Source of the DNA: an uncultured Chloroflexia bacterium
GTDB lineage: Bacteria > Chloroflexota > Dehalococcoidia > Dehalococcoidales > RBG-16-60-22
Length of the DNA stretch: 64,000 bases
Direction: 5' to 3'
NCBI GenBank assembly: GCA_963727315.1
Contig: CAVSFE010000002.1
Span: 279,723-343,722, forward strand
The position numbers and the translations under genes were made by a program. Positions 1-64,000 of this stretch are shown here, one piece after another (positions within the stretch are counted from its first letter, which is position 1; every line of letters starts with the position of its first letter). The notes beneath the pieces were generated by a model, which did not search any database, was not told the DNA's origin, and was given only the letters and a program-made list of their open reading frames with translations.

Positions 1-227
1 AAAAGACGATATGGATGGATTTTTAAAATTGGGATACTACTGTTTGTGATTACTCTGTTCCAATGTTATGGGAATCTATTGGAAAAATGATATTGATTTT
101 CATCCAGAGGCAGTAAATCGGACCAATGAAATTGCAGCTGTTTCTCTTCTTCATCTGCAAGTATTAATATGACAGTAACCGCCGCATACTAATTATCAGT
201 ATACCTTTAATAACGTTAATATTAGTA

Positions 228-334
228 GGGCGTTTAAGAGGGGCGAAGCCCCTCTTTCTTTCTTCCCCCTTCCTTTGGCAAAGGAAGGGGGATAAAGGGG
301 GATAGATTTCCTAGGGGGATAAAGGAGAGGGGCT
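228..334. repeat. Dispersed GC-rich palindromic repeat family, copy R1
   Basis: Hairpin AAGAGGGGC-GAA-GCCCCTCTT (236..256) is preceded by GGGCGTTT and followed by a T-rich run. A second hairpin CCCCCTTCCTTT-GGC-AAAGGAAGGGGG lies at 265..291, then GGGGGATAAAGG motifs. The same modules recur at 31178, 33221, 42584, 47478 and 57878. Confidence 0.8.
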
Positions 335-1065
335 TACCACCCGTCTTGAAGTCGTGATACCAGCGACATCGGCAGGCCGGCCTTGATCATTTTCTCCTGC
401 GTCGCGTCGATATCGTACTCCACGCGGTGAAGTCGCAGGACGCGGCCCTCGCTATCATAAATGGCATAGCTGGCCCGGGGGTCGCCGTCCCTCGGCTGGC
501 CCACCCCGCCCGGATTGATAATCATCCGGTGTTCGCCGAGCACCAGCCCGATATTAGGCGACAGCGCAATCGACGAACAGATAGCGCCTACCTGTTTGAA
601 CGCCAGCGGCGCGTGGGTATGCCCCACCAGGCAATAAGGCGAAGTGAAGAACGAAAAATTCTTGGCGGCGATGCCGGTAGAAACGACGTACTCCAGGACA
701 GGCTCGGCGGGACTGCCATGCACCAGGTAAAAATCGCCTCTCGTGGCGGCCATGGGCAGGCTTTCCAGGTATTGAATGTCCGCAGGGCTCAAGCGCCCCG
801 CCGTCCACCGGCAGGCGGCCGCCGCGGCCGGATTGAAATAAGAGAGGTCCAGCCTGCCGATAGCGCCCAGGTCGTGATTGCCGGCGATACAGACGGGCTC
901 ATGTTTGCGCAAGAGCTCGATGCACCCGGAGGGGTCCGGCCCGTAGCCCACGATATCCCCCAGGCACCACAACGCGTCCACCCCACCCTTCTCCTCGATG
1001 TCCCGCAGCACCGCCTCGAAGGCCGCCAGGTTGGCATGGATGTCCGCCAGGATTGCGTAACGCAT
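334..1065 (-). CDS. Metallophosphoesterase family protein (YfcE/MJ0936-like phosphodiesterase)
   Basis: 243-aa ORF with the calcineurin-like metal-ligand motifs in order: ADIHAN, GDIVGYGP, GNHD, VHGS, GHTH. Confidence 0.85.
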   Translation of the reverse strand: MRYAILADIHANLAAFEAVLRDIEEKGGVDALWCLGDIVGYGPDPSGCIELLRKHEPVCIAGNHDLGAIGRLDLSYFNPAAAAACRWTAGRLSPADIQYLESLPMAATRGDFYLVHGSPAEPVLEYVVSTGIAAKNFSFFTSPYCLVGHTHAPLAFKQVGAICSSIALSPNIGLVLGEHRMIINPGGVGQPRDGDPRASYAIYDSEGRVLRLHRVEYDIDATQEKMIKAGLPMSLVSRLQDGW

Positions 1066-1127
1066 TTAGAAACAATATAGCAGGTTTTCGCCGCGAGGGA
1101 AAGTCGATACACACGTAGACGCGGATT

Positions 1128-1767
1128 TTAGGGTAATTCGATGCCGATATAGCGCAGCAGATTGCGCAGGCCGAAGTAGCCGAGATAGCTTAAAACGGCG
1201 GCCTCGACGGTCTTGCCCGCCAAGCAGACGACGTAGAACTTCCAGAAACTATAGCGCGCCGCCCCCATACCCATGATGATGGGCATGAGCACCGGATTGG
1301 GATACATTCCCAGGATAAAGACCGCCCATAACACGCGGCGGCGGGCAAACTCCCTCATCCTGGGCATGCTGAGCTTGCGCATGACCCTGCTAAACCAGGA
1401 AGGGCTGTTTTCATCGATTTTCCAGGAGAAACCGAGGTTTTTAAAAAAGACGATGACCGCCGCGGCCGGTCCAGTATACCAGCGCCTGCCCGACGCTATT
1501 GCCGAAACCGGAGACCAGGGCGACCAGCGCCGGATTTAAAATGCTCCCCAGTGTAAAGGTCAGAATCATGCTGGGGGTGGGGATAGGTATAGGCGAGCCG
1601 GCGAAGAGGGAAATTAAAAAAAGCCCCAGAAAACCCTCCTGCTCAAGCCGCGTGATGTATTCCCAGTGCTGAATGAGATAAACAGAGCCGACGACACTGA
1701 TGATAACCGTCGCGGCCAGTATACCTATAGCGAGATATCTTTTCGCTCTGGTGGTTATGACAGCCAT
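1128..1767 (-). pseudogene. YqaA-like VTT/DedA-superfamily membrane protein, interrupted by a 1-nt frameshift as assembled
   Basis: ORFs 1441..1767 and 1128..1382 look like the two halves of one ~212-aa multipass membrane protein (FAGSPIPIPTPSMIL...GNSVGQALVYWTGRGG). Skipping one T in the minus-strand run CTTTTTTAAAAAC (1437..1449) joins ...GGHRLF to KNLGFSWKIDENSPSWFSRVMRKL... Confidence 0.7.
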
Positions 1768-1882
1768 TATTGGTTTTTATTATACGACATCGGCAGGGCA
1801 TTTTGATAGTCATGAAAGGACGAAACGCGGAATCATCTTCTTAAAAAGCCAGCCGCTCCCCGGATATGCTATACTTTTTATC

Positions 1883-2884
1883 ATGAAAGTGGCGGAACTC
1901 GGGGAGTTCGGGCTGATTGACCTCCTGGCAAAGATGATAAAGGATGCGGGGGTGGATAAAATCGGGGAGGAACAGCCGATAATCGGCATCGGGGACGACG
2001 CCGCCGCCTGGCGCGGCGATAACGCCATCCAGCTGGCGACCGTCGACACCATGGTGCAGGACGTCCACTTCTCTCTTAAGACCATCACCTGGCAGGAGCT
2101 CGGCTGGAAGTCCCTCGCCATTAATCTCAGCGATATCGCCGCCATGGGGGGCGTGCCCAAATACGCTTTAGTGGCCCTGGCCCTGCCGGAAGACACGCCG
2201 GTGGCAGCGGTCACGAAAATCTACGAGGGCATGATTGCCGCCGCCCGGCAGTATCAGCTGGCGATAGTCGGCGGGAACATCAGCCGCGCACCGGAAATCT
2301 CGATTACGATTACCGTCCTGGGGAGCAGCCCGGAGAATAAAATGCTGCGGCGCGATACCGCCATTCCCGGCGATATCATTGCCGTCACCGGGCATCCGGG
2401 CAGCGCCGCCGGCGGACGTGAAATGCTGGCCAAGAAGCTCAAGTTCAAGCCGGATGCAGCGAAATATCTTCGGGACGCTTTTCTGCACCCCCTGCCCCGG
2501 ATTGCCGAAGGACAGCTGCTCGTAAAGAACGGCATAACGACCGCCATCGATATCAGCGACGGGCTCCTCGCCGACCTGCGCCATATCTGCGAGGCCAGCC
2601 GGGTCGGCGCGCGGGTAGAGATAGACCGACTGCCCATTCACGAAGCAGTCAAGGCCGGCTTCGGGGAAAGGGCGGTGGAGCTGGCGCTGGCGGGCGGGGA
2701 GGACTACGAGCTGCTTTTTACCGGCCGCGCCGATGCCATCGAGCGGGTGAAGGCGGAAATGACCTGCCCGGTGACCATCATCGGCGAAATCACCGCGGGC
2801 CAAGCGGGTCAAATAGACCTGCGCGACGCCAGAGGCAGTCCCGTGAAAATAGAGCCAAACGGGATGGTCGCATTTCTAATGTAA
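1883..2884 (+). CDS. thiL: Thiamine-monophosphate kinase
   Basis: GEFGLIDLL, GIGDDAAAW, TVDTMVQDVHF and INLSDIAAMGG are typical of ThiL/AIR-synthase-related proteins. I chose the ATG at 1883 (MKVAELGEFG); the 61-aa extension from 1700 overlaps the upstream minus-strand gene. Confidence 0.9.
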   Translation: MKVAELGEFGLIDLLAKMIKDAGVDKIGEEQPIIGIGDDAAAWRGDNAIQLATVDTMVQDVHFSLKTITWQELGWKSLAINLSDIAAMGGVPKYALVALALPEDTPVAAVTKIYEGMIAAARQYQLAIVGGNISRAPEISITITVLGSSPENKMLRRDTAIPGDIIAVTGHPGSAAGGREMLAKKLKFKPDAAKYLRDAFLHPLPRIAEGQLLVKNGITTAIDISDGLLADLRHICEASRVGARVEIDRLPIHEAVKAGFGERAVELALAGGEDYELLFTGRADAIERVKAEMTCPVTIIGEITAGQAGQIDLRDARGSPVKIEPNGMVAFLM

Positions 2885-2895
2885 CGGAGAAAGAT

Positions 2896-3363
2896 ATGGT
2901 AGCCATACCCAGAGTAACGCTTAACGCCGACCTCGACGAAGGGTTCTGCTTCGGCTGCGGGCGTAACAACCCCATCGGGCTGAAACTGAAATTCACCCGG
3001 GATGGTGATACTATCCGCACCGAATTCACACCGGACCGGACCCACCAGGGGTGGCCGGGACTATTGCACGGCGGTATCCTGGGCGCCCTGCTCGATGAAG
3101 CGATGAGTAACGCCGCCTATGCTACCGGCAGCACCTGCCTCACCGCCAGCATCAACATCAGAATCAAACAGCCGATAAAAGTCGAGGTGCCTCTCGTCAT
3201 CACCGCCCGGATAACCCGACATGGGAAAAGGCTCATCGAGACAGAAGGGCAGGTCTGCTTTAAAGACGGCACCGTCGTCGCCGAAAGCACCGCCAAGCAG
3301 TTCGTCGCGGGAAACGCCGCGGGGAAAAGGGACCGGGTCAGGGAGTCCCGCCGCCATGTCTGA
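2896..3363 (+). CDS. PaaI-family (hotdog fold) thioesterase
   Basis: 155-aa ORF with N-terminal CFGCGRNNPIGLKLKF and the HQGWPGLLHGGILGALLDEAMS core typical of PaaI/YbgC-type hotdog thioesterases. Confidence 0.8.
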   Translation: MVAIPRVTLNADLDEGFCFGCGRNNPIGLKLKFTRDGDTIRTEFTPDRTHQGWPGLLHGGILGALLDEAMSNAAYATGSTCLTASINIRIKQPIKVEVPLVITARITRHGKRLIETEGQVCFKDGTVVAESTAKQFVAGNAAGKRDRVRESRRHV

Positions 3364-4025
3364 AGGACATCTCGAAGCGGTGGTCTGGGACCTCGATGGC
3401 GTCATCGCCGATACCGCCGAATACCACTATCTGGCCTGGCGGGATGTCTTCGGGGAGCGGGGGGTGGACTACAGCAGAGCGGACTTCATGCCTTATTTCG
3501 GGAGGAGGCATGATACCATCATCAGGTCCGTCCTCGGCGACAGGCTATCGCCGGAAGAGTTCGAAGCCATTACCGAAGAAAAGCAGCGAAATTACCGCCG
3601 CCGGGTGGCGAAACAATATCGTGGCGCTGCCGGGAGTCATCGCGCTAATAAAATCGCTCCACGAGCAAGGAATAAAGCAGGCGATTGCCTCGTCGGCGGT
3701 GCCGGAAAACATTGAAATAATCGTCCGGGGGCTGGGCATCGCCGACTGTTTCCAGGCCATCGTCCACGGCATGGAGGCCAAAGAGGGCAAGCCGAGCCCG
3801 CAGATATTCCTGCTGGCGGCGAAAAAACTCAAGGTGAGACCCGCCGACTGCGTCGTCATCGAGGACGCCATCGCCGGGGTGGCCGCCGCCAGGCGGGCCG
3901 GCATGAAATGCGTCGCGGTGACCAACAGCCACCCCAAGGAAGCCCTCAAAAATGCGGATTTAATCGTAGACACACTGGAAAAAGTCGGCATCATCGACTT
4001 GCGGGGACTTTTTAACAGTTCATAA
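3356..4025 (+). pseudogene. HAD-superfamily hydrolase (beta-phosphoglucomutase-like), frameshifted as assembled
   Basis: The N-terminal part (frame of ORF 3221..3715) reads MSEGHLEAVVWDLDGVIADT, which is HAD motif I. The C-terminal part (frame of ORF 3396..4025) reads ALPGVIALIKSLHEQGIKQAIASS...KPSPQIFL...VIEDAIAGVAAARRAGM. The frames switch near 3605..3615. The start ATG overlaps the thioesterase stop (ATGTCTGA). Confidence 0.8.
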
Positions 4026-4035
4026 GGAGTTTAAA

Positions 4036-4452
4036 ATGGAACGGTCACTGGTGCTCGTCAAGCCGGACGCCATGGAGAGAGGGCTGGCGGGGGCAATCAT
4101 CGGGCGGCTGCAGGGGGAGGGGCTGCGTCTCATCGCGCTGAGAATGCTGCGCATGGATAAAACCCTGGCGGAGCGGCATTACGCCGTCCACAAGGGCAAA
4201 ACATTTTTCAACGATCTGGTGGAATATATCACGTCCACGCCCATCGTGGCCGCCGTCTTCGAGGGGGAAGGGGCGGTGGAGAAAATCCGGAAGCTCATGG
4301 GAGCCACCGACCCCGCCAGGGCCGCCCCGGGTACGATACGGAAAGACTACGGACTGGACCTGCAGCGGAACTCCACGCATGCCTCGGACTCGCCGGAAAA
4401 CGCCGAAAAAGAGATAGCGTTGTTCTTTAAAAAGAGCGAGATTTTCGGATAG
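4036..4452 (+). CDS. ndk: Nucleoside-diphosphate kinase
   Basis: The 138-aa ORF reads ERSLVLVKPDA...GTIRKDYG...NSTHASDS, the classic NDK fold sequence with the catalytic His. Confidence 0.95.
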   Translation: MERSLVLVKPDAMERGLAGAIIGRLQGEGLRLIALRMLRMDKTLAERHYAVHKGKTFFNDLVEYITSTPIVAAVFEGEGAVEKIRKLMGATDPARAAPGTIRKDYGLDLQRNSTHASDSPENAEKEIALFFKKSEIFG

Positions 4453-4454
4453 AT

Positions 4455-4769
4455 TTATTGAATTCTCACGATGGGTTTGGCTTCGCTCCAGAGCCCGTCG
4501 AGGTTATAGTAATCCCGTTCCTCGGGGCTGAAGATGTGCACGATAACGTCGCCATAGTCGAGCAGGAGCCAGCCGGAGTCCAGCGCGCCCTCGTCGTGAT
4601 GCGGCAGGACGCCCTCCCTTTTCAGGCTCAGCTCGATATCATCGAGGATGGTGCGGACCTGCCGCTGGCTGTCGCCGGTGCAGAAAACAAAATAGTCCGC
4701 GAAGCTGCAAATGTCGCGGACATCCAGCAAAACAATATTGCTGGCCTGCTTTTCGCTGGCGATTTCCAC
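4455..4769 (-). CDS. rsfS: Ribosome silencing factor RsfS (iojap-like)
   Basis: ASNIVLLDVRDICSFADYFVFCTGDSQRQV...DSGWLLLDYGDVIVHIF matches the RsfS pattern. The start is a GTG. The frame stays open to 4826 with no better start codon, so the exact 5' end is uncertain. Confidence 0.85.
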   Translation of the reverse strand: MEIASEKQASNIVLLDVRDICSFADYFVFCTGDSQRQVRTILDDIELSLKREGVLPHHDEGALDSGWLLLDYGDVIVHIFSPEERDYYNLDGLWSEAKPIVRIQ

Positions 4770-4863
4770 CGCGCGTCGGGCTATCTCGATGCCTTCCAGT
4801 TCGTTAAATCTCCTGCTTGTTATTTCTTAGATTATACCATAGTAATGAAAGAGACCAGTGAAT

Positions 4864-4892
4864 TTCAATTAGTCCACCAAGCCTGATATAAT
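4864..4892 (+). promoter_or_regulatory. Sigma-70-type promoter with extended -10 (TTCAAT-N17-TGaTATAAT)
   Basis: -35 TTCAAT at 4864..4869, a 17-nt spacer ending in TGA, and -10 TATAAT at 4887..4892, 25 nt upstream of the ATG at 4918. Confidence 0.5.
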
Positions 4893-4917
4893 TAAAACAA
4901 AAAGAGAGCGATAAAAA

Positions 4918-6981
4918 ATGGCAAAATCGGTAGAAATTAAAGACGGACTCTGCTACATGTGCACCAATGCCTGCCCCACGCGCGTCCATGTACGCGACGG
5001 CAAAGCCATAAAAATCGATATCGCCGATCCGAAGGTGGCCCACTGTCCCCGCTGGAAAGCCCAGCTTGACTTTATCTATCACCCCGAGCGCCTGCAATAC
5101 CCCCTGAAGCGCGCGGGAGCGCGCGGCGGCGGCTCGTGGCGGCGCATCTCCTGGGACGAGGCCCTGGATACCGTGGCGGAGAACCTGCAATCGGCCAAAG
5201 ATAAATACGGAGCGGAGTCGGTGGTCTTCTGGATTGCCTACACCAAAGAGCCCCGCCCCTATTTCCACCGCCTGGCGCACGCCTTCGGCTCGCCCAACTA
5301 CTGCACCGAGAGCAGCAACTGTTTCTCCGGCACCTGGATTGCCGCCAACCTGACCTACGGACCGGAATACTCTTACATGGCGGGCTCGGGCGGCAGCGCG
5401 GGACCGGAAACGCGCTGCAAGCTCATCTGGGGCGCGGCCGTGGTCTCCTCTCCGAATGTCTGGCAGGAAAACCTGGACGCCAGGAAAAAAGGCGTCAAGC
5501 TCATCGTCGTCGACCCGCGGCGGACAACAATAGCCTCAAAAGCCGATATCCACCTGCAGCTGCGGCCCGGCACTGACGGCGCCCTGGCGCTGGGCATGAT
5601 GAACGTCATCATCGGCGAAAATCTCCATGATAAAGAGTTCTGCGAGAAGTGGACGGTCGGTTTCGACGGACTGAAAAAGCTGGCCGGGGAATATACCCCA
5701 GACCGCGTTGAGAAAATAACACGCGTCCCCGCGGCTAAAATCAGAGAAGCGGCGAGGCTCTACGCCTCCAGCAAGCCGGCCAGGCTCCACCTCAGCAGCA
5801 ACAGCACCACCCATCACGCCAACGGCGTCCAGAACCACCGGGCGGTCATCCTGCTGGCAGCCATCACCGGCAATATCGGCGTCACGGGCGGCAACCGGCT
5901 GGGCGACTACGCCGCCGTCCACCCCAACGATATCACCCTGCACGAAAGAGTGGTCGATATGCCGCCGGGCATCGGCTCGAAGCGCTTCCCGATATGGACG
6001 AAACGCTACCGCGAAATGCAGTCGAACGCCATCGCCGACCAGATAGAAAGCGGCGACCCGTATCCCCTCAAGGCGCTTTTTTCACCGGGGCTGGACATGC
6101 AGTTTTTCGGCAACTCGAACCGGTTCGCCGAAACGGTTAAGAAGCTCGATTTCATCGCCGTGAGCGAGTATTTCCACACGCCGGGCACGCAGCTGGCGGA
6201 TATCGTGCTGCCCATCGCGTCCTGGCTGGAGCGGCCGATTCTTTTGACCGACTACGGCGGCTACGCCAAGCTCATCGAGCCGGCCATAAAACCGGTTGGG
6301 GAAAGCCGGACAGAGTGGGACATCTACGCCGCGCTGGCGCAGCGACTGGGCTTCGGCGACCTGTTCTGGGACGGCGATTTCTATAAGTGCGCCGACCATA
6401 TCCTGGAACCAATGAATATAACTGCCGCCGACCTGAAACAGCGCCCCGAAGGCATCAAACTCCCCACCCGGCCCAGACCGGAGAAAAGCTACGAAAAAAC
6501 GGGTTTCCCGACTCCCTCCGGCAAGGTGGAAATAGCCTGCGCCGCGCTGGCGGAGCAGGGCCTCGACGCCCTGCCGGTATATCATGAGCCTCCCGAGAGT
6601 CCGCTGAGCCGGCCCGACCTGCTGGGAAAATACCCGCTGGTCATGACCTCGGGGGCGAGGGTCATGGCGTATACCCACTCGCAGTTCCGCAATATCCCGC
6701 GCCTGCGTAAACTCATGCCCGACCCCCTCGTTGATATCAATCCCGCCGACGCCGCCCCGAGGGGCATCAAGACCGGCGACACGGTGACCATAAGCTCGCC
6801 GCGCGGCAGCATCAAGATGAAAGCTAACGTCACCGACGCCATCCTGAGCGGCGTCGTTTCCCTGCCGCACCACTGGCCGGGCGAAGCTAATGTCAACACG
6901 CTGGTCGATGACCGCACCCTCGACCCGATTTCAGGTTTCCTCCCCTGCAAATCGCAGCTCTGCCAGGTCACCCGGGGCTGA
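4918..6981 (+). CDS. Molybdopterin (bis-MGD) oxidoreductase, DMSO-reductase superfamily, apparently cytoplasmic
   Basis: 687-aa ORF. It has the N-terminal 4Fe-4S motif CYMCTNAC...C(PRW), molybdopterin-binding segments (VVDPRRT, FIAVSEYFHT) and a C-terminal beta-barrel domain (VDINPADAAPRGIKTGDTVTISSPRGS). There is no twin-arginine signal and no in-frame TGA. Confidence 0.85.
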   Translation: MAKSVEIKDGLCYMCTNACPTRVHVRDGKAIKIDIADPKVAHCPRWKAQLDFIYHPERLQYPLKRAGARGGGSWRRISWDEALDTVAENLQSAKDKYGAESVVFWIAYTKEPRPYFHRLAHAFGSPNYCTESSNCFSGTWIAANLTYGPEYSYMAGSGGSAGPETRCKLIWGAAVVSSPNVWQENLDARKKGVKLIVVDPRRTTIASKADIHLQLRPGTDGALALGMMNVIIGENLHDKEFCEKWTVGFDGLKKLAGEYTPDRVEKITRVPAAKIREAARLYASSKPARLHLSSNSTTHHANGVQNHRAVILLAAITGNIGVTGGNRLGDYAAVHPNDITLHERVVDMPPGIGSKRFPIWTKRYREMQSNAIADQIESGDPYPLKALFSPGLDMQFFGNSNRFAETVKKLDFIAVSEYFHTPGTQLADIVLPIASWLERPILLTDYGGYAKLIEPAIKPVGESRTEWDIYAALAQRLGFGDLFWDGDFYKCADHILEPMNITAADLKQRPEGIKLPTRPRPEKSYEKTGFPTPSGKVEIACAALAEQGLDALPVYHEPPESPLSRPDLLGKYPLVMTSGARVMAYTHSQFRNIPRLRKLMPDPLVDINPADAAPRGIKTGDTVTISSPRGSIKMKANVTDAILSGVVSLPHHWPGEANVNTLVDDRTLDPISGFLPCKSQLCQVTRG

Positions 6982-6991
6982 TGAGAAAAAG

Positions 6992-7709
6992 ATGCCTACC
7001 AAGCCTCTAATTAAAGCCCTGACCGAAGCCGGCATCGGCCCGCGGCGCCGCATGGCCGAGGCTATCAAGCAGGGTAAGGTCAAGGTCAACGGGGAAACCG
7101 CCGAGTCGTTCACACAACCCATCAACACGGAAAGCGACCGTGTTACCTTCGGGGGGAAGGCGGTCGAGCTAAAACCGGACGAGACAGTCTGCCTCGATGT
7201 TTAATAAACCGGCCGGTGTCGTCTCCACCGCCAGTGACGAAAAAGGCCGCCGCACCGTCCTGGATATCCTGCCCGGGCAATATAAAAAATACCGGCTTTA
7301 CCCGGTGGGACGGCTGGACATCGATACCACCGGTTTACTCCTGCTCACCAACGACGGCGACCTCACCTACCGGCTGACCCACCCGAAGTTCGAACACGAA
7401 AAAGAGTACCTGGTCAGGATAAAGGGCAGGCTCGGGGCGGAGGAAAAAAGCCAGCTGGAACGCGGCATCAGGCTGGAAGACGGCCTGACCCACCCGGCGC
7501 GGGTCGAAGAGGTCTCGCTCCCGCCGTTCAACTACAGCATCACCATCCACGAAGGCAGAAAAAGACAGGTGAGCCGCATGTTCGAAAGGGTGAAACATCC
7601 CCTGCTGGCTTTAAAAAGGGTACGCGTCGGCCACCTGAGCCTGGGCGAGCTCAAAGAGGGAGAGGTGAGGCGGCTGAGCCAGGCAGAGATAAACGCCCTG
7701 CTTTCATGA
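6992..7709 (+). pseudogene. Pseudouridine synthase (RsuA/RluB family) with N-terminal S4 domain, frameshifted as assembled
   Basis: The S4 part (MPTKPLIKALTEAGIGPRRRMAEAIKQGKVKVNG...) stops at 7202..7204. The catalytic part (FNKPAGVVST...YPVGRLDIDTTGLLLLTNDGDL) starts in the next frame at 7197. One extra nt near 7195 separates them. The joined length of ~238 aa is typical. Confidence 0.8.
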
Positions 7710-8723
7710 GACCAGCCGGATTAACATGTAGATAGCCGAAGCAATCAGCGCGGAAGCCGGGATGGTAAATATCCAGGCCCAGACAATGCGCAGCGTCACG
7801 CCCCAGCGCACCGCGGAGACCCTCTGTGCCGCGCCCACCCCGGATATCGCCCCGGTAATAACGTGGGTGGTGCTGACCGGGATTTTAAGAAAAGTCGACA
7901 AAAAGATACTCGAAGCCGCGGCCGTCTCGGCGCAAAAACCATCGATGGGCTGTAATTTGGTAATCTTCTGTCCCATCGTTTTAACGATGCGCCACCCGCC
8001 GGTTAAAGTGCCCAGGGCTATCGCTGCATGCGCGCTCAGGACGACCCAAAGGGGCACGTGAAACTGGCCGATAATGCCGCCGGTGAAGAGGAGACTGGTG
8101 ATAATGCCCATCGTCTTCTGGGCGTCGTTGCCGCCGTGGCCCAGGCTGAAAGACGCCGCGGAGAACAACTGCGCCACCCTCGACCATTTACCGACGGCCG
8201 CCGGGCTTTGTTTCCGGACAATCCACGAGGTAGCGACTTTAAGAAAAGCGCCCAGAAAAAGCCCGATTAGCGGCGCCACGATAATGAATATCAGCGTCTT
8301 GGTCCAGCCGGAAGCGATAATCACGCCGAACCCGCTCTTGGCGATGGCCGCCCCCGCGTAGCCGCCGATTAACGAGTGGGAAGAGCTGCTCGGCAGGCCG
8401 AGATACCAGGTAATGAGATTCCAGGCGATGGCGCCTATCAGGCCCGCCAGGATGACGGTGGCGGTCACAATTTCGATGTCAATCATGTCCTTGCCGATGG
8501 TATTCGCCACGCCCGTGCCGAATATCAAAAAAGCGATGAAGTTAAAAAAGGCCGCCCAGACGACGGCCTGACGCTGTGATAAAACCCTGGTGGAAACGAC
8601 GGTAGAAATAGAATTGGCGGCATCGTGCATGCCATTGGTGAAGTCGAAAACAAGGGCGATGATGATGACGGGGATTATTAAATAGAGGCTCGTTTCCATA
8701 GCGCGGACAACAAAGTCCTTCAA
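7704..8723 (-). CDS. Inorganic phosphate transporter, PiT (PHO4) family
   Basis: 339-aa polytopic ORF with the duplicated PiT signatures GMHDAANSI and GGNDAQKTMG. Confidence 0.9.
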   Translation of the reverse strand: MKDFVVRAMETSLYLIIPVIIIALVFDFTNGMHDAANSISTVVSTRVLSQRQAVVWAAFFNFIAFLIFGTGVANTIGKDMIDIEIVTATVILAGLIGAIAWNLITWYLGLPSSSSHSLIGGYAGAAIAKSGFGVIIASGWTKTLIFIIVAPLIGLFLGAFLKVATSWIVRKQSPAAVGKWSRVAQLFSAASFSLGHGGNDAQKTMGIITSLLFTGGIIGQFHVPLWVVLSAHAAIALGTLTGGWRIVKTMGQKITKLQPIDGFCAETAAASSIFLSTFLKIPVSTTHVITGAISGVGAAQRVSAVRWGVTLRIVWAWIFTIPASALIASAIYMLIRLVS

Positions 8724-8787
8724 GATTATACATGAAATAAAGAATAATTACGAAACACCGCCTCACGGCTTGCTAAGCAGGACAACT

Positions 8788-8816
8788 TTTCAAACGTGAC
8801 TCAGGTCTGCTATACT
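8788..8816 (+). promoter_or_regulatory. Sigma-70-type promoter with extended -10 (TTTCAA-N17-TGcTATACT)
   Basis: -35-like TTTCAA at 8788..8793, a 17-nt spacer ending in TGC, and TATACT at 8811..8816, 47 nt upstream of the GTG start at 8864. Confidence 0.4.
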
Positions 8817-8863
8817 GGACTTGTTCCAAATATAAACCGTAGTCCATACTTTTTTTCAGGCAG

Positions 8864-10411
8864 GTGAGAGTGACAGCACCAACCAATTTAAAGTCGTTGC
8901 TGGCGGACACCGCCCGGCGTCGCGGCGGAAAGACCGCCATCGTCATGGGCGAGCGGCGCGTTACCTTCGCCGAGCTGGAAGCGGATTCCAATCGCGTCGC
9001 CCGAGCCCTGTTAAAAATGGGAGTGAAAAAAGGCGACCGCGTGGCGATGATACAGGCCAGCAACCCGGAATTCGTCAATATTTTCTTTGGGATAATCAAA
9101 GCCGGGGGCATCGCCGTGCCGCTCGATTCCCGTTACGTCCCCGACGAGCTCGCCAGCCTCTTTGACGACTGCCGTCCGCGGGTGCTGGTCGTCGAAGACC
9201 CGCCCTTAGAGTCGTTGCTGCCGGCCCTGCCGCAGTTCGATACCATCGAGCACATTATCACCGTCAATACGGAACGCGACGGGCGATTTACCAGCTACCG
9301 GGAAATCCTGGCGAAAAATCCGCCGGAAAAAGTCGATGTCCCCGTCGATCCGGAAGATATCGCCATAATATCCTACACCGGCGGCCCCACCCTCAAGCCG
9401 CACGGCGTGGCGCTGTCCCACCGGAGCGTCTGCACCGAGGTCGTCAACTCCGCCGCGACCATGGCCCAGACGGACAAAGACGTGATGATGCAGTTCGCCC
9501 TGCCCATGTACCACCAGTTCGGCCTGACGGCCGTGCTGCTGTCCTCGATACATACAGGCAATTCCCTGGTGGTGGTGCCGGGAACGGGGCGGTCGATAGA
9601 CAGCTTCATGGAGGCGGTCGAGAGGGAAAAAGGCACCATCTACTGCGGCGTTCCCTACATATATTCCCTGATGACGAACGTCGCCCGACGCGAGGGCATC
9701 AGGTACGATTTAAACTCGTTGCGTCTCTGGGTCAGCGGCGGCGCGCCCCTGGAACCCGCCGTCATCCGCCTTTTCAAACAGCACTGCGGCTTCAACATCA
9801 TCGACGTCTACGGGCAGACCGAGACCGTCTGCCACATCACGATGATGCCCAGGGACGGTTCGGGCCCGGCAGGCTCATCGGGCAAGGCGTTGCCCTGCTG
9901 GGAGATAAAAATCTTCGATAAAAACGATAACGGGCTGCCCCCCGGCGAGGAGGGAGAAATCGTGACGCGGGGTCCGGTGATGACCGGCTTCTGGAACAAG
10001 CCGGACGCCACCGCCCGCATCATGAGAAACGGCTGGCTGCATACCGGCGATATCGGCCGGATGGACGCGGAGGGATTTTTATACATTACGGGTCGGATAA
10101 GGAGGATGCTCATCCTGAAGGGCCAGAATATCTTCCCCGCCGACATCGAGGAGGTCCTCTGTTCCCATCCCGCGATAGCCGAGGCCAGAGTGATGGGGGA
10201 CATCGACCTGGTGCGGGGGGAAACGGTCAAAGCCCTGGTAAAGCTGAAGCCGGACGCCCGGGCCACCGAGCAGGAAATAAGGCAGTTCTGCCAGGGACGC
10301 ATGGCCGACTATAAGCTGCCGCGGGAAATAGAGTTCGTGGCGACCATGCCGGAAGAGATACCGCTTTGGAGGCGGCCGGCCGGCGCTGAAATAGCCGACC
10401 TCACGCCATGA
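8864..10411 (+). CDS. AMP-dependent synthetase/ligase (acyl-CoA synthetase family)
   Basis: 515-aa ORF with adenylate-forming motifs: YTGGPTLKPHGV (P-loop-like), VYGQTET, TGDIGRMD, and C-terminal KLPREIEFV. Confidence 0.9.
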   Translation: MRVTAPTNLKSLLADTARRRGGKTAIVMGERRVTFAELEADSNRVARALLKMGVKKGDRVAMIQASNPEFVNIFFGIIKAGGIAVPLDSRYVPDELASLFDDCRPRVLVVEDPPLESLLPALPQFDTIEHIITVNTERDGRFTSYREILAKNPPEKVDVPVDPEDIAIISYTGGPTLKPHGVALSHRSVCTEVVNSAATMAQTDKDVMMQFALPMYHQFGLTAVLLSSIHTGNSLVVVPGTGRSIDSFMEAVEREKGTIYCGVPYIYSLMTNVARREGIRYDLNSLRLWVSGGAPLEPAVIRLFKQHCGFNIIDVYGQTETVCHITMMPRDGSGPAGSSGKALPCWEIKIFDKNDNGLPPGEEGEIVTRGPVMTGFWNKPDATARIMRNGWLHTGDIGRMDAEGFLYITGRIRRMLILKGQNIFPADIEEVLCSHPAIAEARVMGDIDLVRGETVKALVKLKPDARATEQEIRQFCQGRMADYKLPREIEFVATMPEEIPLWRRPAGAEIADLTP

Positions 10412-10742
10412 TGAACAGGCTGGCGTTCCAGACCACGATGACGCCGTAGCCGCCCACCGCAATCCAGGTGGCGATGGACGCCAGTTTCGGAAAACGCCGG
10501 TAGATATCCCAGAGAATCAGGGCGCAGAGCAGCGCGCCGAATACCTTGAGCAACATGAAGCCGAGGTCACCGACCAGCGGCTGCAGGAAGGGATTAATCT
10601 CGCGCGCCGCGCCCCGTTTGATAAGCAGCTCGGTCAGCAGGCCGTCCAGGACAACGAAAAATATCAGCGTCCCGAGGAGGACTTTCATCCTGGTTCGACC
10701 CACCGGCGAAAATAGCCTCATCATATAGGTATATCCGTTCAA
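10401..10742 (-). CDS. Small integral membrane protein (DUF5658-like)
   Basis: Hydrophobic ORF with 3-4 predicted helices and an ...GAAREINPF... segment that I recall from DUF5658 proteins. The start is uncertain; MKVLLG at about 10688 is also possible. Confidence 0.55.
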   Translation of the reverse strand: MNGYTYMMRLFSPVGRTRMKVLLGTLIFFVVLDGLLTELLIKRGAAREINPFLQPLVGDLGFMLLKVFGALLCALILWDIYRRFPKLASIATWIAVGGYGVIVVWNASLFIMA

Positions 10743-10812
10743 CTAGACGATAACATTGAGTAACGAAGGCAGGACGCGGAAACGCGCCGGCACCTCGCCC
10801 AGAAGCTCGCCG

Positions 10813-11661
10813 TCAGCCTGCAGACTGCATCCGGCCGCCCCGGCATTCGACCTCGATTTCTTTGGCCCTTTTCATGGCGACCTTGGGGTGGGTCAGGTGC
10901 GTGCCTTTATAGATGCGCGGCAGCGACCTGAGGAGGTCGGGCTTGCTCATGTCGCCGATAATCAACACGTCGAGCCAGCCATCGGCGAGGTCGGCACCGG
11001 GAGCGGCGAACATCCCGCCGCCGCCGTATTTGCCGTTGTTCATAATCACCGCGCAGACCCGCCTCTCCAGCAGCTCGCCGTCCAATTTCAGGGAAATATC
11101 TTTATTGCGGTAAGCCACCAGCGTGACGAGCAGTCCCATCAAATAGGCGGGCAGGCTGCCCAGAGCTTTAAACTGCCGGGTGGTGCGCCGGACTATCTCG
11201 GCGTCAAAGCCAAAGCCGGAGAAGTTAACGAAGAGACGCTGTTTAAGACTCCCATTGTCCGTGTACTCGACAACACCCAGGTCGACGGTGCGCCTTCTCG
11301 GCTGCAGGAGACAGCGGCAGGCGTCCTCATAGCGGCGGGGGACGCCCACGGTGCGGATATAGTCGCTGCCGGTCCCCGTGCTGACGATGCCCAGCGCGAT
11401 GTCCCTGATATTGCCCGAGGCGTACAGGCCATTGACGACCTCGTTGATGGTGCCGTCGCCGCCGACCGAAACGACCGTATCATAGCCGTTGCTGGCCGCC
11501 GCTTTAGCCAGCTCAATGGCGTGCCCCGGCGCTTCGGTGATTTCATGCTCGAAGCGCAGGCCGCTCGCCCGGAACAGGCCCATTATCCGCGGCCATTCCC
11601 GGCGGGTACGGCCGGCGCCGGCTACGGGATTAACGATGACCTTAGCGTACGGCGAATTCAT
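10813..11661 (-). CDS. Diacylglycerol/lipid kinase family protein (YegS/BmrU-like)
   Basis: NPVAGAGRTRREW near the N-terminus and VVSVGGDGTINEVVNGL (the GGDGT motif). Confidence 0.9.
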   Translation of the reverse strand: MNSPYAKVIVNPVAGAGRTRREWPRIMGLFRASGLRFEHEITEAPGHAIELAKAAASNGYDTVVSVGGDGTINEVVNGLYASGNIRDIALGIVSTGTGSDYIRTVGVPRRYEDACRCLLQPRRRTVDLGVVEYTDNGSLKQRLFVNFSGFGFDAEIVRRTTRQFKALGSLPAYLMGLLVTLVAYRNKDISLKLDGELLERRVCAVIMNNGKYGGGGMFAAPGADLADGWLDVLIIGDMSKPDLLRSLPRIYKGTHLTHPKVAMKRAKEIEVECRGGRMQSAG

Positions 11662-11807
11662 TTAACTCCCGTAAGAGCATTCCATGAGCCCACGGTCCGT
11701 CAACAGTATATTACCATAAAGTAAGATTAAAGTTAGATTAAAGTTAGTATAAGGTGAGTAAATACCAATTTCGTATTAAGTTATCATAATAATTGTATAA
11801 AGCTTTT

Positions 11808-14273
11808 TCAGCTCCACTCGCCGGCCCCGGTCCAGACCCGCGCCATCTCCTGTCCCAGCCGCCGGTTTTCCGCCCTCTCCAGCGCAGGGTCGGACTGAAA
11901 GAGCTTAACGGCTTCACGGCGGGCCAGCTCCAGCAGGGCGACATCCGAGATTCTGGCCATGCGGAGGTCGGGCAAGCCGCTCTGGCGCGTGCCGAAGAAC
12001 TCGCCCGGGCCCCGCATCTTGAGGTCGGCCTCGGCGAGCTTGAAACCGTCCTGCATGTTTTCGATTATGTCAAGTCGCTCCCGGGCGACTTCAGAAGGAT
12101 TTTCCGCCAGCAGCATGCAGTAGCTCTGCTCTTTGCCCCGCCCCACCCGACCGCGGAACTGGTGGAGCTGCGATAGCCCGAAGCGGTCGGCGCTCTCGAC
12201 GAGCATGACCGTGGCATTGGGGATATCGATGCCTACCTCGATGACCGGCGTCGAGACCAGGATATCCAGGTTGCCGGCGCGGAATTCCGCCATGGCCCTG
12301 TCCTTCTCCGCCGCCGACAGCCGGCCGTGTAAAAGCCCCAGGCGCAGGTCGGGGAAGACGTCCTGCGAAAGGCGCTCGTACTCAACGACGGCCGCCTGAG
12401 CGGCGATGGCTTCCGACTCCTCGATAAGGGGGCAGAGGATAAAAGCCTGGCGCCCGGCGGCCACCTGCTTGCGCAGGAAGGCATAGGCGCTGTCCCGCTG
12501 CCCCGGCTTCAGCCACTTGGTCTTGACCATCTGTCGGCCCGGCGGCAGCTCGTCAATGACCGAGAGGTCGAGGTCGCCGTAGAGCGTGAGCGCCAGCGTG
12601 CGGGGGATGGGGGTGGCGGTCATGACCAGCATGTGGGGGCTGAACCCCTTTTCGCGCAGGGCCGAGCGCTGCTCCACGCCGAAGCGGTGCTGCTCGTCAA
12701 CGACCGCCAGACCCAGCTTATGGAACGCGACCCCCTTCTGGACGAGGGCGTGCGTGCCGATGGCGATATCGATATCGCCCTGTTTTATCTGCTTCTGGAG
12801 CTGTTTCTTGCCGGCCTGCCGTATATCGCCGATGAGCAGTGCCACCTTGAGAGGACGCGACAATATACCTTTATAGCTTTTTAAATAGCCCTCGCCCTCC
12901 TCGCCGCCCAGCCGCGATAAAAGCTGGCCGACGGTGGCGAAATGCTGCTCGGCGAGGATTTCGGTGGGAGCCATGAAAGCCCCCTGGAAACCGCTGGCGG
13001 CGGCCATCAGCAGGGCTGCCGTGGCGACCACCGTCTTGCCGCTGCCCACCTCCCCCTGCAAGAGCCGGCTCATCGGCTGGTTTTTCGAAAGGTCGGCCAT
13101 GATTTCTTTGAGGACCTTATCCTGGGCGGGGGTCAGGGTAAAGGGGAGCGACTTTAAAAATCTGTCCAGCACCGGCGCTTTTACGTCGATGGGACAGCCC
13201 GGCTGACCTTCCTGCCAGTCGCGTTTTTTCGTCATCACGCCCAGCTGAAGCAGAAAAAGCTCGTCGAAAGCCAGTCGGACGCGGGCCCTGTCTTTGGTCG
13301 TAACGTCGTCCGGATAGTGCGCCTGGATGATGGCCGCCGGCAGCTCCAGGAGATTGAGTCGGCGGCGCAGCTCGTCCGGTAGAAAGTCCGTCACCTGCGG
13401 GGCCCATCGATCGATGAAGCCCTTCATCAAGCGGCGGACCTGGCGCGGCCGCAGTCCGTGGGTCAAGGGATACACCGGCACCAGCCTGGCGGTGTGGACC
13501 AGGTCCTGGCCTTCCTCAAGCTCCCACTCCGGCGAGAGAAAGACATGGCGGCCTTTAAACAGGCTGACCCGGCCGCTCAGCATGATGCGGGCGTTGGTGG
13601 TCAGCTTCTTCGCCAGGTAAGGCTGGTTGAACCAGACCACCCGGATATTGCCCGTCTCGTCGCCGACGATGGCCTCGGTGCTGCGCCGGCCGCCCGGGCG
13701 CGACTCAAACGCCTGCCAGACATTCGCCACGATGGTCTGCTCCTCGCCCTCAGTAAGCTGGGAGATGAACTTCAACTGGCTGTAGTCGAGGTGGCGGTGG
13801 GGGAAAAAGTAGAGGAGGTCGCGCACGGTCTTCACGCCCATTTTTCCGAAGCTGGTCGAGAGCCCGGTGCTAATGCCTTTAACGACAGTAATCGGGGCGT
13901 TTAGGGCGTCTACCTCGGCCGAACTTTTTTTTACTTTCGATAACACCGGTTTTGATACAGGCGATATCCCTTTTTGGCGCGGAGGTTTGGGGACAACGGC
14001 CGGTGATGTGGAAACTTTATTTTCCTTTTCTAAACCGTCCAGAAAGCTCAAGACGTCCCGCGCCCACGCCCGGCGCTTCTCGGCGTCCATCGAGGCATAG
14101 TTCAAGCTGAAAAGCTGGCGGAAGCGTTTCACGAGTGAGGCGACGGGCAAAGCCTCGGCGGCCGGACCGGACCAGTTGCGCAGGAATTTGTCCAGCCCGC
14201 CGAAGACGGCGGTATCGTTATAACCCCTCTTCTCTTCGAGGGAGAGGACTTTACGGAGGGCTTCGGCGTTCAT
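11808..14273 (-). CDS. recG: ATP-dependent DNA helicase RecG
   Basis: 821-aa ORF. It has the wedge-domain region (LLYFFPHRH), Walker A GEVGSGKT, the DEQHRFG box and helicase C motifs (QLHQFRGRVGRG). An N-terminal extension of ~130 aa precedes the usual RecG core. Confidence 0.95.
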   Translation of the reverse strand: MNAEALRKVLSLEEKRGYNDTAVFGGLDKFLRNWSGPAAEALPVASLVKRFRQLFSLNYASMDAEKRRAWARDVLSFLDGLEKENKVSTSPAVVPKPPRQKGISPVSKPVLSKVKKSSAEVDALNAPITVVKGISTGLSTSFGKMGVKTVRDLLYFFPHRHLDYSQLKFISQLTEGEEQTIVANVWQAFESRPGGRRSTEAIVGDETGNIRVVWFNQPYLAKKLTTNARIMLSGRVSLFKGRHVFLSPEWELEEGQDLVHTARLVPVYPLTHGLRPRQVRRLMKGFIDRWAPQVTDFLPDELRRRLNLLELPAAIIQAHYPDDVTTKDRARVRLAFDELFLLQLGVMTKKRDWQEGQPGCPIDVKAPVLDRFLKSLPFTLTPAQDKVLKEIMADLSKNQPMSRLLQGEVGSGKTVVATAALLMAAASGFQGAFMAPTEILAEQHFATVGQLLSRLGGEEGEGYLKSYKGILSRPLKVALLIGDIRQAGKKQLQKQIKQGDIDIAIGTHALVQKGVAFHKLGLAVVDEQHRFGVEQRSALREKGFSPHMLVMTATPIPRTLALTLYGDLDLSVIDELPPGRQMVKTKWLKPGQRDSAYAFLRKQVAAGRQAFILCPLIEESEAIAAQAAVVEYERLSQDVFPDLRLGLLHGRLSAAEKDRAMAEFRAGNLDILVSTPVIEVGIDIPNATVMLVESADRFGLSQLHQFRGRVGRGKEQSYCMLLAENPSEVARERLDIIENMQDGFKLAEADLKMRGPGEFFGTRQSGLPDLRMARISDVALLELARREAVKLFQSDPALERAENRRLGQEMARVWTGAGEWS

Positions 14274-14361
14274 CTGGCATTATTATAACAATAACCAATA
14301 ACCAAGATACAATGACCAAACGGGAAGTTGCCAGTTCATTGAGGTGTCTAAGAGGGGCTTT

Positions 14362-15201
14362 TTATTTATCGCCGAGGACAGCCACCAGCAGCAGGCCGGG
14401 GCCGGTGTGCGTGCCGATGACCGGCGTGGTGCGGGAGCGGAGAATTTTTTCTTTGGGAAAGATGGCGCCCAGACGCTCCACCATGCGGTCAACGTCCTGA
14501 GGGCAGGCAGCCCCTTCTACGGCCAGCCCTTCGATATGCGAATAGCCGGCGGCGAAGTCGAAAAGGGCATCAATCGCCCTGGAACGTGAGCGCGCCCGGC
14601 CGGCCGGCTCGACCACGCCGTCTTTTAAAGTGATGATGGGGTTCACCCTCAGCACCGACCCCATGAAGGCCTGCGCCCGGCCGATGCGCCCGCCCCTTTT
14701 CAGATATTCCAGCGTGTCGAAAGCCGCGTGCATCTCCACGCGCGGTATGGTCTGACGGACGATTTCCAGTATTTCGTCGAGGGTGGCGCCGTCCCGCGCC
14801 GCCTGCGCCGCTTTGATGACGATAAACCCCTGCGCCATGACGGCTTGCCCGGAATCCACCACTACGATGCGGCAGCCGCCTTCGATAAGGTCGGCGCTCT
14901 GACGGGCGGCGTTATAGAGGCCGCTCAGCTTGGCGCTGAGCATGATGACCAGGATTTCATCCGTCTCCTGGGCGAGCCTGGCATAGGTCCTGGCGAACAG
15001 GTCGAGTGAAGGCACCGAAGTGGTCGGCATGACCTTGCTGGTGGCCAGCCTCGCGTAGAACTGGTCGGTGGTCATGTCGATGCCGTCCCGGTAGGTCTCC
15101 TCACCGAAGCGGAGAAGGACTGGGATGACCGTGATGTCCAGCTCCTGAACGATATCGGGAGGGATATCAGAGACGCTATCGGTGATGATTTTTACTGTCA
15201 T
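14362..15201 (-). CDS. DegV family fatty-acid-binding protein (FakB-like), copy 1
   Basis: MTVKIITDSVSDIP...TSVPS...LSGLYN...DSGQAVMAQG...YLKRGGRIG is the DegV pattern. I chose the ATG at 15201; the extension to 15318 overlaps the next gene. Confidence 0.9.
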   Translation of the reverse strand: MTVKIITDSVSDIPPDIVQELDITVIPVLLRFGEETYRDGIDMTTDQFYARLATSKVMPTTSVPSLDLFARTYARLAQETDEILVIMLSAKLSGLYNAARQSADLIEGGCRIVVVDSGQAVMAQGFIVIKAAQAARDGATLDEILEIVRQTIPRVEMHAAFDTLEYLKRGGRIGRAQAFMGSVLRVNPIITLKDGVVEPAGRARSRSRAIDALFDFAAGYSHIEGLAVEGAACPQDVDRMVERLGAIFPKEKILRSRTTPVIGTHTGPGLLLVAVLGDK

Positions 15202-15265
15202 AGCAAAAAAACGCCACCTGGGTAAATATTCGGGAATAATTATAATTATTCGTAGATGCCGGCAT

Positions 15266-16111
15266 CTACTTCTTTTCCGCTTCGAGAATGGTGAGGGCGA
15301 GGGCATTGGGCCCGGCATATGTCCCGATGACCGGGCTGATTACCGCACGGTAGATTTTCTCTTTGGGGAAAATTGAGCCGATCCGCGCCACGAGGGCATC
15401 GGCGTCGTCAGGCGTGGTGGCGTGTTCGACGGCCAGCCCTTCGATATTTTTATATCCGGCGACTAAATTATAAAGATAGTCCAGGCCGGCGCTCATCGAC
15501 CGCACCCTGGTCAGTGGTGCCATCTCGCCGTCTTTCACCGTTAGTATTGGCTTGACGGACAGCACCGAGCCAAGGAGCCCCTGCGCCTTGCCGATGCGCC
15601 CGCCCTTGGCAAGGTATTTAAGCGTATCGAAATAGGCGATTAAGTGGGAACGGGGCGCCGCTTGGCGCGCCATCTCCGCCACCGCGGCCAGATTGGCACC
15701 TTCTTTGACCTTCCTGGCGGCGGACAGCACGATGAGCCCCTCCGCCATCGCCACGGTCTGCGAATCAACGATCTCGATGCGGCACTTCCCTTTCACATAG
15801 TCCTTGGCCTGCGTGGCCGATTGATAGGTGCCGCTCAGCTTGCTGGAGACGACAATGACCAGTATCTCGTCGGTCTCCTGGGCCAGTTTCTGATAGACCT
15901 CGGCAAAATCGTGGGGCGTGGGCTGGGTGGTGGAAGGCAGGACCGGCTCGTTGACCAGCCGGCGGTAAAAGTCCTCGCTGGTAATTTCCACCCGGTCGCG
16001 GTATATCTGTTTGCCGAAGCGCACGTAGAGCGGCACCACGGTGAGCCCCGTCTCTTTAGCGAGGTCGCCGGTGATATCGGAAAGGGTATCCGTCACTATC
16101 TTCACGGCCAT
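15266..16111 (-). CDS. DegV family fatty-acid-binding protein (FakB-like), copy 2
   Basis: MAVKIVTDTLSDI...TTQPT...LSGTYQ...YLAKGGRIGKA. It is a paralog of the adjacent DegV gene. Confidence 0.9.
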   Translation of the reverse strand: MAVKIVTDTLSDITGDLAKETGLTVVPLYVRFGKQIYRDRVEITSEDFYRRLVNEPVLPSTTQPTPHDFAEVYQKLAQETDEILVIVVSSKLSGTYQSATQAKDYVKGKCRIEIVDSQTVAMAEGLIVLSAARKVKEGANLAAVAEMARQAAPRSHLIAYFDTLKYLAKGGRIGKAQGLLGSVLSVKPILTVKDGEMAPLTRVRSMSAGLDYLYNLVAGYKNIEGLAVEHATTPDDADALVARIGSIFPKEKIYRAVISPVIGTYAGPNALALTILEAEKK

Positions 16112-16128
16112 GCCCGGGCACCACCTTT

Positions 16129-17763
16129 CTATTCCACGGAAATGATGTAGCTGTAATGCGGCTGGCCGCCGCGGATGACCTCGACCTGCAGCTTCGGGTA
16201 CTGCCCGGTAATGCTGGCGCTGATTTCCTCGGCCTCGGCGGCTTCGACTTCATCCCCGTAGTAGATGGTGACCACCTCGGCCTCGTCCATGTCGAGCCGG
16301 GAGAAAAGCTGGTTGACCACCTCGAGGTCGGTATCTCCGACGGCGATAAGCTCGCCGTCGAGGAGGCCGATGGGCTGTTTACGGCGGATTTTCAGGCCGT
16401 TTATCTGGGTGGCGCGCACGGAGCGTGTTATCTCGATGGTCTTTACCGACGTCAGCGCCTTGGCCATAATTTCGGCGTTGGCTTTAAAATCGGCTTCGTA
16501 GTCGAAAGCCAGCAGCGCCACGACGCCCTGCGGGATGGTGCGCGTGGGCACGACTTTGATTTTCTTCTGGGTGAGGGCCTGCACCTGGTTAGCGGTGGCG
16601 ATGATGTTTTTATTGTTGGGGAGGATAATCACGTTATCCGAGGGGGTGGCTTCGACGGTCTGGAGGATGTCCTTGGTGCTGGGGTTCATCGTTTGTCCGC
16701 CGGGTACTACGGCGGCGGCGCCCAGAGAGCCGAAGACGTCTTTCAGGCCGTCCCCGGAGGCCACGGCGATGACGGCGGTATCGGTGGTGGGCATTTTTTC
16801 CTTCTGCATTTCCAGGAAGTCCTGGTGCTGCTCGTCCATGTTGCGGATGCTGACCTGGTGCAGCGTGCCCAGCTTGGTGGCCAGGGAGATGATGTTGCCG
16901 GGCGTGAGGGTATGGATATGGATGCGCACCGCCGCGTCGTCCCCGACGACAATCAGCGATTCGCCCTTCTTTTCCAGCCGCTTGCGAATCTCTTCCGGGT
17001 CGAGGTCCTCTCCTTTTAAGAGGAACTCGGTGCAGTAGCCGTAGGGCACCTCGTCGATGCCCGAGACCTGCAGCAGAGGAGCGGTATAGGGCAGCTCGCT
17101 GACGATTATCTGCGGTTTGCGGAGGCGCATCTGCTCCGTCTCGCCCTTGAGGTAGCGTAACGCTCCCTCCAAAAGCGTGTAAATGCCCTGACCGCCGGCA
17201 TCGACGACGCCGGCATCTTTCAGCACTTTAAGGAGACGGGGCGTATTGGCCACCGATTCCCCGGCGGCTTCGACCACCGCTTCCAGCACCTGGATGATAT
17301 CGTCGTTGCCTTCATCTATCTGCGCCCGGGCGGCCCTGGCCGCGTCGTGGATGACCGTGAGCATCGTCCCTTCCACCGGGTTGCTCACCCCTTTATAGGC
17401 GGTCTGCGCCGATTTCTCCAGGGCATCGGCCAACTCGGAGGCATTGAAGACCTCCTTGTCCTCCAGCCCCTGCGCCAGGCCGCGCCATATCTGGGAGAGG
17501 ATAACGCCGCTGTTGCCCCGCGCCCCCATCAGCGCGCCCTTGGCCATGGCATGGGCGACGCCGGCGGCGCTGTGGTCAGGGGCGCGGTAGGCTTCTTCCA
17601 TCGTGGAACGCATGGTGAGCATCATGTTCGTGCCGGTGTCACCGTCCGGCACGGGAAAGACATTAAGGGCATCGATGTCTGCAGAACTCTTTTCCAGCCA
17701 GGACGTAGCCGCGGAAAACATGTCCCTGAGCTCCTGACCGGCGACAATGCTTGTTTTACTCAT
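16129..17763 (-). CDS. DAK2 domain-containing protein (YloV/FakA-like, fatty acid kinase ATP-binding subunit)
   Basis: 544-aa ORF. The N-terminal DhaL/DAK2 region reads NVFPVPDGDTGTNM...ARGNSGVILSQ. The length and architecture match YloV/FakA, and it is adjacent to two DegV genes and divergent from rpmB, as in Firmicutes. Confidence 0.85.
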   Translation of the reverse strand: MSKTSIVAGQELRDMFSAATSWLEKSSADIDALNVFPVPDGDTGTNMMLTMRSTMEEAYRAPDHSAAGVAHAMAKGALMGARGNSGVILSQIWRGLAQGLEDKEVFNASELADALEKSAQTAYKGVSNPVEGTMLTVIHDAARAARAQIDEGNDDIIQVLEAVVEAAGESVANTPRLLKVLKDAGVVDAGGQGIYTLLEGALRYLKGETEQMRLRKPQIIVSELPYTAPLLQVSGIDEVPYGYCTEFLLKGEDLDPEEIRKRLEKKGESLIVVGDDAAVRIHIHTLTPGNIISLATKLGTLHQVSIRNMDEQHQDFLEMQKEKMPTTDTAVIAVASGDGLKDVFGSLGAAAVVPGGQTMNPSTKDILQTVEATPSDNVIILPNNKNIIATANQVQALTQKKIKVVPTRTIPQGVVALLAFDYEADFKANAEIMAKALTSVKTIEITRSVRATQINGLKIRRKQPIGLLDGELIAVGDTDLEVVNQLFSRLDMDEAEVVTIYYGDEVEAAEAEEISASITGQYPKLQVEVIRGGQPHYSYIISVE

Positions 17764-17818
17764 TTACACCGCCTTCCCGGACTGCCTGCCCGGATTAGCT
17801 TCGGCGATAGGGCATTTC

Positions 17819-17847
17819 TTGCTAATCTCGCGGCATTATGATACTAT
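17819..17847 (+). promoter_or_regulatory. Sigma-70-type promoter with extended -10 (TTGCTA-N17-TGaTACTAT) for rpmB
   Basis: TTGCTA at 17819..17824, a 17-nt spacer ending in TGA, and TACTAT at 17842..17847, 54 nt upstream of the rpmB start. Confidence 0.5.
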
Positions 17848-17901
17848 GTATTTAAGCGATTTGCAATAGGCCAGCTACAAAAATCAAGGAGTCGGAGAGA
17901 A

Positions 17902-18087
17902 TTGAAGTGCGATTTATGCGGCAAAACGCCGCTTTTCGGCCATAACGTCAGTCACTCCAAGCGCCACACCAACCGGCGCTGGACGCCCAACATTCATCCC
18001 GCTACGATATATATCGACGGCAAGGCCAGGCACCTCAACCTGTGCACCCGGTGCCTGCGCACGCAGCACAAGGCCGCTAAAGCCTAG
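17902..18087 (+). CDS. rpmB: 50S ribosomal protein L28
   Basis: The 61-aa ORF reads KCDLCGKTPLFGHNVSHSKRHTNRRWTPN, the L28 signature. It has a TTG start preceded by AAGGAG. Confidence 0.9.
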   Translation: MKCDLCGKTPLFGHNVSHSKRHTNRRWTPNIHPATIYIDGKARHLNLCTRCLRTQHKAAKA

Positions 18088-18152
18088 TCCGGCCGGCACC
18101 GCGTTTCCCCATCGCTCCTCGTCAATCGCCAGAACCCGATGCTTCAGCATAG

Positions 18153-19001
18153 CTAAGCCAGTTGCCTCCGCCGACTTATCAAGACACTCCCCGCGAGCCC
18201 CACGACAAGATAGATGAGCATGCCCCATATCGCCATAGGGATGGTCAGCATGCCGAAACTCCCCACATTGCCACCTCCGAAGGGCCCCCCGCCCCCTCCA
18301 AAGCCCAGTCCCTGCATAAGTTCCCGTAGACTCCCGTAAGGCAGGGTGACGCTGTCTCCACCGGCGGATATCATGAACCAGTAGGGGTTACTGGTAAAGG
18401 CCAGGATGCTTTCCACGATATTGGACAGCACCCAGATAAAGAGCAGGGTAATCACCGTGGCCCCCATCGAGCCCTTGGATATGGCGCTGAATAAAAAGGT
18501 CAGCGAAAGCACGGCCGCGGCATACAGCAGGCACAGGCCGAGCGAGCCGAATATCTGGATGGGAACTTCGTGATAAATCGCCGCGAGGGCGATAGCCATG
18601 ACCACGTAGGTGAAAATAATCAGCAGCCCCACCGCCAGCAGGCCAGCCAGGTATTTCCCCGTCCAGAGCGTTATCCGCCTGATGGGGTTGGTGAATAGAA
18701 TAAAGCCCGTTTTGCTTTCGTATTCGCCGGCGATGGCGTCCCCGGCGAAAAAGACGGAGCCAATGGCCGCCAGGCTCGCGCCGAAGGTCAATATCACCGC
18801 CATGAGCATCACACCCCTTATCACCACGCCGCCTATAATCTTATCCTTCGGGAAGCCGCCGGTCATCAAGGTCGGGACCAGGATAAGGGCCAGCGCCTCG
18901 GCGGCCAGGGCGATGGCCATGATAATGTAGAGCCGCCGCCGCCTGATATGCTTGAGGAACTCGTACATCATAACCACTCTTAGCTTATCAAATTCTATCA
19001 C
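18153..19001 (-). CDS. ABC-2 type transporter permease
   Basis: 282-aa polytopic ORF of about 6 helices. It overlaps the upstream ATPase gene by 14 nt. Confidence 0.75.
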   Translation of the reverse strand: MIEFDKLRVVMMYEFLKHIRRRRLYIIMAIALAAEALALILVPTLMTGGFPKDKIIGGVVIRGVMLMAVILTFGASLAAIGSVFFAGDAIAGEYESKTGFILFTNPIRRITLWTGKYLAGLLAVGLLIIFTYVVMAIALAAIYHEVPIQIFGSLGLCLLYAAAVLSLTFLFSAISKGSMGATVITLLFIWVLSNIVESILAFTSNPYWFMISAGGDSVTLPYGSLRELMQGLGFGGGGGPFGGGNVGSFGMLTIPMAIWGMLIYLVVGLAGSVLISRRRQLA

Positions 19002-19719
19002 CGGAACCTCCTGTCAACTGAAGGTAAGCCTGCTCGAGCGTCTGATATTTCTTCTCCAGGTCAGCAATCGTGTCGTATGCGAGCAGCTTGCCGTTATTGA
19101 TTATCGCCACCTTTTTGCATATCTGGGCGACCTCGACCAGCTGGTGCGAGGCGAAAAAGACCGTTTTTTGCTGGCCCATCGTCCCGATAATCTCGCGGAA
19201 CTCGACCACCCCCCGGGGGTCGAGCCCTAAAGCCGGCTCGTCGAGGATGAGAATCGGCGGGTCGTGGAGCAGCGTCTGGGCCAGGCCGAGACGCTGTTTC
19301 ATGCCGCGGGAGAACTTCTCAATCTTGACCTTCGCCCACCTCTCCAGCTTGACGAGGGCAATGACCTCGTCAATGCGTTTTTTGAGGCTATGCGCGTCCA
19401 TGCCGCGGAGCCGGCCAAGATAGCTGAGGGTCTCGGTCGGCGTGAGGTAGGTATAAAACTCGGGCGTCTCGATTATCGCGCCGATTCTCGATAAAGCCTG
19501 CTCCGGCTTTTCCACGATGTTAATGCCGTCGATGAAGGCCTGGCCGGAGGAGGGGCGGATAAGGCCACAGAGAATCTTCAGCGTGGTGCTCTTGCCGGCG
19601 CCGTTGGGGCCCAGCAGGCCGATATTCTCCTTTTCCGGCACGATAAGACTCAGCTTATCGAGGGCGAGGAACTTATTATAGTACTTGGTCAGGTTCTCGA
19701 TGACGATAGGTGCGTTCAT
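18988..19719 (-). CDS. ABC transporter ATP-binding protein
   Basis: Walker A GPNGAGKST, signature-like FSRGMKQRL, and Walker B ILILDEP. I chose the ATG at 19719 (MNAPIVIENL); the longer ORF to 19830 overlaps argH. Confidence 0.9.
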   Translation of the reverse strand: MNAPIVIENLTKYYNKFLALDKLSLIVPEKENIGLLGPNGAGKSTTLKILCGLIRPSSGQAFIDGINIVEKPEQALSRIGAIIETPEFYTYLTPTETLSYLGRLRGMDAHSLKKRIDEVIALVKLERWAKVKIEKFSRGMKQRLGLAQTLLHDPPILILDEPALGLDPRGVVEFREIIGTMGQQKTVFFASHQLVEVAQICKKVAIINNGKLLAYDTIADLEKKYQTLEQAYLQLTGGSGDRI

Positions 19720-19753
19720 TTTGGCTCTCCTGAAGACAATGTTTCTCTTTTTA

Positions 19754-21154
19754 CTAACCCTTTTCGATACTTCGCCGTGCTCTGGCCAGCGCCCGCTTGA
19801 CCTGCGCCGGGGCGGTGCCGCCGGGGACATTCCGGGCGGCGACAGATGATTCGAGGGTAATTTTACGCACGTCCGTGTCGAAGAGCGGCGAGAATTTTCG
19901 ATATTCCTTTATGTCAAGCTCGGTAAAGGCCTTGCCCTTGCCGACAGCATAGCTCACCAGCCTGGCGACGATTTCGTGGGCGGTGCGGAAGGGCTCGCCC
20001 TTTTTTACGAGGTAGTCGGCCAGGTCCGTAGCCAGAATATAGCCTTCAGGCCGAGACTTCAGGCCGAGGCCCCGCCCCGCCGCTATTAACATTTTATCAG
20101 GTTTTACCTTAAAAGTCCGCACCATGCCGGCCAAGACTTCCAGCGTCGCCAGTAATGTATCAATGGTATCGAAGAGGGCTTCCTTGTCTTCCTGCATGTC
20201 GCGGTTATAAGCGAGGGGCAGGCTTTTCAGCATGGTTAACAAAGCTATCAAATGGCCGTAGACACGCCCCGTCTTGCCGCGGGCAAGCTCGGCTACGTCC
20301 GGGTTCTTTTTCTGCGGCATGATGCTGCTGCCGGTGGCATAGGCGTCGTCAAGTTCGATAAAAGCGAACTCCGCCGTCGACCATATTACGATTTCCTCGG
20401 CCAGGCGGGAGATATGCATCATGCAGATAGCCGCCGCGGCGATATATTCCACGACGAAATCACGGTCGGAGACGGCGTCGAGGCTATTTTTACTTATTTG
20501 GGAAAAACCCAGCTCTTTAGCCAGGAATTCGCGGTCGATATTATAAGCTACGCCCGCCAGGGCACCGCTGCCCAGCGGCAGGACGTCCAGGCGCTTCAGG
20601 CAATCGTTGAAGCGGGCGACATCTCGCTCCAGCATCTCGAAGTAAGCGAGCAGGTGATGGGCAAAGAGGACCGGCTGGGCTACCTGCAGATGGGTGTAGC
20701 CGGGCATAATGACTTTAATATTTGCTTCGGCAACGTCCAGTAAAGCACGCTGGAACTCCCGTATATCTTTAATAATGTCGGCGATGGCTTCTCGGGTAAA
20801 AAGCCGCATGTCCAGCGCCACCTGGTCGTTGCGGGAGCGGGCGGTATGGATTTTCCGCCCCGCCTCCCCCAGCAACTCAATCAGGCGAGCTTCTATCGCC
20901 ATGTGAATATCTTCGGTCTCGACCTTAAAATCGAACGTGCCCTGCTCGATATCTTTGCGGATGGAAGCCAGTCCGGCGGTAATCTGGCGTGCTTCTTCGT
21001 CGGAGATAATGCCCTGTCTGGCGAGCATTTTAGCGTGGGCAATACTGCCCGCTATGTCCTGTTTATATAGTCGGCGGTCAAAAGGGAGGGAGGTGGTATA
21101 CTGCGCCGCCGATTTATCCGCCGGTTTGCCGAAACGACCACGGATATTAGTCAT
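19754..21154 (-). CDS. argH: Argininosuccinate lyase
   Basis: 466-aa ORF with the fumarate-lyase signature GSSIMPQKKNPD and ArgH-like N-terminal and C-terminal regions. Confidence 0.95.
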   Translation of the reverse strand: MTNIRGRFGKPADKSAAQYTTSLPFDRRLYKQDIAGSIAHAKMLARQGIISDEEARQITAGLASIRKDIEQGTFDFKVETEDIHMAIEARLIELLGEAGRKIHTARSRNDQVALDMRLFTREAIADIIKDIREFQRALLDVAEANIKVIMPGYTHLQVAQPVLFAHHLLAYFEMLERDVARFNDCLKRLDVLPLGSGALAGVAYNIDREFLAKELGFSQISKNSLDAVSDRDFVVEYIAAAAICMMHISRLAEEIVIWSTAEFAFIELDDAYATGSSIMPQKKNPDVAELARGKTGRVYGHLIALLTMLKSLPLAYNRDMQEDKEALFDTIDTLLATLEVLAGMVRTFKVKPDKMLIAAGRGLGLKSRPEGYILATDLADYLVKKGEPFRTAHEIVARLVSYAVGKGKAFTELDIKEYRKFSPLFDTDVRKITLESSVAARNVPGGTAPAQVKRALARARRSIEKG

Positions 21155-21155
21155 G

Positions 21156-22403
21156 CTATTTTTCCTCCCCTTCGGCCGGGCCCATAATGCTCAGCGGCCC
21201 CTCCTTGTCCCCTAGAAGCTGTACCTGCGCCTGCGTCTTGAGCGGCAGGCCCCACAGGTGGATGAAACCCTCGGCGGCTTTCTGGTTGAACTTATCGCCC
21301 TTATCGTAAGTTGCCAGGCTGAGGTTATACAGCGAATACGGTGCCTTGCGCCCGACTACCGTCGCCTGCCCTTTGAACAGCTTCATTCTGACAGTCCCGG
21401 TGACGTAGCGCTGCGAGCTCAAGATATAAGCCGAGAGGTCGCGGTTGAGCTGGCTGAACCACAGCCCGTTATAGATGAGGTCGGCGTACTCCACCGCCAC
21501 CTTCTGTTTGAAGCGCAGCTGGTCCTTGGACATGGTCATGGCTTCCAGCGCCTGGTGCGCCTGGATGAGGACTAAAGCCGCCGGCGCCTCGTAGACCTCC
21601 CGCGTCTTTATGCCGACCAATCTGTTTTCGATGTGGTCGACGCGGCCGATGCCGTGTCTGCCGGCTATTTCGTTGAGCTTTTTAATCAGGGCTATCCCGT
21701 CCATCTCTTTATCGTCGAGTGTGACCGGGATGCCCTTCTCAAACCCGATTTCCAGGTACTGCGGCTTGTCCGGGGCCTGGGCGGGCGAATTGGTCAGGGT
21801 ATAGGCGTCGGCGGGGGGCTCGACCCAGGGGTCCTCCAGGGCGCCGCACTCAATAGCTCTGCCCCACAGGTTCTCGTCGATCGAATAGGGACTGGAGACG
21901 GTAACGGGAATCGGGATATCGTATTTTTTGGCGTAGGCGATGGTCTCCTCGCGGGTCATCCCCCACTCTCGGGCGGGGGCGATAATTTTCATCTGCGGGG
22001 CCAGGGCGTTGATGCCGACTTCGAACCGGACCTGGTCGTTGCCCTTGCCGGTACAGCCGTGGGCGATGGCCACCGCCCCTTCGGCGACCGCCGTGTCCAC
22101 CAGGAGCTTGGCCATGAGGGGGCGGGATAAGGCCGTCGCCAGGGGGTACTGCCCCTCGTAAATGGCGTTGGCCTGTAACGCCGGGAAGACAAAATATTTA
22201 ACGAACAGCTCCTTGCCGTCAATAACGAGGGCCTTCACGGCGCCGACCTTGAGCGCTTTCTGCCGGACGGCGTCAAAGTCTTTTTCGTTGCCGACGTCGA
22301 TCGTCACGGCGATAATGTCCACGTGATATTTGTCGCGCAGCCACTTGATGGCCACCGAGGTATCCAGTCCGCCGCTGTAAGCCAGGACAACCTTATCCGT
22401 CAC
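21156..22403 (-). CDS. argG: Argininosuccinate synthase
   Basis: 415-aa ORF with AYSGGLDTS (PP-loop) and GCTGKGNDQVRFE. Confidence 0.95.
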   Translation of the reverse strand: MTDKVVLAYSGGLDTSVAIKWLRDKYHVDIIAVTIDVGNEKDFDAVRQKALKVGAVKALVIDGKELFVKYFVFPALQANAIYEGQYPLATALSRPLMAKLLVDTAVAEGAVAIAHGCTGKGNDQVRFEVGINALAPQMKIIAPAREWGMTREETIAYAKKYDIPIPVTVSSPYSIDENLWGRAIECGALEDPWVEPPADAYTLTNSPAQAPDKPQYLEIGFEKGIPVTLDDKEMDGIALIKKLNEIAGRHGIGRVDHIENRLVGIKTREVYEAPAALVLIQAHQALEAMTMSKDQLRFKQKVAVEYADLIYNGLWFSQLNRDLSAYILSSQRYVTGTVRMKLFKGQATVVGRKAPYSLYNLSLATYDKGDKFNQKAAEGFIHLWGLPLKTQAQVQLLGDKEGPLSIMGPAEGEEK

Positions 22404-23338
22404 ACGCTGCCTCCGTCAAAAAGACCTGTTGGCTTTGGTCCTTAAAATTTTCGTCTAAAAATTTGATGACCGCCGAAGATATGCCGGGATACGCCCAGGA
22501 GTAGTCGTGCCCCGGGGCCTTCAGCCAGGTCAGGATGTCCCCCGGGATGATCTTCCGGCGATGTCAACCCGAACCACCCCCTGACGGTGGCCCAGATCAT
22601 CGCGGGGAGATTGCCGTGGCTGAAGGTATCAATACCGCGGCCGTTGTTGTTCATCAATAGCTTCCGGTCCAGAACCTTCGGCTGGTACCAGAACGGCGTG
22701 CCCGTCTGGATGCTATAAACGTTGACGTTGTAGCTTAGGATATTCATCGCCCTATCCGATATCACGGTGCCGAGGCTTTCTCCGGCGATAATCACTTTTA
22801 AGTCCGGAAGATGGTCGGAGAGGAACGCCACCCGGAGCGACAGGTCGTGCGCTTTACGCGGATATTCGGCGGCTGCTTCGAAAAATTCCTTGACGCACCC
22901 TTTCAGATTGCGGGTGGTGCGCTGGTAGCTCAGGACGAAGGACTGGTACCCCAGGACCTGCAGCTGCGATCTTATGCCGTCAAGAATGCTCGTCCAGCCG
23001 GGCGTGTCCTGGAGTGTGTTCCATCCCCACCCCCCCGAATTAAAGAAAATGACGACGTCCGAGTTTTTGGCTTCCACGTACGAAGACAGCAGCTCGTCGA
23101 CCACGTTTGGTAGCTTTTCCTTGCTTTTGCCCACGAGCTCGTTGGCTATTCCCGTCGCATCGTCAACGATGTTCTGAGGCACCGAAGCGCGGTCATACGC
23201 CGGCAGGGCGGGTTCCTGGACGCCGATTTCCTTAGCCATGCCGACCTCCAGGTTGATGAGGGTCAGCCAGACTACACCGAAGAGGATAATCGCGACGAGC
23301 CCTACCGCGATCCCTGCTTTGCCGATTTTTTTATACAT
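22393..23338 (-). pseudogene. Membrane-anchored protein with GxSxG (GESLG) alpha/beta-hydrolase-like motif, function unknown, C-terminus frameshifted as assembled
   Basis: It has an N-terminal TM helix (IAVGLVAIILFGVVWLTLI) and a nucleophile-elbow-like IIAGESLG. After ...SPEDHPG the listed frame becomes low-complexity. The adjacent frame reads DILTWLKAPGHDYSWAYPGISSAVIKFLDENFKDQSQQVFLTEAACDG and stops at 22393..22395, overlapping the argG start. The switch lies in the CCCGGGGG run near 22535..22545. Confidence 0.6.
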
Positions 23339-23368
23339 TCGCGCCCTTAAGACCTATTCTAACAACGA

Positions 23369-24562
23369 TTACTTATCAATTCCAGAAAACACTTTGTCCA
23401 GGATGCCGGCGGCTTCATCAACATCTTTGTTGCCGATAATCAGCGGCGGCATCAGACGGATAGCATTGGCTTTGACCTTATTGACCAGCAGGCCTTTCTC
23501 CAGGCAGGACATCAATACCTGCTGTCCGATGTCTTTATCGAATTCAACCGCCAGCAGCAGTCCGCGACCGCGCACCTCGGTGATGAAGGGGTATTTTTTC
23601 TCTAGTTTTTCGAGCTTCTCGACAAGGTATTTGCCGATAGCGGCGGCGTGGCCGGCGATATCGTTGTCAATCATATATTTCATCACGGCGTAGCCGACGG
23701 CGCAGGCGAGCGGATTGCCGCCGAACGTGCCGCCGTGGTCGCCGGGGGCAAACACCGAGGCGTTCTCTTTAGCCAGGAACGCCCCGATGGGCACGCCGCC
23801 CGCCAGCCCCTTGGCCAGGGTCATAATGTCCGGCTCCACGTCGTAAAGCTGGTAGCCGAAGAGCCTGCCCAGGCGGCCGATGCCGGTCTGTATTTCGTCC
23901 AGGATAAGCAGAATACCGCGGCTATCGCACCACCGGCGGACTTTTTTAACGTAGTCCGGGTCGGGGATATTAACGCCGCTTTCCGCTTCGATGAGCTCGA
24001 GCATCACGGCGCAGGTCTTTTCCGTGGTCGCGTTCTGGATGGCTTCGATATCGTTGTACTTGACGTTGATAAAACCCTCCGGCAGGGGGATATAGGGTAG
24101 GTGGAACGATTCCTGCCCCGTCGCCGCCGTCATGGCCAGCGAACGCCCGTGGAAAGAGCCGATGGCGGTGATGACCTCGTAGGCGCCGTTGAGCTTGAGC
24201 TTGCCGTAGCGGCGGGCGAGCTTCACGGCGCCTTCGTTGGCTTCGAGCCCGCTGTTGCCGAAGAACACCCGCTGCAGGCAGCTGTTGTTTACCAGCAGCT
24301 CGGCCAGCTGGAGCTGGGGCACGGTATAGAACTGGTTCGAGGTATGGATGAGCTTTTTCGCCTGGTCGTGCAGGGCTTTGACCACCACCGGGTGAGAGTG
24401 CCCCAGGCAGTTGACCGCCCACCCGCCGACAAAGTCCAGGTACTGCCTGCCTTTCTCGTCCCAGGCCCGGGCGCCTTTGCCCCTCACCAGCACTACCGGC
24501 ACGCGCACCTTTTCGAAGGTGCGCATCAGGTACTTTTTTTCGATTTCCGGCCAGTCAGTCAT
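23369..24562 (-). CDS. argD: Acetylornithine aminotransferase
   Basis: 397-aa class-III aminotransferase (GSFHGRS, LILDEIQTGIGRLG, TLAKGLAGG with the PLP Lys) within the arg operon. Confidence 0.9.
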   Translation of the reverse strand: MTDWPEIEKKYLMRTFEKVRVPVVLVRGKGARAWDEKGRQYLDFVGGWAVNCLGHSHPVVVKALHDQAKKLIHTSNQFYTVPQLQLAELLVNNSCLQRVFFGNSGLEANEGAVKLARRYGKLKLNGAYEVITAIGSFHGRSLAMTAATGQESFHLPYIPLPEGFINVKYNDIEAIQNATTEKTCAVMLELIEAESGVNIPDPDYVKKVRRWCDSRGILLILDEIQTGIGRLGRLFGYQLYDVEPDIMTLAKGLAGGVPIGAFLAKENASVFAPGDHGGTFGGNPLACAVGYAVMKYMIDNDIAGHAAAIGKYLVEKLEKLEKKYPFITEVRGRGLLLAVEFDKDIGQQVLMSCLEKGLLVNKVKANAIRLMPPLIIGNKDVDEAAGILDKVFSGIDK

Positions 24563-24600
24563 CTTTCCACCTTCTCTGGTGGGGCTATTTACCTCACCCC

Positions 24601-25383
24601 TTATCGGTAAAGCGTCGTGCCGCCTGCAGCGCTTTCTATTTCGCGAAGCAGGGCGTGAGGTTTTCTCCCGTCTATTATACGGGTAACGGAACCTGCTTTT
24701 AAAGCCCGGAGGCAGGCGTTTATCTTGGGGACCATGCCCCCGGATATCTCCCCCGTGGCTATCATCGCCTCGGCCTGGTGTGATGAAAGACGTGGGATTA
24801 CTTTGCCCGACTTATCGCTAATGCCGGGAACGTCGGTCAGGAAAACGAGCCTTTGCGCCTTCAAAGCCGCGGCGATATCGCCGGCCACGGGGTCGCCATT
24901 AACGTTGAGTATCGCCGGGGCTTCGGCGGGTCTGTCCATAGAATACAGGCTGACCGGAGCAATAACAGGAACGAAGCCTGCCTTGAGCAAAGCCGTCAGC
25001 AGGGCCGGGTTGACCTTTTCCACCGACCCCACGTAGCCCAGCGCTGTATCTTTCACTTTGCTTTCGATAAGGGCGCCGTCGGCGCCGCTGATGCCGACCG
25101 CTTTGCCGCCCCCCAGGTTAATCGCCGCGGTAATCTCTTTGTTCACGAGGCCGGAGAGCACCGCCGCGGCCACCTCAAGAGTCCGCAGGTTGGTGACGCG
25201 CTCCCCGCGGACAAATTTTGTGCCGGCGCCCAGCCTTTTCAGCCAGTCGGTGACGGTAGAACCGCCCCCGTGCACCACAATCAACGCTATACCCTTCTTC
25301 TGCAGCGCAACGATGTCTGAGATGGTCGTATCGCCGCTGCCGAAGGTCGAGCCGCCTATCTTGACGATGGTTATGTCTCTCAT
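24601..25383 (-). CDS. argB: Acetylglutamate kinase
   Basis: 260-aa ORF with the amino-acid-kinase motifs VKIGGS, VVHGGG and NVNGDPVAG. Confidence 0.9.
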   Translation of the reverse strand: MRDITIVKIGGSTFGSGDTTISDIVALQKKGIALIVVHGGGSTVTDWLKRLGAGTKFVRGERVTNLRTLEVAAAVLSGLVNKEITAAINLGGGKAVGISGADGALIESKVKDTALGYVGSVEKVNPALLTALLKAGFVPVIAPVSLYSMDRPAEAPAILNVNGDPVAGDIAAALKAQRLVFLTDVPGISDKSGKVIPRLSSHQAEAMIATGEISGGMVPKINACLRALKAGSVTRIIDGRKPHALLREIESAAGGTTLYR

Positions 25384-25393
25384 ATGCTGCCCT

Positions 25394-26599
25394 TTACGTC
25401 GTATATTCGGCGTTGATTTTAACGTATTCCTCGGAGAGGTCGCAGCCCCAGGCGACGGCCTCCGCGCGCCCCAGGTGGAGATTTAAAGAGATAACTACTT
25501 CTTTGCCATCGAGGTGCTTTACGACGTCCCTTTTGTCGAAAGGAGCTGGCTCTCCGCCCTTCACCACGCGGATACCGCCCATATATAGTTCCATTTTGTC
25601 CGTTTCGATCGCCGCCCCGCTGCGCCCGGCGGCCGCCAGCACCCTCCCCCAGTTGGGATCGCTGCCGTGTACCGCCGCCTTGACCAGCATCGAGCTGACA
25701 ATCGTCCGCGCGGCTTTTCGGGCGTCCCTTAGCGTCGCCGCCCCTCTCACTTTCACCTCGATGAGCTTGGTGGCCCCCTCGCCGTCGCGGGCGCTTTCCC
25801 TGGCCAGGTGAATACAGAGCTTAGTGAGCGCCCGCTGGAAGGCCGCCGCCCGCCGGCTGCCCTGCGTAATCATTGCCCCGCCGGCCAGCCCGTTGGCCAT
25901 GATAAGCGCGGTATCGTTGGTGCTTGAATCGCTATCGATGGATACCATGTTAAAAGATATGTCCGCCGCCCGGCGCAAAGCCTGTTTTAGAAAAAAGGCG
26001 TCGACGGGGGCATCGGTAGTGAGGAAACAGAGCATGGTAGCCAGCTCGGGATGAATCATGCCCGCCCCCTTCAGCATCCCCCCGATGACAAAGTCGCCGG
26101 TCTTTACCGCTGCCTCCTTGGGTGTAGTGTCGGTGGTCATGATTGCCCGGGCGAGGTCATGGCCGCCGGCGGTGCTGAGGACCACCCGCGGTATCGCCTT
26201 CCTGATGCGTTCCATCGGCAGCGGCACGCCGATAACCCCGGTGCTCGCCTCCAGGACATCCTCCGGCCTGACGCCGATGTGCCGGGCCGCCAGTTGGGTC
26301 ATCTCGACCGCGTCCGCCATGCCCTGTGCCCCGGTGCAGGCGTTGGCGCCGCCGCTGTTCATCACCACCGCCCTGGCCGCGCCATTTTTCAATCGTTCCT
26401 GGTCGAGCCGCACCGGCGCCGCTTTTACTTTATTGGTAGTAAAGACCGCCGCGGCGGCGCATGGCGCTTCGGAGAAGAGTATACCGAGGTCGAGGCGGCG
26501 CTTATCGGCAGGCTTAATCCCGGCGCTTACGGCGCCGGCGAGGAAACCCCGCGGCGAAGTGACCCCTCCCGACGGGATAAAGTCCGCTCCGGTTTTCAT
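25394..26599 (-). CDS. argJ: Bifunctional ornithine acetyltransferase / N-acetylglutamate synthase
   Basis: 401-aa ORF with the ArgJ self-cleavage region ELATMLCFLTTDA and conserved GANACTG. Confidence 0.9.
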   Translation of the reverse strand: MKTGADFIPSGGVTSPRGFLAGAVSAGIKPADKRRLDLGILFSEAPCAAAAVFTTNKVKAAPVRLDQERLKNGAARAVVMNSGGANACTGAQGMADAVEMTQLAARHIGVRPEDVLEASTGVIGVPLPMERIRKAIPRVVLSTAGGHDLARAIMTTDTTPKEAAVKTGDFVIGGMLKGAGMIHPELATMLCFLTTDAPVDAFFLKQALRRAADISFNMVSIDSDSSTNDTALIMANGLAGGAMITQGSRRAAAFQRALTKLCIHLARESARDGEGATKLIEVKVRGAATLRDARKAARTIVSSMLVKAAVHGSDPNWGRVLAAAGRSGAAIETDKMELYMGGIRVVKGGEPAPFDKRDVVKHLDGKEVVISLNLHLGRAEAVAWGCDLSEEYVKINAEYTT

Positions 26600-26661
26600 T
26601 CCTCAAATATATCATATATAGCTTCGGCAGGCAATCGCCGGAGGCAGGAAAAACGCCGTTT

Positions 26662-26688
26662 TTGCTTTACGCCTGGTGTTGTTATAAT
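26662..26688 (+). promoter_or_regulatory. Candidate promoter with extended -10 (TGtTATAAT)
   Basis: TGTTATAAT at 26680..26688, 24 nt upstream of the TTG start at 26713. The -35 is weak (TTGCTT at 26662..26667, 15-nt spacer). Confidence 0.35.
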
Positions 26689-26712
26689 ATCAGGTAAGAC
26701 AGGAGGGGTATT

Positions 26713-27588
26713 TTGACGCTAAAAGATGAGATTAAACGCTATGCCCTGGAAAAACTGGATATGGACTATGTTGGCGTGACCGGCGTGGACCGGCTGGCCG
26801 GGGCGCCCGAAGGTTCCCGGCCGACCGATTTGCTCCCCGGCGCTAAGTCCGTGGTCGTAATGGCGGTCAGGTTGAGCCTGGGAGCGGTGCAGGCGATTTT
26901 CCGCGGCCACGAGGATGGCTTGAGACAGGCGTTGTGCATTTACGGCTCGTACGGCTATTCGCTGTTCCCCAACTACTATCTTAAGTTCGCCGCCTATAGC
27001 ATAGCGCGTTTCCTGGAAAAGAAGGGGCACATGTCCGCTCCCATGCCCTCGGGGCCGGGCGGCGCCGGCGCTCCCCTTTCCCACCGGCATGCTGCGGTAG
27101 CGGCGGGCATCGGCGATTTCGGCTGGCTGGGCATCGTCCTGGCGCCGGACTACGGACCGAGGATACGCCTGGTCAGTGTTATCACCCGCGCCAATATCGA
27201 GCCCGACCCCATGTACAGCGGGCCGGCGCTCTGCAACCCCGAGAAATGCGGCATCTGTGTCAGAGTCTGCCCCACCCACGCCATCAGCCCCACCCGCTCG
27301 AAGACCGTTACCATGGGCGGCCGCCAGTTAACCTACGGCTGGGTGGATTTCAACCGCTGCCGCATCGGTGCCGAGGGCTTGACGAAAAAGACCCTGGGGC
27401 TCAAGGACATCCCCATACCGGAAAATCCCACCTATGAAGATATCGAAGAGGCCCGCCGGCAAATCGACCCCCGCCAGCGGGGCGAGGTCATCGGCGGGGT
27501 GTCCGCCTTTTTTTGCGGCCAGTGCCTCGCCTACTGCCCGGTGGGTCCCAAAGACTGGCTTAAAACTGTATCGAAGCTGAAAATATAG
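26713..27588 (+). CDS. 4Fe-4S dicluster protein, epoxyqueuosine-reductase (QueG)/reductive-dehalogenase-like superfamily
   Basis: 291-aa ORF with a TTG start after GGAGGGG. The N-terminal half is QueG-like (YVGVTGVDRL...AKSVVVMAV). Two cluster motifs are present: CNPEKCGICVRVCP and CGQCLAYCP. It is shorter than canonical QueG and has no Tat signal. Confidence 0.6.
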   Translation: MTLKDEIKRYALEKLDMDYVGVTGVDRLAGAPEGSRPTDLLPGAKSVVVMAVRLSLGAVQAIFRGHEDGLRQALCIYGSYGYSLFPNYYLKFAAYSIARFLEKKGHMSAPMPSGPGGAGAPLSHRHAAVAAGIGDFGWLGIVLAPDYGPRIRLVSVITRANIEPDPMYSGPALCNPEKCGICVRVCPTHAISPTRSKTVTMGGRQLTYGWVDFNRCRIGAEGLTKKTLGLKDIPIPENPTYEDIEEARRQIDPRQRGEVIGGVSAFFCGQCLAYCPVGPKDWLKTVSKLKI

Positions 27589-27616
27589 AGTCTTAACGAC
27601 CCTCCGGGGCGCCGCG

Positions 27617-28384
27617 ATGAAGATAGTCAGATTTGCTACCGGCAGTCGAATTGAATACGGAGTCCACGATGGCGATATGATACAGGGTATCGCGGGTCCG
27701 CCGTTTGAGGAAATCAGCTTTACCCATAACTATTACCGTCCCACCGAGATGAGGCTGCTGTCGCCCTGCCTGCCCACCAAAATCGTGGCGCTGGGGGTGA
27801 ACTACCGCAGCCACGGCGAAGAGATGAAAAGCTCCGTGCCCGCCGAGCCCCTGATATTCATCAAGCCATCGACCTCCGTCATCGGCACGGAAGATAATAT
27901 CATCTACCCGGAATCATCGCAGAGGGTCGACTACGAGGGCGAGCTGGGCGTGGTGATAAAGTCGGTCGCCTACCGCGTACCTAAAGAGGAAGTCTTTAAT
28001 TATATTCTGGGCTATACCTGCGTCAACGACGTTACCGCCCGCGACCTCCAGGCAAAAGACAGGCAGTGGACGCGCGCCAAGGGCTTTGACACTTTTTGCC
28101 CCATCGGCCCCTGCATCGAGACGGAGCTGGACCCGTCCGACCTGGCGCTGGAGACCGTGCTCAACGGGGAAATCAGGCAGCAGACCCGCACCAGCCAGCT
28201 CATTTTCCCCGTCGATTTTCTGGTGAGCTTTATCTCGCACGTCATGACCCTGCTTCCCGGCGACGTTATCGCCACCGGGACGGCTAGCGGCATCGGCCCC
28301 ATGCAGCCGGGCGACGTCATCGAGGTAAAGATAGAGGGCATCGGTACGCTGAGGAACTATGTGGTAAAGCAGGAAATAGAATGA
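27617..28384 (+). CDS. Fumarylacetoacetate hydrolase (FAH) family protein
   Basis: 255-aa ORF with VDYEGELGVVI, GYTCVNDVTARDLQ, KGFDTFCPIGP and LLPGDVIATGT. Confidence 0.9.
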   Translation: MKIVRFATGSRIEYGVHDGDMIQGIAGPPFEEISFTHNYYRPTEMRLLSPCLPTKIVALGVNYRSHGEEMKSSVPAEPLIFIKPSTSVIGTEDNIIYPESSQRVDYEGELGVVIKSVAYRVPKEEVFNYILGYTCVNDVTARDLQAKDRQWTRAKGFDTFCPIGPCIETELDPSDLALETVLNGEIRQQTRTSQLIFPVDFLVSFISHVMTLLPGDVIATGTASGIGPMQPGDVIEVKIEGIGTLRNYVVKQEIE

Positions 28385-28899
28385 AATTATCGGTAACGCA
28401 AATGGCGTTGGGCATACTCATCATCTTTGCCGCCTGCTACGTCACCGGCTGGATGATATATAAAGCGCCGTCTCAATTCAGACAACCAATGCCCAATGAC
28501 ACCGGTGGAGTAACATATATCGATGTCACCCCAAAAGACGAAGGGCTTTTTAACGTATCGAGATACGGCTCTTATGCCCTGCCTGTTCTCGGCGTCCTGG
28601 TGCTAATCATTGGCGCAATACAGTCTGTAAAAGCTAAAGCACGCGCACGGAGGCTAATAATAACAAATGTCATCGCCGGCGTGCTGGTAGTGGCACTGGC
28701 TATTATCATAACAAGGTGGGGATACCCTACGGAATTCCATACCGCTATGGGTGGCGGCAGTGATATGATACTAATAATAAATAATAATCCGGTCAGGTCT
28801 TTACTGGATGTGCAATCGGCTAGCGGGGCAATTTTAGCGTTCGGGCTGGCAGTATGCGGCTGCGGCATCGCCCAGCTAGTGAAATCGCGAAAGACATAA
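28381..28899 (+). CDS. Hypothetical integral membrane protein
   Basis: 172-aa ORF with about 4 hydrophobic helices. Its start overlaps the FAH stop (ATGA). I recognise no family. Confidence 0.6.
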   Translation: MKLSVTQMALGILIIFAACYVTGWMIYKAPSQFRQPMPNDTGGVTYIDVTPKDEGLFNVSRYGSYALPVLGVLVLIIGAIQSVKAKARARRLIITNVIAGVLVVALAIIITRWGYPTEFHTAMGGGSDMILIINNNPVRSLLDVQSASGAILAFGLAVCGCGIAQLVKSRKT

Positions 28900-28921
28900 A
28901 ATATCTAGTCTAAGGAGCAAT

Positions 28922-29500
28922 ATGGACCAAAAAACAGTCTATTTTGAAAAACCCGGCGGCGAAGAAAATACCGCCAAAACGCTGGTGTTGGCTAAAACCC
29001 GGGCGAAAGCGCTGGGGATAAAAACGATCGTCGTCGCTTCCACGGTGGGCGATACCGCCGTTAAAGCAGTTAATGCCTTTAAAGGATTTAAAGTAATCAT
29101 CGTGACCCATGTCGCTGGCATGCGTGAGCCCAATACCCAGGAGTTCACCGAAGACAACCGCAAAATCGTCGAGAAGAAGGGTGGCATCCTTGTTACGGCC
29201 GCGCATGCCTTCGGCGCCATCCATCGCTCCCTGGGCCCCACCGGCGGCCCGCCAGCTCCTTCCAGCGCCATCGGGGACATCGTCGCCATGACGCTGCGGA
29301 ACTTCGGCCAGGGCATGAAAGTCGCCTGTGAAATCGCCGCCATGGCCGCCGACGCCGGCCTGGTCCGCACCGACGAAGAAATAGTCTCCATCGGCGGCAC
29401 CGGCCGCGGCGCCGACACGGCCGTTGTCCTGCAGCCGTCATATACCCACCGCTTTTTCAATCTCAGGGTCAAAGAGATAATCTGCAAACCGCGCCTCTAA
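28922..29500 (+). CDS. Pyruvate kinase alpha/beta (C-terminal) domain-like protein
   Basis: 192-aa ORF preceded by AAGGAG. The segment TVYFEKPGGEENT...IKTIVVASTVGDTAVKA...VTHVAGMREP resembles the stand-alone PK_C-like family as I remember it. Confidence 0.6.
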   Translation: MDQKTVYFEKPGGEENTAKTLVLAKTRAKALGIKTIVVASTVGDTAVKAVNAFKGFKVIIVTHVAGMREPNTQEFTEDNRKIVEKKGGILVTAAHAFGAIHRSLGPTGGPPAPSSAIGDIVAMTLRNFGQGMKVACEIAAMAADAGLVRTDEEIVSIGGTGRGADTAVVLQPSYTHRFFNLRVKEIICKPRL

Positions 29501-29542
29501 CGCCGGTTCAACAGGCTCTCCACGAGCGGTTTTGAGTGAGAT

Positions 29543-30095
29543 ATGCACCATAGCCTGAAGTTCTATAGCGGCAACCGCCCGATGGTGTTACGGTTCTACA
29601 TGTTCTTCGGTGGGCTGACCCGCGTTCCCCTGCTGGGAAGGCTGGCGAGGTGGACGGCTAACGCTTACGGGCAGCAACCTGCACCGCGCCTACCTGCTGA
29701 CGCCGCCGGAAGCATTTGAGCTGGTCAACACCGCCGAGGGGCTGGCGGTGACCGCCTGCGACTGCCGCCGGGTCTTTAAAAACTGCGACCATCCGTTGGA
29801 CACCGAGATATTGCTCGGCCCGACGCGCCACGTCATGCTGGAGGCCATGCCGAAAGACTCACGTGAAATAACCCGTGAAGAAGCCGGAGAAATCCTGCGC
29901 CGGAGCCAGGCACGCGGGCTGATTTTCACCATCCTCAAGTGCCGGGAGGACTTTTACGCGATATGCTCCTGCTGTTCCTGCTGCTGCGTGCCTCTGCGAC
30001 TCAGCAAACAGTATGGCATCGGCGGGGCGCTCGCCAGGCACGCAGATATCGTCAAAGAGTACCGTGAATTCCAGTCGGCCTATAAAGGCGATTAG
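29543..30095 (+). pseudogene. Cysteine-rich (probable Fe-S binding) protein of unknown function, frameshifted as assembled
   Basis: The N-terminal part from ATG 29543 (MHHSLKFYSGNRPMVLRFYMFFGG...RWTANAYG) continues in the next frame as SNLHRAYLLTPPEAFELVNTAEGLAVTACDCRRVFKNCDHP...AICSCCSCCCVPL. The switch lies near 29650..29660. Confidence 0.6.
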
Positions 30096-30876
30096 CCCAG
30101 GAAGCCGGTGAGGGTGCTGGAGAACTCCGCGAGCGCGTCGCGATGGACGTTATGGCCGTGGTTCTCGAAGACTTTCACCTGGCAATCGGGAATGACTTTC
30201 GCCGCCTGGTAGGCCTGCCTTACCGGCACGATGGGGTCTTTCGCGCCCCATACCAGCAGCGTCGGCACCGCCACCTCGGCAAGCCTGTCCTTCAGCACCA
30301 CAGACTGTTGTCTGAGGGTCGTGATGTTACCGCCGACGGTCATGCTGGCCGGTGAAAGCGGCATGATGAACTCGGCCGGATTCAAATGCTCGGCCAGCCA
30401 TTTAATACTTTTCAAAACCCCGATGGTCAACGCCCCGAGCGACCGCAGTAAAGCCCGTATCGATAGCAGCCTGACCCAGAAGGCGATTTCCCGGTCCAGG
30501 CACAGGCTGCTCACCAGCACCAGTTTCTTTATTTTCTGGGGTGATTTGAGGGCGTAGTCCAGCGCGACGCCGCCCCCCATGCGAATGCCCCACGAGGTAG
30601 AATTTCTCCAGGCCGAGGTTGCTGGCGAAGCTGCCGAGGAACTCGGGAAAGCTCGGGGATATAGTAGTTGCCGTCCAGCGGCTGGCTGCCCCCGTAGCCG
30701 GGCAGGTCCGGGGCGTAGACCGTATATTTCTCCGAGAGCTCGATGATGTTCTTTCCCCAGGTGCGCGCATCCCCACCCCCGCCGTGGATTACCACCAGGG
30801 GCTCGCCATGACCGGCGGTGTAATAATGGACGTCGCGTCCGTCAACTTTTATGGTCTTGCCCTGAATCTCATTCAT
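30092..30876 (-). pseudogene. Alpha/beta hydrolase, two frameshifts as assembled
   Basis: Three consecutive frames carry MNEIQGKTIKVDGRDVHYYTAGHGEPLVVIHGGGG...YYIPEL, then FPEFLGSFASNLGLEKFYLVGHSHGG (nucleophile elbow), then GVALDYALKSPQKIKKLVLVSS...VFENHGHNVH. The switches lie near 30650 (TTT/CCC run) and 30585 (G6 run). Removing one nt at each gives ~260 aa. Confidence 0.85.
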
Positions 30877-30983
30877 ATCTCACCTTTACTCACATTTTTT
30901 TACAGATGATTCATTTTTAATCATAACCGCAGCGCAATACAGTAGTGTCTCATTGATAATGTGAACCGTTACAAAAAGGTCAC

Positions 30984-31022
30984 AAAAAAACTACCCTCAC
31001 TTTATATAACGATTGAGGGTAG
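30984..31022 (-). terminator. Rho-independent terminator (minus strand)
   Basis: On the minus strand a 9-bp stem CTACCCTCA / TGAGGGTAG (30991..30999 and 31014..31022) with a 14-nt loop is followed by seven T (A-run 30984..30990 on the plus strand). Confidence 0.65.
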
Positions 31023-31177
31023 TTTGAGGTTACCTCAGCCTCTATCTAGATTGTAGCACCCTTCAGCTAGGGAACGGCAACGGCTCTGCCCCGTACTTTA
31101 GGTGAATGTTACCCCGTATTTTCGTACCCGTTATTATCTTAACGAAGGAATATTAAGAATTTGTTAACGGTAAAAAA

Positions 31178-31205
31178 GGAGAGGGGGCGTCTAAGAGGGG
31201 TGAGT
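31178..31205. repeat. Partial copy (R2) of the GC-rich repeat family
   Basis: AGGAGAGGGGGCGTCTAAGAGGGGTGAG shares the GGGCGTYTAAGAGGGG core with R1, R3 and R4, but lacks the return arm of the hairpin. Confidence 0.5.
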
Positions 31206-31228
31206 TAAGAAAATCAATCAATTTTCCT

Positions 31229-31892
31229 CTATTTTTTAAGCGGTCTTAGTATCGCACGGCAGGGGCCGGCGTCGCCGTGCCACATGAGGAGAGGCAGGCA
31301 GAGCAGCTCGTACTCGCCGGGCGGTACTCCCGCCAGGGCGCAGTCCTCGAGGACATAAATGCCGGCGCCGAGCAGCGCCGTGTGCGTTTTGCCGATGTTT
31401 TCCGGGCGTTTGTAGGAGCCGATAGTGATAAAGTCGATGCCGACCAGCTTAACTCCCACTTTCACGAGGTAATCGGCGGCGCTTTCGTCCAGGTAGCAAT
31501 AGTCGTCGTTGAACTTTTCGGCCTCGTAGCCCGCCGGCGAGTTGCGGGTCTTGAAGAGCACGCGCTCGCCTTTTTTGATGCCGTGTTTTTTCAGCTCGGC
31601 GGCTTTAATGCTTTCCCTGTCCTTGATGGCGATAACGCGCGCCGGGCCGATCGTGGCATCGAGCGGCATATCGCTGATGGTCGAGCCGCCCGCGATAAAG
31701 TGGAGGGGGGAATCGATGTGCGTGCCGGTGTGGGAGATGATTTCCAGCATGGACATGGTGACTTTAGAGCCGAGATTCGCGGTCGCTGTAGCGGTAAATC
31801 TTGGGCGGAACGGGGTCGGTGGGGAAATAGACCATCCCCTGCTTGAGGGGGACGGAGATATCATACCAGCCTTTGGGCGCTTTTACAGCCAT
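31229..31892 (-). pseudogene. Cyclase family protein (kynurenine formamidase-like), frameshifted as assembled
   Basis: ATG 31892 follows GGAGGT and gives MAVKAPKGWYDISVPLKQGMVYFPTDPVPPKIYRYSDR, stopping at 31767..31769. The next frame continues ANLGSKVTMSM...HTGTHIDSPLHF (cyclase HxGTHxDxPxH motif) to 31229. The switch lies near 31775..31790. Confidence 0.8.
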
Positions 31893-31946
31893 GGGAGACC
31901 TCCTTGATAACGTAATATTTGTATTTATGTGCTAAGGAAATACCGC

Positions 31947-32438
31947 CTATTCCTTTTTCTTAAACTGGTATTCCCCGGGCATCTGGCTGGTCGGGACACC
32001 GGCGGCGACGGATTTTGCCCAGGTAGTAGCCCTCTCCAGTTCTCCATCCAGCAGCGGTCCTTTAGCGCTTTTAACGAAAAATCCCTGGGGCTGCGCGGTG
32101 GCGTTGCCGCCTTTTTCTTTGATGGCGGCTTCGATGCGCGGCGCCGCATACCCGAACATTTTAACGAAGATATTTTTCAGACGGGTATCAAAAGCGGCCA
32201 GGCGTTTCTCTTTTAACGCTTCCGCGGGTAGTTTATCCAGGAAATCTTTGATGGCGGCGGTCTGCCGGCCTCCCTGCGTGGGCGAACCGATGATGACGAA
32301 ATGGTAAGGGGCGATATCCTCCGCCTTGACCTCCCCGACCTTGACAACCCTGGTCTCCTCCCCGAACCCGCTGCCGATGGCCTTAGCGATCTGCTCCGTG
32401 TTGCCATACTGTGAATCATAGATGACAATAGCTTTCAT
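31947..32438 (-). CDS. Flavodoxin family protein
   Basis: The 163-aa ORF reads MKAIVIYDSQYGNTEQIAKAI...IIGSPTQGG, a typical flavodoxin FMN-binding pattern. Confidence 0.85.
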   Translation of the reverse strand: MKAIVIYDSQYGNTEQIAKAIGSGFGEETRVVKVGEVKAEDIAPYHFVIIGSPTQGGRQTAAIKDFLDKLPAEALKEKRLAAFDTRLKNIFVKMFGYAAPRIEAAIKEKGGNATAQPQGFFVKSAKGPLLDGELERATTWAKSVAAGVPTSQMPGEYQFKKKE

Positions 32439-32512
32439 TATGGCACCTCCGTTAAAAGAGAGATAATTTAGTGTACTCTAAAAGTTAGAAAGTGACAAGG
32501 AAGAAAGTACAC

Positions 32513-32564
32513 CGTGGGGCGGGGCGCGCTTAAGCGCGCCCCGCCCCACGTTTTTATTTTTTTA
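32513..32564. terminator. Perfect GC-rich palindromic hairpin with T-tract (terminator-like)
   Basis: CGTGGGGCGGGGCGCGC-TTAA-GCGCGCCCCGCCCCACG (32513..32550) is followed on the plus strand by TTTTTATTTTTTT. It lies between two minus-strand genes, so the strand it acts on is unclear. Confidence 0.6.
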
Positions 32565-32589
32565 ACTTTTAAGATTTGACCTTTAATTT

Positions 32590-33197
32590 TTACTTCGTAT
32601 GCGTCCCGAACGCTCCCGGCCCCCCCACAAACTCCGCCGGGTACTTAAATTTCATTTTTACCAGCGCCACCATCTGCTTGCCGAGGTCGTCCAGGGCTTT
32701 CAGGCACTTGGGCATCTTTTGAAGCTCCTCGGGACTGCCGACGTAGGCCGAGACCTGGTTGGCGGGCAGCATCCGCCGCTGCACGATGAAGTAGCGTCAG
32801 GTCTTTTAAAACGTTCGCCATCCCCAGGCTGCCGCAGGAAGTCACCGCCCCGCAGACTTTATTGTTGTAGTTATGCTCCGTGCCGCGCGAGGGAAATTGA
32901 GCGGTCGATGACCGCCTTCGCCTGCGCCGTCATGCCCCAGAAATACACCGGCGTCCCCAGGATCAGGCCGTCCGCCGCCATGATCTTCTCGAAAAGCTCC
33001 GGCGCGTCGTCCTTGATGTGGCACTTGCCCGCCTTCATGCAGTCCCAGCAGCCGTCGCAGGGCTGGATGTTTTTCCCGGCGACGCTGTAAAGCTCGGTCT
33101 CCGCCCCTTCTCCCGCCGCCCCGGCTAAAGCCTTACCCAGCATGGCGACGGTGTTGCCGTTTTTCCTTGGACTGAAAGAGATGGCTAAGATTTTCAT
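32590..33197 (-). pseudogene. Iron-sulfur flavoprotein / NADPH-dependent FMN reductase family, two frameshifts as assembled
   Basis: The N-terminal part reads MKILAISFSPRKNGNT...CDGCWDCMKAGKC (compact Isf-type Cys motif)...GTPVYFWGMTAQAKAVIDRS. It continues in a second frame (GTEHNYNNKVCGAVTSCGSLGMANVLKDL) and a third (YFIVQRRMLPANQVSAYVGSPEELQK...). The switches lie near 32860 and 32790, giving ~201 aa when repaired. Confidence 0.75.
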
Positions 33198-33220
33198 GTG
33201 ATGCTCCTGTATCAGTTTTT

Positions 33221-33353
33221 ACCTCACCCTGCCCTCTCCAACCTCTTCATTTTTCCGACCCTTCACTATTTGGTTGGAGAGGGTATTAAAATGAAGAGGG
33301 GCTGACGCCCCTCTTAGACGCCCTGCTTGTGGGGGCGTGCGAAGTGCCCCCAC
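33221..33353. repeat. GC-rich palindromic repeat family, copy R3
   Basis: CCTCACCCTGCCCTCTCCAACC...GGTTGGAGAGGG (stem arms 33232..33243 and 33272..33283). Hairpin AAGAGGGGC-TGAC-GCCCCTCTT lies at 33294..33315, followed by AGACGCCC. An extra hairpin GTGGGGGC...GCCCCCAC lies at 33329..33353. Confidence 0.8.
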
Positions 33354-33370
33354 ACACTTATCGTATCAAC

Positions 33371-35228
33371 CTATTTATCGTAATCGGCGTCGGTCGCCGC
33401 GTCCGGTAGCCCGCAAGAGTCGTCCTCGCACTCGGCGCCGGACTTCTTGGCGCGCCACTTGTCAACGGACGCGCTCCCCGAGTAACCGTAGTCCGCGGCC
33501 TTCCACAGCGGGCTCGTTTCCCCGCCCACGACGATGATATTGATGTTTTCCGGCCGATGATAGGGGGCGATGAGCGCGTCGTCCGGTAGGTTTTTCCACG
33601 AGGCGTATGGCTCCACCCCCTTGTAGGCCTCGGATGCCACCAGCATGTCGATATAGTCGGTCTTCCAGTACTGCCCCGCCCTCATCTTGATGTTCTGCGA
33701 TAAATGCCGCGCGAAGTCCAGCTTGGTAGTAAAGCCCTCGTTCTCCTTCAGGTTCCTGGCGACCATCGGGTCCATGATTATCGTCGCCGAGGAATTGAGC
33801 GGGGGCATGACGGCCAGTTCGATATTCAGTTCTTCCGTTATCGAGCGGTTGGCGGCCGCGCCGGTACTGTTCAGCATGGACCACCCCCGGAAGATGCTCA
33901 CCACGCTCTCGTCCGCCTTGAAGCCCTTGCCCGCGTGGAAAGGCTCCCAGACGCTCCTCTCCTCGTTCTCGGCGCAGCACATATTATTATAGGTATGGTT
34001 GTTCCCCTGGGAGCTCCAGAGCGTCCTTCCGGCCTTGGCATAGCCCCAGCAGATGCTCATCAGCGTCCAGGCCCTGCCGATGACGGAGTTCGCCATGTTC
34101 ACCGCGCTGAAAGCCCCGACGCCGCTGTTCATGCCGATTTCATTGCGGATGGGCCCGTTCACCAGGAGCATGGCCTCGAATGGGGTCGTCGAGGGCATGA
34201 GCGACGGTTGCCTGAGGGACGCGACGGCGAGTATCACCGGGAAATATTCCGGCCTGGCGCCGGCCATGACTGCGATAACCGCAATCTCCGCCACGGTGTG
34301 CCGGGCGACCTCTCTGGTTTCGAACTGGAATGTCTCGGCGACGACGTCGTCCGGGGCGGCGGCGGTGCCGGCGAGCATCTTCTGCACCCGCTCTTCGGTG
34401 GGCAGGATTATCGGCGAGCCGTCCGTCCAGCCCTTTTCGTAGAAGAGGCGCTGCAGATTGTCTTCCGTGTCCGGCTTCAGGTACTTCGGGGCCGGGACGG
34501 CTTTGACCGCTTGAGTTGCCCCAGCCTCCGGTTTCCTTTCTTTTAACGGCTTGGTCAGGACGTCGATTATCTCTTCGATGACCGGCCGGCCGGTGTCGGG
34601 GTCGTTGCCGACGATGTATTTATCGAGGGCTTCGGGGGACAGGCCGATAACCGGGTGCGGCGTAAAAATAATGGGCAAATAGCTTTTCGACGTTCTCTGG
34701 TTTTCGTCGGCGACGCTCTTGAAGGCGAGCGTCGAAACCGGGGCAACCGGTATGCCGTAAGTATATTCGAGTTTGCGGGTGCCGGCAGCGACCGCTGCCA
34801 CGCAGCCCGGTCAGCCCGCCACCCCGAGGACGACCGCGTTCCCTTTCACTTTGACCTCTTCCCAGAGCTCGTTGTTATCGTCCATGAAGACGCTGCCCGG
34901 TTTGCGCTTGCGGATGGTGGTGACGGACGGCATGTTTTCGGCAAACCACTTCTGCAGTTGCCGCATGAACTGGTAGCTCCCGCCGAAGCCGGTATCCACG
35001 AGGTAGACCGTTTTTTTATCCAGCGTACCCAGCCGCTTGGCCATCGGGCCGGAAGGCGGCGGGCCGCCAAATCCCGGCGGAGGTCCTCCCTGAGGTCTGG
35101 GAGGTCCGCCCATAGGACCTCGCGACGGCGCCGCTGGGAGGTCCGCCCATGCCCGGCGGAGGCCCTCCCGTAATTTTCTGGACTCCCGCTTCGGGGCTGA
35201 TGACATTATCCAGCAGTTGAATCGTCAT
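33371..35228 (-). CDS. Candidate selenoprotein: UGSC-family-like N-terminal domain (G-U-P-G-C) fused to a ~370-aa conserved uncharacterised domain. It needs UGA read-through at 34811..34813 and repair of one frameshift near 35114..35133.
   Basis: ATG 35228 follows GGAGG (MTIQLLDNVISPEAG...). A Pro/Gly-rich linker carries a 1-nt frame switch. The sequence then reads KRLGTLDKKTVYLVDTGFGG...NAVVLGVAG-TGA-PGCVAAVAAGTRKLEYTYGIPVAPVSTLAF...PHPVIGL. ORFs 34811..35206 and 33371..34801 are in the same frame. The C-terminal part contains GWTDGSPIILPTEERV, AVMAGARPEYFPV, VNGPIRNE and CAENEERS. Confidence 0.6.
34778..34813 (-). promoter_or_regulatory. In-frame UGA plus SECIS-like stem-loop (candidate selenocysteine insertion signal)
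   Basis: The minus strand reads UGA CCG GGC UGC GUG GCA GCG GUC GCU GCC GGC ACC. The stem is GGCAGC / GCUGCC (34794..34799 and 34784..34789) with apical loop GGUC (34790..34793). A possible lower GUG/CAC extension exists. The loop begins at nt 21 counted from the U of UGA. Confidence 0.5.
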
Positions 35229-35257
35229 GGCTTTCCTCCGTTCGATGGTTCTAGTAT

Positions 35258-36223
35258 TCAGGTGCGGGGGCCGATGTTCTTGACCCAGGTCAGGTCCTCT
35301 CTGGCCCTTCCCCACCCTGCCTCCGCCGCCCCCTGCATCATCGGGGCCGGGTTTTTCCTCATTTCTTCCATGCGCTTCCGGTTCGCCTCTTCCTGCCGCT
35401 TCATGCCTTCGGGGGTGGTATAGTTGGCCATCCGCTCGCAGATGCCCCGCATCATCTTCTCCGGTTCCGGCATCGGCATAACGTAAAGCACGTCGTTTTC
35501 AATCCCCTTTTTAAAGATATGCGCCAGCTCGACGGGATCGAAGCCGAAAGAGTAATGGTGGCGCATAAACGCGATGGTCTTTTCATTGGTGTTGTAGCCG
35601 GTGTTGGCCAGGCGCTTCGGGCGCGTGTAGGAAGATTCGCCGATGTTGGTCTTGATGCCGCCGGGGCAAAGGCAGGATACGCCGATGCCGTACGGCTTGA
35701 GGGCGATGTAATAGCTCTCCATGAGGTTGATGACCGCGGCTTTAGCCGCCGAGTACGGGGCTGTCCCGACTCCTCCCATGAGTCCCCCCATCGAGGCGGT
35801 GGTGGCGATATGCCCGCCCTTGCCGGCCTTTATCATGCGAGGTACGAACGTCACCATGCCGTTGACGACCCCGCCCAGGCAGACTCCCATGACCCAGTCG
35901 TAGTCTTCAAACGTCGAGGCTTCCGCCGGCCCGAAGGCATTGACGCCCGCCGTATTGAATAAAAGCTGCGGCGGCTCCCCGAACACCTTTTCCACCTCGT
36001 CGGCGGCTTCGGCATAAGCCTTGCGGTCGGTGATGTCCAGCTTGATGGCATGGATTTTCACTTTTTTATCTTTAAAATAGGCCTTGGCCTCGTCGAGGTG
36101 GTCCTGGCGGATATCGGCGATGCAAATTTTGCAGCCGGCTTCCGAAAAGACCTTGGCCTGGCCGAGCCCGGCCCCGGAAGCCCCTCCGGTGATAAACGCG
36201 ACTTTGCCCGCGAAATCTTTCAT
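35258..36223 (-). CDS. SDR family oxidoreductase (paralog 2)
   Basis: 321-aa ORF with TGGASGAGLG (NAD(P) binding) and YSAAK (YxxxK). The gap to the downstream gene start is 29 nt. Confidence 0.9.
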   Translation of the reverse strand: MKDFAGKVAFITGGASGAGLGQAKVFSEAGCKICIADIRQDHLDEAKAYFKDKKVKIHAIKLDITDRKAYAEAADEVEKVFGEPPQLLFNTAGVNAFGPAEASTFEDYDWVMGVCLGGVVNGMVTFVPRMIKAGKGGHIATTASMGGLMGGVGTAPYSAAKAAVINLMESYYIALKPYGIGVSCLCPGGIKTNIGESSYTRPKRLANTGYNTNEKTIAFMRHHYSFGFDPVELAHIFKKGIENDVLYVMPMPEPEKMMRGICERMANYTTPEGMKRQEEANRKRMEEMRKNPAPMMQGAAEAGWGRAREDLTWVKNIGPRT

Positions 36224-36247
36224 TAGCTGCCTCTCTTTTTGGCGATA

Positions 36248-37234
36248 TTATTTCTTCGGCGGCGGCGCGCCGGGCATACGGGACGGCTTGACCCACGTCA
36301 AATCTTTGCGCGCCTGCCCAAAACCCACGTCCCCGCTGTTCCGGTACGGACTCATGGGCTGGCGCTTGGCCATCTCCTCGAACCTTTTTCGCATCAGCTC
36401 TTCCTGCCGCTTGATGCCTTCGGGACTGGACCAGTTGATGACCCGCTCGAAGTTGTCCCGCAGCATCTGCTCGGCGTTGGGATACGGGATGATATAGAGT
36501 TGCTCGTTCTCGATGCCCCTCTTGAGCCACCCCGCCAGCTCCACGGGGTCCATCCCCTGCGCGTGAATGGAGCGCAGCAGGTCGATGGTCTTTTCCGTGA
36601 CGTTATAACCGGTATTTTTCAAATGCTCCGGCCGCGTGTACACCGCCTCGGCGATGTTCGACCTGATATTGGCAGGGCAAAGGACGGAGACGCCGATGCC
36701 ATAGGGCTTGAGCGCCGTGTAATAGCTCTCCATGAGGTTATTGACCGCCGCCTTGGCCGCCGAGTACGGCGCGCACCCCGATGTCCCCATGAACCCTCCC
36801 ATCGAGGATGTGGTGGCGATATAGCCTCCCTGGCCGGCCTTGATCATGCGCGGGACGAACGTCACCATGCCGTTGATAACGCCGCCGAGATCGACGCCCA
36901 TCACCCAGTCGTAGTCTTCGAACGTCGAGGCTTCCGCCGGCCCGAAGGTGTTGACGCCCGCGGTATTGAACAGCATCTGGGGCGGGCCCCCGAACGCCTT
37001 TTCCACCTCGTCGGCGGCTTCGGCATACGCCTTGCGGTCGGTGATATCCAGCTTTATGGTATGGACTTTAATCTTTTTGTCTTTGAAATACGCCTTCGCC
37101 TCGTCGAGATGGTCCTGCCGGACATCGGCGATGACGATTTTACAGCCCGCCTCCGAGAACACCTTGGCCTGGCCGAAGCCGGCGCCGGAAGCCCCTCCGG
37201 TAATAAACAGGACTTTACCCGCAAAATCTTTCAT
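36248..37234 (-). CDS. SDR family oxidoreductase (paralog 1)
   Basis: 328-aa ORF with TGGASGAGFG and YSAAK. The first ~190 aa are nearly colinear and mostly identical with the adjacent SDR. The gap between the two genes is 24 nt. Confidence 0.9.
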   Translation of the reverse strand: MKDFAGKVLFITGGASGAGFGQAKVFSEAGCKIVIADVRQDHLDEAKAYFKDKKIKVHTIKLDITDRKAYAEAADEVEKAFGGPPQMLFNTAGVNTFGPAEASTFEDYDWVMGVDLGGVINGMVTFVPRMIKAGQGGYIATTSSMGGFMGTSGCAPYSAAKAAVNNLMESYYTALKPYGIGVSVLCPANIRSNIAEAVYTRPEHLKNTGYNVTEKTIDLLRSIHAQGMDPVELAGWLKRGIENEQLYIIPYPNAEQMLRDNFERVINWSSPEGIKRQEELMRKRFEEMAKRQPMSPYRNSGDVGFGQARKDLTWVKPSRMPGAPPPKK

Positions 37235-37378
37235 TATTCTTCTCCGTTATCCGTTATATTGTTATATAGCGTAATATAAACGGGGAGAGAATGCAACTGA
37301 GGGACTTCCCAGGACTTTGAGTGATTGATTTTCATGAAAAGGGTGATGCACCAGCGGTTTCATTATATCGATCTGGTA

Positions 37379-37672
37379 TTAAGGGAGTTTCTTGACTATC
37401 GCGGCAAACTCCTGTTGCGTGTATGCCTTGCATGTCGTTACTTTAACATTACCTTGCGCCGTCAGTCCCAGGACAAAGGCTAGGCCGGCTTCATCACTGG
37501 GCATTTCGCCGATGGCTACATAATCGTACTCTCCGGTAATTACATAAAAGCCCAATAATTTACCGCCCATCTTTTCCAATGTTTTTAACGCCAGGTCGAT
37601 TCGCTGCGGCGCATCTTTGATGGTTTTAGCTCCCTGTTCTGTCAATTTCATTAATAGAACATTTCTTACCAT
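37379..37672 (-). CDS. GYD domain-containing protein
   Basis: The 97-aa ORF follows GGAGGTGG. It has the family-defining ...ITGEYDYVAIGE... motif within a small alpha/beta protein. Confidence 0.8.
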   Translation of the reverse strand: MVRNVLLMKLTEQGAKTIKDAPQRIDLALKTLEKMGGKLLGFYVITGEYDYVAIGEMPSDEAGLAFVLGLTAQGNVKVTTCKAYTQQEFAAIVKKLP

Positions 37673-37742
37673 GGACCACCTCCTTTTTTATGGATTTCGC
37701 TGATGCATCACCCGGCGCTATAAATCTATCCCCAACCACGGA

Positions 37743-40334
37743 CTATGTCAATCCCTCTCCTGCTTTCTTCTTCAACTCATATAGTTTATTCAGGGCTTCC
37801 AGCGGCGTCAGGCCGTCGAGGTCAAGCCCTTTGAGCTCTTCCTCCACCGCCGATTTCCCACCGAACAGAGGCATCTGCTGGACGGGTTCCCGCGAACGTT
37901 TGGCGGGCTTCCCCTGACGCCCGTTGGTCTCGAGCTCATCGAGGACCTCGCGGGCGCGGTGCAGCACCGACCGCGGCAGGCCGGCCAGTTGCGCCACGTG
38001 GATGCCGTAGCTCTTGTCCACCCCGCCCGGCACGATTTTGTGCAGGAAAATCACTTTACCCGCCTCCTCGATGACCGCCACGTTGAAATTTTTGACCCGG
38101 GGCAGGTACCCCGCTAGAGCCACCATCTCGTGGTAGTGCGTGGCGAAGACTGTCCGGGCGCCGAGCCCTTTATAGTTGTGGATGTATTCGGCGACGGCGC
38201 GGGCGATGGAGAGTCCGTCGTAGGTAGACGTGCCGCGGCCGATTTCGTCCAGGATGAGGAGGGAGCGCGGCGTGGCGTTATTTAAAATATTGGCGGTTTC
38301 GACCATCTCCACCATAAAAGTCGACTGCCCGGCGGCGAGGTCGTCCCGCGCCCCGATGCGGGTGAAAATGCGGTCGACGATGCCTATTTTGGCCGACTCC
38401 GCCGGGACGTAGCTGCCGATTTGCGCCAGCAGGACGATAAGGGCGACCTGCCTCAAATACGTGGACTTGCCGGACATATTCGGCCCGGTGAGGACGATAA
38501 GCTGGGCGTCGTCGCGGGACAAATAGATGTCGTTGGGGACGAAGCTGCCGGCGGCGAGGCTCTTCTCCACGACCGGATGTCGGCCTTGGCGAATATCAAT
38601 TACGTTACCGTCGTTAAGCTCCGGGCGGACATAGTTATGGTGTACCGCTACCTCCGCCAGACTCGAAAAGACATCGAGATGCGCCAGGGTGGACGCCAGC
38701 GCCAGGACCTTTTCGCTTTCGGCGGCCACCTGTTGACACACCCTCCGGAAAAGGTCGGTCTCCATCGCCTCGATGCGGTCGCGGGCGTTCAGGATGAGCG
38801 ATTCGTACTCTTTAAGCTCCGGCGTGAAAAAGCGCTCGCCGTTGACGAGGGTCTGCTTGCGGATAAAGTCCGCCGGTACCTGCTTGAGATTGGCGTTGGA
38901 CACCTCGATGTAGTAGCCGAAGACGTTGTTAAAGCCGACCTTGAGGTTTTTAATGCCGGTGCGCTCGCGTTCCTTCCGCTCGAGGTCGGCGAGGTACTTG
39001 CGGGCATTGCCGGATGACTGGCGCAGGTCGTCCAGCTCTTTAGAAAACCCCGGTCTTATCACCCCGCCCTCGCCCGGAGCTGACGAAGGCTCATCGACGA
39101 TGGCGCCCGCGATTAAATCGACCACCTCCCGGCAGGGCTTCAGTCCGTCCTTGAGCCAGTCGATAGCCCCGGCGCTGTCACCGCTATCTATTATCTCTTT
39201 AAGTTTGGGTACGGCTTCCAGGCTGCGGCGTAAGCTTACCAGCTCCCGCGGGATGGCGATTTCCCCCCGCACCCGGTTAATCAGTCGCTCGAGGTCGGAG
39301 ACATCTTTTAATGCCCCCATAAGCTGGCGGCGGACGAGAGCGACTCCGGCAAACCATTCGATGGCGTCGAGTCTCTTATCCAGCGCCGCCGCGTCCAGCA
39401 GGGGCTGCCCCAGCCATTTCCGCAGCAGCCGGCCGCCCATCGGCGTTTTCGTAGCGTCAATCACCGACAGCAGCGAGCCTTCCACCGACCCCGAGCGGGC
39501 GCCCTGGAAAATCTCCAGGTTACGCTGGGTCTGCTCGTCCAGGGCCATGAAACCGTCGGTCGAATAGGTGGTAAGATGGGTCAGTTGCCCCAGCACGGTC
39601 TTTTGCGTCTCCCCGATGTAGTGGACGATCGCCCCCGCCGCCCTTATCGCCAGCGGCAGGCGCGCGCAGCCGTAGCCTTCGAGGGTAGTCACACCGAAGT
39701 GTTCGAGCAGGGCCTGGCGGGCAATCTCCACTTCAAAACGATAGGGGTCGAGGCGGGTAACGTTTTCGGCGATTCCCAGGCTGTCCAGATTGACCCCCTC
39801 GGCGGCGATGATCTCCGATGGATTCAACCTCTGCAACTCCGTAATCGCCCTGGTCAAAGGCAGCTGTGTCACGGCGAACTCGCTGGTGGTGATGTCTACG
39901 AAGGCCAGGCCGACCTCCCCTTCTCCCACCGCCAAGCCGGCCAGGTAGTTGTTGCTTTTGCTGTTTAACAGTCCCGGCTCGACGACCGTGCCCGGCGTCA
40001 CCAGCCGGACGACGTCGCGCTCGAGCATCCCTTTGGTCTCGCCGGGCTTGGTGAGCTGCTCGCAGATGGCGACTTTGTAGCCTCGATTTATCAGTCTGGC
40101 CAGGTAGCCGTCCAGCGCGTGGTACGGGATGCCCGCCAGCGGAATCTTGTTGCCCTTGCCCATTTCCCGGGAGGTCAGGACGATTTCCAGCTCTTTAGAG
40201 GCTATCCGGGCGTCCTCGTCGAAGGTCTCGTAAAAGTCCCCCAGTCTAAAGAGCACGATGGCGTTGGGATACTGCTTCTTGATGCGGAGGTACTGGCGGC
40301 GGACGGGGGTAACGTCATCTTTCATGGCAAGCAT
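37743..40334 (-). CDS. mutS: DNA mismatch repair protein MutS
   Basis: 863-aa ORF. The N-terminal mismatch-binding region reads TPVRRQYLRIKKQYPNAIVLFRLGDFYETF. Walker A is GPNMSGKST, with DEIGRGTSTYDG following. Confidence 0.95.
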   Translation of the reverse strand: MLAMKDDVTPVRRQYLRIKKQYPNAIVLFRLGDFYETFDEDARIASKELEIVLTSREMGKGNKIPLAGIPYHALDGYLARLINRGYKVAICEQLTKPGETKGMLERDVVRLVTPGTVVEPGLLNSKSNNYLAGLAVGEGEVGLAFVDITTSEFAVTQLPLTRAITELQRLNPSEIIAAEGVNLDSLGIAENVTRLDPYRFEVEIARQALLEHFGVTTLEGYGCARLPLAIRAAGAIVHYIGETQKTVLGQLTHLTTYSTDGFMALDEQTQRNLEIFQGARSGSVEGSLLSVIDATKTPMGGRLLRKWLGQPLLDAAALDKRLDAIEWFAGVALVRRQLMGALKDVSDLERLINRVRGEIAIPRELVSLRRSLEAVPKLKEIIDSGDSAGAIDWLKDGLKPCREVVDLIAGAIVDEPSSAPGEGGVIRPGFSKELDDLRQSSGNARKYLADLERKERERTGIKNLKVGFNNVFGYYIEVSNANLKQVPADFIRKQTLVNGERFFTPELKEYESLILNARDRIEAMETDLFRRVCQQVAAESEKVLALASTLAHLDVFSSLAEVAVHHNYVRPELNDGNVIDIRQGRHPVVEKSLAAGSFVPNDIYLSRDDAQLIVLTGPNMSGKSTYLRQVALIVLLAQIGSYVPAESAKIGIVDRIFTRIGARDDLAAGQSTFMVEMVETANILNNATPRSLLILDEIGRGTSTYDGLSIARAVAEYIHNYKGLGARTVFATHYHEMVALAGYLPRVKNFNVAVIEEAGKVIFLHKIVPGGVDKSYGIHVAQLAGLPRSVLHRAREVLDELETNGRQGKPAKRSREPVQQMPLFGGKSAVEEELKGLDLDGLTPLEALNKLYELKKKAGEGLT

Positions 40335-40463
40335 ATTCTAGCGGAAATCCAGGCGAAAGAAAAATCCAAAACGTAATAACTTTGTTACTTTATACCGTAG
40401 GATTTTATAACTATTTCACTTGAAAGATGCTTTAATCGACAAAGAACGGAAAAGGAGGGAAAT

Positions 40464-40760
40464 ATGCTGTACATGGTAGTATCCACGCACGAACCGGAGA
40501 TTTGCCCTATGACCGACCCCAAGGCGGCGGACAAGATGCGTTACGCGATGGACCACCTGAACGACGTCACCAAGAAACTGAACATCAAGATGAACGGCAG
40601 CTGGGTAGACGCCCCGGCCCACATCATCTACATGCTCGTCGATGCCAACAACGCCCACGACATCAGCCGGATGGCTATAGAGCTGCACCTCATGGAATGG
40701 AACCGGGTGTTCATCTACCCTGTGCTCACCATGGCGGAAGTGGCGAAAATGGTACCGTAG
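40464..40760 (+). CDS. Hypothetical small protein
   Basis: The 98-aa ORF has a strong RBS (AAGGAGGG, 5 nt before the ATG) and non-repetitive, protein-like composition. I recognise no family. Confidence 0.55.
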   Translation: MLYMVVSTHEPEICPMTDPKAADKMRYAMDHLNDVTKKLNIKMNGSWVDAPAHIIYMLVDANNAHDISRMAIELHLMEWNRVFIYPVLTMAEVAKMVP

Positions 40761-40765
40761 CCATC

Positions 40766-42472
40766 TTACTCTTTCTTCTCTATCTGCCCCTGCCGCAGGT
40801 TATTTAAGATATACTGAATATCCGTGCCGCCCATGCCGAAGCGGTGCAGGGTGTGCCTTATCATCTCCAGGCTGCCCTCGAAGAAAGGCAGGACTATCTC
40901 CGTCACGCCCAGTCCCTTGAGCAACCCGACGTCGCTGTCACGGTGGACCCTCGCCACGATGTCCAGCTTCGGATTGATGCGCAGGGCGTTGCGCGCCGTC
41001 AGCTCCTCGGCAACGTAGTCCGGTATGGTGCAAATCAGGACGCGCGCTTTGTCCAGCGAGGCGTGGGCCAGTATCTCCGGGTTGCTGGCGTCCCCGTAAA
41101 TGACCGGGATGCCCCGGCTCCGCAGCTCCGCGACCACGGTGGGATCGAGGTCGATGACCAGGTAGCTGAACTTCTGTTTCTCCAGCACTCCCGCGATGCG
41201 CCGGCCGACGTCGCCGTAGCCGCAGATGACGGCGTGCCGCGAAAGCTCCAGCTTCTCCACGCGCGCGCCGGGGTCGACGCGACTGGTCAACTGGCGGGCG
41301 AACCACGGCTGCTGGCTGAGCCACCGGTAGAGGAAAGAGTTCAGTCCCATGATAAAAGGCGTCAGGAACATCGTGACGAGGGCGGCGGCTATCGTCAGAT
41401 TATACAGGCGCTCGGAAAACAGCCCCTCCCTCCAGCCCATCAGCGCCAGGATAAAGCTGAACTCGCCCAGCTGTACCAGTCCCGTGCCCACCATCAGCAC
41501 CGTCTTGTGGCTGTAGCCGAAAAAACGCGTGATGGCTGTTGAAATGATGAATTTCACCAGCATTATCGTCACGACCACCACGGCGACCGTTCCCAGGTTG
41601 TCGCCGATGAACTCCAGATTGGCCAGCATGCCCAGGGAAACGAAAAACAGCGCCCCGAAGGTGTCCCGCAGCGGGAGGATATCGGCGAAGGCCTGCCGGG
41701 CGAAGCCGGACTGGCTGACCAGCAGACCGGCGGCAAAAGCGCCGAACGCCGCCGAAAGCCCGACGTAATAGGTGCCGAAGGCCGCCGCCAGGCACAGGAC
41801 CACCACCGTCAGGAGGAAAAGCTCCCGGGTGCGCTGCCCCGCCACCCTCTTCATCAGCCAGGGCATCCCCCAGTAGCCGAACGCCAGCATCGCGGCGATG
41901 AAGCCGACCGCCTTGCCGAGGGCGATGCCCAAGGGCGCCCACAGGCTGCCCGTGCCGGCGCCTACCGCCGGTATCAGCACCATTACCGGCACTACGCTCA
42001 GGTCCTGTACTAAAAGTATGCCGAGCATGATGCGCCCGTGCACGGTATCCAGCTCGCCGCGGTCCATGAGGATTTTCAATACTACCATGGTGCTGCTCAT
42101 GGCGATGATGAACCCGAAAAACGCCGAGCCGGTGGTGTTCAGCCCCACCCCGCGTCCGAGCCCGAACCCTACCGCCGCCGTGAGGACTATCTGGGCGATG
42201 CCGCCGATGACGGCGACCCTGCCCAGCTTTAAAAGCTCTTTCAGGGAGAATTCGAGGCCGATGGCGAACAGCAGCAGAATGACCCCGATTTCCGCCAGCG
42301 ATGAAATCGTCGCGGACTCCTGCACAAAACGCAGTCCGTGGGGTCCGATGGCGACGCCCCCCGCCAGGTATCCCAGGATGACGGGCAGCCGCAGCCGGCG
42401 CGCCAGCATGCCGCCGACGACGGCCGTCACCAGCACGATGAGCAGGTCACGGGCTATGCCCAGGCTTTCCAA
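40766..42472 (-). CDS. Cation:proton antiporter (CPA2, Kef-type) with C-terminal RCK/TrkA-N domain
   Basis: 568-aa ORF. The N-terminal ~380 aa are polytopic (GYLAGGVAIGPHG...). The C-terminal region has the Rossmann motif VICGYGDVGRRIA. Confidence 0.9.
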   Translation of the reverse strand: MESLGIARDLLIVLVTAVVGGMLARRLRLPVILGYLAGGVAIGPHGLRFVQESATISSLAEIGVILLLFAIGLEFSLKELLKLGRVAVIGGIAQIVLTAAVGFGLGRGVGLNTTGSAFFGFIIAMSSTMVVLKILMDRGELDTVHGRIMLGILLVQDLSVVPVMVLIPAVGAGTGSLWAPLGIALGKAVGFIAAMLAFGYWGMPWLMKRVAGQRTRELFLLTVVVLCLAAAFGTYYVGLSAAFGAFAAGLLVSQSGFARQAFADILPLRDTFGALFFVSLGMLANLEFIGDNLGTVAVVVVTIMLVKFIISTAITRFFGYSHKTVLMVGTGLVQLGEFSFILALMGWREGLFSERLYNLTIAAALVTMFLTPFIMGLNSFLYRWLSQQPWFARQLTSRVDPGARVEKLELSRHAVICGYGDVGRRIAGVLEKQKFSYLVIDLDPTVVAELRSRGIPVIYGDASNPEILAHASLDKARVLICTIPDYVAEELTARNALRINPKLDIVARVHRDSDVGLLKGLGVTEIVLPFFEGSLEMIRHTLHRFGMGGTDIQYILNNLRQGQIEKKE

Positions 42473-42583
42473 TAACTACTCCTGGATAAAAATTGGCGCA
42501 CCCGTGCTATTTTAGCATGAATTCGTTATAAAACGTACGCATAAAAAGGGATTTTTCTGTTTGCTTATGATTGATTTTCGCTG

Positions 42584-42695
42584 CTCACCCCCTTTATCCC
42601 CCTCTCAAACAGATTTTTCTTTTGGCACTCGATTTTTATTTTATTTGAGAGGGGGAAGGGGAAAAAGAGGGGTTTGTACCCCTCTTAAACGCCCC
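42584..42695. repeat. GC-rich palindromic repeat family, copy R4 (contains a minus-strand terminator-like hairpin)
   Basis: CTCACCCCCTTTATCCCCCTCTCAAA...TTTGAGAGGGGG (arms 42598..42609 and 42644..42655, ~34-nt AT-rich loop). Hairpin AAGAGGGG-TTTGTA-CCCCTCTT lies at 42665..42686, followed by AAACGCCCC. On the minus strand this hairpin is followed by TTTTT. Confidence 0.8.
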
Positions 42696-42778
42696 GTTAT
42701 CTAAGGGGAGTAGCCCGCCGAGAGGGGCGGTGAGGTTTAAACGGGTGAGGTTTAAATAATGAGGTTATTAATTAAAGA

Positions 42779-44179
42779 CTACGCCGCATGGCGCGCTTTG
42801 GCGGCGCTGCGGGCAATGGACTGGCAGAGGAGCCCGAAGACGCTGATCACCGTAAAGATGATGAAGCCCGTCCGGAGGCTCGCCAGGAACTGCGGGTAAT
42901 GCTCCGGCGTTATTTCCGTCTGGCCGATGTACAGCGAGAATAAAATCATCATGATGCCCATGCTGACCATCATCCCGGCCGTCCGCATCGTTCCCAACGT
43001 GCCGGCGGCCACCCCCAGCGATTTCCTGTCCACCGCGCTCATGATGGCGTTGGTGTTGGGGGAAGCGAAAATACCGATGCCCAGGCCGTTGACCGCCAGC
43101 GCCAGCATGATATACCAGATGGGCGTGGCGGCGCTAACGAAGACCAGCATCGCCAGCGCCACGCAGTTGAGCGACATCCCCACCGAGGCGACCAGCCTCG
43201 GCTCGATTTTGTCCGAGAGGCGCCCGGAAATCGGGGTGAAGATGGCCATCAGCACCGAGGCCGTGATGAGCACCAGCCCGGCCCGGTCCGGGTGCAGCCC
43301 CTTGATGTCCTGGAGGTAAATGCTCAGGAGGAAACTGACGGCGAAGGTGGCGATATAAGAGATGAAAATGGCCAGGTTGGAAAATAAAAAGACGCGGTTC
43401 TCTTTGAAGAGGGCGACGTCGAAGATGGGGCTGACCGTCCTCGCTTCCCAGCGCGCGAAAAACGCCAGGCCGGCCGCCCCCAGCACCAGGAGGACGACGC
43501 CGAGCAAGTCCGGCAGGGAGGAAAAACCATAGATAGCCAGAACGATGGAAATGCCGTAGGCGACCGAGCCGATGAAGTCGAATTTTTCGCCTTCCGCCTC
43601 GCGCCACTCGCCCTTGAGGGCATAAAAAACGAGCGCCAGCAGCACCACGTTGAGGATACCGGCGAAGACGAAAATGCTCTGCCAGCCGAACGTCCTGGTG
43701 AGCACCCCGCCGAGGAACGGCCCCAGCGAAAGTCCGGCGTAGGTCCCGGCGGTGCTTATCCCCAGGACGCGCCCCCTCCTCTCGGGGGGAAAGACCGAGG
43801 TCAGTATGGAGACGCTGTTGTTGAACATTATCCCGGAACCTATGCCTATGAAAGACATACTGATAAGCAGCATCACCACCGAGTTGGCCAGCGCCCCGAC
43901 TGCCGAGGCAAAGATGGTCACCAGCAGCCCGATGACGAAAAGCTTCCTCCGCCCGTAGATGTCGGCCAGTCGACCGCACGGTACCTGGACCACCGCGACC
44001 GACAGGAAGAATATCGTGCTGACCCAGGTCATCGCCACCGCTTCCAGGTTGAACTGGTCCCGCAGCGTGGGTATGGCGATATTTATCGCCGCCGATAGGA
44101 ACGGCGTGATAAAGCCCGTCACGGTGGAGACGACGAGCACGATGCTTCTTTTAACGTCGACATTGGCATCGTTGTTCAT
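42779..44179 (-). CDS. MFS transporter (drug:H+ antiporter-like, 14-helix type)
   Basis: The polytopic ORF has the MFS motif-A-like GRLADIYGRRKLF. I chose the ATG at 44179 (MNNDANVDVKRS); the 65-aa Arg/Pro-rich extension to 44374 overlaps the upstream gene. Confidence 0.85.
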   Translation of the reverse strand: MNNDANVDVKRSIVLVVSTVTGFITPFLSAAINIAIPTLRDQFNLEAVAMTWVSTIFFLSVAVVQVPCGRLADIYGRRKLFVIGLLVTIFASAVGALANSVVMLLISMSFIGIGSGIMFNNSVSILTSVFPPERRGRVLGISTAGTYAGLSLGPFLGGVLTRTFGWQSIFVFAGILNVVLLALVFYALKGEWREAEGEKFDFIGSVAYGISIVLAIYGFSSLPDLLGVVLLVLGAAGLAFFARWEARTVSPIFDVALFKENRVFLFSNLAIFISYIATFAVSFLLSIYLQDIKGLHPDRAGLVLITASVLMAIFTPISGRLSDKIEPRLVASVGMSLNCVALAMLVFVSAATPIWYIMLALAVNGLGIGIFASPNTNAIMSAVDRKSLGVAAGTLGTMRTAGMMVSMGIMMILFSLYIGQTEITPEHYPQFLASLRTGFIIFTVISVFGLLCQSIARSAAKARHAA

Positions 44180-44225
44180 AATCAGCCTGAAAAATGATAG
44201 CCCGGAAAGTTGAACTTGTGACGGA

Positions 44226-46454
44226 CTAAACGCTCGATTCAGCTTCCACCGGCGCCAGGGCTTGCCTGGGCACGGCCGGCGGGCGCGGCGCCGGGGATAT
44301 CTGCGACCGGAACCCGCACTGGAAACAGCGCCTCCCCTCGGCGACGGCGCCGTCATTAAGGAGGCCCGTTTCAACCTCAGTAAAGTTGCCCGTCACCTGC
44401 TCCGGAGGCAGGACGGGCATTTTAACGCGGGGCTGGGTCGGAAAGTCGGCGACCGTCAGCCCGGCGCAGGTCCCTATCGCTCTTTCGACGGTCAATTTTT
44501 CGTCGATATTGCCGCTGCCGCCGAGATACCTGTCGATGGAGCTCGCCGCCGTCCTCCCGGCGGCAATCGCCCGGATAACGGAGTCCGGCCCCGTAACGGC
44601 ATCACCGCCCGCCCAGACGCCCTTGCGGTCCGTGGACATGGTCGTCATATCCGCCTGGATGGTGTTGCCCCGGCCTGTCCTGACCTTAAAGCCGGCGGGT
44701 ATTTCCGGCGTCTGGCCGATGGCGCCGATTACGACATCGTATTCGACATCGTACTCGGAGCCCTTCACCGGCACGGGACGGCGGCGCCCGCTGACGTCCG
44801 GCTCACCCAGCTCCATGCGATTACAGGTCAGGACAAGTCGATTACCCTTTTGACTCACCTTAACATGCCCGGTAAGAAAATCGATGATTATTTTTTCCTC
44901 CAGCGCCGCCTCCACCTCTTCAGCGCTGGCGGGCATTTCGGCGCGGGTGCGGCGGTAGATGATATGGACTTCTTCCGCGCCCAGGCGCAGGGCGACGCGG
45001 GCGCCATCGATAGCCACGTTGCCGCCGCCGATGACGGCTACTTTTTTGCCCACGTTCACCTTTTCCCCCAGATTAACGTCCCGCAGGAATGACGCGCCGT
45101 CGTAAACGCCGGGCAGCTTATCGCCCTCAACGCCCAGGGACTGGCCGCGGTGCGCCCCCGGCGCCAGAAATATCGCTTCGTAGCCCTGGTCGAAAAGGCT
45201 GTCGACGGAGTCGACTTTAGTATTAAGTTTTATGTCGACGCCGGCTTCTCGGATAATGTCAATTTCGCCCTCGAGCACCGCCGGCGGCAAACGATAGTCC
45301 GGGATGCCGACGCGCATCATGCCGCCGGCCACCGGCAACTGCTCGAAGACCGTGACGACATGCCCGGCCTTGGCCAGGTAATAGCCGGCGGTCAGCCCGG
45401 CCGGACCGGAGCCCACTATCGCCACCTTTTTACCAGTCGGGGGGAGGTGGAGGGAATAATGTTTCCAGAACCCGTAATCGCGGTCGGCCACGAAACGCTT
45501 CAAAGACTTGATGGAAATAGGTTCGTTCAGGGCGCCGCGCCGGCAGGCCTCCTCGCAGGGATGGATACACACCCGGCCCAGAACGCCGGGGAAGGGGACT
45601 TTTTCCCGGACAATGGCCAGCGACTCCTGGTATTTCCCCTGCCCCACGAGATAGACATAGAGGGGGACGTTAATGCCGGCGGGACAGGCATGCTGGCAGG
45701 GCACGGCCACCTCCTGCCAATCGCACGCCGGCTTATAGGCCGCCGCGGCGTCCATTAAAGCGCCCGTGGGGCAGACCTCGACGCAGGCGCCGCAGAAACG
45801 GCAGCCCGAGTCCTGGAGGGGCTTGTCAAAGGCCGTGCCGACGACGGTATCGAAGCCGCGGTTGATGAAGCTGTACACCCCGATACCCCGCACGTCGGCG
45901 CACATCTGCACGCAGCGCCCGCAGAGGATGCAGAGATTGTAGTCGCGCCGGATGAGGGGCTCGCGGGCGAAGTCCACGGGCAGCTGCTTGTATTTATAGG
46001 GAACGGATATCTCTTCGATGCCGATATAGTCCGTAACCTGCTGCAGCTCGCAGTGCCCGTTGGCGGGGCAGTTGACGCAGCGCTCGGTGACGGCTACGTG
46101 ACGCAGGCAGATATCGTTGGGTCCGCAGCGCTCCCGTCTCTCGCAGGTGAGGCAGGCGTTGGGGTGCTCGCTGAGGATAAGCTGTAAAAAGGCGCGGCGC
46201 AGCTCCTTGAGCTGCTCGGAGTTCGTCGTCACCTTCATGCCGTCGGCGGCGGGGGTGGTGCAGGCGGTGGGCAGGCCGCGCATGCTCTCAATCTCGACGA
46301 TGCAGAGTCGGCAGCCGCCGTAGGGCGGTAAATCGGGGTGAAAGCAGAGGGTGGGGATATAGATTCCGGCGCTGCGGGCGGCGTTGAGGACTGTGATGCC
46401 CTTTTGAACCTCGACGCTTTTACCGTCAATCGTGAGATGGATCTTATCGGCCAT
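44226..46454 (-). CDS. Multidomain Fe-S flavoprotein: 2Fe-2S ferredoxin + NuoG-like 4Fe-4S + 2x[4Fe-4S] + GltD-like NAD(P)H/FAD oxidoreductase
   Basis: MADKIHLTIDGKSVEV...CRLCIVEI is the 2Fe-2S region. HPNACLTCERRERC is NuoG-N-like. Two CxxCxxCxxxCP-type motifs follow. The C-terminal part has VAIVGSGPAGLTAGYYLA and VAVIGGGNVAIDGA (GltD/NfnB-like). Confidence 0.85.
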   Translation of the reverse strand: MADKIHLTIDGKSVEVQKGITVLNAARSAGIYIPTLCFHPDLPPYGGCRLCIVEIESMRGLPTACTTPAADGMKVTTNSEQLKELRRAFLQLILSEHPNACLTCERRERCGPNDICLRHVAVTERCVNCPANGHCELQQVTDYIGIEEISVPYKYKQLPVDFAREPLIRRDYNLCILCGRCVQMCADVRGIGVYSFINRGFDTVVGTAFDKPLQDSGCRFCGACVEVCPTGALMDAAAAYKPACDWQEVAVPCQHACPAGINVPLYVYLVGQGKYQESLAIVREKVPFPGVLGRVCIHPCEEACRRGALNEPISIKSLKRFVADRDYGFWKHYSLHLPPTGKKVAIVGSGPAGLTAGYYLAKAGHVVTVFEQLPVAGGMMRVGIPDYRLPPAVLEGEIDIIREAGVDIKLNTKVDSVDSLFDQGYEAIFLAPGAHRGQSLGVEGDKLPGVYDGASFLRDVNLGEKVNVGKKVAVIGGGNVAIDGARVALRLGAEEVHIIYRRTRAEMPASAEEVEAALEEKIIIDFLTGHVKVSQKGNRLVLTCNRMELGEPDVSGRRRPVPVKGSEYDVEYDVVIGAIGQTPEIPAGFKVRTGRGNTIQADMTTMSTDRKGVWAGGDAVTGPDSVIRAIAAGRTAASSIDRYLGGSGNIDEKLTVERAIGTCAGLTVADFPTQPRVKMPVLPPEQVTGNFTEVETGLLNDGAVAEGRRCFQCGFRSQISPAPRPPAVPRQALAPVEAESSV

Positions 46455-46593
46455 AGGCATTAAAAAAGCTACCCCCGGCAAAAGCGGGGATAGCTACCTC
46501 CTGGTGTGGAATCGGGCAATAGCTCGCTGCCGCATTGAGTCAACTTTAGCATTAAATCGGGGACAATTCAAGAAAGGGTCGGGGCGCTGGATA

Positions 46594-46872
46594 TTACCAG
46601 AGACGGCCCCAGTCCAGCACCTCGCTGGGCTTGGGCGTGTTGGCGAGGGTCTCCTCGAGGGCTTCGTTGCGCTCCGCGCAGTCTTCAAGCAAAGCGTTGC
46701 TTTCTTTTAAATGTGCCTCAGCAGCCTTGCCGTGGCCGTTTCCTTTGTCGCGGGTAAACCAGATTTTCTGGGAATGGTAGATCTGGTAAATGCTCTTTTG
46801 TGTGTCGTCACCTTCCTCGTCTTTGTCATGCAGGTTCTTGAGATAGGCTTTCCATCTGGCTGATAGGAACAA
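46594..46872 (-). CDS. Hypothetical small protein
   Basis: The 92-aa ORF has a TTG start and charged, non-repetitive composition (KAYLKNLHDKDEEGDDTQKSIYQIYHSQKIWFTRDKGNGHGKAAEAHLKE...). I recognise no family and the RBS is weak. Confidence 0.35.
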   Translation of the reverse strand: MFLSARWKAYLKNLHDKDEEGDDTQKSIYQIYHSQKIWFTRDKGNGHGKAAEAHLKESNALLEDCAERNEALEETLANTPKPSEVLDWGRLW

Positions 46873-46985
46873 TCAGGGTACCCCTTTCGCAAACGCAATA
46901 TTTACTAATGGCATTATCTAACACAGTCGTAACAAAAGTCAAGTCTGAGCGGCTTTTATGAAGAAAGCTGCCAGAATAGAACAAA

Positions 46986-47408
46986 CTATCGTATGCCCGT
47001 ATCGATATTTATGTCAACGGTGACCGTCTCACCGGCGGCGATGGTTATTTTCCGCGGGAGGCCGTCGGCTCTGTCGATGCCGGCGTGGTTGATATCGATG
47101 GTGTAGGTGCCGGGGGCTATCAGGACGGTATAGTAGCCGCTGGCGGTCTGTCCTATCTGGATGATGTTGACTTCCTTCACCAAGTTATTGCCGGACTCAT
47201 CGTAAATCATCACCTTACGGATGGAAAAGGTCTCCGGAGATACCGGCGGGCATTGCCCCGGCTGTTCCACCGGTGTTATCGGCCCGATGGTCACCGCGCC
47301 TGTTATTAAAGCGGTTTCCGGTACACGCGTCTGGCAGGAGACGAGCCAGATGTTGCCGGCCAATATCAATAGGGTTAACGATATTATTATTATCAGTATT
47401 TTCTTCAT
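46986..47408 (-). CDS. Predicted lipoprotein with carboxypeptidase-regulatory-like beta-sandwich domain
   Basis: The signal peptide MKKILIIIISLTLLILAGNIWLVSC ends in a lipobox-like LVSC. The C-terminal segment YYTVLIAPGTYTIDI...ITIAAGETVTVDINI resembles CarboxypepD_reg/PEGA-type domains. Confidence 0.65.
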   Translation of the reverse strand: MKKILIIIISLTLLILAGNIWLVSCQTRVPETALITGAVTIGPITPVEQPGQCPPVSPETFSIRKVMIYDESGNNLVKEVNIIQIGQTASGYYTVLIAPGTYTIDINHAGIDRADGLPRKITIAAGETVTVDINIDTGIR

Positions 47409-47477
47409 TCTTTATACATCCTCTATTTTAATGATAACATAAAAGCCCCGGCCATTTCCCACGCTCAATCTGAGCCT

Positions 47478-47565
47478 GAAAATCTATCCCCCTTTATCCC
47501 CCTTCCCGCGGGGAAGGGGGAAGAAAAAGAAAAGAGGGGTTGGCGCTCCTCTTAAGAACTCCCCT
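47478..47565. repeat. GC-rich palindromic repeat family, copy R5
   Basis: GAAAATCTATCCCCCTTTATCCCCCTTCCC-GCG-GGGAAGGGGG (hairpin 47498..47520) is followed by AAGAGGGGTTGGCGCTCCTCTTAAGAAC. It is almost colinear with the reverse complement of R1. Confidence 0.8.
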
Positions 47566-47569
47566 TATA

Positions 47570-47597
47570 ACAAAAAGAGGCGCTGTTACGCGCCTCT
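47570..47597 (-). terminator. Rho-independent terminator downstream of the 23S rRNA gene
   Basis: The minus strand reads AGAGGCGC-GTAACA-GCGCCTCT (47576..47597) followed by TTTTGTT. It starts ~35 nt after the 23S 3' end. Confidence 0.65.
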
Positions 47598-47630
47598 TCT
47601 CATTTATCTAACTATCTAATACCAATCCTG

Positions 47631-50624
<2,994 letters not shown>

Positions 50625-50696
50625 TGCTTCAGGTTTGATATTAGATGTATTTTGATTGCAGATGTATTTTACTTTAGACCCATCAACTCTATTCGG

Positions 50697-50708
50697 TTGT
50701 TAAAGTGC
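50697..50708 (-). promoter_or_regulatory. boxA-like antitermination element in the 23S leader
   Basis: The minus strand reads GCACTTTAACAA, against the E. coli rrn boxA TGCTCTTTAACAA recalled from memory. It lies ~70 nt upstream of the mature 23S 5' end and just downstream of a hairpin. Confidence 0.5.
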
Positions 50709-50723
50709 GGAAGGCAAAAGAAA

Positions 50724-50750
50724 AGGTCTGGCGGTTTGGCCGCCAGACCT
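50724..50750 (-). promoter_or_regulatory. boxB-like leader hairpin upstream of boxA
   Basis: AGGTCTGGCGG-5 nt loop-CCGCCAGACCT is an 11-bp stem, followed on the minus strand by TTTCTTTTG. The hairpin-then-boxA order matches rrn leaders. Read alone it would look like a terminator. Confidence 0.4.
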
Positions 50751-50815
50751 CATCGGCTGGCAATCTACCACCAGATTTCTATCTTATGTTTTCGCCTTCA
50801 TCATATGCAAGTATA

Positions 50816-50844
50816 AGGATAGCACAGGGTAAAAAGTTTGTCAA
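50816..50844 (-). promoter_or_regulatory. Candidate promoter for the 23S rRNA gene (TTGACA-N17-TATCCT on the minus strand)
   Basis: The reverse complement of 50839..50844 is TTGACA. After a 17-nt spacer, the reverse complement of 50816..50821 is TATCCT. The site is ~190 nt upstream of the mature 23S 5' end. Confidence 0.4.
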
Positions 50845-51007
50845 CAAATTTTTCGTACTGGTTATAACATTTTCCTGACATATTTTATACTATCCTCACC
50901 AACGGACCTTACCGACGGACACCAGCCTCTCAATATCTTTATTCCCCCGGACAAAATCCCCTTCTTTATCTCCCTCAACTACCTTATAATATATTTAGGG
51001 TTATTCC

Positions 51008-51254
51008 GCGAAACATGGTTGAGCCTCGTCGCGCACTGTTCACCCTTTCATTCCTTGCGGAGTCGCGGCGACCCATGCTTCGCAAAAAAATAGCCAGCTT
51101 ACCATAAATCGAAAAACGAATACCGATTTCTGAAGCTAACTTAACATATAACGAAAAACGAATATTCACGAACAAATCGTACGTAAAAAATAAAAAAATA
51201 TTTTAAAAACGAATAACGAATCCTCTATGACACGCCACACAGATATGCTATAAT
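51008..51254 (+). repeat. Promoter-proximal module, copy A (inverted partner at 57542..57792)
   Basis: The order is a 76-nt GC-rich stem-loop (51008..51083), then an AT-rich region with CGAAAAACGAATA at 51110 and 51152 and CGAATAACGAATC at 51210, an A/T tract, and the argS promoter. Manual alignment with the reverse complement of 57542..57792 matches at most positions. Confidence 0.8.
51227..51254 (+). promoter_or_regulatory. Sigma-70-type promoter with extended -10 (ATGACA-N16-TGcTATAAT) for argS
   Basis: ATGACA at 51227..51232, TG at 51246..51247 and TATAAT at 51249..51254, 40 nt upstream of the argS ATG. Confidence 0.55.
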
Positions 51255-51264
51255 TTCTTCGTAA

Positions 51265-53957
<2,693 letters not shown>

Positions 53958-53980
53958 CTTTTAGTTCTTCTTTTCCCCAA

Positions 53981-55228
53981 ATGAGCCATTCCATGCAGAA
54001 AGAATCGCCCCCTGCCGGGAATGCAGTCGATCGTCCTACCCCGACCTACGGCTGGGTCATCCTGGCAGCCTGCGCCCTGATGATTTTCGTCACCTACGGG
54101 CTAATCTACAGCTACAGCGTCTTTTTCAAACCCCTGGCAACGTCATTCCACTGGGACAGGGCGACCGTGTCCATGATTTACTCGGCGTCAATGATTATCC
54201 GCGGCGTGGCGGCAATAGGCGTAGGCTGGCTGGCCGATAGGTACGGCGGGAGGAAGATGATGGTCTTCTGCGGACTCATGATGGCGGCCGGCTACCTGCT
54301 GTCAAGTCGGGCAGGCTCTCTGTGGCAGTTCTTCCTCACCTATGCCGTTATCGAGGCCATCGGCATGAGCGGCATTTTCGGCATCGGAACGGCGCTGGTA
54401 ACCAGATGGTTCACCAAAAACCTCGGGTTCGCCCTCGGCATCGTGGCTTCGGGGTCGGGACTGGGCACCTTCCTGATAGTGCCTGCCGCCGAACGACTCG
54501 TCAGCCAGGTGAAATTATCTTCGGCGTTTTTCGCTATCGGCATCGCCGCGGGGTCGTTAATGCTTATCGGGGCCCTATTGCTGCGCCCGCCCAGAGAGCA
54601 CGAGGTGGCACCGGCGAGAGATGCGGCGAAGCGAGCGGGGGCATCGCTCGGGCAGGCCCTGAGGGACACCCGCCTGTACCTGACGATGGCGGCGTTTCTG
54701 CTTTTCTTTTTCGGCACGCAAATCATTATGGTGCACCTTGTCAATTACGCCACCGATGCGGGCATCGACCCCCTCGTGGCCGCCACGTTCGTTGGAATTA
54801 TCGGGGTTGCCAGCATCGCCAGCCGCCTCTCCACGGGGGTCATCGCGGAAAAGGTCGGCCTGTACCGGAGCCTCGTAGCGATGTGCCTTTTCCTGGCGCT
54901 GGCGTTCGTCCTGCTGCTTTTCACACGGTCAACCTGGTCTTTCTACCTTTTTGCGGTGCTCTTCAGCATTCCTTACGGCGGCGAAGTGACCCAGATGCCG
55001 CTGGTCATCGGCAGATACTTCGGCACACAGTCAATGGCGACGCTCATGGGCATGACCGTTTTCGCGGCGGGACTGGGCGGGGCGCTGGGGCCATGGCTGG
55101 CGGGAAAAATCTTCGACCTTACTTCTAACTATAACGGGGCGTTCATCATGGGGGCGGCCATCGCGGCGGCTTCCATGGCGGTAATACTATTGCTGCGACG
55201 GCAGGATGCCCGCACTACGCAAGGATAA
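53981..55228 (+). CDS. MFS transporter (oxalate/formate antiporter-like)
   Basis: 415-aa ORF with 12 predicted helices and the motif-A-like GWLADRYGGRKMM. Confidence 0.85.
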   Translation: MSHSMQKESPPAGNAVDRPTPTYGWVILAACALMIFVTYGLIYSYSVFFKPLATSFHWDRATVSMIYSASMIIRGVAAIGVGWLADRYGGRKMMVFCGLMMAAGYLLSSRAGSLWQFFLTYAVIEAIGMSGIFGIGTALVTRWFTKNLGFALGIVASGSGLGTFLIVPAAERLVSQVKLSSAFFAIGIAAGSLMLIGALLLRPPREHEVAPARDAAKRAGASLGQALRDTRLYLTMAAFLLFFFGTQIIMVHLVNYATDAGIDPLVAATFVGIIGVASIASRLSTGVIAEKVGLYRSLVAMCLFLALAFVLLLFTRSTWSFYLFAVLFSIPYGGEVTQMPLVIGRYFGTQSMATLMGMTVFAAGLGGALGPWLAGKIFDLTSNYNGAFIMGAAIAAASMAVILLLRRQDARTTQG

Positions 55229-55315
55229 AGAACCCCACCATGTGACATTTCTTACATACATCGCCTGCCGGAAGATTTAAATTTAAAACATTAAAAAGCT
55301 TGACAGGAGGCGGAA

Positions 55316-55816
55316 ATGCCAGAAAAAAGCACATCCAAGCGCAGACTGTCACTGACGCCATCGGTCGAGGAAGGCCCTTACTATACACCAGGCTCGCCGG
55401 AGCGAACGGCCATCGCCGGGAAAGGTACTTACGGGACTAAACTAGTGGTGGAGGGGCGGGTGCTGGACAGGAACGGCAATCCGATAGCCCATGCCTGGCT
55501 GGACTTCTGGCAGGCCGACGGCCGCGGCCGGTACGATAACGAGGGCTTCAACCTGCGGGGCCACCAGTACACCGATAAAAACGGCCGTTATCACCTGGAG
55601 ACAGTTAGACCCCTGGATTATATGATGCGCGCCCCGCACATTCACGTTAAGGTGCGGGCCAAGGAAAATGCGCCGGTGCTGACGGTCCAGTTATTTTTCC
55701 CGGGCGAAAAGAAAAACGCCACCGACTCCCTCTTTGAAAAAAGCACGGTGATGGAAGTTAAAGATACGCCGGATGGGCAGAAGGCAACATTCGATTTCGT
55801 GGTGGAGACGGCGTGA
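55316..55816 (+). CDS. Intradiol ring-cleavage dioxygenase-like protein (Dioxygenase_C domain)
   Basis: 166-aa ORF with EGPYYTPGSP, VLDRNGNPIAHAWLDFWQADGRGRYD and RAPHIHVKV, typical of the protocatechuate/catechol dioxygenase C-terminal fold. Confidence 0.8.
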   Translation: MPEKSTSKRRLSLTPSVEEGPYYTPGSPERTAIAGKGTYGTKLVVEGRVLDRNGNPIAHAWLDFWQADGRGRYDNEGFNLRGHQYTDKNGRYHLETVRPLDYMMRAPHIHVKVRAKENAPVLTVQLFFPGEKKNATDSLFEKSTVMEVKDTPDGQKATFDFVVETA

Positions 55817-55820
55817 AACT

Positions 55821-56999
55821 CTACTTCTGGTACTTCTTCACGAAGCGACCCATGCGCGTTAGCGCTTCCTCGATTTCGGCCAGGGACGTGGCGTAGCAAC
55901 AGCGCACGTAGCCCTCCCCGCACTGCCCGAAAGCCGAACCCGGCACTACCGCCACCTTTTCCTCCATGAGCAGTTTCTCAGAGAACTCCTCCGAGCTCAT
56001 ACCCGTGCCGGTTATCTGCGGGAAGGCGTAAAAAGCCCCCTTCGGCTCAAAGCAGGGCAGGCCGATATCGTTCAGGCCTTTGACGATGACCAGACGGCGC
56101 CGATTATAGTCCTCGACCATTTCCACGACGTCCGGCTCGCCGGTCTTTAACGCCTCGATGGCCGCCACCTGGGCGGGGGTGGGGGCGCTCATGATGGTGT
56201 ACTGGTGAATCTTGGTCATGGCGGCGATAATCTCCCGCGGCGCCACCGCGTAGCCGATGCGCCAGCCAGTCATGGCATAGGCCTTGGAAAAGCCCCCCAG
56301 CAGAATGGTATTTTCCCTGACCCCGGGCAGGCTGGCGAAACAGGTGTGCTCCGCCCCATAGGTCAGCCGGGCGTAAATTTCGTCAGATATCACCGTGAGG
56401 TGATGGCGTTTGGCCACGGCCGCGATATCCAGGAGCTTTTGCCGGGGCATCACCGCCCCGGTGGGGTTGGCAGGATAACCGATGAGTACCGCCTTGGTCT
56501 TAGAGGTAATCCTAGCTTCGATGTCCTTTGCCTCGACCTCGAAGTCTTTTTTCTGGTAAGTCGGCACCATGACCGGCTCGCCATGGGCAAGGACAACACA
56601 GGAATCGTAAGCCACGTAATGGGGGTCGGTCATAATGACCTCGTCGCCGGGATTAACAATCGCCCGCATCGCCAGGTCGAGCGCCTCGCTGACGCCCACG
56701 GTCATCAGAATTTCTCCGTAGGGGTCGTATTCGATACCATATTTTTCTTTAAGGTACTTAGCGGTCAGCTCGCGCAATTCGGGGATGCCGGAGTTGGAGG
56801 TGTACATGGTATAACCGCGCTCCAGGCTCTTCACCGCCGCCTCGCTGATATGCCAGGGCGTGGCGTAGTCCGGCTCGCCGACCCCGAGCGAGATGACGCC
56901 TTCCATATTCTCCAGGAGGTCGAAGAACTTACGTATCCCGGACGGGGAAAGTCGATTGGCCCGCTCCGAGATGATTTTCTTATTTTTCGATACTGTCAT
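55821..56999 (-). CDS. Pyridoxal-phosphate-dependent aminotransferase, class I/II (aspartate/alanine aminotransferase-like)
   Basis: 392-aa ORF with GYPANPTG and GGFSKAYAMTGWRIGY (the PLP-lysine SxSK motif). Confidence 0.9.
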   Translation of the reverse strand: MTVSKNKKIISERANRLSPSGIRKFFDLLENMEGVISLGVGEPDYATPWHISEAAVKSLERGYTMYTSNSGIPELRELTAKYLKEKYGIEYDPYGEILMTVGVSEALDLAMRAIVNPGDEVIMTDPHYVAYDSCVVLAHGEPVMVPTYQKKDFEVEAKDIEARITSKTKAVLIGYPANPTGAVMPRQKLLDIAAVAKRHHLTVISDEIYARLTYGAEHTCFASLPGVRENTILLGGFSKAYAMTGWRIGYAVAPREIIAAMTKIHQYTIMSAPTPAQVAAIEALKTGEPDVVEMVEDYNRRRLVIVKGLNDIGLPCFEPKGAFYAFPQITGTGMSSEEFSEKLLMEEKVAVVPGSAFGQCGEGYVRCCYATSLAEIEEALTRMGRFVKKYQK

Positions 57000-57010
57000 A
57001 TCGCACCTGT

Positions 57011-57496
57011 TTATAGAATTACCGGCTGCCGCTTGACCCCTTCCCCACCCTCTAAAATCTCCCCATCATCCTTATAGCGCTTCAGGACAAAATGCGTCAC
57101 CGTCCCCTGCACGCCCTCGAGGTGGGCCAGGTTCTGCGAGACAAAGTCCGCCACTTTGCGCTCCGTCTTGCCGACGACCACCAGGAGCAGGTCGTAGGTG
57201 CCGGAGGCGAGAAAGAGGGAACGCACCTGTTCATATTGCGCGATGCGCCCAGCGATGGAGTCGAAGCCGACCTCCGGCTCCGGCTTGACCTTGACCTCGA
57301 TAAGTGCCCAGACCGGCTCGTCGTTCTCGACCCGGTCCCAGTTGACCACCGTCTTGTACTTCAGGATAATCCGGTCTTTCTCCGCCTGCCCGATGGCACT
57401 GGCGACCTCGGCGGTGGACAGGCCGGTCATGGTGGCTATCTGCCGGCCGGTGGTGCGGGCATCGTTTTCCAGAATCTTTAAAATGTCCTTCAGCAT
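57011..57496 (-). CDS. Lrp/AsnC family transcriptional regulator
   Basis: 161-aa ORF. It has an N-terminal wHTH (ILKILENDARTTGRQIATMTGLSTAEV) and a C-terminal RAM/AsnC_trans_reg domain. It is the first gene of the operon with the aminotransferase. Confidence 0.9.
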   Translation of the reverse strand: MLKDILKILENDARTTGRQIATMTGLSTAEVASAIGQAEKDRIILKYKTVVNWDRVENDEPVWALIEVKVKPEPEVGFDSIAGRIAQYEQVRSLFLASGTYDLLLVVVGKTERKVADFVSQNLAHLEGVQGTVTHFVLKRYKDDGEILEGGEGVKRQPVIL

Positions 57497-57541
57497 ACAC
57501 TCGCCTCCTCACCTTTTCCCCGGAGAAAAACAGATATCAAC

Positions 57542-57570
57542 AGGATAACATTTACAAGGGGTGAATTCAA
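57542..57570 (-). promoter_or_regulatory. Sigma-70-type promoter with extended -10 (TTGAAT-N17-TGtTATCCT on the minus strand) for the lrp-aminotransferase operon
   Basis: The reverse complement of 57565..57570 is TTGAAT. The 17-nt spacer ends in TGT, and the reverse complement of 57542..57547 is TATCCT. The site is 45 nt upstream of the ATG at 57496. The -35 sits at the same relative position in the module as in copy A. Confidence 0.5.
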
Positions 57571-57792
57571 GCCGATTCTTTATTCGTTTTTTAAATTTTT
57601 TTTTATTTTTTCCGAAGCTAATTAGCTTCAATTATTCGTTTTTCGTTTTATGTTAAACTAGCTTCAAAATCAAGTATTCGTTTTTCGATTTATGTTAAGC
57701 TAGCTATTTATTTGGCGAAACATGGGTCGCTTTGTGCTCCGCAAGGAATAAAAGGGTGAACGATGCTCGCACAAGGCTCAACCATGCTTCGC
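57542..57792 (-). repeat. Promoter-proximal module, copy B (inverted partner of 51008..51254)
   Basis: On the minus strand the order is a 78-nt stem-loop (57715..57792), CGAAAAACGAATA at 57675..57687 and 57633..57645 (42 bp apart), the palindrome GAAGCTAATTAGCTTC (57613..57628), an A/T tract, CGAATAAAGAATC (57574..57586), and the promoter. Confidence 0.8.
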
Positions 57793-57877
57793 TCATGGAC
57801 TCCTTTACAGTATAAAGAAGTGGGCAAAGAAAAGGAAGAGAATGATGACGCATTTAGTTAAGGCGGCCCAATGATAG

Positions 57878-58058
57878 CCTCACCCCCTGACCCCCTCTCC
57901 GACATGTTTATCGTGGAGATGGCTACATGAATTGGTCGGAGAGGGGGAATTAAGTTGAGTGGGGGCTTCGCCCCCTCTCATATTCTTTCCCCCTTTTGAA
58001 CAAATAGAGATTGGCATTAAATGATGTTCCTGTTCGAGAGGGGGATACAGGGGGTGAG
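57878..58058. repeat. GC-rich palindromic repeat family, copy R6 (largest, compound palindrome)
   Basis: CCTCACCCCCTGACCCCCTCTCCGAC...GTCGGAGAGGGGG (arms 57891..57903 and 57935..57947). Hairpin GAGTGGGGGC-TTC-GCCCCCTCTC lies at 57957..57979. The outer arms CTCACCCCCTGACCCCCTCT and AGAGGGGGATACAGGGGGTGAG pair across the whole element. Confidence 0.8.
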
Positions 58059-58105
58059 TCCAGAAAATCAGACACAAGTGAGATTAAAAGGAAGTAAAAA
58101 ATACC

Positions 58106-58567
58106 TTAATTGGAAATATGAATTATACAATTGCCAATTGTGGCGAAGATACCTGCTAATACACCAGTGACAATTGCTAGAAAAAGCCAACTTCTATTTG
58201 TGGTATTAAAAGAATATGCTGTTTGATATTCCGATGTTGTTGAATTATTTAATATTTCTGCAACTACTAAAAAAGTGTCTCCTGTATAAATTAGGGGCAT
58301 CGGTACTAATTTAATTTCTCTTTTTCCTTTATTTATAGTTGGTGATATTGAGATCTGATGCACCGGGTCTTTTTCACCATTAGAATATTGGATAGAATAA
58401 AGGAATTTGGTATCATGATTAATATCTACCTGTGCTTCAATCGTTAACCAAAATTGCGGATTTTGGCCTTGCCAAAAGGGAAACCAGTTAAAAATACCAC
58501 AACGTAATCGGCTTCTGTGTCCCGTCACCTTCCAGAATTCAACATCTGCCGTTCTTTCACCAACCAT
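58106..58567 (-). CDS. Hypothetical protein with C-terminal transmembrane anchor (orphan, visibly AT-rich)
   Basis: The 153-aa ORF has a strong RBS (GGGAGGAG) 23 nt after the gatA stop. The C-terminal helix is WLFLAIVTGVLAGIFATIGNCII. I recognise no family. Its base composition is clearly more AT-rich than the flanking genes, judged by eye. Confidence 0.6.
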   Translation of the reverse strand: MVGERTADVEFWKVTGHRSRLRCGIFNWFPFWQGQNPQFWLTIEAQVDINHDTKFLYSIQYSNGEKDPVHQISISPTINKGKREIKLVPMPLIYTGDTFLVVAEILNNSTTSEYQTAYSFNTTNRSWLFLAIVTGVLAGIFATIGNCIIHISN

Positions 58568-58590
58568 ATTCTCCTCCCTTAAACCCCTTA

Positions 58591-60042
58591 TCAGATATTT
58601 GGTTTTTGTTTATGCCAGTCGGTCGACTGCTCGTAGGCGTAGGCGACGCACAACAAGGTCTCCTCGCTAAAGTGCTTGCCGATAATCTGCATGCCGACGG
58701 GGAGGCCGTCCACAAAGCCGGCCGGGATAGAGATACCCGGGACCCCGGCGATATTGATGGGCAGGGTACAGACATCGCTCAGGTACATCGAGAGCGGGTC
58801 GTCCGTCTTCTCCCCTATTTTAAAGGGAACGGTGGGGGAGGTGGGGGTCACCAAAGCATCGTATTTTTCAAAGACGGCATCGAACTCGCGCCTTATCAGG
58901 GTGCGCACCTTTTGCGCTTTCAAATACCAGGCGTCATAGTAGCCGGCGGAAAGGGCGTAAGTGCCGAGCATGATGCGGCGCTTGACCTCCGGCCCGAAGC
59001 CGTTCCCGCGCGTCTTTTCCAAGCTCTCCCACATGGTCTCGCCCTTATACGAATAGCCGTACTTAACGCCATCGTAGCGCGCCAGGTTGGCGGACGCCTC
59101 GCTGGGGGCGATGATATAATAGACGGCCAGGGAATAAGGGGTGTGGGGCAGAGAAACCTCGTCAAGATGCGCCCCCAGCTCCTCCAGCTTTTTTATCGCC
59201 GCCTTCATGACATCCGCAACGCCCGGCTGCATCCCCTCCACGTAGTATTCCCTGGGGATGCCGAGTCGCATACCCTTTAAGTCTGTTTTCAGCGATTTTG
59301 TATAGTCCGGCACCGGCTCGGGCACGGAAGTCGAATCCCTCTTATCATGTCCCGAGACAGCATTCAATAAAAGGGCGCAGTCGGTCACGTCCTGCGCCAG
59401 CGGCCCTATCTGGTCGAGGGAGCTCGCGAAAGCCACCAGTCCGTACCGGCTCACCCGGCCATAGGTCGGCTTCAAGCCCACCACGCTGCAAAAGCCCGCC
59501 GGCTGGCGGATGCTGCCGCCCGTGTCCGACCCCAGGGCGCCGGCGGCCTCCCCCGCCGCCACCGCCACGGCCGAACCGCCGCTCGAGCCGCCGGGCACGC
59601 GCGACAGGTCCCAGGGATTACGGGTGGGGAAAAACGCCGAGTTCTCCGTCGAAGAGCCCATGGCGAACTCGTCCATGTTAGCCTTGCCCAGCATCACCGC
59701 CCCGGCGGCATGAAGCTTTTCCATGACCGCGGCATCATAAGGCGGCACGAAATTTTCCAGCATCTTCGATGAACAGGTGGTCCGCACACCCCTGGTGCAG
59801 ATAACGTCTTTAATCGCCAGGGGGATACCCGTCAGCGGACCGCCCCCGCCAGCGGCGATAACCGAATCGGCCCGGCGCGCCTGCACCAGCGCTAAATCTT
59901 CCGTGACCGTAACGAAAGCCTTGACCGAGGGCTCGACATTTTTAATGCGATCAAAGTAGTTACGAGTCAACTCAACCGAAGATATTTTCTTTGCCTTGAG
60001 CAGAGAGTGCGCTTCGTGGATGGTCAACGGCATTTTCGTCAT
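58591..60042 (-). CDS. gatA: Asp-tRNA(Asn)/Glu-tRNA(Gln) amidotransferase subunit A
   Basis: 483-aa ORF with the amidase signature [12 protein letters not shown]...[12 protein letters not shown]. Its start overlaps the gatC stop (ATGA). Confidence 0.95.
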
Positions 60043-60326
60043 TCCAGCACCGCCCGCACTCTAAAGAGGTCGCCTTCACGCCGCGGGGCGTTAGCCAGCA
60101 CGTCCTCCGGCGGCAAAGACGGCTTTACCTCGTCCGCGCGCATGACGCTCTGGAGAGTCACCGACTGCGCGGTAGGCGGCACGCCCTCGGTAGCCACCCG
60201 CTGTAAAATCTCGAAGTGCCCCAGCAGGTCGGACAGCTGCTCGCTCATGCGCGTTATCTCCTCTTCGGACAGGGCGACCCGCGCCAGACGGGCGATATGC
60301 AGCACCTCTTCACGACTAAGTTTCAT
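60039..60326 (-). CDS. gatC: Asp-tRNA(Asn)/Glu-tRNA(Gln) amidotransferase subunit C
   Basis: The 95-aa ORF reads [24 protein letters not shown]...ILQRV, the typical GatC pattern, immediately upstream of gatA. Confidence 0.9.
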
Positions 60327-60473
60327 AAATCCTCCCCGACGGTTATGCAGCCAATTATAACACCTGTCTTAAAACGCAGGCAACGTTCCGAAGGAAAAAA
60401 GTCGCATTCTTACCATAAAAAGAGATATAATAAACAGGTAAACTATATTCGCAATGAAGGAGGTGAGAAAAAT

Positions 60474-61004
60474 TTGGAGAGAGTAATGATATTTATCGAT
60501 GGGAGCAATTTTTACCACTCCCTGAAAAATCATTTCAACAGGACCGACCTTGACATCGGCAGGTTTTGCCGCAAGGTTTTAAACCGGCGCCAGCTCATCA
60601 GAATCTATTACTATAACGCCAGGGTAGGACAGAAGCAGGAGCCCGAGCTCTACAAACAGCAGCAGGCTTTCTTCGCCGGCGTCAACGCCATACCCTATAC
60701 GGAGCTAAGGCTGGGTCGACTGGTCTATACCAACCAGTGGCCCAACGTCCCTCCCTACGAGAAGGGCACCGACGTCCAACTGGCTACCGATATGATTACC
60801 CACAGCTATAAAGGCAATTACGACGTAGCCATCCTGGTGGCGGGAGACAACGACTTCGCCGGGGCCGTCCAGGCCGTCAAAGACAACGGCAAACACGTCG
60901 AGGTAGCGCTTTTCGGCAAGCAGGGCACCTCGCAATTGTTGCGGTCCGTCGCCGACATGGTGATACCGATTAACGCCCGCCTGCTCAAGGACTGCTGGAA
61001 GTGA
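60474..61004 (+). CDS. NYN domain-containing protein (LabA-like predicted RNase)
   Basis: IFIDGSNFYHSL...KGTDVQLATDMI...AILVAGDNDFAGAV are NYN/LabA motifs. I chose the TTG at 60474, 7 nt after GGAGGTG; an ATG at 60486 is also possible. Confidence 0.8.
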   Translation: MERVMIFIDGSNFYHSLKNHFNRTDLDIGRFCRKVLNRRQLIRIYYYNARVGQKQEPELYKQQQAFFAGVNAIPYTELRLGRLVYTNQWPNVPPYEKGTDVQLATDMITHSYKGNYDVAILVAGDNDFAGAVQAVKDNGKHVEVALFGKQGTSQLLRSVADMVIPINARLLKDCWK

Positions 61005-61026
61005 CGGCAGGCCGCTGACCGAGTCA

Positions 61027-62632
61027 ATGAAAGATAAAGCCAAAAAATCCCGGGAGGCCAAGGGGCGTCCCGGGGAGCGCGCCCTCAAGGAAGAGGGCGC
61101 CATCGTCAAGGACTGGGGCGGCCGGCTGCCGGTCGCCCTCATCTACCCCAATAGATATTACCTGGGCATGTCCAACCTGGGCATTCACGCCATCTACAAG
61201 CTCCTCAACAGCAACCTGAAGGTCGTCTGCGAGCGCGTCTTCCTCGATACCACGGAGAAAAACACACCGGTCGCTTTAGAATCGGGCCGGCCGCTAGGCC
61301 GACTTCGCCGTGCTCGCTTTTTCGATTTCTTACGAGCTCGACTATTTCAATGTCGTGAGCATACTTAAAGCGGCGGGCATACCGCTCTTCGCCGCCGAAC
61401 GCGACGAAAGCCAGCCGCTGGTCATCGCCGGGGGGCCGTGTGTCACCGCCAATCCCATGCCGCTGGCGCCGTTTTTCGACGGCCTCGGCATCGGCGAAGG
61501 CGAGTCGATACTGCCCGCCATGCTTCCCGTGCTTTTCGAGGGCAGCGGCGGGGCGCGTGACGCCCTGCTCAAAGAGCTGGCAACGCTGCCCGGCGTCTAC
61601 GTGCCGAAATACCCCCCGGAAAAGCCGGTCGTCCGCCAGTATGCCAAAAACCTGGACGATTTCCCGGTGAGCTCGGTAGTGCTCACGCCGGACACCGAGC
61701 TCGGCGAGCTGTTCCTCATCGAGGCGGAGCGGGGCTGCCGGAGGGGCTGCCGCTTCTGCCTGGTCAATAGCGCCTTCGCCCCGGTACGCTTCCGGGCGGC
61801 GGACGGGATAATCAAGCAGGCGTGGGAAGGCCTGCACCACCGCCGGCGCATCGGGCTCATCGGACCGGCGGTCACCGACCACCCCCACATAAAAGATATA
61901 CTGGACGGCCTGCTCAAGCTGAATGCCGAGATATCCATCAGCTCACTGCGGATAGACACACTATCCGAGGAAATCCTCGGCGCCCTGGAAAAGGGCAAAG
62001 CCCAGACCATCACCATCGCCCCCGAGGCAGGCTCCGACCGCCTGAGAGAAGTCATTAACAAAGGCATAAACGGGGATGACATCCTAGAGGCGGCGGACAG
62101 GATTGCCGGGCACCGCTTCACCCAGCTCAAGCTCTATTTTATCGTCGGCCTCCCCACCGAGACCGACGACGACATCGAGGAAATCGTCCGGCTGAGCCTG
62201 GCAATTAAAGACCGCGTTGAAAGGCAGCGGAGCAATATACGCATCATCATCAACGCGGCGCCTTTCGTGCCCAAGGCGGGCACGCCATTCCAGTGGCTGC
62301 CCATGGCCAAGCAGGAAACACTCAACCGCCGCCTGGGGATATTGAGGAGCCGCCTGCCGCTCAAAGGCATCAAGCTCAACGACGAAAGCCCGGCGTGGAG
62401 CCAAATCCAGGGGGTGCTTTCGCGGGGGGATGAAGGGGTGGCCAAAGTCCTGGCGGAGATGGAGGAAGTTTCACTGGCCGGCTGGCGCCAGGCGGTTGAA
62501 ACTCACCAACTAGACGTCGAATATTACGCCAACCGGAGATGGGACACAGCGAAAAAGCTGCCTTGGGGATTTATCGATTCAGGGATGAAAACCGAAAGAC
62601 TCTGCGGTGAACTGGAAAAGGCGGTGGCTTAA
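61027..62632 (+). pseudogene. B12-binding-domain-like radical SAM protein, frameshifted as assembled
   Basis: The N-terminal part (PVALIYPNRYYLGMSNLGIHAIYKLLN...ALESGRPLG) continues in the next frame as DFAVLAFSISYELDYFNVVSILKAAGIP...IEAERGCRRGCRFC (CxxxCxxC). The switch lies near 61295..61300. Confidence 0.8.
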
Positions 62633-62634
62633 CC

Positions 62635-63093
62635 TTACGGTTGCAGCAGCCCGGTCACGACGTCGTTGATTTCTTTGCCGTCGGCCTTGCCCTTGAGCTT
62701 CGGCATGAGCTGCTGCATGACTTTACCCTTATCACCCAGGCCCAAGGCCCCCACCGACGCGATGACCTCCCGCGCCGCCGCCACAATATCGTCGCGGCTC
62801 ATCTGCTCCGGCAGATAGCTCTGCAGGACCACCTTCTCCGCCTCCTCTTTTGAGACGAGGTCGGCGCGGTTGCCCTTCTTAAAGGCGTCAATGCTTTCCA
62901 GGTGGCGCTTGACATCTTTAGCGACCACGCCGAGAATATCGGCATCAGTAAGGGCGGACTGCTTGGCGATTTCGGCGTTATTGACCGAGGCTATCAGCAT
63001 GCGGAGCGTGTCGCGCCGGACCGTATCGCCGGCCCGCATCGCCTGCCTGAGGTCATCGGAAAATTTCCCCTTGAGGGCCGCCTGTTCTTCCAT
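62635..63093 (-). CDS. GatB/YqeY domain-containing protein
   Basis: The 152-aa ORF reads LKGKFSDDLRQAMRAGD...LQSYLPEQMS...KGKVMQQLMPKLKGKADGKEIN, the YqeY pattern. It lies downstream of rpsU as in Bacillus. Confidence 0.85.
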   Translation of the reverse strand: MEEQAALKGKFSDDLRQAMRAGDTVRRDTLRMLIASVNNAEIAKQSALTDADILGVVAKDVKRHLESIDAFKKGNRADLVSKEEAEKVVLQSYLPEQMSRDDIVAAAREVIASVGALGLGDKGKVMQQLMPKLKGKADGKEINDVVTGLLQP

Positions 63094-63126
63094 CGGATAA
63101 TCTGACTGCGTAAATATGGTATTTGA

Positions 63127-63336
63127 TTAGCGGGCGCTCGCCCGCCGGAATATCCGGCCCGTCCGGGCGGAACCGCGTTTCTTGGCCGCCTTCTTCCGCT
63201 TGCGCTTTACGCTGGGTTTTTCGTAGTGCTCCCGGCGGCGTAACTCCGCCAGGATACCGTCCTGCTGCACCTTCCGGTTAAACCGCTTCAGCAAGCTGTC
63301 AAAGTTCTCATCCTGACCAGCGGTGACTTCAGCCAA
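63127..63336 (-). CDS. rpsU: 30S ribosomal protein S21
   Basis: The 69-aa basic ORF has a TTG start. It reads ENFDSLLKRFNRKVQQDGILAELRRREHYEKPSVKRKRK, the S21 pattern. Confidence 0.85.
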   Translation of the reverse strand: MAEVTAGQDENFDSLLKRFNRKVQQDGILAELRRREHYEKPSVKRKRKKAAKKRGSARTGRIFRRASAR

Positions 63337-63431
63337 CTGGCATCACTCCCCTTCTAAAATTAGATAAAAAACACCTTAATCATTGTAGAGGTCGGGAAGG
63401 GAACTGTCAAGAAATATCTCACCGAGGACAA

Positions 63432-64000
63432 TTAAGACGCCTCGACCCTTCTCAATATCTCCTCCGCCACCACCACGCCGGAAGCCGACGCCTGCACCAG
63501 GCCGCGGCTGACCCCGGTACCATCGCCGACGGCGAACATATTTCTGACCTCCGTCTCCAGGCAGGCGCTCAGCTGCGGCCGGAACGAGTAGAACTTGACC
63601 TCGATGCCGTACAGCAGGGTATCATCGGAGGCCACACCCGGCGCCAGCTTATCCATCGCCATCAGCATCTCGATCAGGCCGGTAAGATGCCGGAAAGGCA
63701 GTGCGAAACTTAAATCGCCCGGTGTGGCGCTGGGCAGGGTGGGCTTCACCTTCCCCTGTTCAATGCGCTCCGGCGTGGAGCGGCGGCCGCCGATGAGGTC
63801 GCCGAAACGCTGCACCAACACACCTCCGCCCAACAGATTAGCCAGCTTGGCCAGGTATTTACCGTAGGCAATCGGCTCGTGGAAAGGCCGGGTAAAATCG
63901 GTGCTCACCAGCAAAGCGAAATTGGTATTATCGCTCTTCCGGCCGGCATAGCTATGGCCATTGACCGTCACCACGGGGTCGCTGCCGCCCGTCGACTCGG
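63432..64000 (-). CDS. FAD-dependent oxidoreductase (COG2509-like), C-terminal part; the 5' end lies beyond the window
   Basis: The frame is open to the window edge. VTVNGHSYAG...LVQRFGDL...LYGIEVKFY...FAVGDGTGVSRGLVQASASG matches the uncharacterised FAD-dependent dehydrogenase family. Confidence 0.75.
   Translation of the reverse strand, partial: ESTGGSDPVVTVNGHSYAGRKSDNTNFALLVSTDFTRPFHEPIAYGKYLAKLANLLGGGVLVQRFGDLIGGRRSTPERIEQGKVKPTLPSATPGDLSFALPFRHLTGLIEMLMAMDKLAPGVASDDTLLYGIEVKFYSFRPQLSACLETEVRNMFAVGDGTGVSRGLVQASASGVVVAEEILRRVEAS

Follow-up and report, generated by a model that had tools for sequence, protein, structure and literature searches.

An in-frame TGA as a probable selenocysteine codon in a fused member of the UGSC selenoprotein family

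Two adjacent open reading frames on the minus strand of the window (the whole 64-kb stretch of DNA that was analysed) are best explained as one gene encoding a selenoprotein of ~620 amino acids, in which the UGA that separates them is read as selenocysteine (Sec); we put the probability of this reading at roughly 0.88. By its sequence, the gene belongs to the UGSC selenoprotein family, in a fused form that carries the motif U-P-G-C. The family itself is known, and the interest of the gene arises from its uncharacterised fusion partner, from the Sec-only conservation over phyla, and from the truncated gene calls of its relatives.

Reading frame across the TGA and conservation in relatives

ORFs 34811..35206 and 33371..34801 (minus strand) lie in the same frame, with only a TGA (34813..34811) and three codons, for P-G-C, between them. 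The earlier note had described this arrangement of a single TGA and three sense codons, together with the U-x-x-C motif that results upon read-through, and both are present in the sequence with the coordinates it gave, the motif being G-U-P-G-C. The conceptual read-through is ...KGNAVVLGVAG-U-PGC-VAAVAAGTRK..., and the gene ends at a TAG stop codon (33371..33373, minus strand; direct sequence). In 46 places in the window, the GC content of which is 58%, a TGA is flanked by 50 or more open codons on each side; the bare ORF-TGA-ORF layout is thus common, and alone does not rise above chance. In a scan of the 46 sites in the window, no selenoprotein-like context was seen at any site except the candidate. 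The signal beyond chance is due to homology and conservation, that is, a Pfam domain that extends across the TGA, the presence of the TGA in 80/80 loci, and a hairpin that co-varies.

The best 120 matches to the protein in a collection of 5.8 billion proteins are all 407–479 amino acids long, with no more than 78% of the query covered. These matches comprise the post-TGA part only, many of them beginning with V/M-AAVAAG, and their start just past the TGA reflects the way in which gene callers handle Sec codons. NCBI gives two relatives the name ‘UGSC family (seleno)protein’; one of these, HSW57649.1 (472 amino acids), is without the Sec-containing N-terminal part.

A scan of GTDB with one genome per species identified a relative in 399 genomes, and the best 80 loci of these were fetched. 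They derive from Dehalococcoidales, other Chloroflexota, Bacillota, Desulfobacteraceae, Acidobacteriota/Terriglobia and Actinomycetota. The TGA codon (34811..34813 in the window, minus strand; motif U-P-G-C) is present, with an upstream ORF in frame, in all 80 loci and hence in at least five phyla, its context being G-[VIL]-x-G-TGA-[P/I]-G-C. The protein sequence is strongly conserved on either side, so that the in-frame UGA is conserved with coding sequence both before and after it, a pattern which neither sequencing error nor two genes can explain. The gene in the window is 81% identical to its nearest orthologue.

With the post-TGA part as query, an exhaustive search of 50%-identity representatives returned 3,541 clusters, among which are uninterrupted homologues of 545–570 amino acids at 34–44% identity. 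Nine full-length homologues were aligned; five have a Cys at the TGA position and retain the second Cys, and the others have lost the motif. The Cys-containing motifs are CPGC (P0140), CSTC (P0142, P0144 and P0159) and the canonical CGSC (P0164). The earlier note had asked whether homologues continue through the TGA position, and they do so in both groups, with a TGA in the close orthologues and a Cys in the distant full-length proteins. The uninterrupted Cys homologues provide the classical Sec/Cys signature and indicate that the two halves are one protein.

An arrangement of two separate genes, with a 131-amino-acid protein ending at the TGA and a 476-amino-acid protein starting from a GTG three codons further on, would agree with the way in which databases and gene callers record the best 120 relatives, including the 472-residue NCBI entry, and with the frequent availability of a GTG or ATG right behind P-G-C. 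We regard it as highly improbable: the UGSC domain would be halved, the G-C past the TGA is invariant though it would be non-coding, there is neither a spacer nor a ribosome-binding site ahead of the GTG, the Cys-bearing homologues are single and uninterrupted, and the frame is kept through the TGA at every one of the 80 loci. For the gene family, we regard Sec at the UGA as very likely.

The SECIS-like hairpin

Bacterial SECIS elements are hairpins that follow the UGA immediately on its 3′ side and carry a G-U in the apical loop, ~20 nt downstream; in E. coli fdhF the loop is GGUC and starts at nt 22, and its G-U is recognised by SelB. In the present gene, the stem GGCAGC/GCUGCC is found at 34799..34784 (minus strand), and the GGUC loop begins at nt 21 from the U of the UGA; stem, loop and distance are all as the earlier note had reported. 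The SECIS-like apical stem-loop (34783..34800, minus strand; columns 17–34 of alignment A2) has 7 bp, formed by 34800..34794 with 34789..34783, and its loop occupies 34793..34790. It is the upper part of a predicted extended hairpin of 14 bp with two bulges (34776..34809, minus strand; RNAfold −23.5 kcal/mol, z −1.87), the lowest helix of which (34806..34809 with 34776..34779; columns 8–11 with 38–41) is mostly unpaired in relatives. Folding, which had been proposed as a check, does return the hairpin, though its energy only marginally beats that of dinucleotide shuffles: for 61 nt, z is −1.4 and 21/200 shuffles fold as well, and for 42 nt, z is −1.9 and 10/200 shuffles are as good. The stability of the hairpin by itself is not significant.

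The 52-nt region round the TGA gives a gap-free alignment of 81 sequences. The peptide Ala-Ala-Val-Ala-Ala forces four of the seven apical pairs, and the informative pairs are therefore those at codon third positions only (columns 18-33, 21-30 and 24-27). These three pairs are formed in 85.3% of cells, compared with 60.8% in shuffles (0/500 of which reach the observed value), and have a covariation score of 0.714, against 0.317 for shuffles and at most 0.206 with a slid partner. Compensatory changes occur at pairs 18-33, 19-32, 21-30 and 24-27 (alignment A2), with switches from AU to GC seen inside several phyla, and the central loop bases G25 and U26 are invariant, the loop variants being GGUC, AGUU, GGUU and CGUU. 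The stem-loop 3′ of the UGA with a G/U-containing loop is, in other words, conserved in relatives with covariation between its arms, which bears out the SECIS-like character first proposed for it. In an Rfam covariance-model search, no SECIS family was matched at either the gathering or a permissive threshold (E up to 10).

Two paralogous subfamilies, with motifs U-D-G-C and U-H-G-C, adjoin the orthologue in 13 loci. Each has its own in-frame TGA, and their hairpins differ in sequence and lie at the same distance from the TGA.

Genetic code and selenocysteine machinery

TGA terminates 6 of the 25 annotated genes of the window, and UGA is therefore not reassigned genome-wide. None of selA, selB, selD and the gene for tRNA-Sec is located within the 64-kb window, the same result as in the earlier note; the tRNA scan gave no tRNA in the window and no tRNA-Sec in the window or in 60 related loci. 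A SelD-like match in the window was identified as ThiL, not SelD. At the level of the lineage only, BSepDB records 46 and 49 predicted selenoproteins for genomes of Dehalococcoidia (PMC13326102).

That Sec machinery is not seen within the window would be in keeping with decoding of the UGA by another route, be it reassignment of the codon or near-cognate read-through as Trp or Cys, or with a TGA miscalled for TGC/TGT. Such readings are, if anything, still less probable than that of two genes. The TGA occurs in 80/80 independent assemblies, which rules out sequencing error, and is a normal stop codon elsewhere in the window; a co-varying hairpin at SECIS distance would be pointless for simple read-through, and distant homologues with Cys at this position follow the classical Sec/Cys pattern.

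Family assignment

Family searches used the read-through protein with Cys replacing the stop. The earlier note had named the ‘UGSC family (seleno)protein’, and UGSC is indeed the sole family matched in each library (Pfam and NCBIfam). The Pfam match (PF24696) reaches 46.4 bits, where the gathering score is 25, and aligns residues 54–196 of the read-through protein, encoded at 34619..35047 (minus strand) and spanning the TGA, to positions 16–157 of the 172 in the model. The NCBIfam match (NF041046) scores 48.2 bits, which is under the equivalog cut-off of 125, as are the scores of the fused homologues P0164 (85.7 bits) and P0140 (40.6 bits). In place of U/C-G-S-C the protein has U-P-G-C, with U-I-G-C as a variant found in four orthologues, such that the U-x-x-C spacing is retained and the G-S residues are not. 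The NCBIfam and Pfam models describe a small single domain (147 and 172 positions, respectively), whereas here a linker and a domain of ~370 amino acids follow. P0164 is a fusion of the canonical CGSC motif with the same C-terminal domain as that of the protein in the window.

The UGSC-containing proteins form an established family of selenoproteins (PMC2398784; PMC13188914), the support for which is purely bioinformatic. [quoted passage not shown] The family is listed as uncharacterised in a review of 2022 and in another of 2026 (PMC13188914), and according to the latter bioinformatics underlies nearly all such selenoprotein families.

Domain architecture and predicted structure

The gene product of ~620 amino acids consists of the N-terminal UGSC domain, a linker, and a C-terminal domain of ~370 amino acids (33374..34489, minus strand), which is modelled by AlphaFold with a pLDDT of 91 and a pTM of 0.90. 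Motifs of the C-terminal domain are GWTDG.PI.LPTEERV, VMAGA.PE, VNGPIR, IGRA, ENEE, GGETSPLW and D.WR. The domain has no match in Pfam or NCBIfam, a Foldseek search of the PDB gave a best TM of 0.21, and profile searches of PDB sequences returned nothing credible. Class I fumarate hydratase was considered as a relative and treated as no match (TM ≤0.21, probability ≤0.47). The near-invariant residues of the domain are mostly polar or Gly/Pro (WTD, PTE, the S/T-rich STTS, VNGP, IGR, ENEE and D.WR) and do not include Cys, a composition that suggests a role in catalysis or ligand binding and not that of a second redox centre.

In the Sec clade, the Cys of YNNMC is nearly universal. The C-terminal tail has the motif C-x-D-x-S-C (CEDDSCGLPD; 33413..33430, minus strand) and is predicted to be disordered (pLDDT <50); a CxxxxC tail of this type, within a flexible C-x-D-G-x-C-G-L-P-D ending, occurs in 46 of 78 orthologues, the copy in the window included. 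One homologue (P0231) has the reversed order, with the C-terminal domain placed N-terminal to the UGSC domain, and this reinforces the case for a functional link between the two modules.

For the Cys homologue P0140, modelled at full length with AlphaFold (pLDDT 84, pTM 0.85), a parallel beta-alpha-beta N-domain is predicted, in which the CPGC motif is positioned between a strand (94–100) and a helix (105–119). A Foldseek search of the PDB with this model gave only weak matches (TM ≤0.2), namely the FtsZ N-domain, a flavodoxin-like oxidoreductase and lumazine synthase; no thioredoxins were among them. A ‘Trx-like fold’ was put forward in 2008. This proposal is not supported by the P0140 model, since the predicted fold is flavodoxin/Rossmann-like and its weak matches are not to thioredoxins.

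The 5′ end of the gene and its neighbours

The true ATG is at position 35228, in a different frame from the TGA-containing ORF, and is preceded at a distance of 5 nt by the Shine-Dalgarno sequence GGAGGA (35234..35239, minus strand; direct sequence). The true 5′ end of the gene, MTIQLLDNVISPEAGVQKITGGPPPGMGGPP (35139..35228, minus strand), is in the +1 frame relative to the rest, and was recognised from the N-termini of orthologues, which read M-T-I-Q-L-L-D-N-V-M-S-P-E..., followed by a variable Pro/Gly-rich stretch and then AKRLDTL-KTVYLVD. Three-frame translation against the orthologues places the break, an indel in the Pro/Gly-rich repeat, in the interval 35115..35138 (minus strand), which is a C/G-rich repeat. 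In 78 of the 80 orthologues the N-terminal motif is in the TGA frame; the remaining two are truncated, by a contig end or by a run of N.

As the first ~30 codons are out of frame in the assembly, the copy in the window could be defective. In that case the family would be a real selenoprotein family, of which this gene had been inactivated, or shortened at its N-terminus, by a genuine +1 frameshift, and the out-of-frame position of the N-terminal segment MTIQLLDNVISPE..., unlike that in 78/80 relatives, is what such decay would produce. We consider a pseudogene unlikely, given that the remainder of the gene is intact, with no further stops and with the 81% identity to the nearest orthologue noted above, that the break sits in a C/G-rich repeat, and that at least three other genes in the 64 kb are similarly broken, which favours assembly indel errors over selective decay. 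An alpha/beta hydrolase gene (30092..30876) is spread over three frames, the FMN_red gene ends at profile position 96 of 152, and one ORF of the window fuses ArgS to half of TrpS. With several neighbouring genes broken in like manner, the +1 break is probably an assembly indel. Programmed +1 frameshifting was set aside, because the relatives are in a single frame and nearby genes are also broken. Our confidence that the copy in the window is intact is somewhat lower than that in Sec as a feature of the family.

An SDR oxidoreductase gene (35258..36223, minus strand; Pfam adh_short) ends 29 nt upstream, and is probably an operon partner co-transcribed with the selenoprotein gene. An orthologous SDR is located directly upstream in ~45 of the 80 loci, all of them in Chloroflexota, and a second, paralogous SDR lies further upstream in the window (36248..37234, minus strand). 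At the other end, 56 nt past the stop codon, there is a terminator-like hairpin with a T-rich tail (33294..33315, minus strand), identified by consensus scan only. The genes downstream are an FMN-reductase-like gene, a flavodoxin and a cyclase, and are common to only ~10 loci.

Proposed mechanism and significance

By analogy with E. coli fdhF, the UGA at 34813..34811 would be read as selenocysteine. The stem-loop that starts ~11 nt past the codon would present the invariant G-U in its apical loop, and would bring SelB, together with Sec-tRNA(Sec), to the ribosome. The product is predicted to have an N-terminal alpha/beta UGSC domain with, if the model of the Cys homologue is a guide, U-P-G-C placed at the junction of a beta-strand with the N-terminal end of a helix; from the UxxC/CxxC pattern, this motif is likely to act as a selenol/thiol redox couple, with formation of a selenenylsulfide. 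The UGSC domain would be fused to the conserved, catalytic-looking domain of ~370 amino acids, in a protein whose gene is probably co-transcribed with that of the SDR oxidoreductase. That Sec is inserted in this organism is an inference, as are the chemistry of the redox couple and the pairing with the SDR.

Within a clade of at least five phyla, the fused form is Sec-only. Tandem paralogues (U-D-G-C, U-P-G-C and U-H-G-C) are frequent, and in Dehalococcoidia the gene is usually accompanied by a dedicated SDR. It is possible, and we offer this tentatively, that the fusion of the UxxC domain with the ~370-amino-acid domain defines an uncharacterised family of selenium-dependent enzymes. We know of no UGSC-family protein in which selenium has been shown experimentally. 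Should the UGSC module have its catalytic partner in the C-terminal domain, the latter would be a first functional handle on the UGSC family. Concrete leads to the role of UGSC selenoproteins are the conserved domain fused to them, their paralogues in tandem and the adjacent SDR. The protein is widespread (399 GTDB species genomes, and 3,541 clusters for the post-TGA part) and is stored almost entirely as Sec-cut fragments. The gene leaves the current view of Sec decoding unchanged, and illustrates that a true Sec codon is recognisable by reading raw sequence.

Comparison with known systems

The hairpin resembles the SECIS of E. coli fdhF in that it lies immediately 3′ of the UGA within the coding region and has a GGUC apical loop, the first base of which is nt 21 in the present gene, compared with nt 22 in fdhF. 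The two differ in that their sequences are otherwise unrelated, no obvious bulged U is present here, and the lowest part of the stem (columns 8–11 with 38–41) is unconserved. With the CxxC/UxxC thiol-selenol oxidoreductases of the thioredoxin fold, the protein shares the two-residue spacing and the interchange of Sec and Cys among homologues, whereas the model of its Cys homologue is flavodoxin/Rossmann-like.

Among UGSC proteins, the ‘UGSC/Unknown_1 fusion’ of the GOS study (PMC2398784, Figure S1A) likewise combines the UGSC selenoprotein domain with a conserved domain of unknown function; in the portion of its supplementary sequences that was searched, no peptides matching the fusion partner ‘Unknown_1’ were found.

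The closest known system is the UGSC family itself (NF041046, PF24696; Zhang & Gladyshev 2008, PMC2398784). The gene in the window encodes the same domain, with a Pfam match over the gathering score, and has Sec in a U-x-x-C motif at the same position of that domain; in both, Sec forms are far more numerous than Cys forms and the function is unknown, with a redox role presumed. NCBI already applies the family name to two orthologues (P0016 and P0079). The present protein differs in its motif, which is U-P-G-C and not the U-G-S-C of the family, in its score of 48 bits, far under the NCBIfam equivalog value of 125, and in the Pro/Gly-rich insert in its N-terminus. Unlike the stand-alone UGSC protein of ~150 amino acids, the domain here forms the N-terminal third of a protein of ~620 amino acids.

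Frame continuity at the 5′ end and elsewhere in the window

At its 5′ end (window 35115..35228, minus strand), which begins with an ATG at 35228 preceded by the Shine-Dalgarno sequence GGAGGA, the selenoprotein gene is shifted +1 in frame relative to its remainder. Among the 80 fetched orthologous loci (L001-L080; the best 80 of 399 GTDB species genomes), the 5′ part and the remainder share a single frame in 78; an indel of 1 nt within a Pro/Gly-rich repeat probably accounts for the break.

Other genes in the window are also interrupted. An alpha/beta hydrolase gene (30092..30876, minus strand) is spread across three reading frames (30529..30876, 30402..30776 and 30092..30580), implying two frame breaks inside approximately 150 nt. 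The product of an FMN_red / iron-sulfur flavoprotein-like gene (32590..33197, minus strand) ends at 108 amino acids and covers profile positions 1-96 of 152, with its C-terminal piece likely to be encoded in a different frame at 32590..32784 (minus strand). On the plus strand, one 756-residue ORF (51295..53565) comprises the whole of ArgS (residues 8-528) and the N-terminal half of TrpS (residues 560-755); this is probably a further indel artefact, in which a stop codon has been lost and trpS truncated.

C-terminal tail, paralogues and domain order

The selenoprotein ends in a flexible tail, the motif of which lies at 33413..33430 (minus strand). Of 78 Sec-clade orthologues in L001-L080, 46 have this C-x-D-G-x-C-G-L-P-D tail, which could act as a metal site or as a mobile dithiol; the distant Cys homologues lack it, their C-terminus being ...D-x-W-R.

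Paralogues with U-D-G-C (L009:126, L019:317, L024:5858, L059:2157, L061:2156 and L074:255) or U-H-G-C (L067:2321, L068:5876, L070:5872, L071:5990, L073:2730, L076:5889 and L077:2542) in place of U-P-G-C adjoin the orthologue. These likewise carry an in-frame TGA and the fused C-terminal domain (approximately 435-480 residues past the TGA), and each has its own hairpin at a distance from the TGA equal to that in the orthologue. Two such selenoprotein genes are adjacent in some Acidobacteriota; in L059 and L061, a U-D-G-C gene lies beside a U-P-G-C gene.

Among relatives from the library of 50%-identity representatives, P0231 (460 residues) has a reversed domain order: a C-terminal-type domain (residues 18-327) comes first, and after it a UGSC domain of which only the first half is present. 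The UGSC match stops at profile position 92, where a further Sec codon presumably lies. Two proteins of approximately 710 residues, P0207 and P0260, appear to have the C-terminal-type domain without a recognisable UGSC part.

Genomic context

Upstream of the selenoprotein gene lies a tandem pair of paralogous SDR genes (35258..37234, minus strand), the products of which (321 and 328 residues) both have a C-terminal extension; one SDR gene immediately upstream is kept in about 45 of the 80 loci. The window also contains a complete bacterial 23S rRNA gene (47633..50625, minus strand; Rfam RF02541, 2767 bits), which could help to place the organism, whose relatives at the protein level are Dehalococcoidales. 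A separate, uninterrupted ORF (4918..6981, plus strand) encodes a molybdopterin oxidoreductase akin to thiosulfate reductase, DMSO reductase and the formate dehydrogenase alpha subunit; in FdhA, Sec serves as an active-site residue.

What the first reader, a model, noticed from the sequence alone, without database searches (positions are those of the whole stretch)
33371..37672. Tight operon SDR-SDR-(Sec-domain fused to an unnamed ~370-aa domain), with a GYD protein upstream: uncharacterised redox module
On the minus strand, two SDR paralogs and the candidate selenoprotein are separated by only 24 and 29 nt. Each has its own GGAG-type RBS. A GYD-domain gene sits 145 nt upstream.

The C-terminal ~370 aa of the third gene carries motifs (GWTDGSPIILPTEERV, AVMAGARPEYFPV, VNGPIRNE, CAENEERSVWEPF). 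I recognise these as a recurrent bacterial family of unknown function but cannot name it. Here the domain is physically fused to the U-x-x-C domain.

No step of any known pathway is evident. A selenol/thiol-dependent reductase working with NAD(P)H-dependent SDRs is an inference only.
Basis: partly seen in the sequence, partly recalled or inferred. Interest (0 to 1): 0.65.

Follow-up and report, generated by a model that had tools for sequence, protein, structure and literature searches.

The report
Selenoprotein paired with lignin-type dehydrogenases
In a wetland/peat Dehalococcoidales genome, two close relatives of the lignin beta-ether dehydrogenase LigD sit directly upstream of a widespread, uncharacterised selenocysteine protein (a UGSC domain fused to an unnamed 370-residue domain), which suggests a testable glutathione-free way of cleaving lignin-type ether bonds.

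Summary
The minus-strand cluster is real: GYD, SDR-A, SDR-B, then a gene with an in-frame TGA. The spacers are 144, 24 and 29 nt.

The U-x-x-C domain is the known UGSC selenoprotein family (Pfam PF24696). A conserved SECIS-like hairpin follows the TGA. The C-terminal ~370 aa matches no Pfam, NCBIfam or PDB entry.

This fusion is not unusual. In 80 species-representative genomes, 91 of 96 copies of the C-domain are fused after a UGSC domain: 74 with Sec, 10 with Cys. Where the two domains are separate genes, they are adjacent. A "UGSC/Unknown_1" fusion was noted in 2008.

- The ATG 29 nt after SDR-B is out of frame with the Sec domain. The window carries one extra base near 35125 that all related contigs lack. 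The neighbouring gene has two such insertions, so this is probably assembly error.
- GYD is not a conserved partner.

New lead: both SDRs are 53-56% identical to Sphingobium LigD. Lig-type SDR + fusion modules recur, sometimes in tandem pairs. Other Lig-type SDR loci carry GSTs instead, and none carries both.

Best hypothesis, about 35% and inferred from context only: a selenol-based, glutathione-independent beta-etherase-like reductive cleavage.

The parts
37723..37751 (-). Sigma-70-like promoter match upstream of the GYD gene
   Evidence: TTGACA-17-TAGATT, 10 of 12 positions. This is a consensus match only.
37379..37672 (-). GYD-domain protein (97 aa). First gene of the cluster, not a conserved partner.
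   Evidence: PF08734, 86 bits. No homologue in 87 related loci. The syntenic locus L001 has mutS directly upstream of the SDR.
36248..37234 (-). SDR-A, a LigD-like C-alpha-dehydrogenase paralogue (328 aa)
   Evidence: Best PDB hit is 4Y98 (LigD), E 6.5e-97, 56% identity over 282 aa. S-Y-K, the NAD Asp and P188 are kept. The tetrad Asn is replaced by Asp.
35258..36223 (-). SDR-B, a LigD/LigO-like C-alpha-dehydrogenase paralogue (321 aa), 73% identical to SDR-A
   Evidence: 4Y98 E 3.2e-92 (53% identity); LigO 52% identity. The tetrad Asn is replaced by Cys. It is the orthologue of the single SDR upstream of the fusion gene in L001 (86% identity).
33371..35228 (-). UGSC-family selenoprotein fused to an unnamed C-domain. 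It is 618 codons once one extra base is removed. As written, the frame breaks near 35125.
   Evidence: There were 3072 close homologues, and the 120 listed are all truncated after the TGA.
35124..35127 (-). Position of the single extra base that shifts the frame between the conserved N-terminus and the UGSC domain
   Evidence: Every related contig in runs X1-X4 lacks 1 nt here. The same pattern occurs at 32794 and 32888/9 in the next gene.
34619..35044 (-). UGSC domain (flavodoxin-like alpha/beta fold) carrying U-P-G-C
   Evidence: PF24696: 46-49 bits against a cutoff of 25. NF041046: 48 bits, below its cutoff of 125. Foldseek on the full-length Cys homologue matches flavodoxin-like domains.
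34811..34813 (-). In-frame TGA read as selenocysteine
   Evidence: It aligns with Cys of CxxC in homologues. TGA is kept in 74 of 91 fused copies.
34784..34799 (-). SECIS-like hairpin GGCAGC-GGUC-GCUGCC, starting 11 nt after the TGA
   Evidence: 6 pairs, 4 of them with compensatory changes across 12 loci.
33374..34486 (-). Unnamed C-domain (~370 aa). Family-wide invariant residues are T, N-G-P, N, A-N, R, E-x-E, W and H.
   Evidence: No Pfam, NCBIfam or PDB match. 3416 clusters at 50% identity. AF2 pLDDT is mostly 85-96. Best Foldseek hit has E 2e-3 and TM 0.18.
33413..33430 (-). C-terminal tail Cys pair, C-E-D-D-S-C (CX4C), in a low-confidence, flexible tail
   Evidence: The tail has pLDDT below 50. 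A CxDGxC tail is shared by the UPGC and UDGC subfamilies and is absent in USTC/CSTC.
33294..33315 (-). Terminator-like hairpin after the fusion gene. It lies inside a repeated element.
   Evidence: Word depth is 1000-3000x, and relatives skip 155 nt here.
32590..33197 (-). FMN_red / flavodoxin-2-like gene downstream, broken by two single-base insertions. A possible electron relay.
   Evidence: PF03358 on the first 108 aa. Frames. Relatives lack 1 nt at 32794 and 32888/9. The gene is intact in L001. It is also a neighbour in L003/4 and L019.
31947..32438 (-). Flavodoxin gene, syntenic with L001
   Evidence: PF00258; synteny.

Best explanation
The cluster encodes a two-step module built like the bacterial beta-aryl-ether (beta-etherase) pathway, with a selenoprotein in place of the glutathione-dependent enzymes.

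Shown:
- SDR-A and SDR-B are NAD-type short-chain dehydrogenases of the LigD/LigO/LigL family.
- The next gene is a Sec-containing UGSC-family protein fused to an unnamed domain.
- This SDR+fusion pair recurs in several lineages.

Inferred:
1. The SDRs oxidise a secondary (benzylic) alcohol to a ketone, as LigD does with guaiacylglycerol-beta-guaiacyl ether.
2. The C-domain binds the alpha-substituted ketone.
3. The selenolate of U-P-G-C attacks the carbon next to the carbonyl and displaces the aryloxide (or another leaving group). This gives a Se-C adduct that stands in for the glutathione adduct of LigE/F.
4. The resolving Cys of UxxC attacks Se, releases the de-etherified ketone and leaves a Se-S bond. 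That is the LigG step. It is also the logic of the glycine and proline reductase selenoproteins.
5. The Se-S bond is re-reduced through the flexible C-terminal CX4C tail. Electrons come from a flavoprotein or thioredoxin-type system: FMN_red and flavodoxin lie downstream here, and TrxR-like genes lie next to other family members.

The frameshift near the 5' end is most likely an assembly error.
For: - SDR identity: LigD 4Y98 E 6.5e-97 / 3.2e-92 and 56% / 53% identity; LigO 46% / 52%; LigL 39% / 42%. The PDB codes are tied to LigD/O/L in PMC4858972. S144, Y158, K162, the NAD Asp and P188 are conserved.
- Recurrence: a LigD-like SDR sits directly upstream of the UPGC fusion in L001, L002 and L016-L018. 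A LigO-like SDR sits next to UDGC fusions in L016, L017, L027 and L028. Lig-type SDRs are also near fusions in L023 (Thermodesulfobacteriota), L085 and L061 (Actinomycetes).
- Reciprocal scan with Lig-type SDRs: 12 of 80 metagenome loci carry the fusion. Four of them (L096, L097, L105, L144) have tandem [SDR+fusion]x2 modules, as expected for stereo-complementary enzyme sets.
- Complementary distribution: GST genes occur in 6 Lig-type SDR loci, the fusion in 12, and both together in none. No GST was found in the window or in any fusion locus.
- The UGSC domain and the C-domain are an obligate pair.
- Sec strongly predominates over Cys (74 against 10; 255 against 21 in GOS). That fits a catalytic nucleophile.
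- TrxR-like genes lie within 3 kb in 13 of 87 loci.
- The CX4C tail is found in the SDR-linked subfamilies (UPGC, UDGC) and in one stand-alone C-domain protein, and is absent from USTC/CSTC.
- Source environments are wetland and peat.
- L016 adds a URO-D family methyltransferase, an IclR regulator and an MFS transporter.
Against: - All functional evidence is gene context. No substrate, activity or transcript was tested.
- The C-domain has no detectable relation to GSTs or to any known enzyme.
- The UGSC domain shows no HMM-level relation to the GrdB/PrdB family.
- Only about half of UPGC/UDGC loci, and almost no USTC loci, have a Lig-type SDR. Family-wide neighbours are heterogeneous: ABC transporters, AMP-ligases, PQQ dehydrogenases. 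The lignin reading can therefore hold at most for these subfamilies.
- Several full-length family members have lost both Cys and Sec. The C-domain may therefore have chemistry of its own.
- The catalytic-tetrad Asn of the SDRs is replaced by Asp or Cys.
- Most Lig-type SDR loci (68 of 80) have no fusion.
- Model coordinates could not be inspected, so the position of UxxC relative to the C-domain pocket is unknown.
Confidence: 0.35

Rival explanations
1. A generic selenol/thiol oxidoreductase. The UGSC domain would be a thioredoxin-like redox carrier, recycled by a TrxR-like flavoprotein, and the C-domain an unrelated reductase or binding module for some other substrate such as an amino-acid or organic-acid derivative. 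In this reading the neighbouring SDRs share regulation or a broad catabolic island, not a substrate.
For: Neighbours across the family are diverse: TrxR-like in 14 of 87 loci, ABC transporters, AMP-binding ligases, TctC, amidohydrolases. selD-selA-selB lie next to the gene in three or four loci. Most members are not next to a Lig-type SDR.
Against: The SDR+fusion pair recurs in different flanking contexts and orientations and as tandem double modules. Each fusion subfamily has its own Lig-type SDR subfamily. GSTs and fusions are mutually exclusive next to Lig-type SDRs.
Confidence: 0.25
2. Same pathway but a different step. The fusion protein acts on the SDR's substrate or product without cleaving an ether. 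Options are a racemase/epimerase at the carbon next to the carbonyl, a reductive dehydroxylase, or only the thioether/selenoether lyase step (a LigG analogue). An unidentified enzyme would do the cleavage.
For: Family-wide invariant residues of the C-domain are acid/base types (E-x-E, H, R, N, T) rather than Cys. Variants without Cys or Sec exist. The weak fold hits are to hydro-lyase and ring-hydrolase folds.
Against: No other candidate cleavage enzyme is conserved in the module. The strong preference for Sec in the SDR-linked subfamilies (all UPGC/UDGC copies have Sec) points to nucleophilic or redox catalysis.
Confidence: 0.15
3. The gene is a pseudogene in this organism. The frameshift at about 35125 would be real, and only a truncated or no product would be made.
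For: The window as given has the conserved start (35228) out of frame. The in-frame ATG at 35206 lacks an RBS.
Against: The window has the same kind of single extra base at 32794 and 32888/9 and at three intergenic sites relative to all relatives. That pattern is typical of assembly error. The rest of the 1.8-kb frame is intact and 78-84% identical to relatives.
Confidence: 0.06
4. The TGA is an ordinary stop, so the locus encodes two separate proteins of 131 aa and 476 aa rather than a selenoprotein.
For: Gene callers annotate it this way: the 120 listed close homologues in the database all start after the TGA. No Sec machinery or tRNA-Sec lies in the window.
Against: The TGA falls at the Cys of a CxxC motif in full-length homologues. 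The frame continues without a start or RBS. The hairpin covaries. The half-domains are not independent folds.
Confidence: 0.03

Closest known systems
UGSC family (seleno)protein (Pfam PF24696, NCBIfam NF041046; Zhang and Gladyshev 2007/2008, PMC1976440 and PMC2398784), including their 'UGSC/Unknown_1' fusion
   Same: The N-terminal domain passes the Pfam threshold. It has U-x-x-C with Sec/Cys alternation and a SECIS element directly downstream. Function is unknown in the literature. NCBI names some truncated homologues this way.
   Different: The motif is UPGC, not UGSC. The score is far below the NCBIfam equivalog cutoff (48 against 125 bits). The domain is fused to a 370-aa domain. The 2008 figure of 'Unknown_1' is held only as an image, so I could not verify that it is the same domain. 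The model of the Cys homologue matches flavodoxin-like domains, whereas the 2008 paper predicted a thioredoxin-like fold.
Sphingobium sp. SYK-6 beta-aryl-ether pathway: C-alpha-dehydrogenases LigD/LigO/LigL/LigN, GST beta-etherases LigE/LigF/LigP, glutathione lyase LigG (PMC4858972)
   Same: SDR-A and SDR-B are 53-56% identical to LigD. Paralogous dehydrogenases sit side by side. A thiol/selenol-bearing protein is encoded immediately downstream, as in the SYK-6 lig gene cluster (from memory, not checked here). The proposed chemistry is nucleophilic displacement next to the new carbonyl, followed by reductive release.
   Different: There is no GST domain anywhere in the locus. The second enzyme is a non-homologous selenoprotein. 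The nucleophile would be protein-bound, not glutathione. The tetrad Asn is replaced in the SDRs. The host is an anaerobic Chloroflexota lineage. Activity is untested.
Glycine reductase GrdB/GrdA and D-proline reductase PrdB selenoproteins (Pfam PF07355)
   Same: PrdB has a UxxC motif (table in PMC2398784). The remaining parallels are from my own knowledge, not tested here: Sec acts as a nucleophile in reductive cleavage of a bond alpha to a carbonyl, and the Se-S bond is resolved by a thioredoxin system.
   Different: No HMM-level similarity even at E <= 10. The partner subunits differ, and there is no pyruvoyl proprotein gene nearby.
Class Ia ribonucleotide reductase C-terminal CX4C tail (E. 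coli NrdA Cys754/Cys759; from my own knowledge)
   Same: A flexible C-terminal Cys-x4-Cys tail that could shuttle reducing equivalents to an active-site redox pair.
   Different: This is an analogy only. The proteins are unrelated, and the role of the tail here is untested.

Membership tests
UGSC family (PF24696 / NF041046) | Passes the Pfam gathering threshold | tested here: met
   46.4 bits (49.2 with the corrected N-terminus) against a cutoff of 25.
UGSC family (PF24696 / NF041046) | Passes the NCBIfam equivalog cutoff for the stand-alone ~150-aa protein | tested here: not met
   48.2 bits against a cutoff of 125. This is a divergent, fused subfamily.
UGSC family (PF24696 / NF041046) | Sec (TGA) or Cys at the first position of a U/C-x-x-C motif | tested here: met
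   GVAG-U-PGC in the window. The position aligns with Cys in P0135 and others. Across 80 genomes there are 74 Sec and 10 Cys copies.
Bacterial selenoprotein gene | SECIS stem-loop just downstream of the UGA, conserved in structure | tested here: met
   Hairpin at 34784-34799 with loop GGUC; 4 of 6 pairs covary across 12 loci. No Rfam family matched at gathering score.
Bacterial selenoprotein gene | Host encodes selA, selB, selD and tRNA-Sec | not testable with these tools
   None lies in the 64-kb window and the rest of the genome is not available. selD/A/B do lie next to homologues in L065, L066 and L071.
Lig C-alpha-dehydrogenases (LigD/O/L/N, SDR) | Close sequence similarity to the characterised enzymes | tested here: met
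   56% and 53% identity to LigD over 282 aa, E 1e-92 to 1e-97.
Lig C-alpha-dehydrogenases (LigD/O/L/N, SDR) | Catalytic tetrad N115-S144-Y158-K162 (LigL numbering), NAD-selective Asp36 and P188 | tested here: inconclusive
   S, Y, K, D36 and P188 are kept. N115 is Asp in SDR-A and Cys in SDR-B and most orthologues.
Lig C-alpha-dehydrogenases (LigD/O/L/N, SDR) | Oxidises guaiacylglycerol-beta-guaiacyl ether stereoisomers | not testable with these tools
   Requires an enzyme assay.
GST-type beta-etherases and lyase (LigE/F/P, LigG) | GST_N / GST_C domains | tested here: not met
   The fusion protein has no GST domain. The window and all fusion loci have no GST homologue. The fusion protein may work like these enzymes, but it is not a member of their family.
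GrdB/PrdB selenoprotein B (PF07355) | Match to the GRDB profile | tested here: not met
   No hit at E <= 10 for four UGSC domains.
Thioredoxin-fold redox proteins | Thioredoxin fold around the UxxC motif | tested here: not met
   The AF2 model of the full-length Cys homologue (pLDDT 88) has a beta-alpha-beta Rossmann/flavodoxin-like order. Its PDB matches are flavodoxin-like domains. This was tested on a homologue that is 40% identical, not on the window protein itself.

The most novel reading that the evidence does not exclude
The UPGC/UDGC branches of the UGSC-fusion family are selenocysteine-dependent, glutathione-independent beta-etherases. Together with LigD-like dehydrogenases they would give anaerobic Dehalococcoidales and other peat and soil bacteria a redox-neutral route for cleaving the beta-O-4 bond of lignin fragments. 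If so, this assigns a first function to one of the most abundant uncharacterised prokaryotic selenoprotein families, and to a new catalytic domain with no solved relative.
Probability: 0.25. Interest if true: 0.9.

Novelty: new variant of a known kind. Interest (0 to 1): 0.7.

Why it matters
UGSC proteins are among the commonest selenoproteins in aquatic metagenomes (255 Sec sequences in GOS), and their function has stayed unknown in reviews from 2007 to 2026. This work adds three things:
- The UGSC domain almost always works with one specific unnamed 370-residue domain.
- Two branches of the family are paired with LigD-type dehydrogenases.
- GSTs and the selenoprotein are alternatives next to such dehydrogenases.

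That turns an "unknown redox module" into a concrete assay with commercially available lignin model dimers. Enzymatic beta-ether cleavage is so far known only from glutathione-dependent enzymes of aerobic sphingomonads. If the hypothesis holds, it would be the first such enzyme for anoxic peat and wetland carbon turnover, and a new biocatalyst class. If it fails, the obligate UGSC/C-domain pairing and the missing Pfam family are still useful for annotation: most database entries are truncated at the TGA.

Tried and rejected
- Naming the C-domain failed. Pfam, including E <= 10 on 10 stand-alone members, NCBIfam, PDB by sequence and by profile, and Foldseek against PDB all gave nothing significant. 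The best fold hits were class I fumarate hydratase (E 2e-3, TM 0.18) and Toblerone-fold cyanuric acid hydrolases (E 0.2). I treat these as non-significant.
- Homology of UGSC to GrdB/PrdB: no hit.
- Checking that the 2008 'Unknown_1' domain is the same domain: the figure panel is held only as an image, and the sequence supplement is cut.
I folded the 476-aa window ORF and a full-length Cys homologue instead.
- Transcript evidence: only three small Nanopore metatranscriptomes were available, and nothing laid on the region.
- A 37-nt duplication as the cause of the frameshift was considered. It was dropped in favour of a single extra base once related contigs were laid on the region.
- Programmed frameshifting was rejected because relatives encode a single frame.
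- My ORF caller picks antisense ORFs in high-GC loci (clusters 1 and 5), so neighbour counts for those loci are lower bounds.
- No paper linking UGSC proteins to lignin or Lig dehydrogenases was found.

Full report
**1. What is there**

On the minus strand there are four ORFs:
- GYD, 37379-37672
- SDR-A, 36248-37234
- SDR-B, 35258-36223
- a long frame from 35206 to 33371, interrupted only by a TGA at 34811-34813 inside GVAG-U-PGC

The spacers are 144, 24 and 29 nt. Each start is preceded by a purine-rich RBS. A promoter-like match lies upstream of GYD and a terminator-like hairpin lies after the last gene. Pfam confirms GYD (PF08734) and two classical SDRs.

**2.

The ATG 29 nt after SDR-B (35228) has the RBS ACGGAGGAA. 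It encodes MTIQLLDNVISPEAGVQ, which is the conserved N-terminus of the homologues in L001 and L002. In the window it is in a different frame from the UGSC domain. The in-frame ATG at 35206 has no RBS.

I laid the contigs of four wetland metagenomes on the region. Every related contig lacks one base at 35124-35127. Deleting one base gives a single 618-codon frame.

The window also has single extra bases at 32794 and 32888/9, which break the downstream FMN_red-like gene twice. It has further extra bases at three intergenic sites. The window always has the extra base, so I read this as assembly error rather than biology. The source contig is 1.56 Mb, and related sequence is found in wetland and peat metagenomes.

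**3. The selenoprotein**

- Residues about 49-191 match Pfam UGSC (PF24696) at 46-49 bits against a cutoff of 25. They are far below the NCBIfam equivalog cutoff.
- The TGA aligns with the first Cys of CxxC in full-length homologues such as P0135 (GSCPGC) and P0170 (GGCSTC).
- Eleven nucleotides after the TGA there is a hairpin, GGCAGC-GGUC-GCUGCC. Across 12 loci of the same subfamily, 4 of its 6 pairs keep pairing through changes on both sides.
- No Sec machinery or tRNA lies in the window. selD-selA-selB lie beside homologues in three other genomes.
- The literature describes 'UGSC-containing protein' as a major selenoprotein family of unknown function. A 2008 paper mentions a 'UGSC/Unknown_1' fusion (PMC1976440, PMC2398784, PMC13188914). 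I could not verify that Unknown_1 is this domain.

**4. The C-domain**

- It has no Pfam, NCBIfam or PDB relative by sequence or profile.
- An exhaustive search found 3416 clusters at 50% identity.
- AF2 models are confident: the window ORF has pLDDT 79.6, with the C-domain mostly 85-96. A full-length Cys homologue has pLDDT 88 and pTM 0.86.
- Foldseek against PDB finds nothing significant for the C-domain (best E 2e-3, TM 0.18). It places the UGSC domain among flavodoxin-like alpha/beta domains.
- Family-wide invariant residues are T (LPTEE), N-G-P, N, A-N, R, E-x-E, W and H. No Cys is universal.
- The UPGC and UDGC subfamilies carry a flexible C-terminal C-x-D-G-x-C tail that USTC/CSTC members lack.

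**5. The two domains are an obligate pair**

- In 80 species-representative genomes from many phyla, 91 of 96 C-domain copies are fused after a UGSC domain in one read-through frame. Of these, 74 have TGA, 10 have Cys and 7 have no redox motif. At least 593 loci were found in total, including the cultured Pseudonocardia acaciae DSM 45401.
- Stand-alone C-domain genes lie directly next to a stand-alone, TGA-split UGSC gene, in either order.
- Reverse-order fusions exist.

The fusion is real, but it is common rather than special to this window.

**6. The SDRs give the lead**

- The best solved relatives of both SDRs are the C-alpha-dehydrogenases of the Sphingobium SYK-6 lignin beta-aryl-ether pathway. 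LigD (4Y98) scores E 6.5e-97 and 3.2e-92, with 56% and 53% identity. LigO and LigL follow.
- Ser-Tyr-Lys, the NAD-selective Asp and P188 are conserved. The tetrad Asn is replaced by Asp or Cys.
- The orthologous SDR sits immediately upstream of the UPGC fusion in every Dehalococcoidales locus examined, in otherwise different contexts.
- A second, LigO-like SDR subfamily accompanies the UDGC fusion subfamily.
- Searching metagenomes with Lig-type SDRs, 12 of 80 loci carry the fusion. Four show tandem [SDR+fusion]x2 modules.
- Other Lig-type SDR loci carry GSTs (6 loci), GcvT/LigM-like O-demethylases or OYE-like reductases.
- GST and fusion never co-occur. No GST is present in the window or in any fusion locus.
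- GYD has no counterpart elsewhere.

**7. Interpretation**

The best-supported reading is a beta-etherase-like module in which a protein-bound selenol/thiol pair replaces glutathione and the LigE/F/G enzymes.

- *Shown:* the identities of the parts and their recurrent pairing.
- *Inferred:* the substrate class, Sec attack next to the carbonyl, resolution by the Cys, and recycling via the CX4C tail and flavoproteins.

The chemistry has precedent in LigE/F/G (PMC4858972) and, from general knowledge, in the glycine and proline reductase selenoproteins.

The weaknesses are real:
- The evidence is context only.
- Only about half of UPGC/UDGC loci, and few other family members, have a Lig-type SDR.
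- Neighbours across the family are heterogeneous: TrxR-like in 14 of 87 loci, ABC transporters, AMP-ligases.
- Cys/Sec-less variants exist.

I put this explanation at about 0.35. A generic selenol oxidoreductase is at 0.25, another step of the same pathway at 0.15, a real pseudogene at 0.06, and an ordinary stop codon at 0.03.

**8. Novelty**

The selenoprotein family and, probably, the fusion are already known as sequences of unknown function. The C-domain is still unnamed. The link to LigD-type dehydrogenases, and the either/or distribution with GSTs, was not found in the literature I could search. I file this as a new variant of a known kind of system: the beta-aryl-ether pathway with a non-homologous selenoprotein in place of the GSTs.

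Noticed in passing
window 32512, 32530, 32794, 32888-32889, 35124-35127, 35252-35254: The window has one extra base at each of these places relative to every related metagenome contig. Three of them break genes. This suggests an indel-prone (long-read?) assembly, so other apparent frameshifts in this window deserve the same suspicion.
   Followed up: partly
window 32590-33197 (-): An FMN_red / flavodoxin-2-like gene is split over three frames by two single-base insertions. It is intact in the syntenic locus L001 (201 aa).
   Followed up: yes
window 33213-33367, hairpin 33282-33345: Related contigs skip this 155-nt segment. The hairpin inside it (AAGAGGGGCGTCAGCCCCTCTT) has 1000-3000x word depth in two metagenomes. 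It looks like a small, highly repeated element inserted between the fusion gene and the next gene, and it also supplies the terminator-like hairpin.
   Followed up: no
window 32513-32550: A perfect palindrome with a 17-bp G+C-rich stem and T-runs on both sides lies between the flavodoxin and FMN_red-like genes. It looks like a bidirectional terminator.
   Followed up: no
window 35090-35145 (-): The 17-nt direct repeat ATGGGCGGACCTCCCAG occurs twice, 37 nt apart, inside the Pro/Gly-rich linker that precedes the UGSC domain. The linker is length-variable among relatives; one contig has a GCC insertion at 35098.
   Followed up: partly
window 33413-33430 (-); tails of L001, L002, L016-L018, L021, L023, L097, L103, L105, L144: A C-terminal C-x-D-G-x-C-G tail is shared by the UPGC and UDGC subfamilies and by one stand-alone C-domain protein (P0440). 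It is absent from USTC/CSTC members, which end at ...SVDxWR.
   Followed up: partly
L065, L066, L071, L072: selD, selA and selB (NCBIfam equivalogs) lie next to the UGSC-fusion gene in four loci (Alpha- and Gammaproteobacteria, Rhizobiaceae and Oricola MAGs). This looks as if the Sec machinery is kept largely for this protein.
   Followed up: partly
P0213, P0394, P0399 and others; P0157, P0193, P0196, P0234: Reverse-order fusions exist, with the C-domain followed by UGSC and truncated at Sec. There are also 710-740-aa proteins with two matched C-domain stretches.
   Followed up: no
L005/L006 (Gaiellaceae), L020, L036, L052, L054, L094: Two or three paralogous UGSC-fusion genes lie side by side in one locus. 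In Gaiellaceae they sit behind a branched-chain-amino-acid-type ABC transporter and opposite a TrxR-like gene.
   Followed up: no
window 47633-50625 (-): A complete 23S rRNA gene is present, but Rfam found no 5S or 16S and ARAGORN found no tRNA anywhere in the 64 kb. The rRNA genes appear unlinked.
   Followed up: no
L016 11953-14193: A URO-D-family methyltransferase (the type used by anaerobic O-demethylases), an IclR regulator and an MFS transporter lie next to the double SDR+fusion module of a peat Dehalococcoidales MAG.
   Followed up: partly
window 31229-31864 (-): The cyclase-family (PF04199) ORF has an odd Pro/Ser-rich N-terminal 35 aa that does not match the profile. This may be another frame problem upstream.
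   Followed up: no
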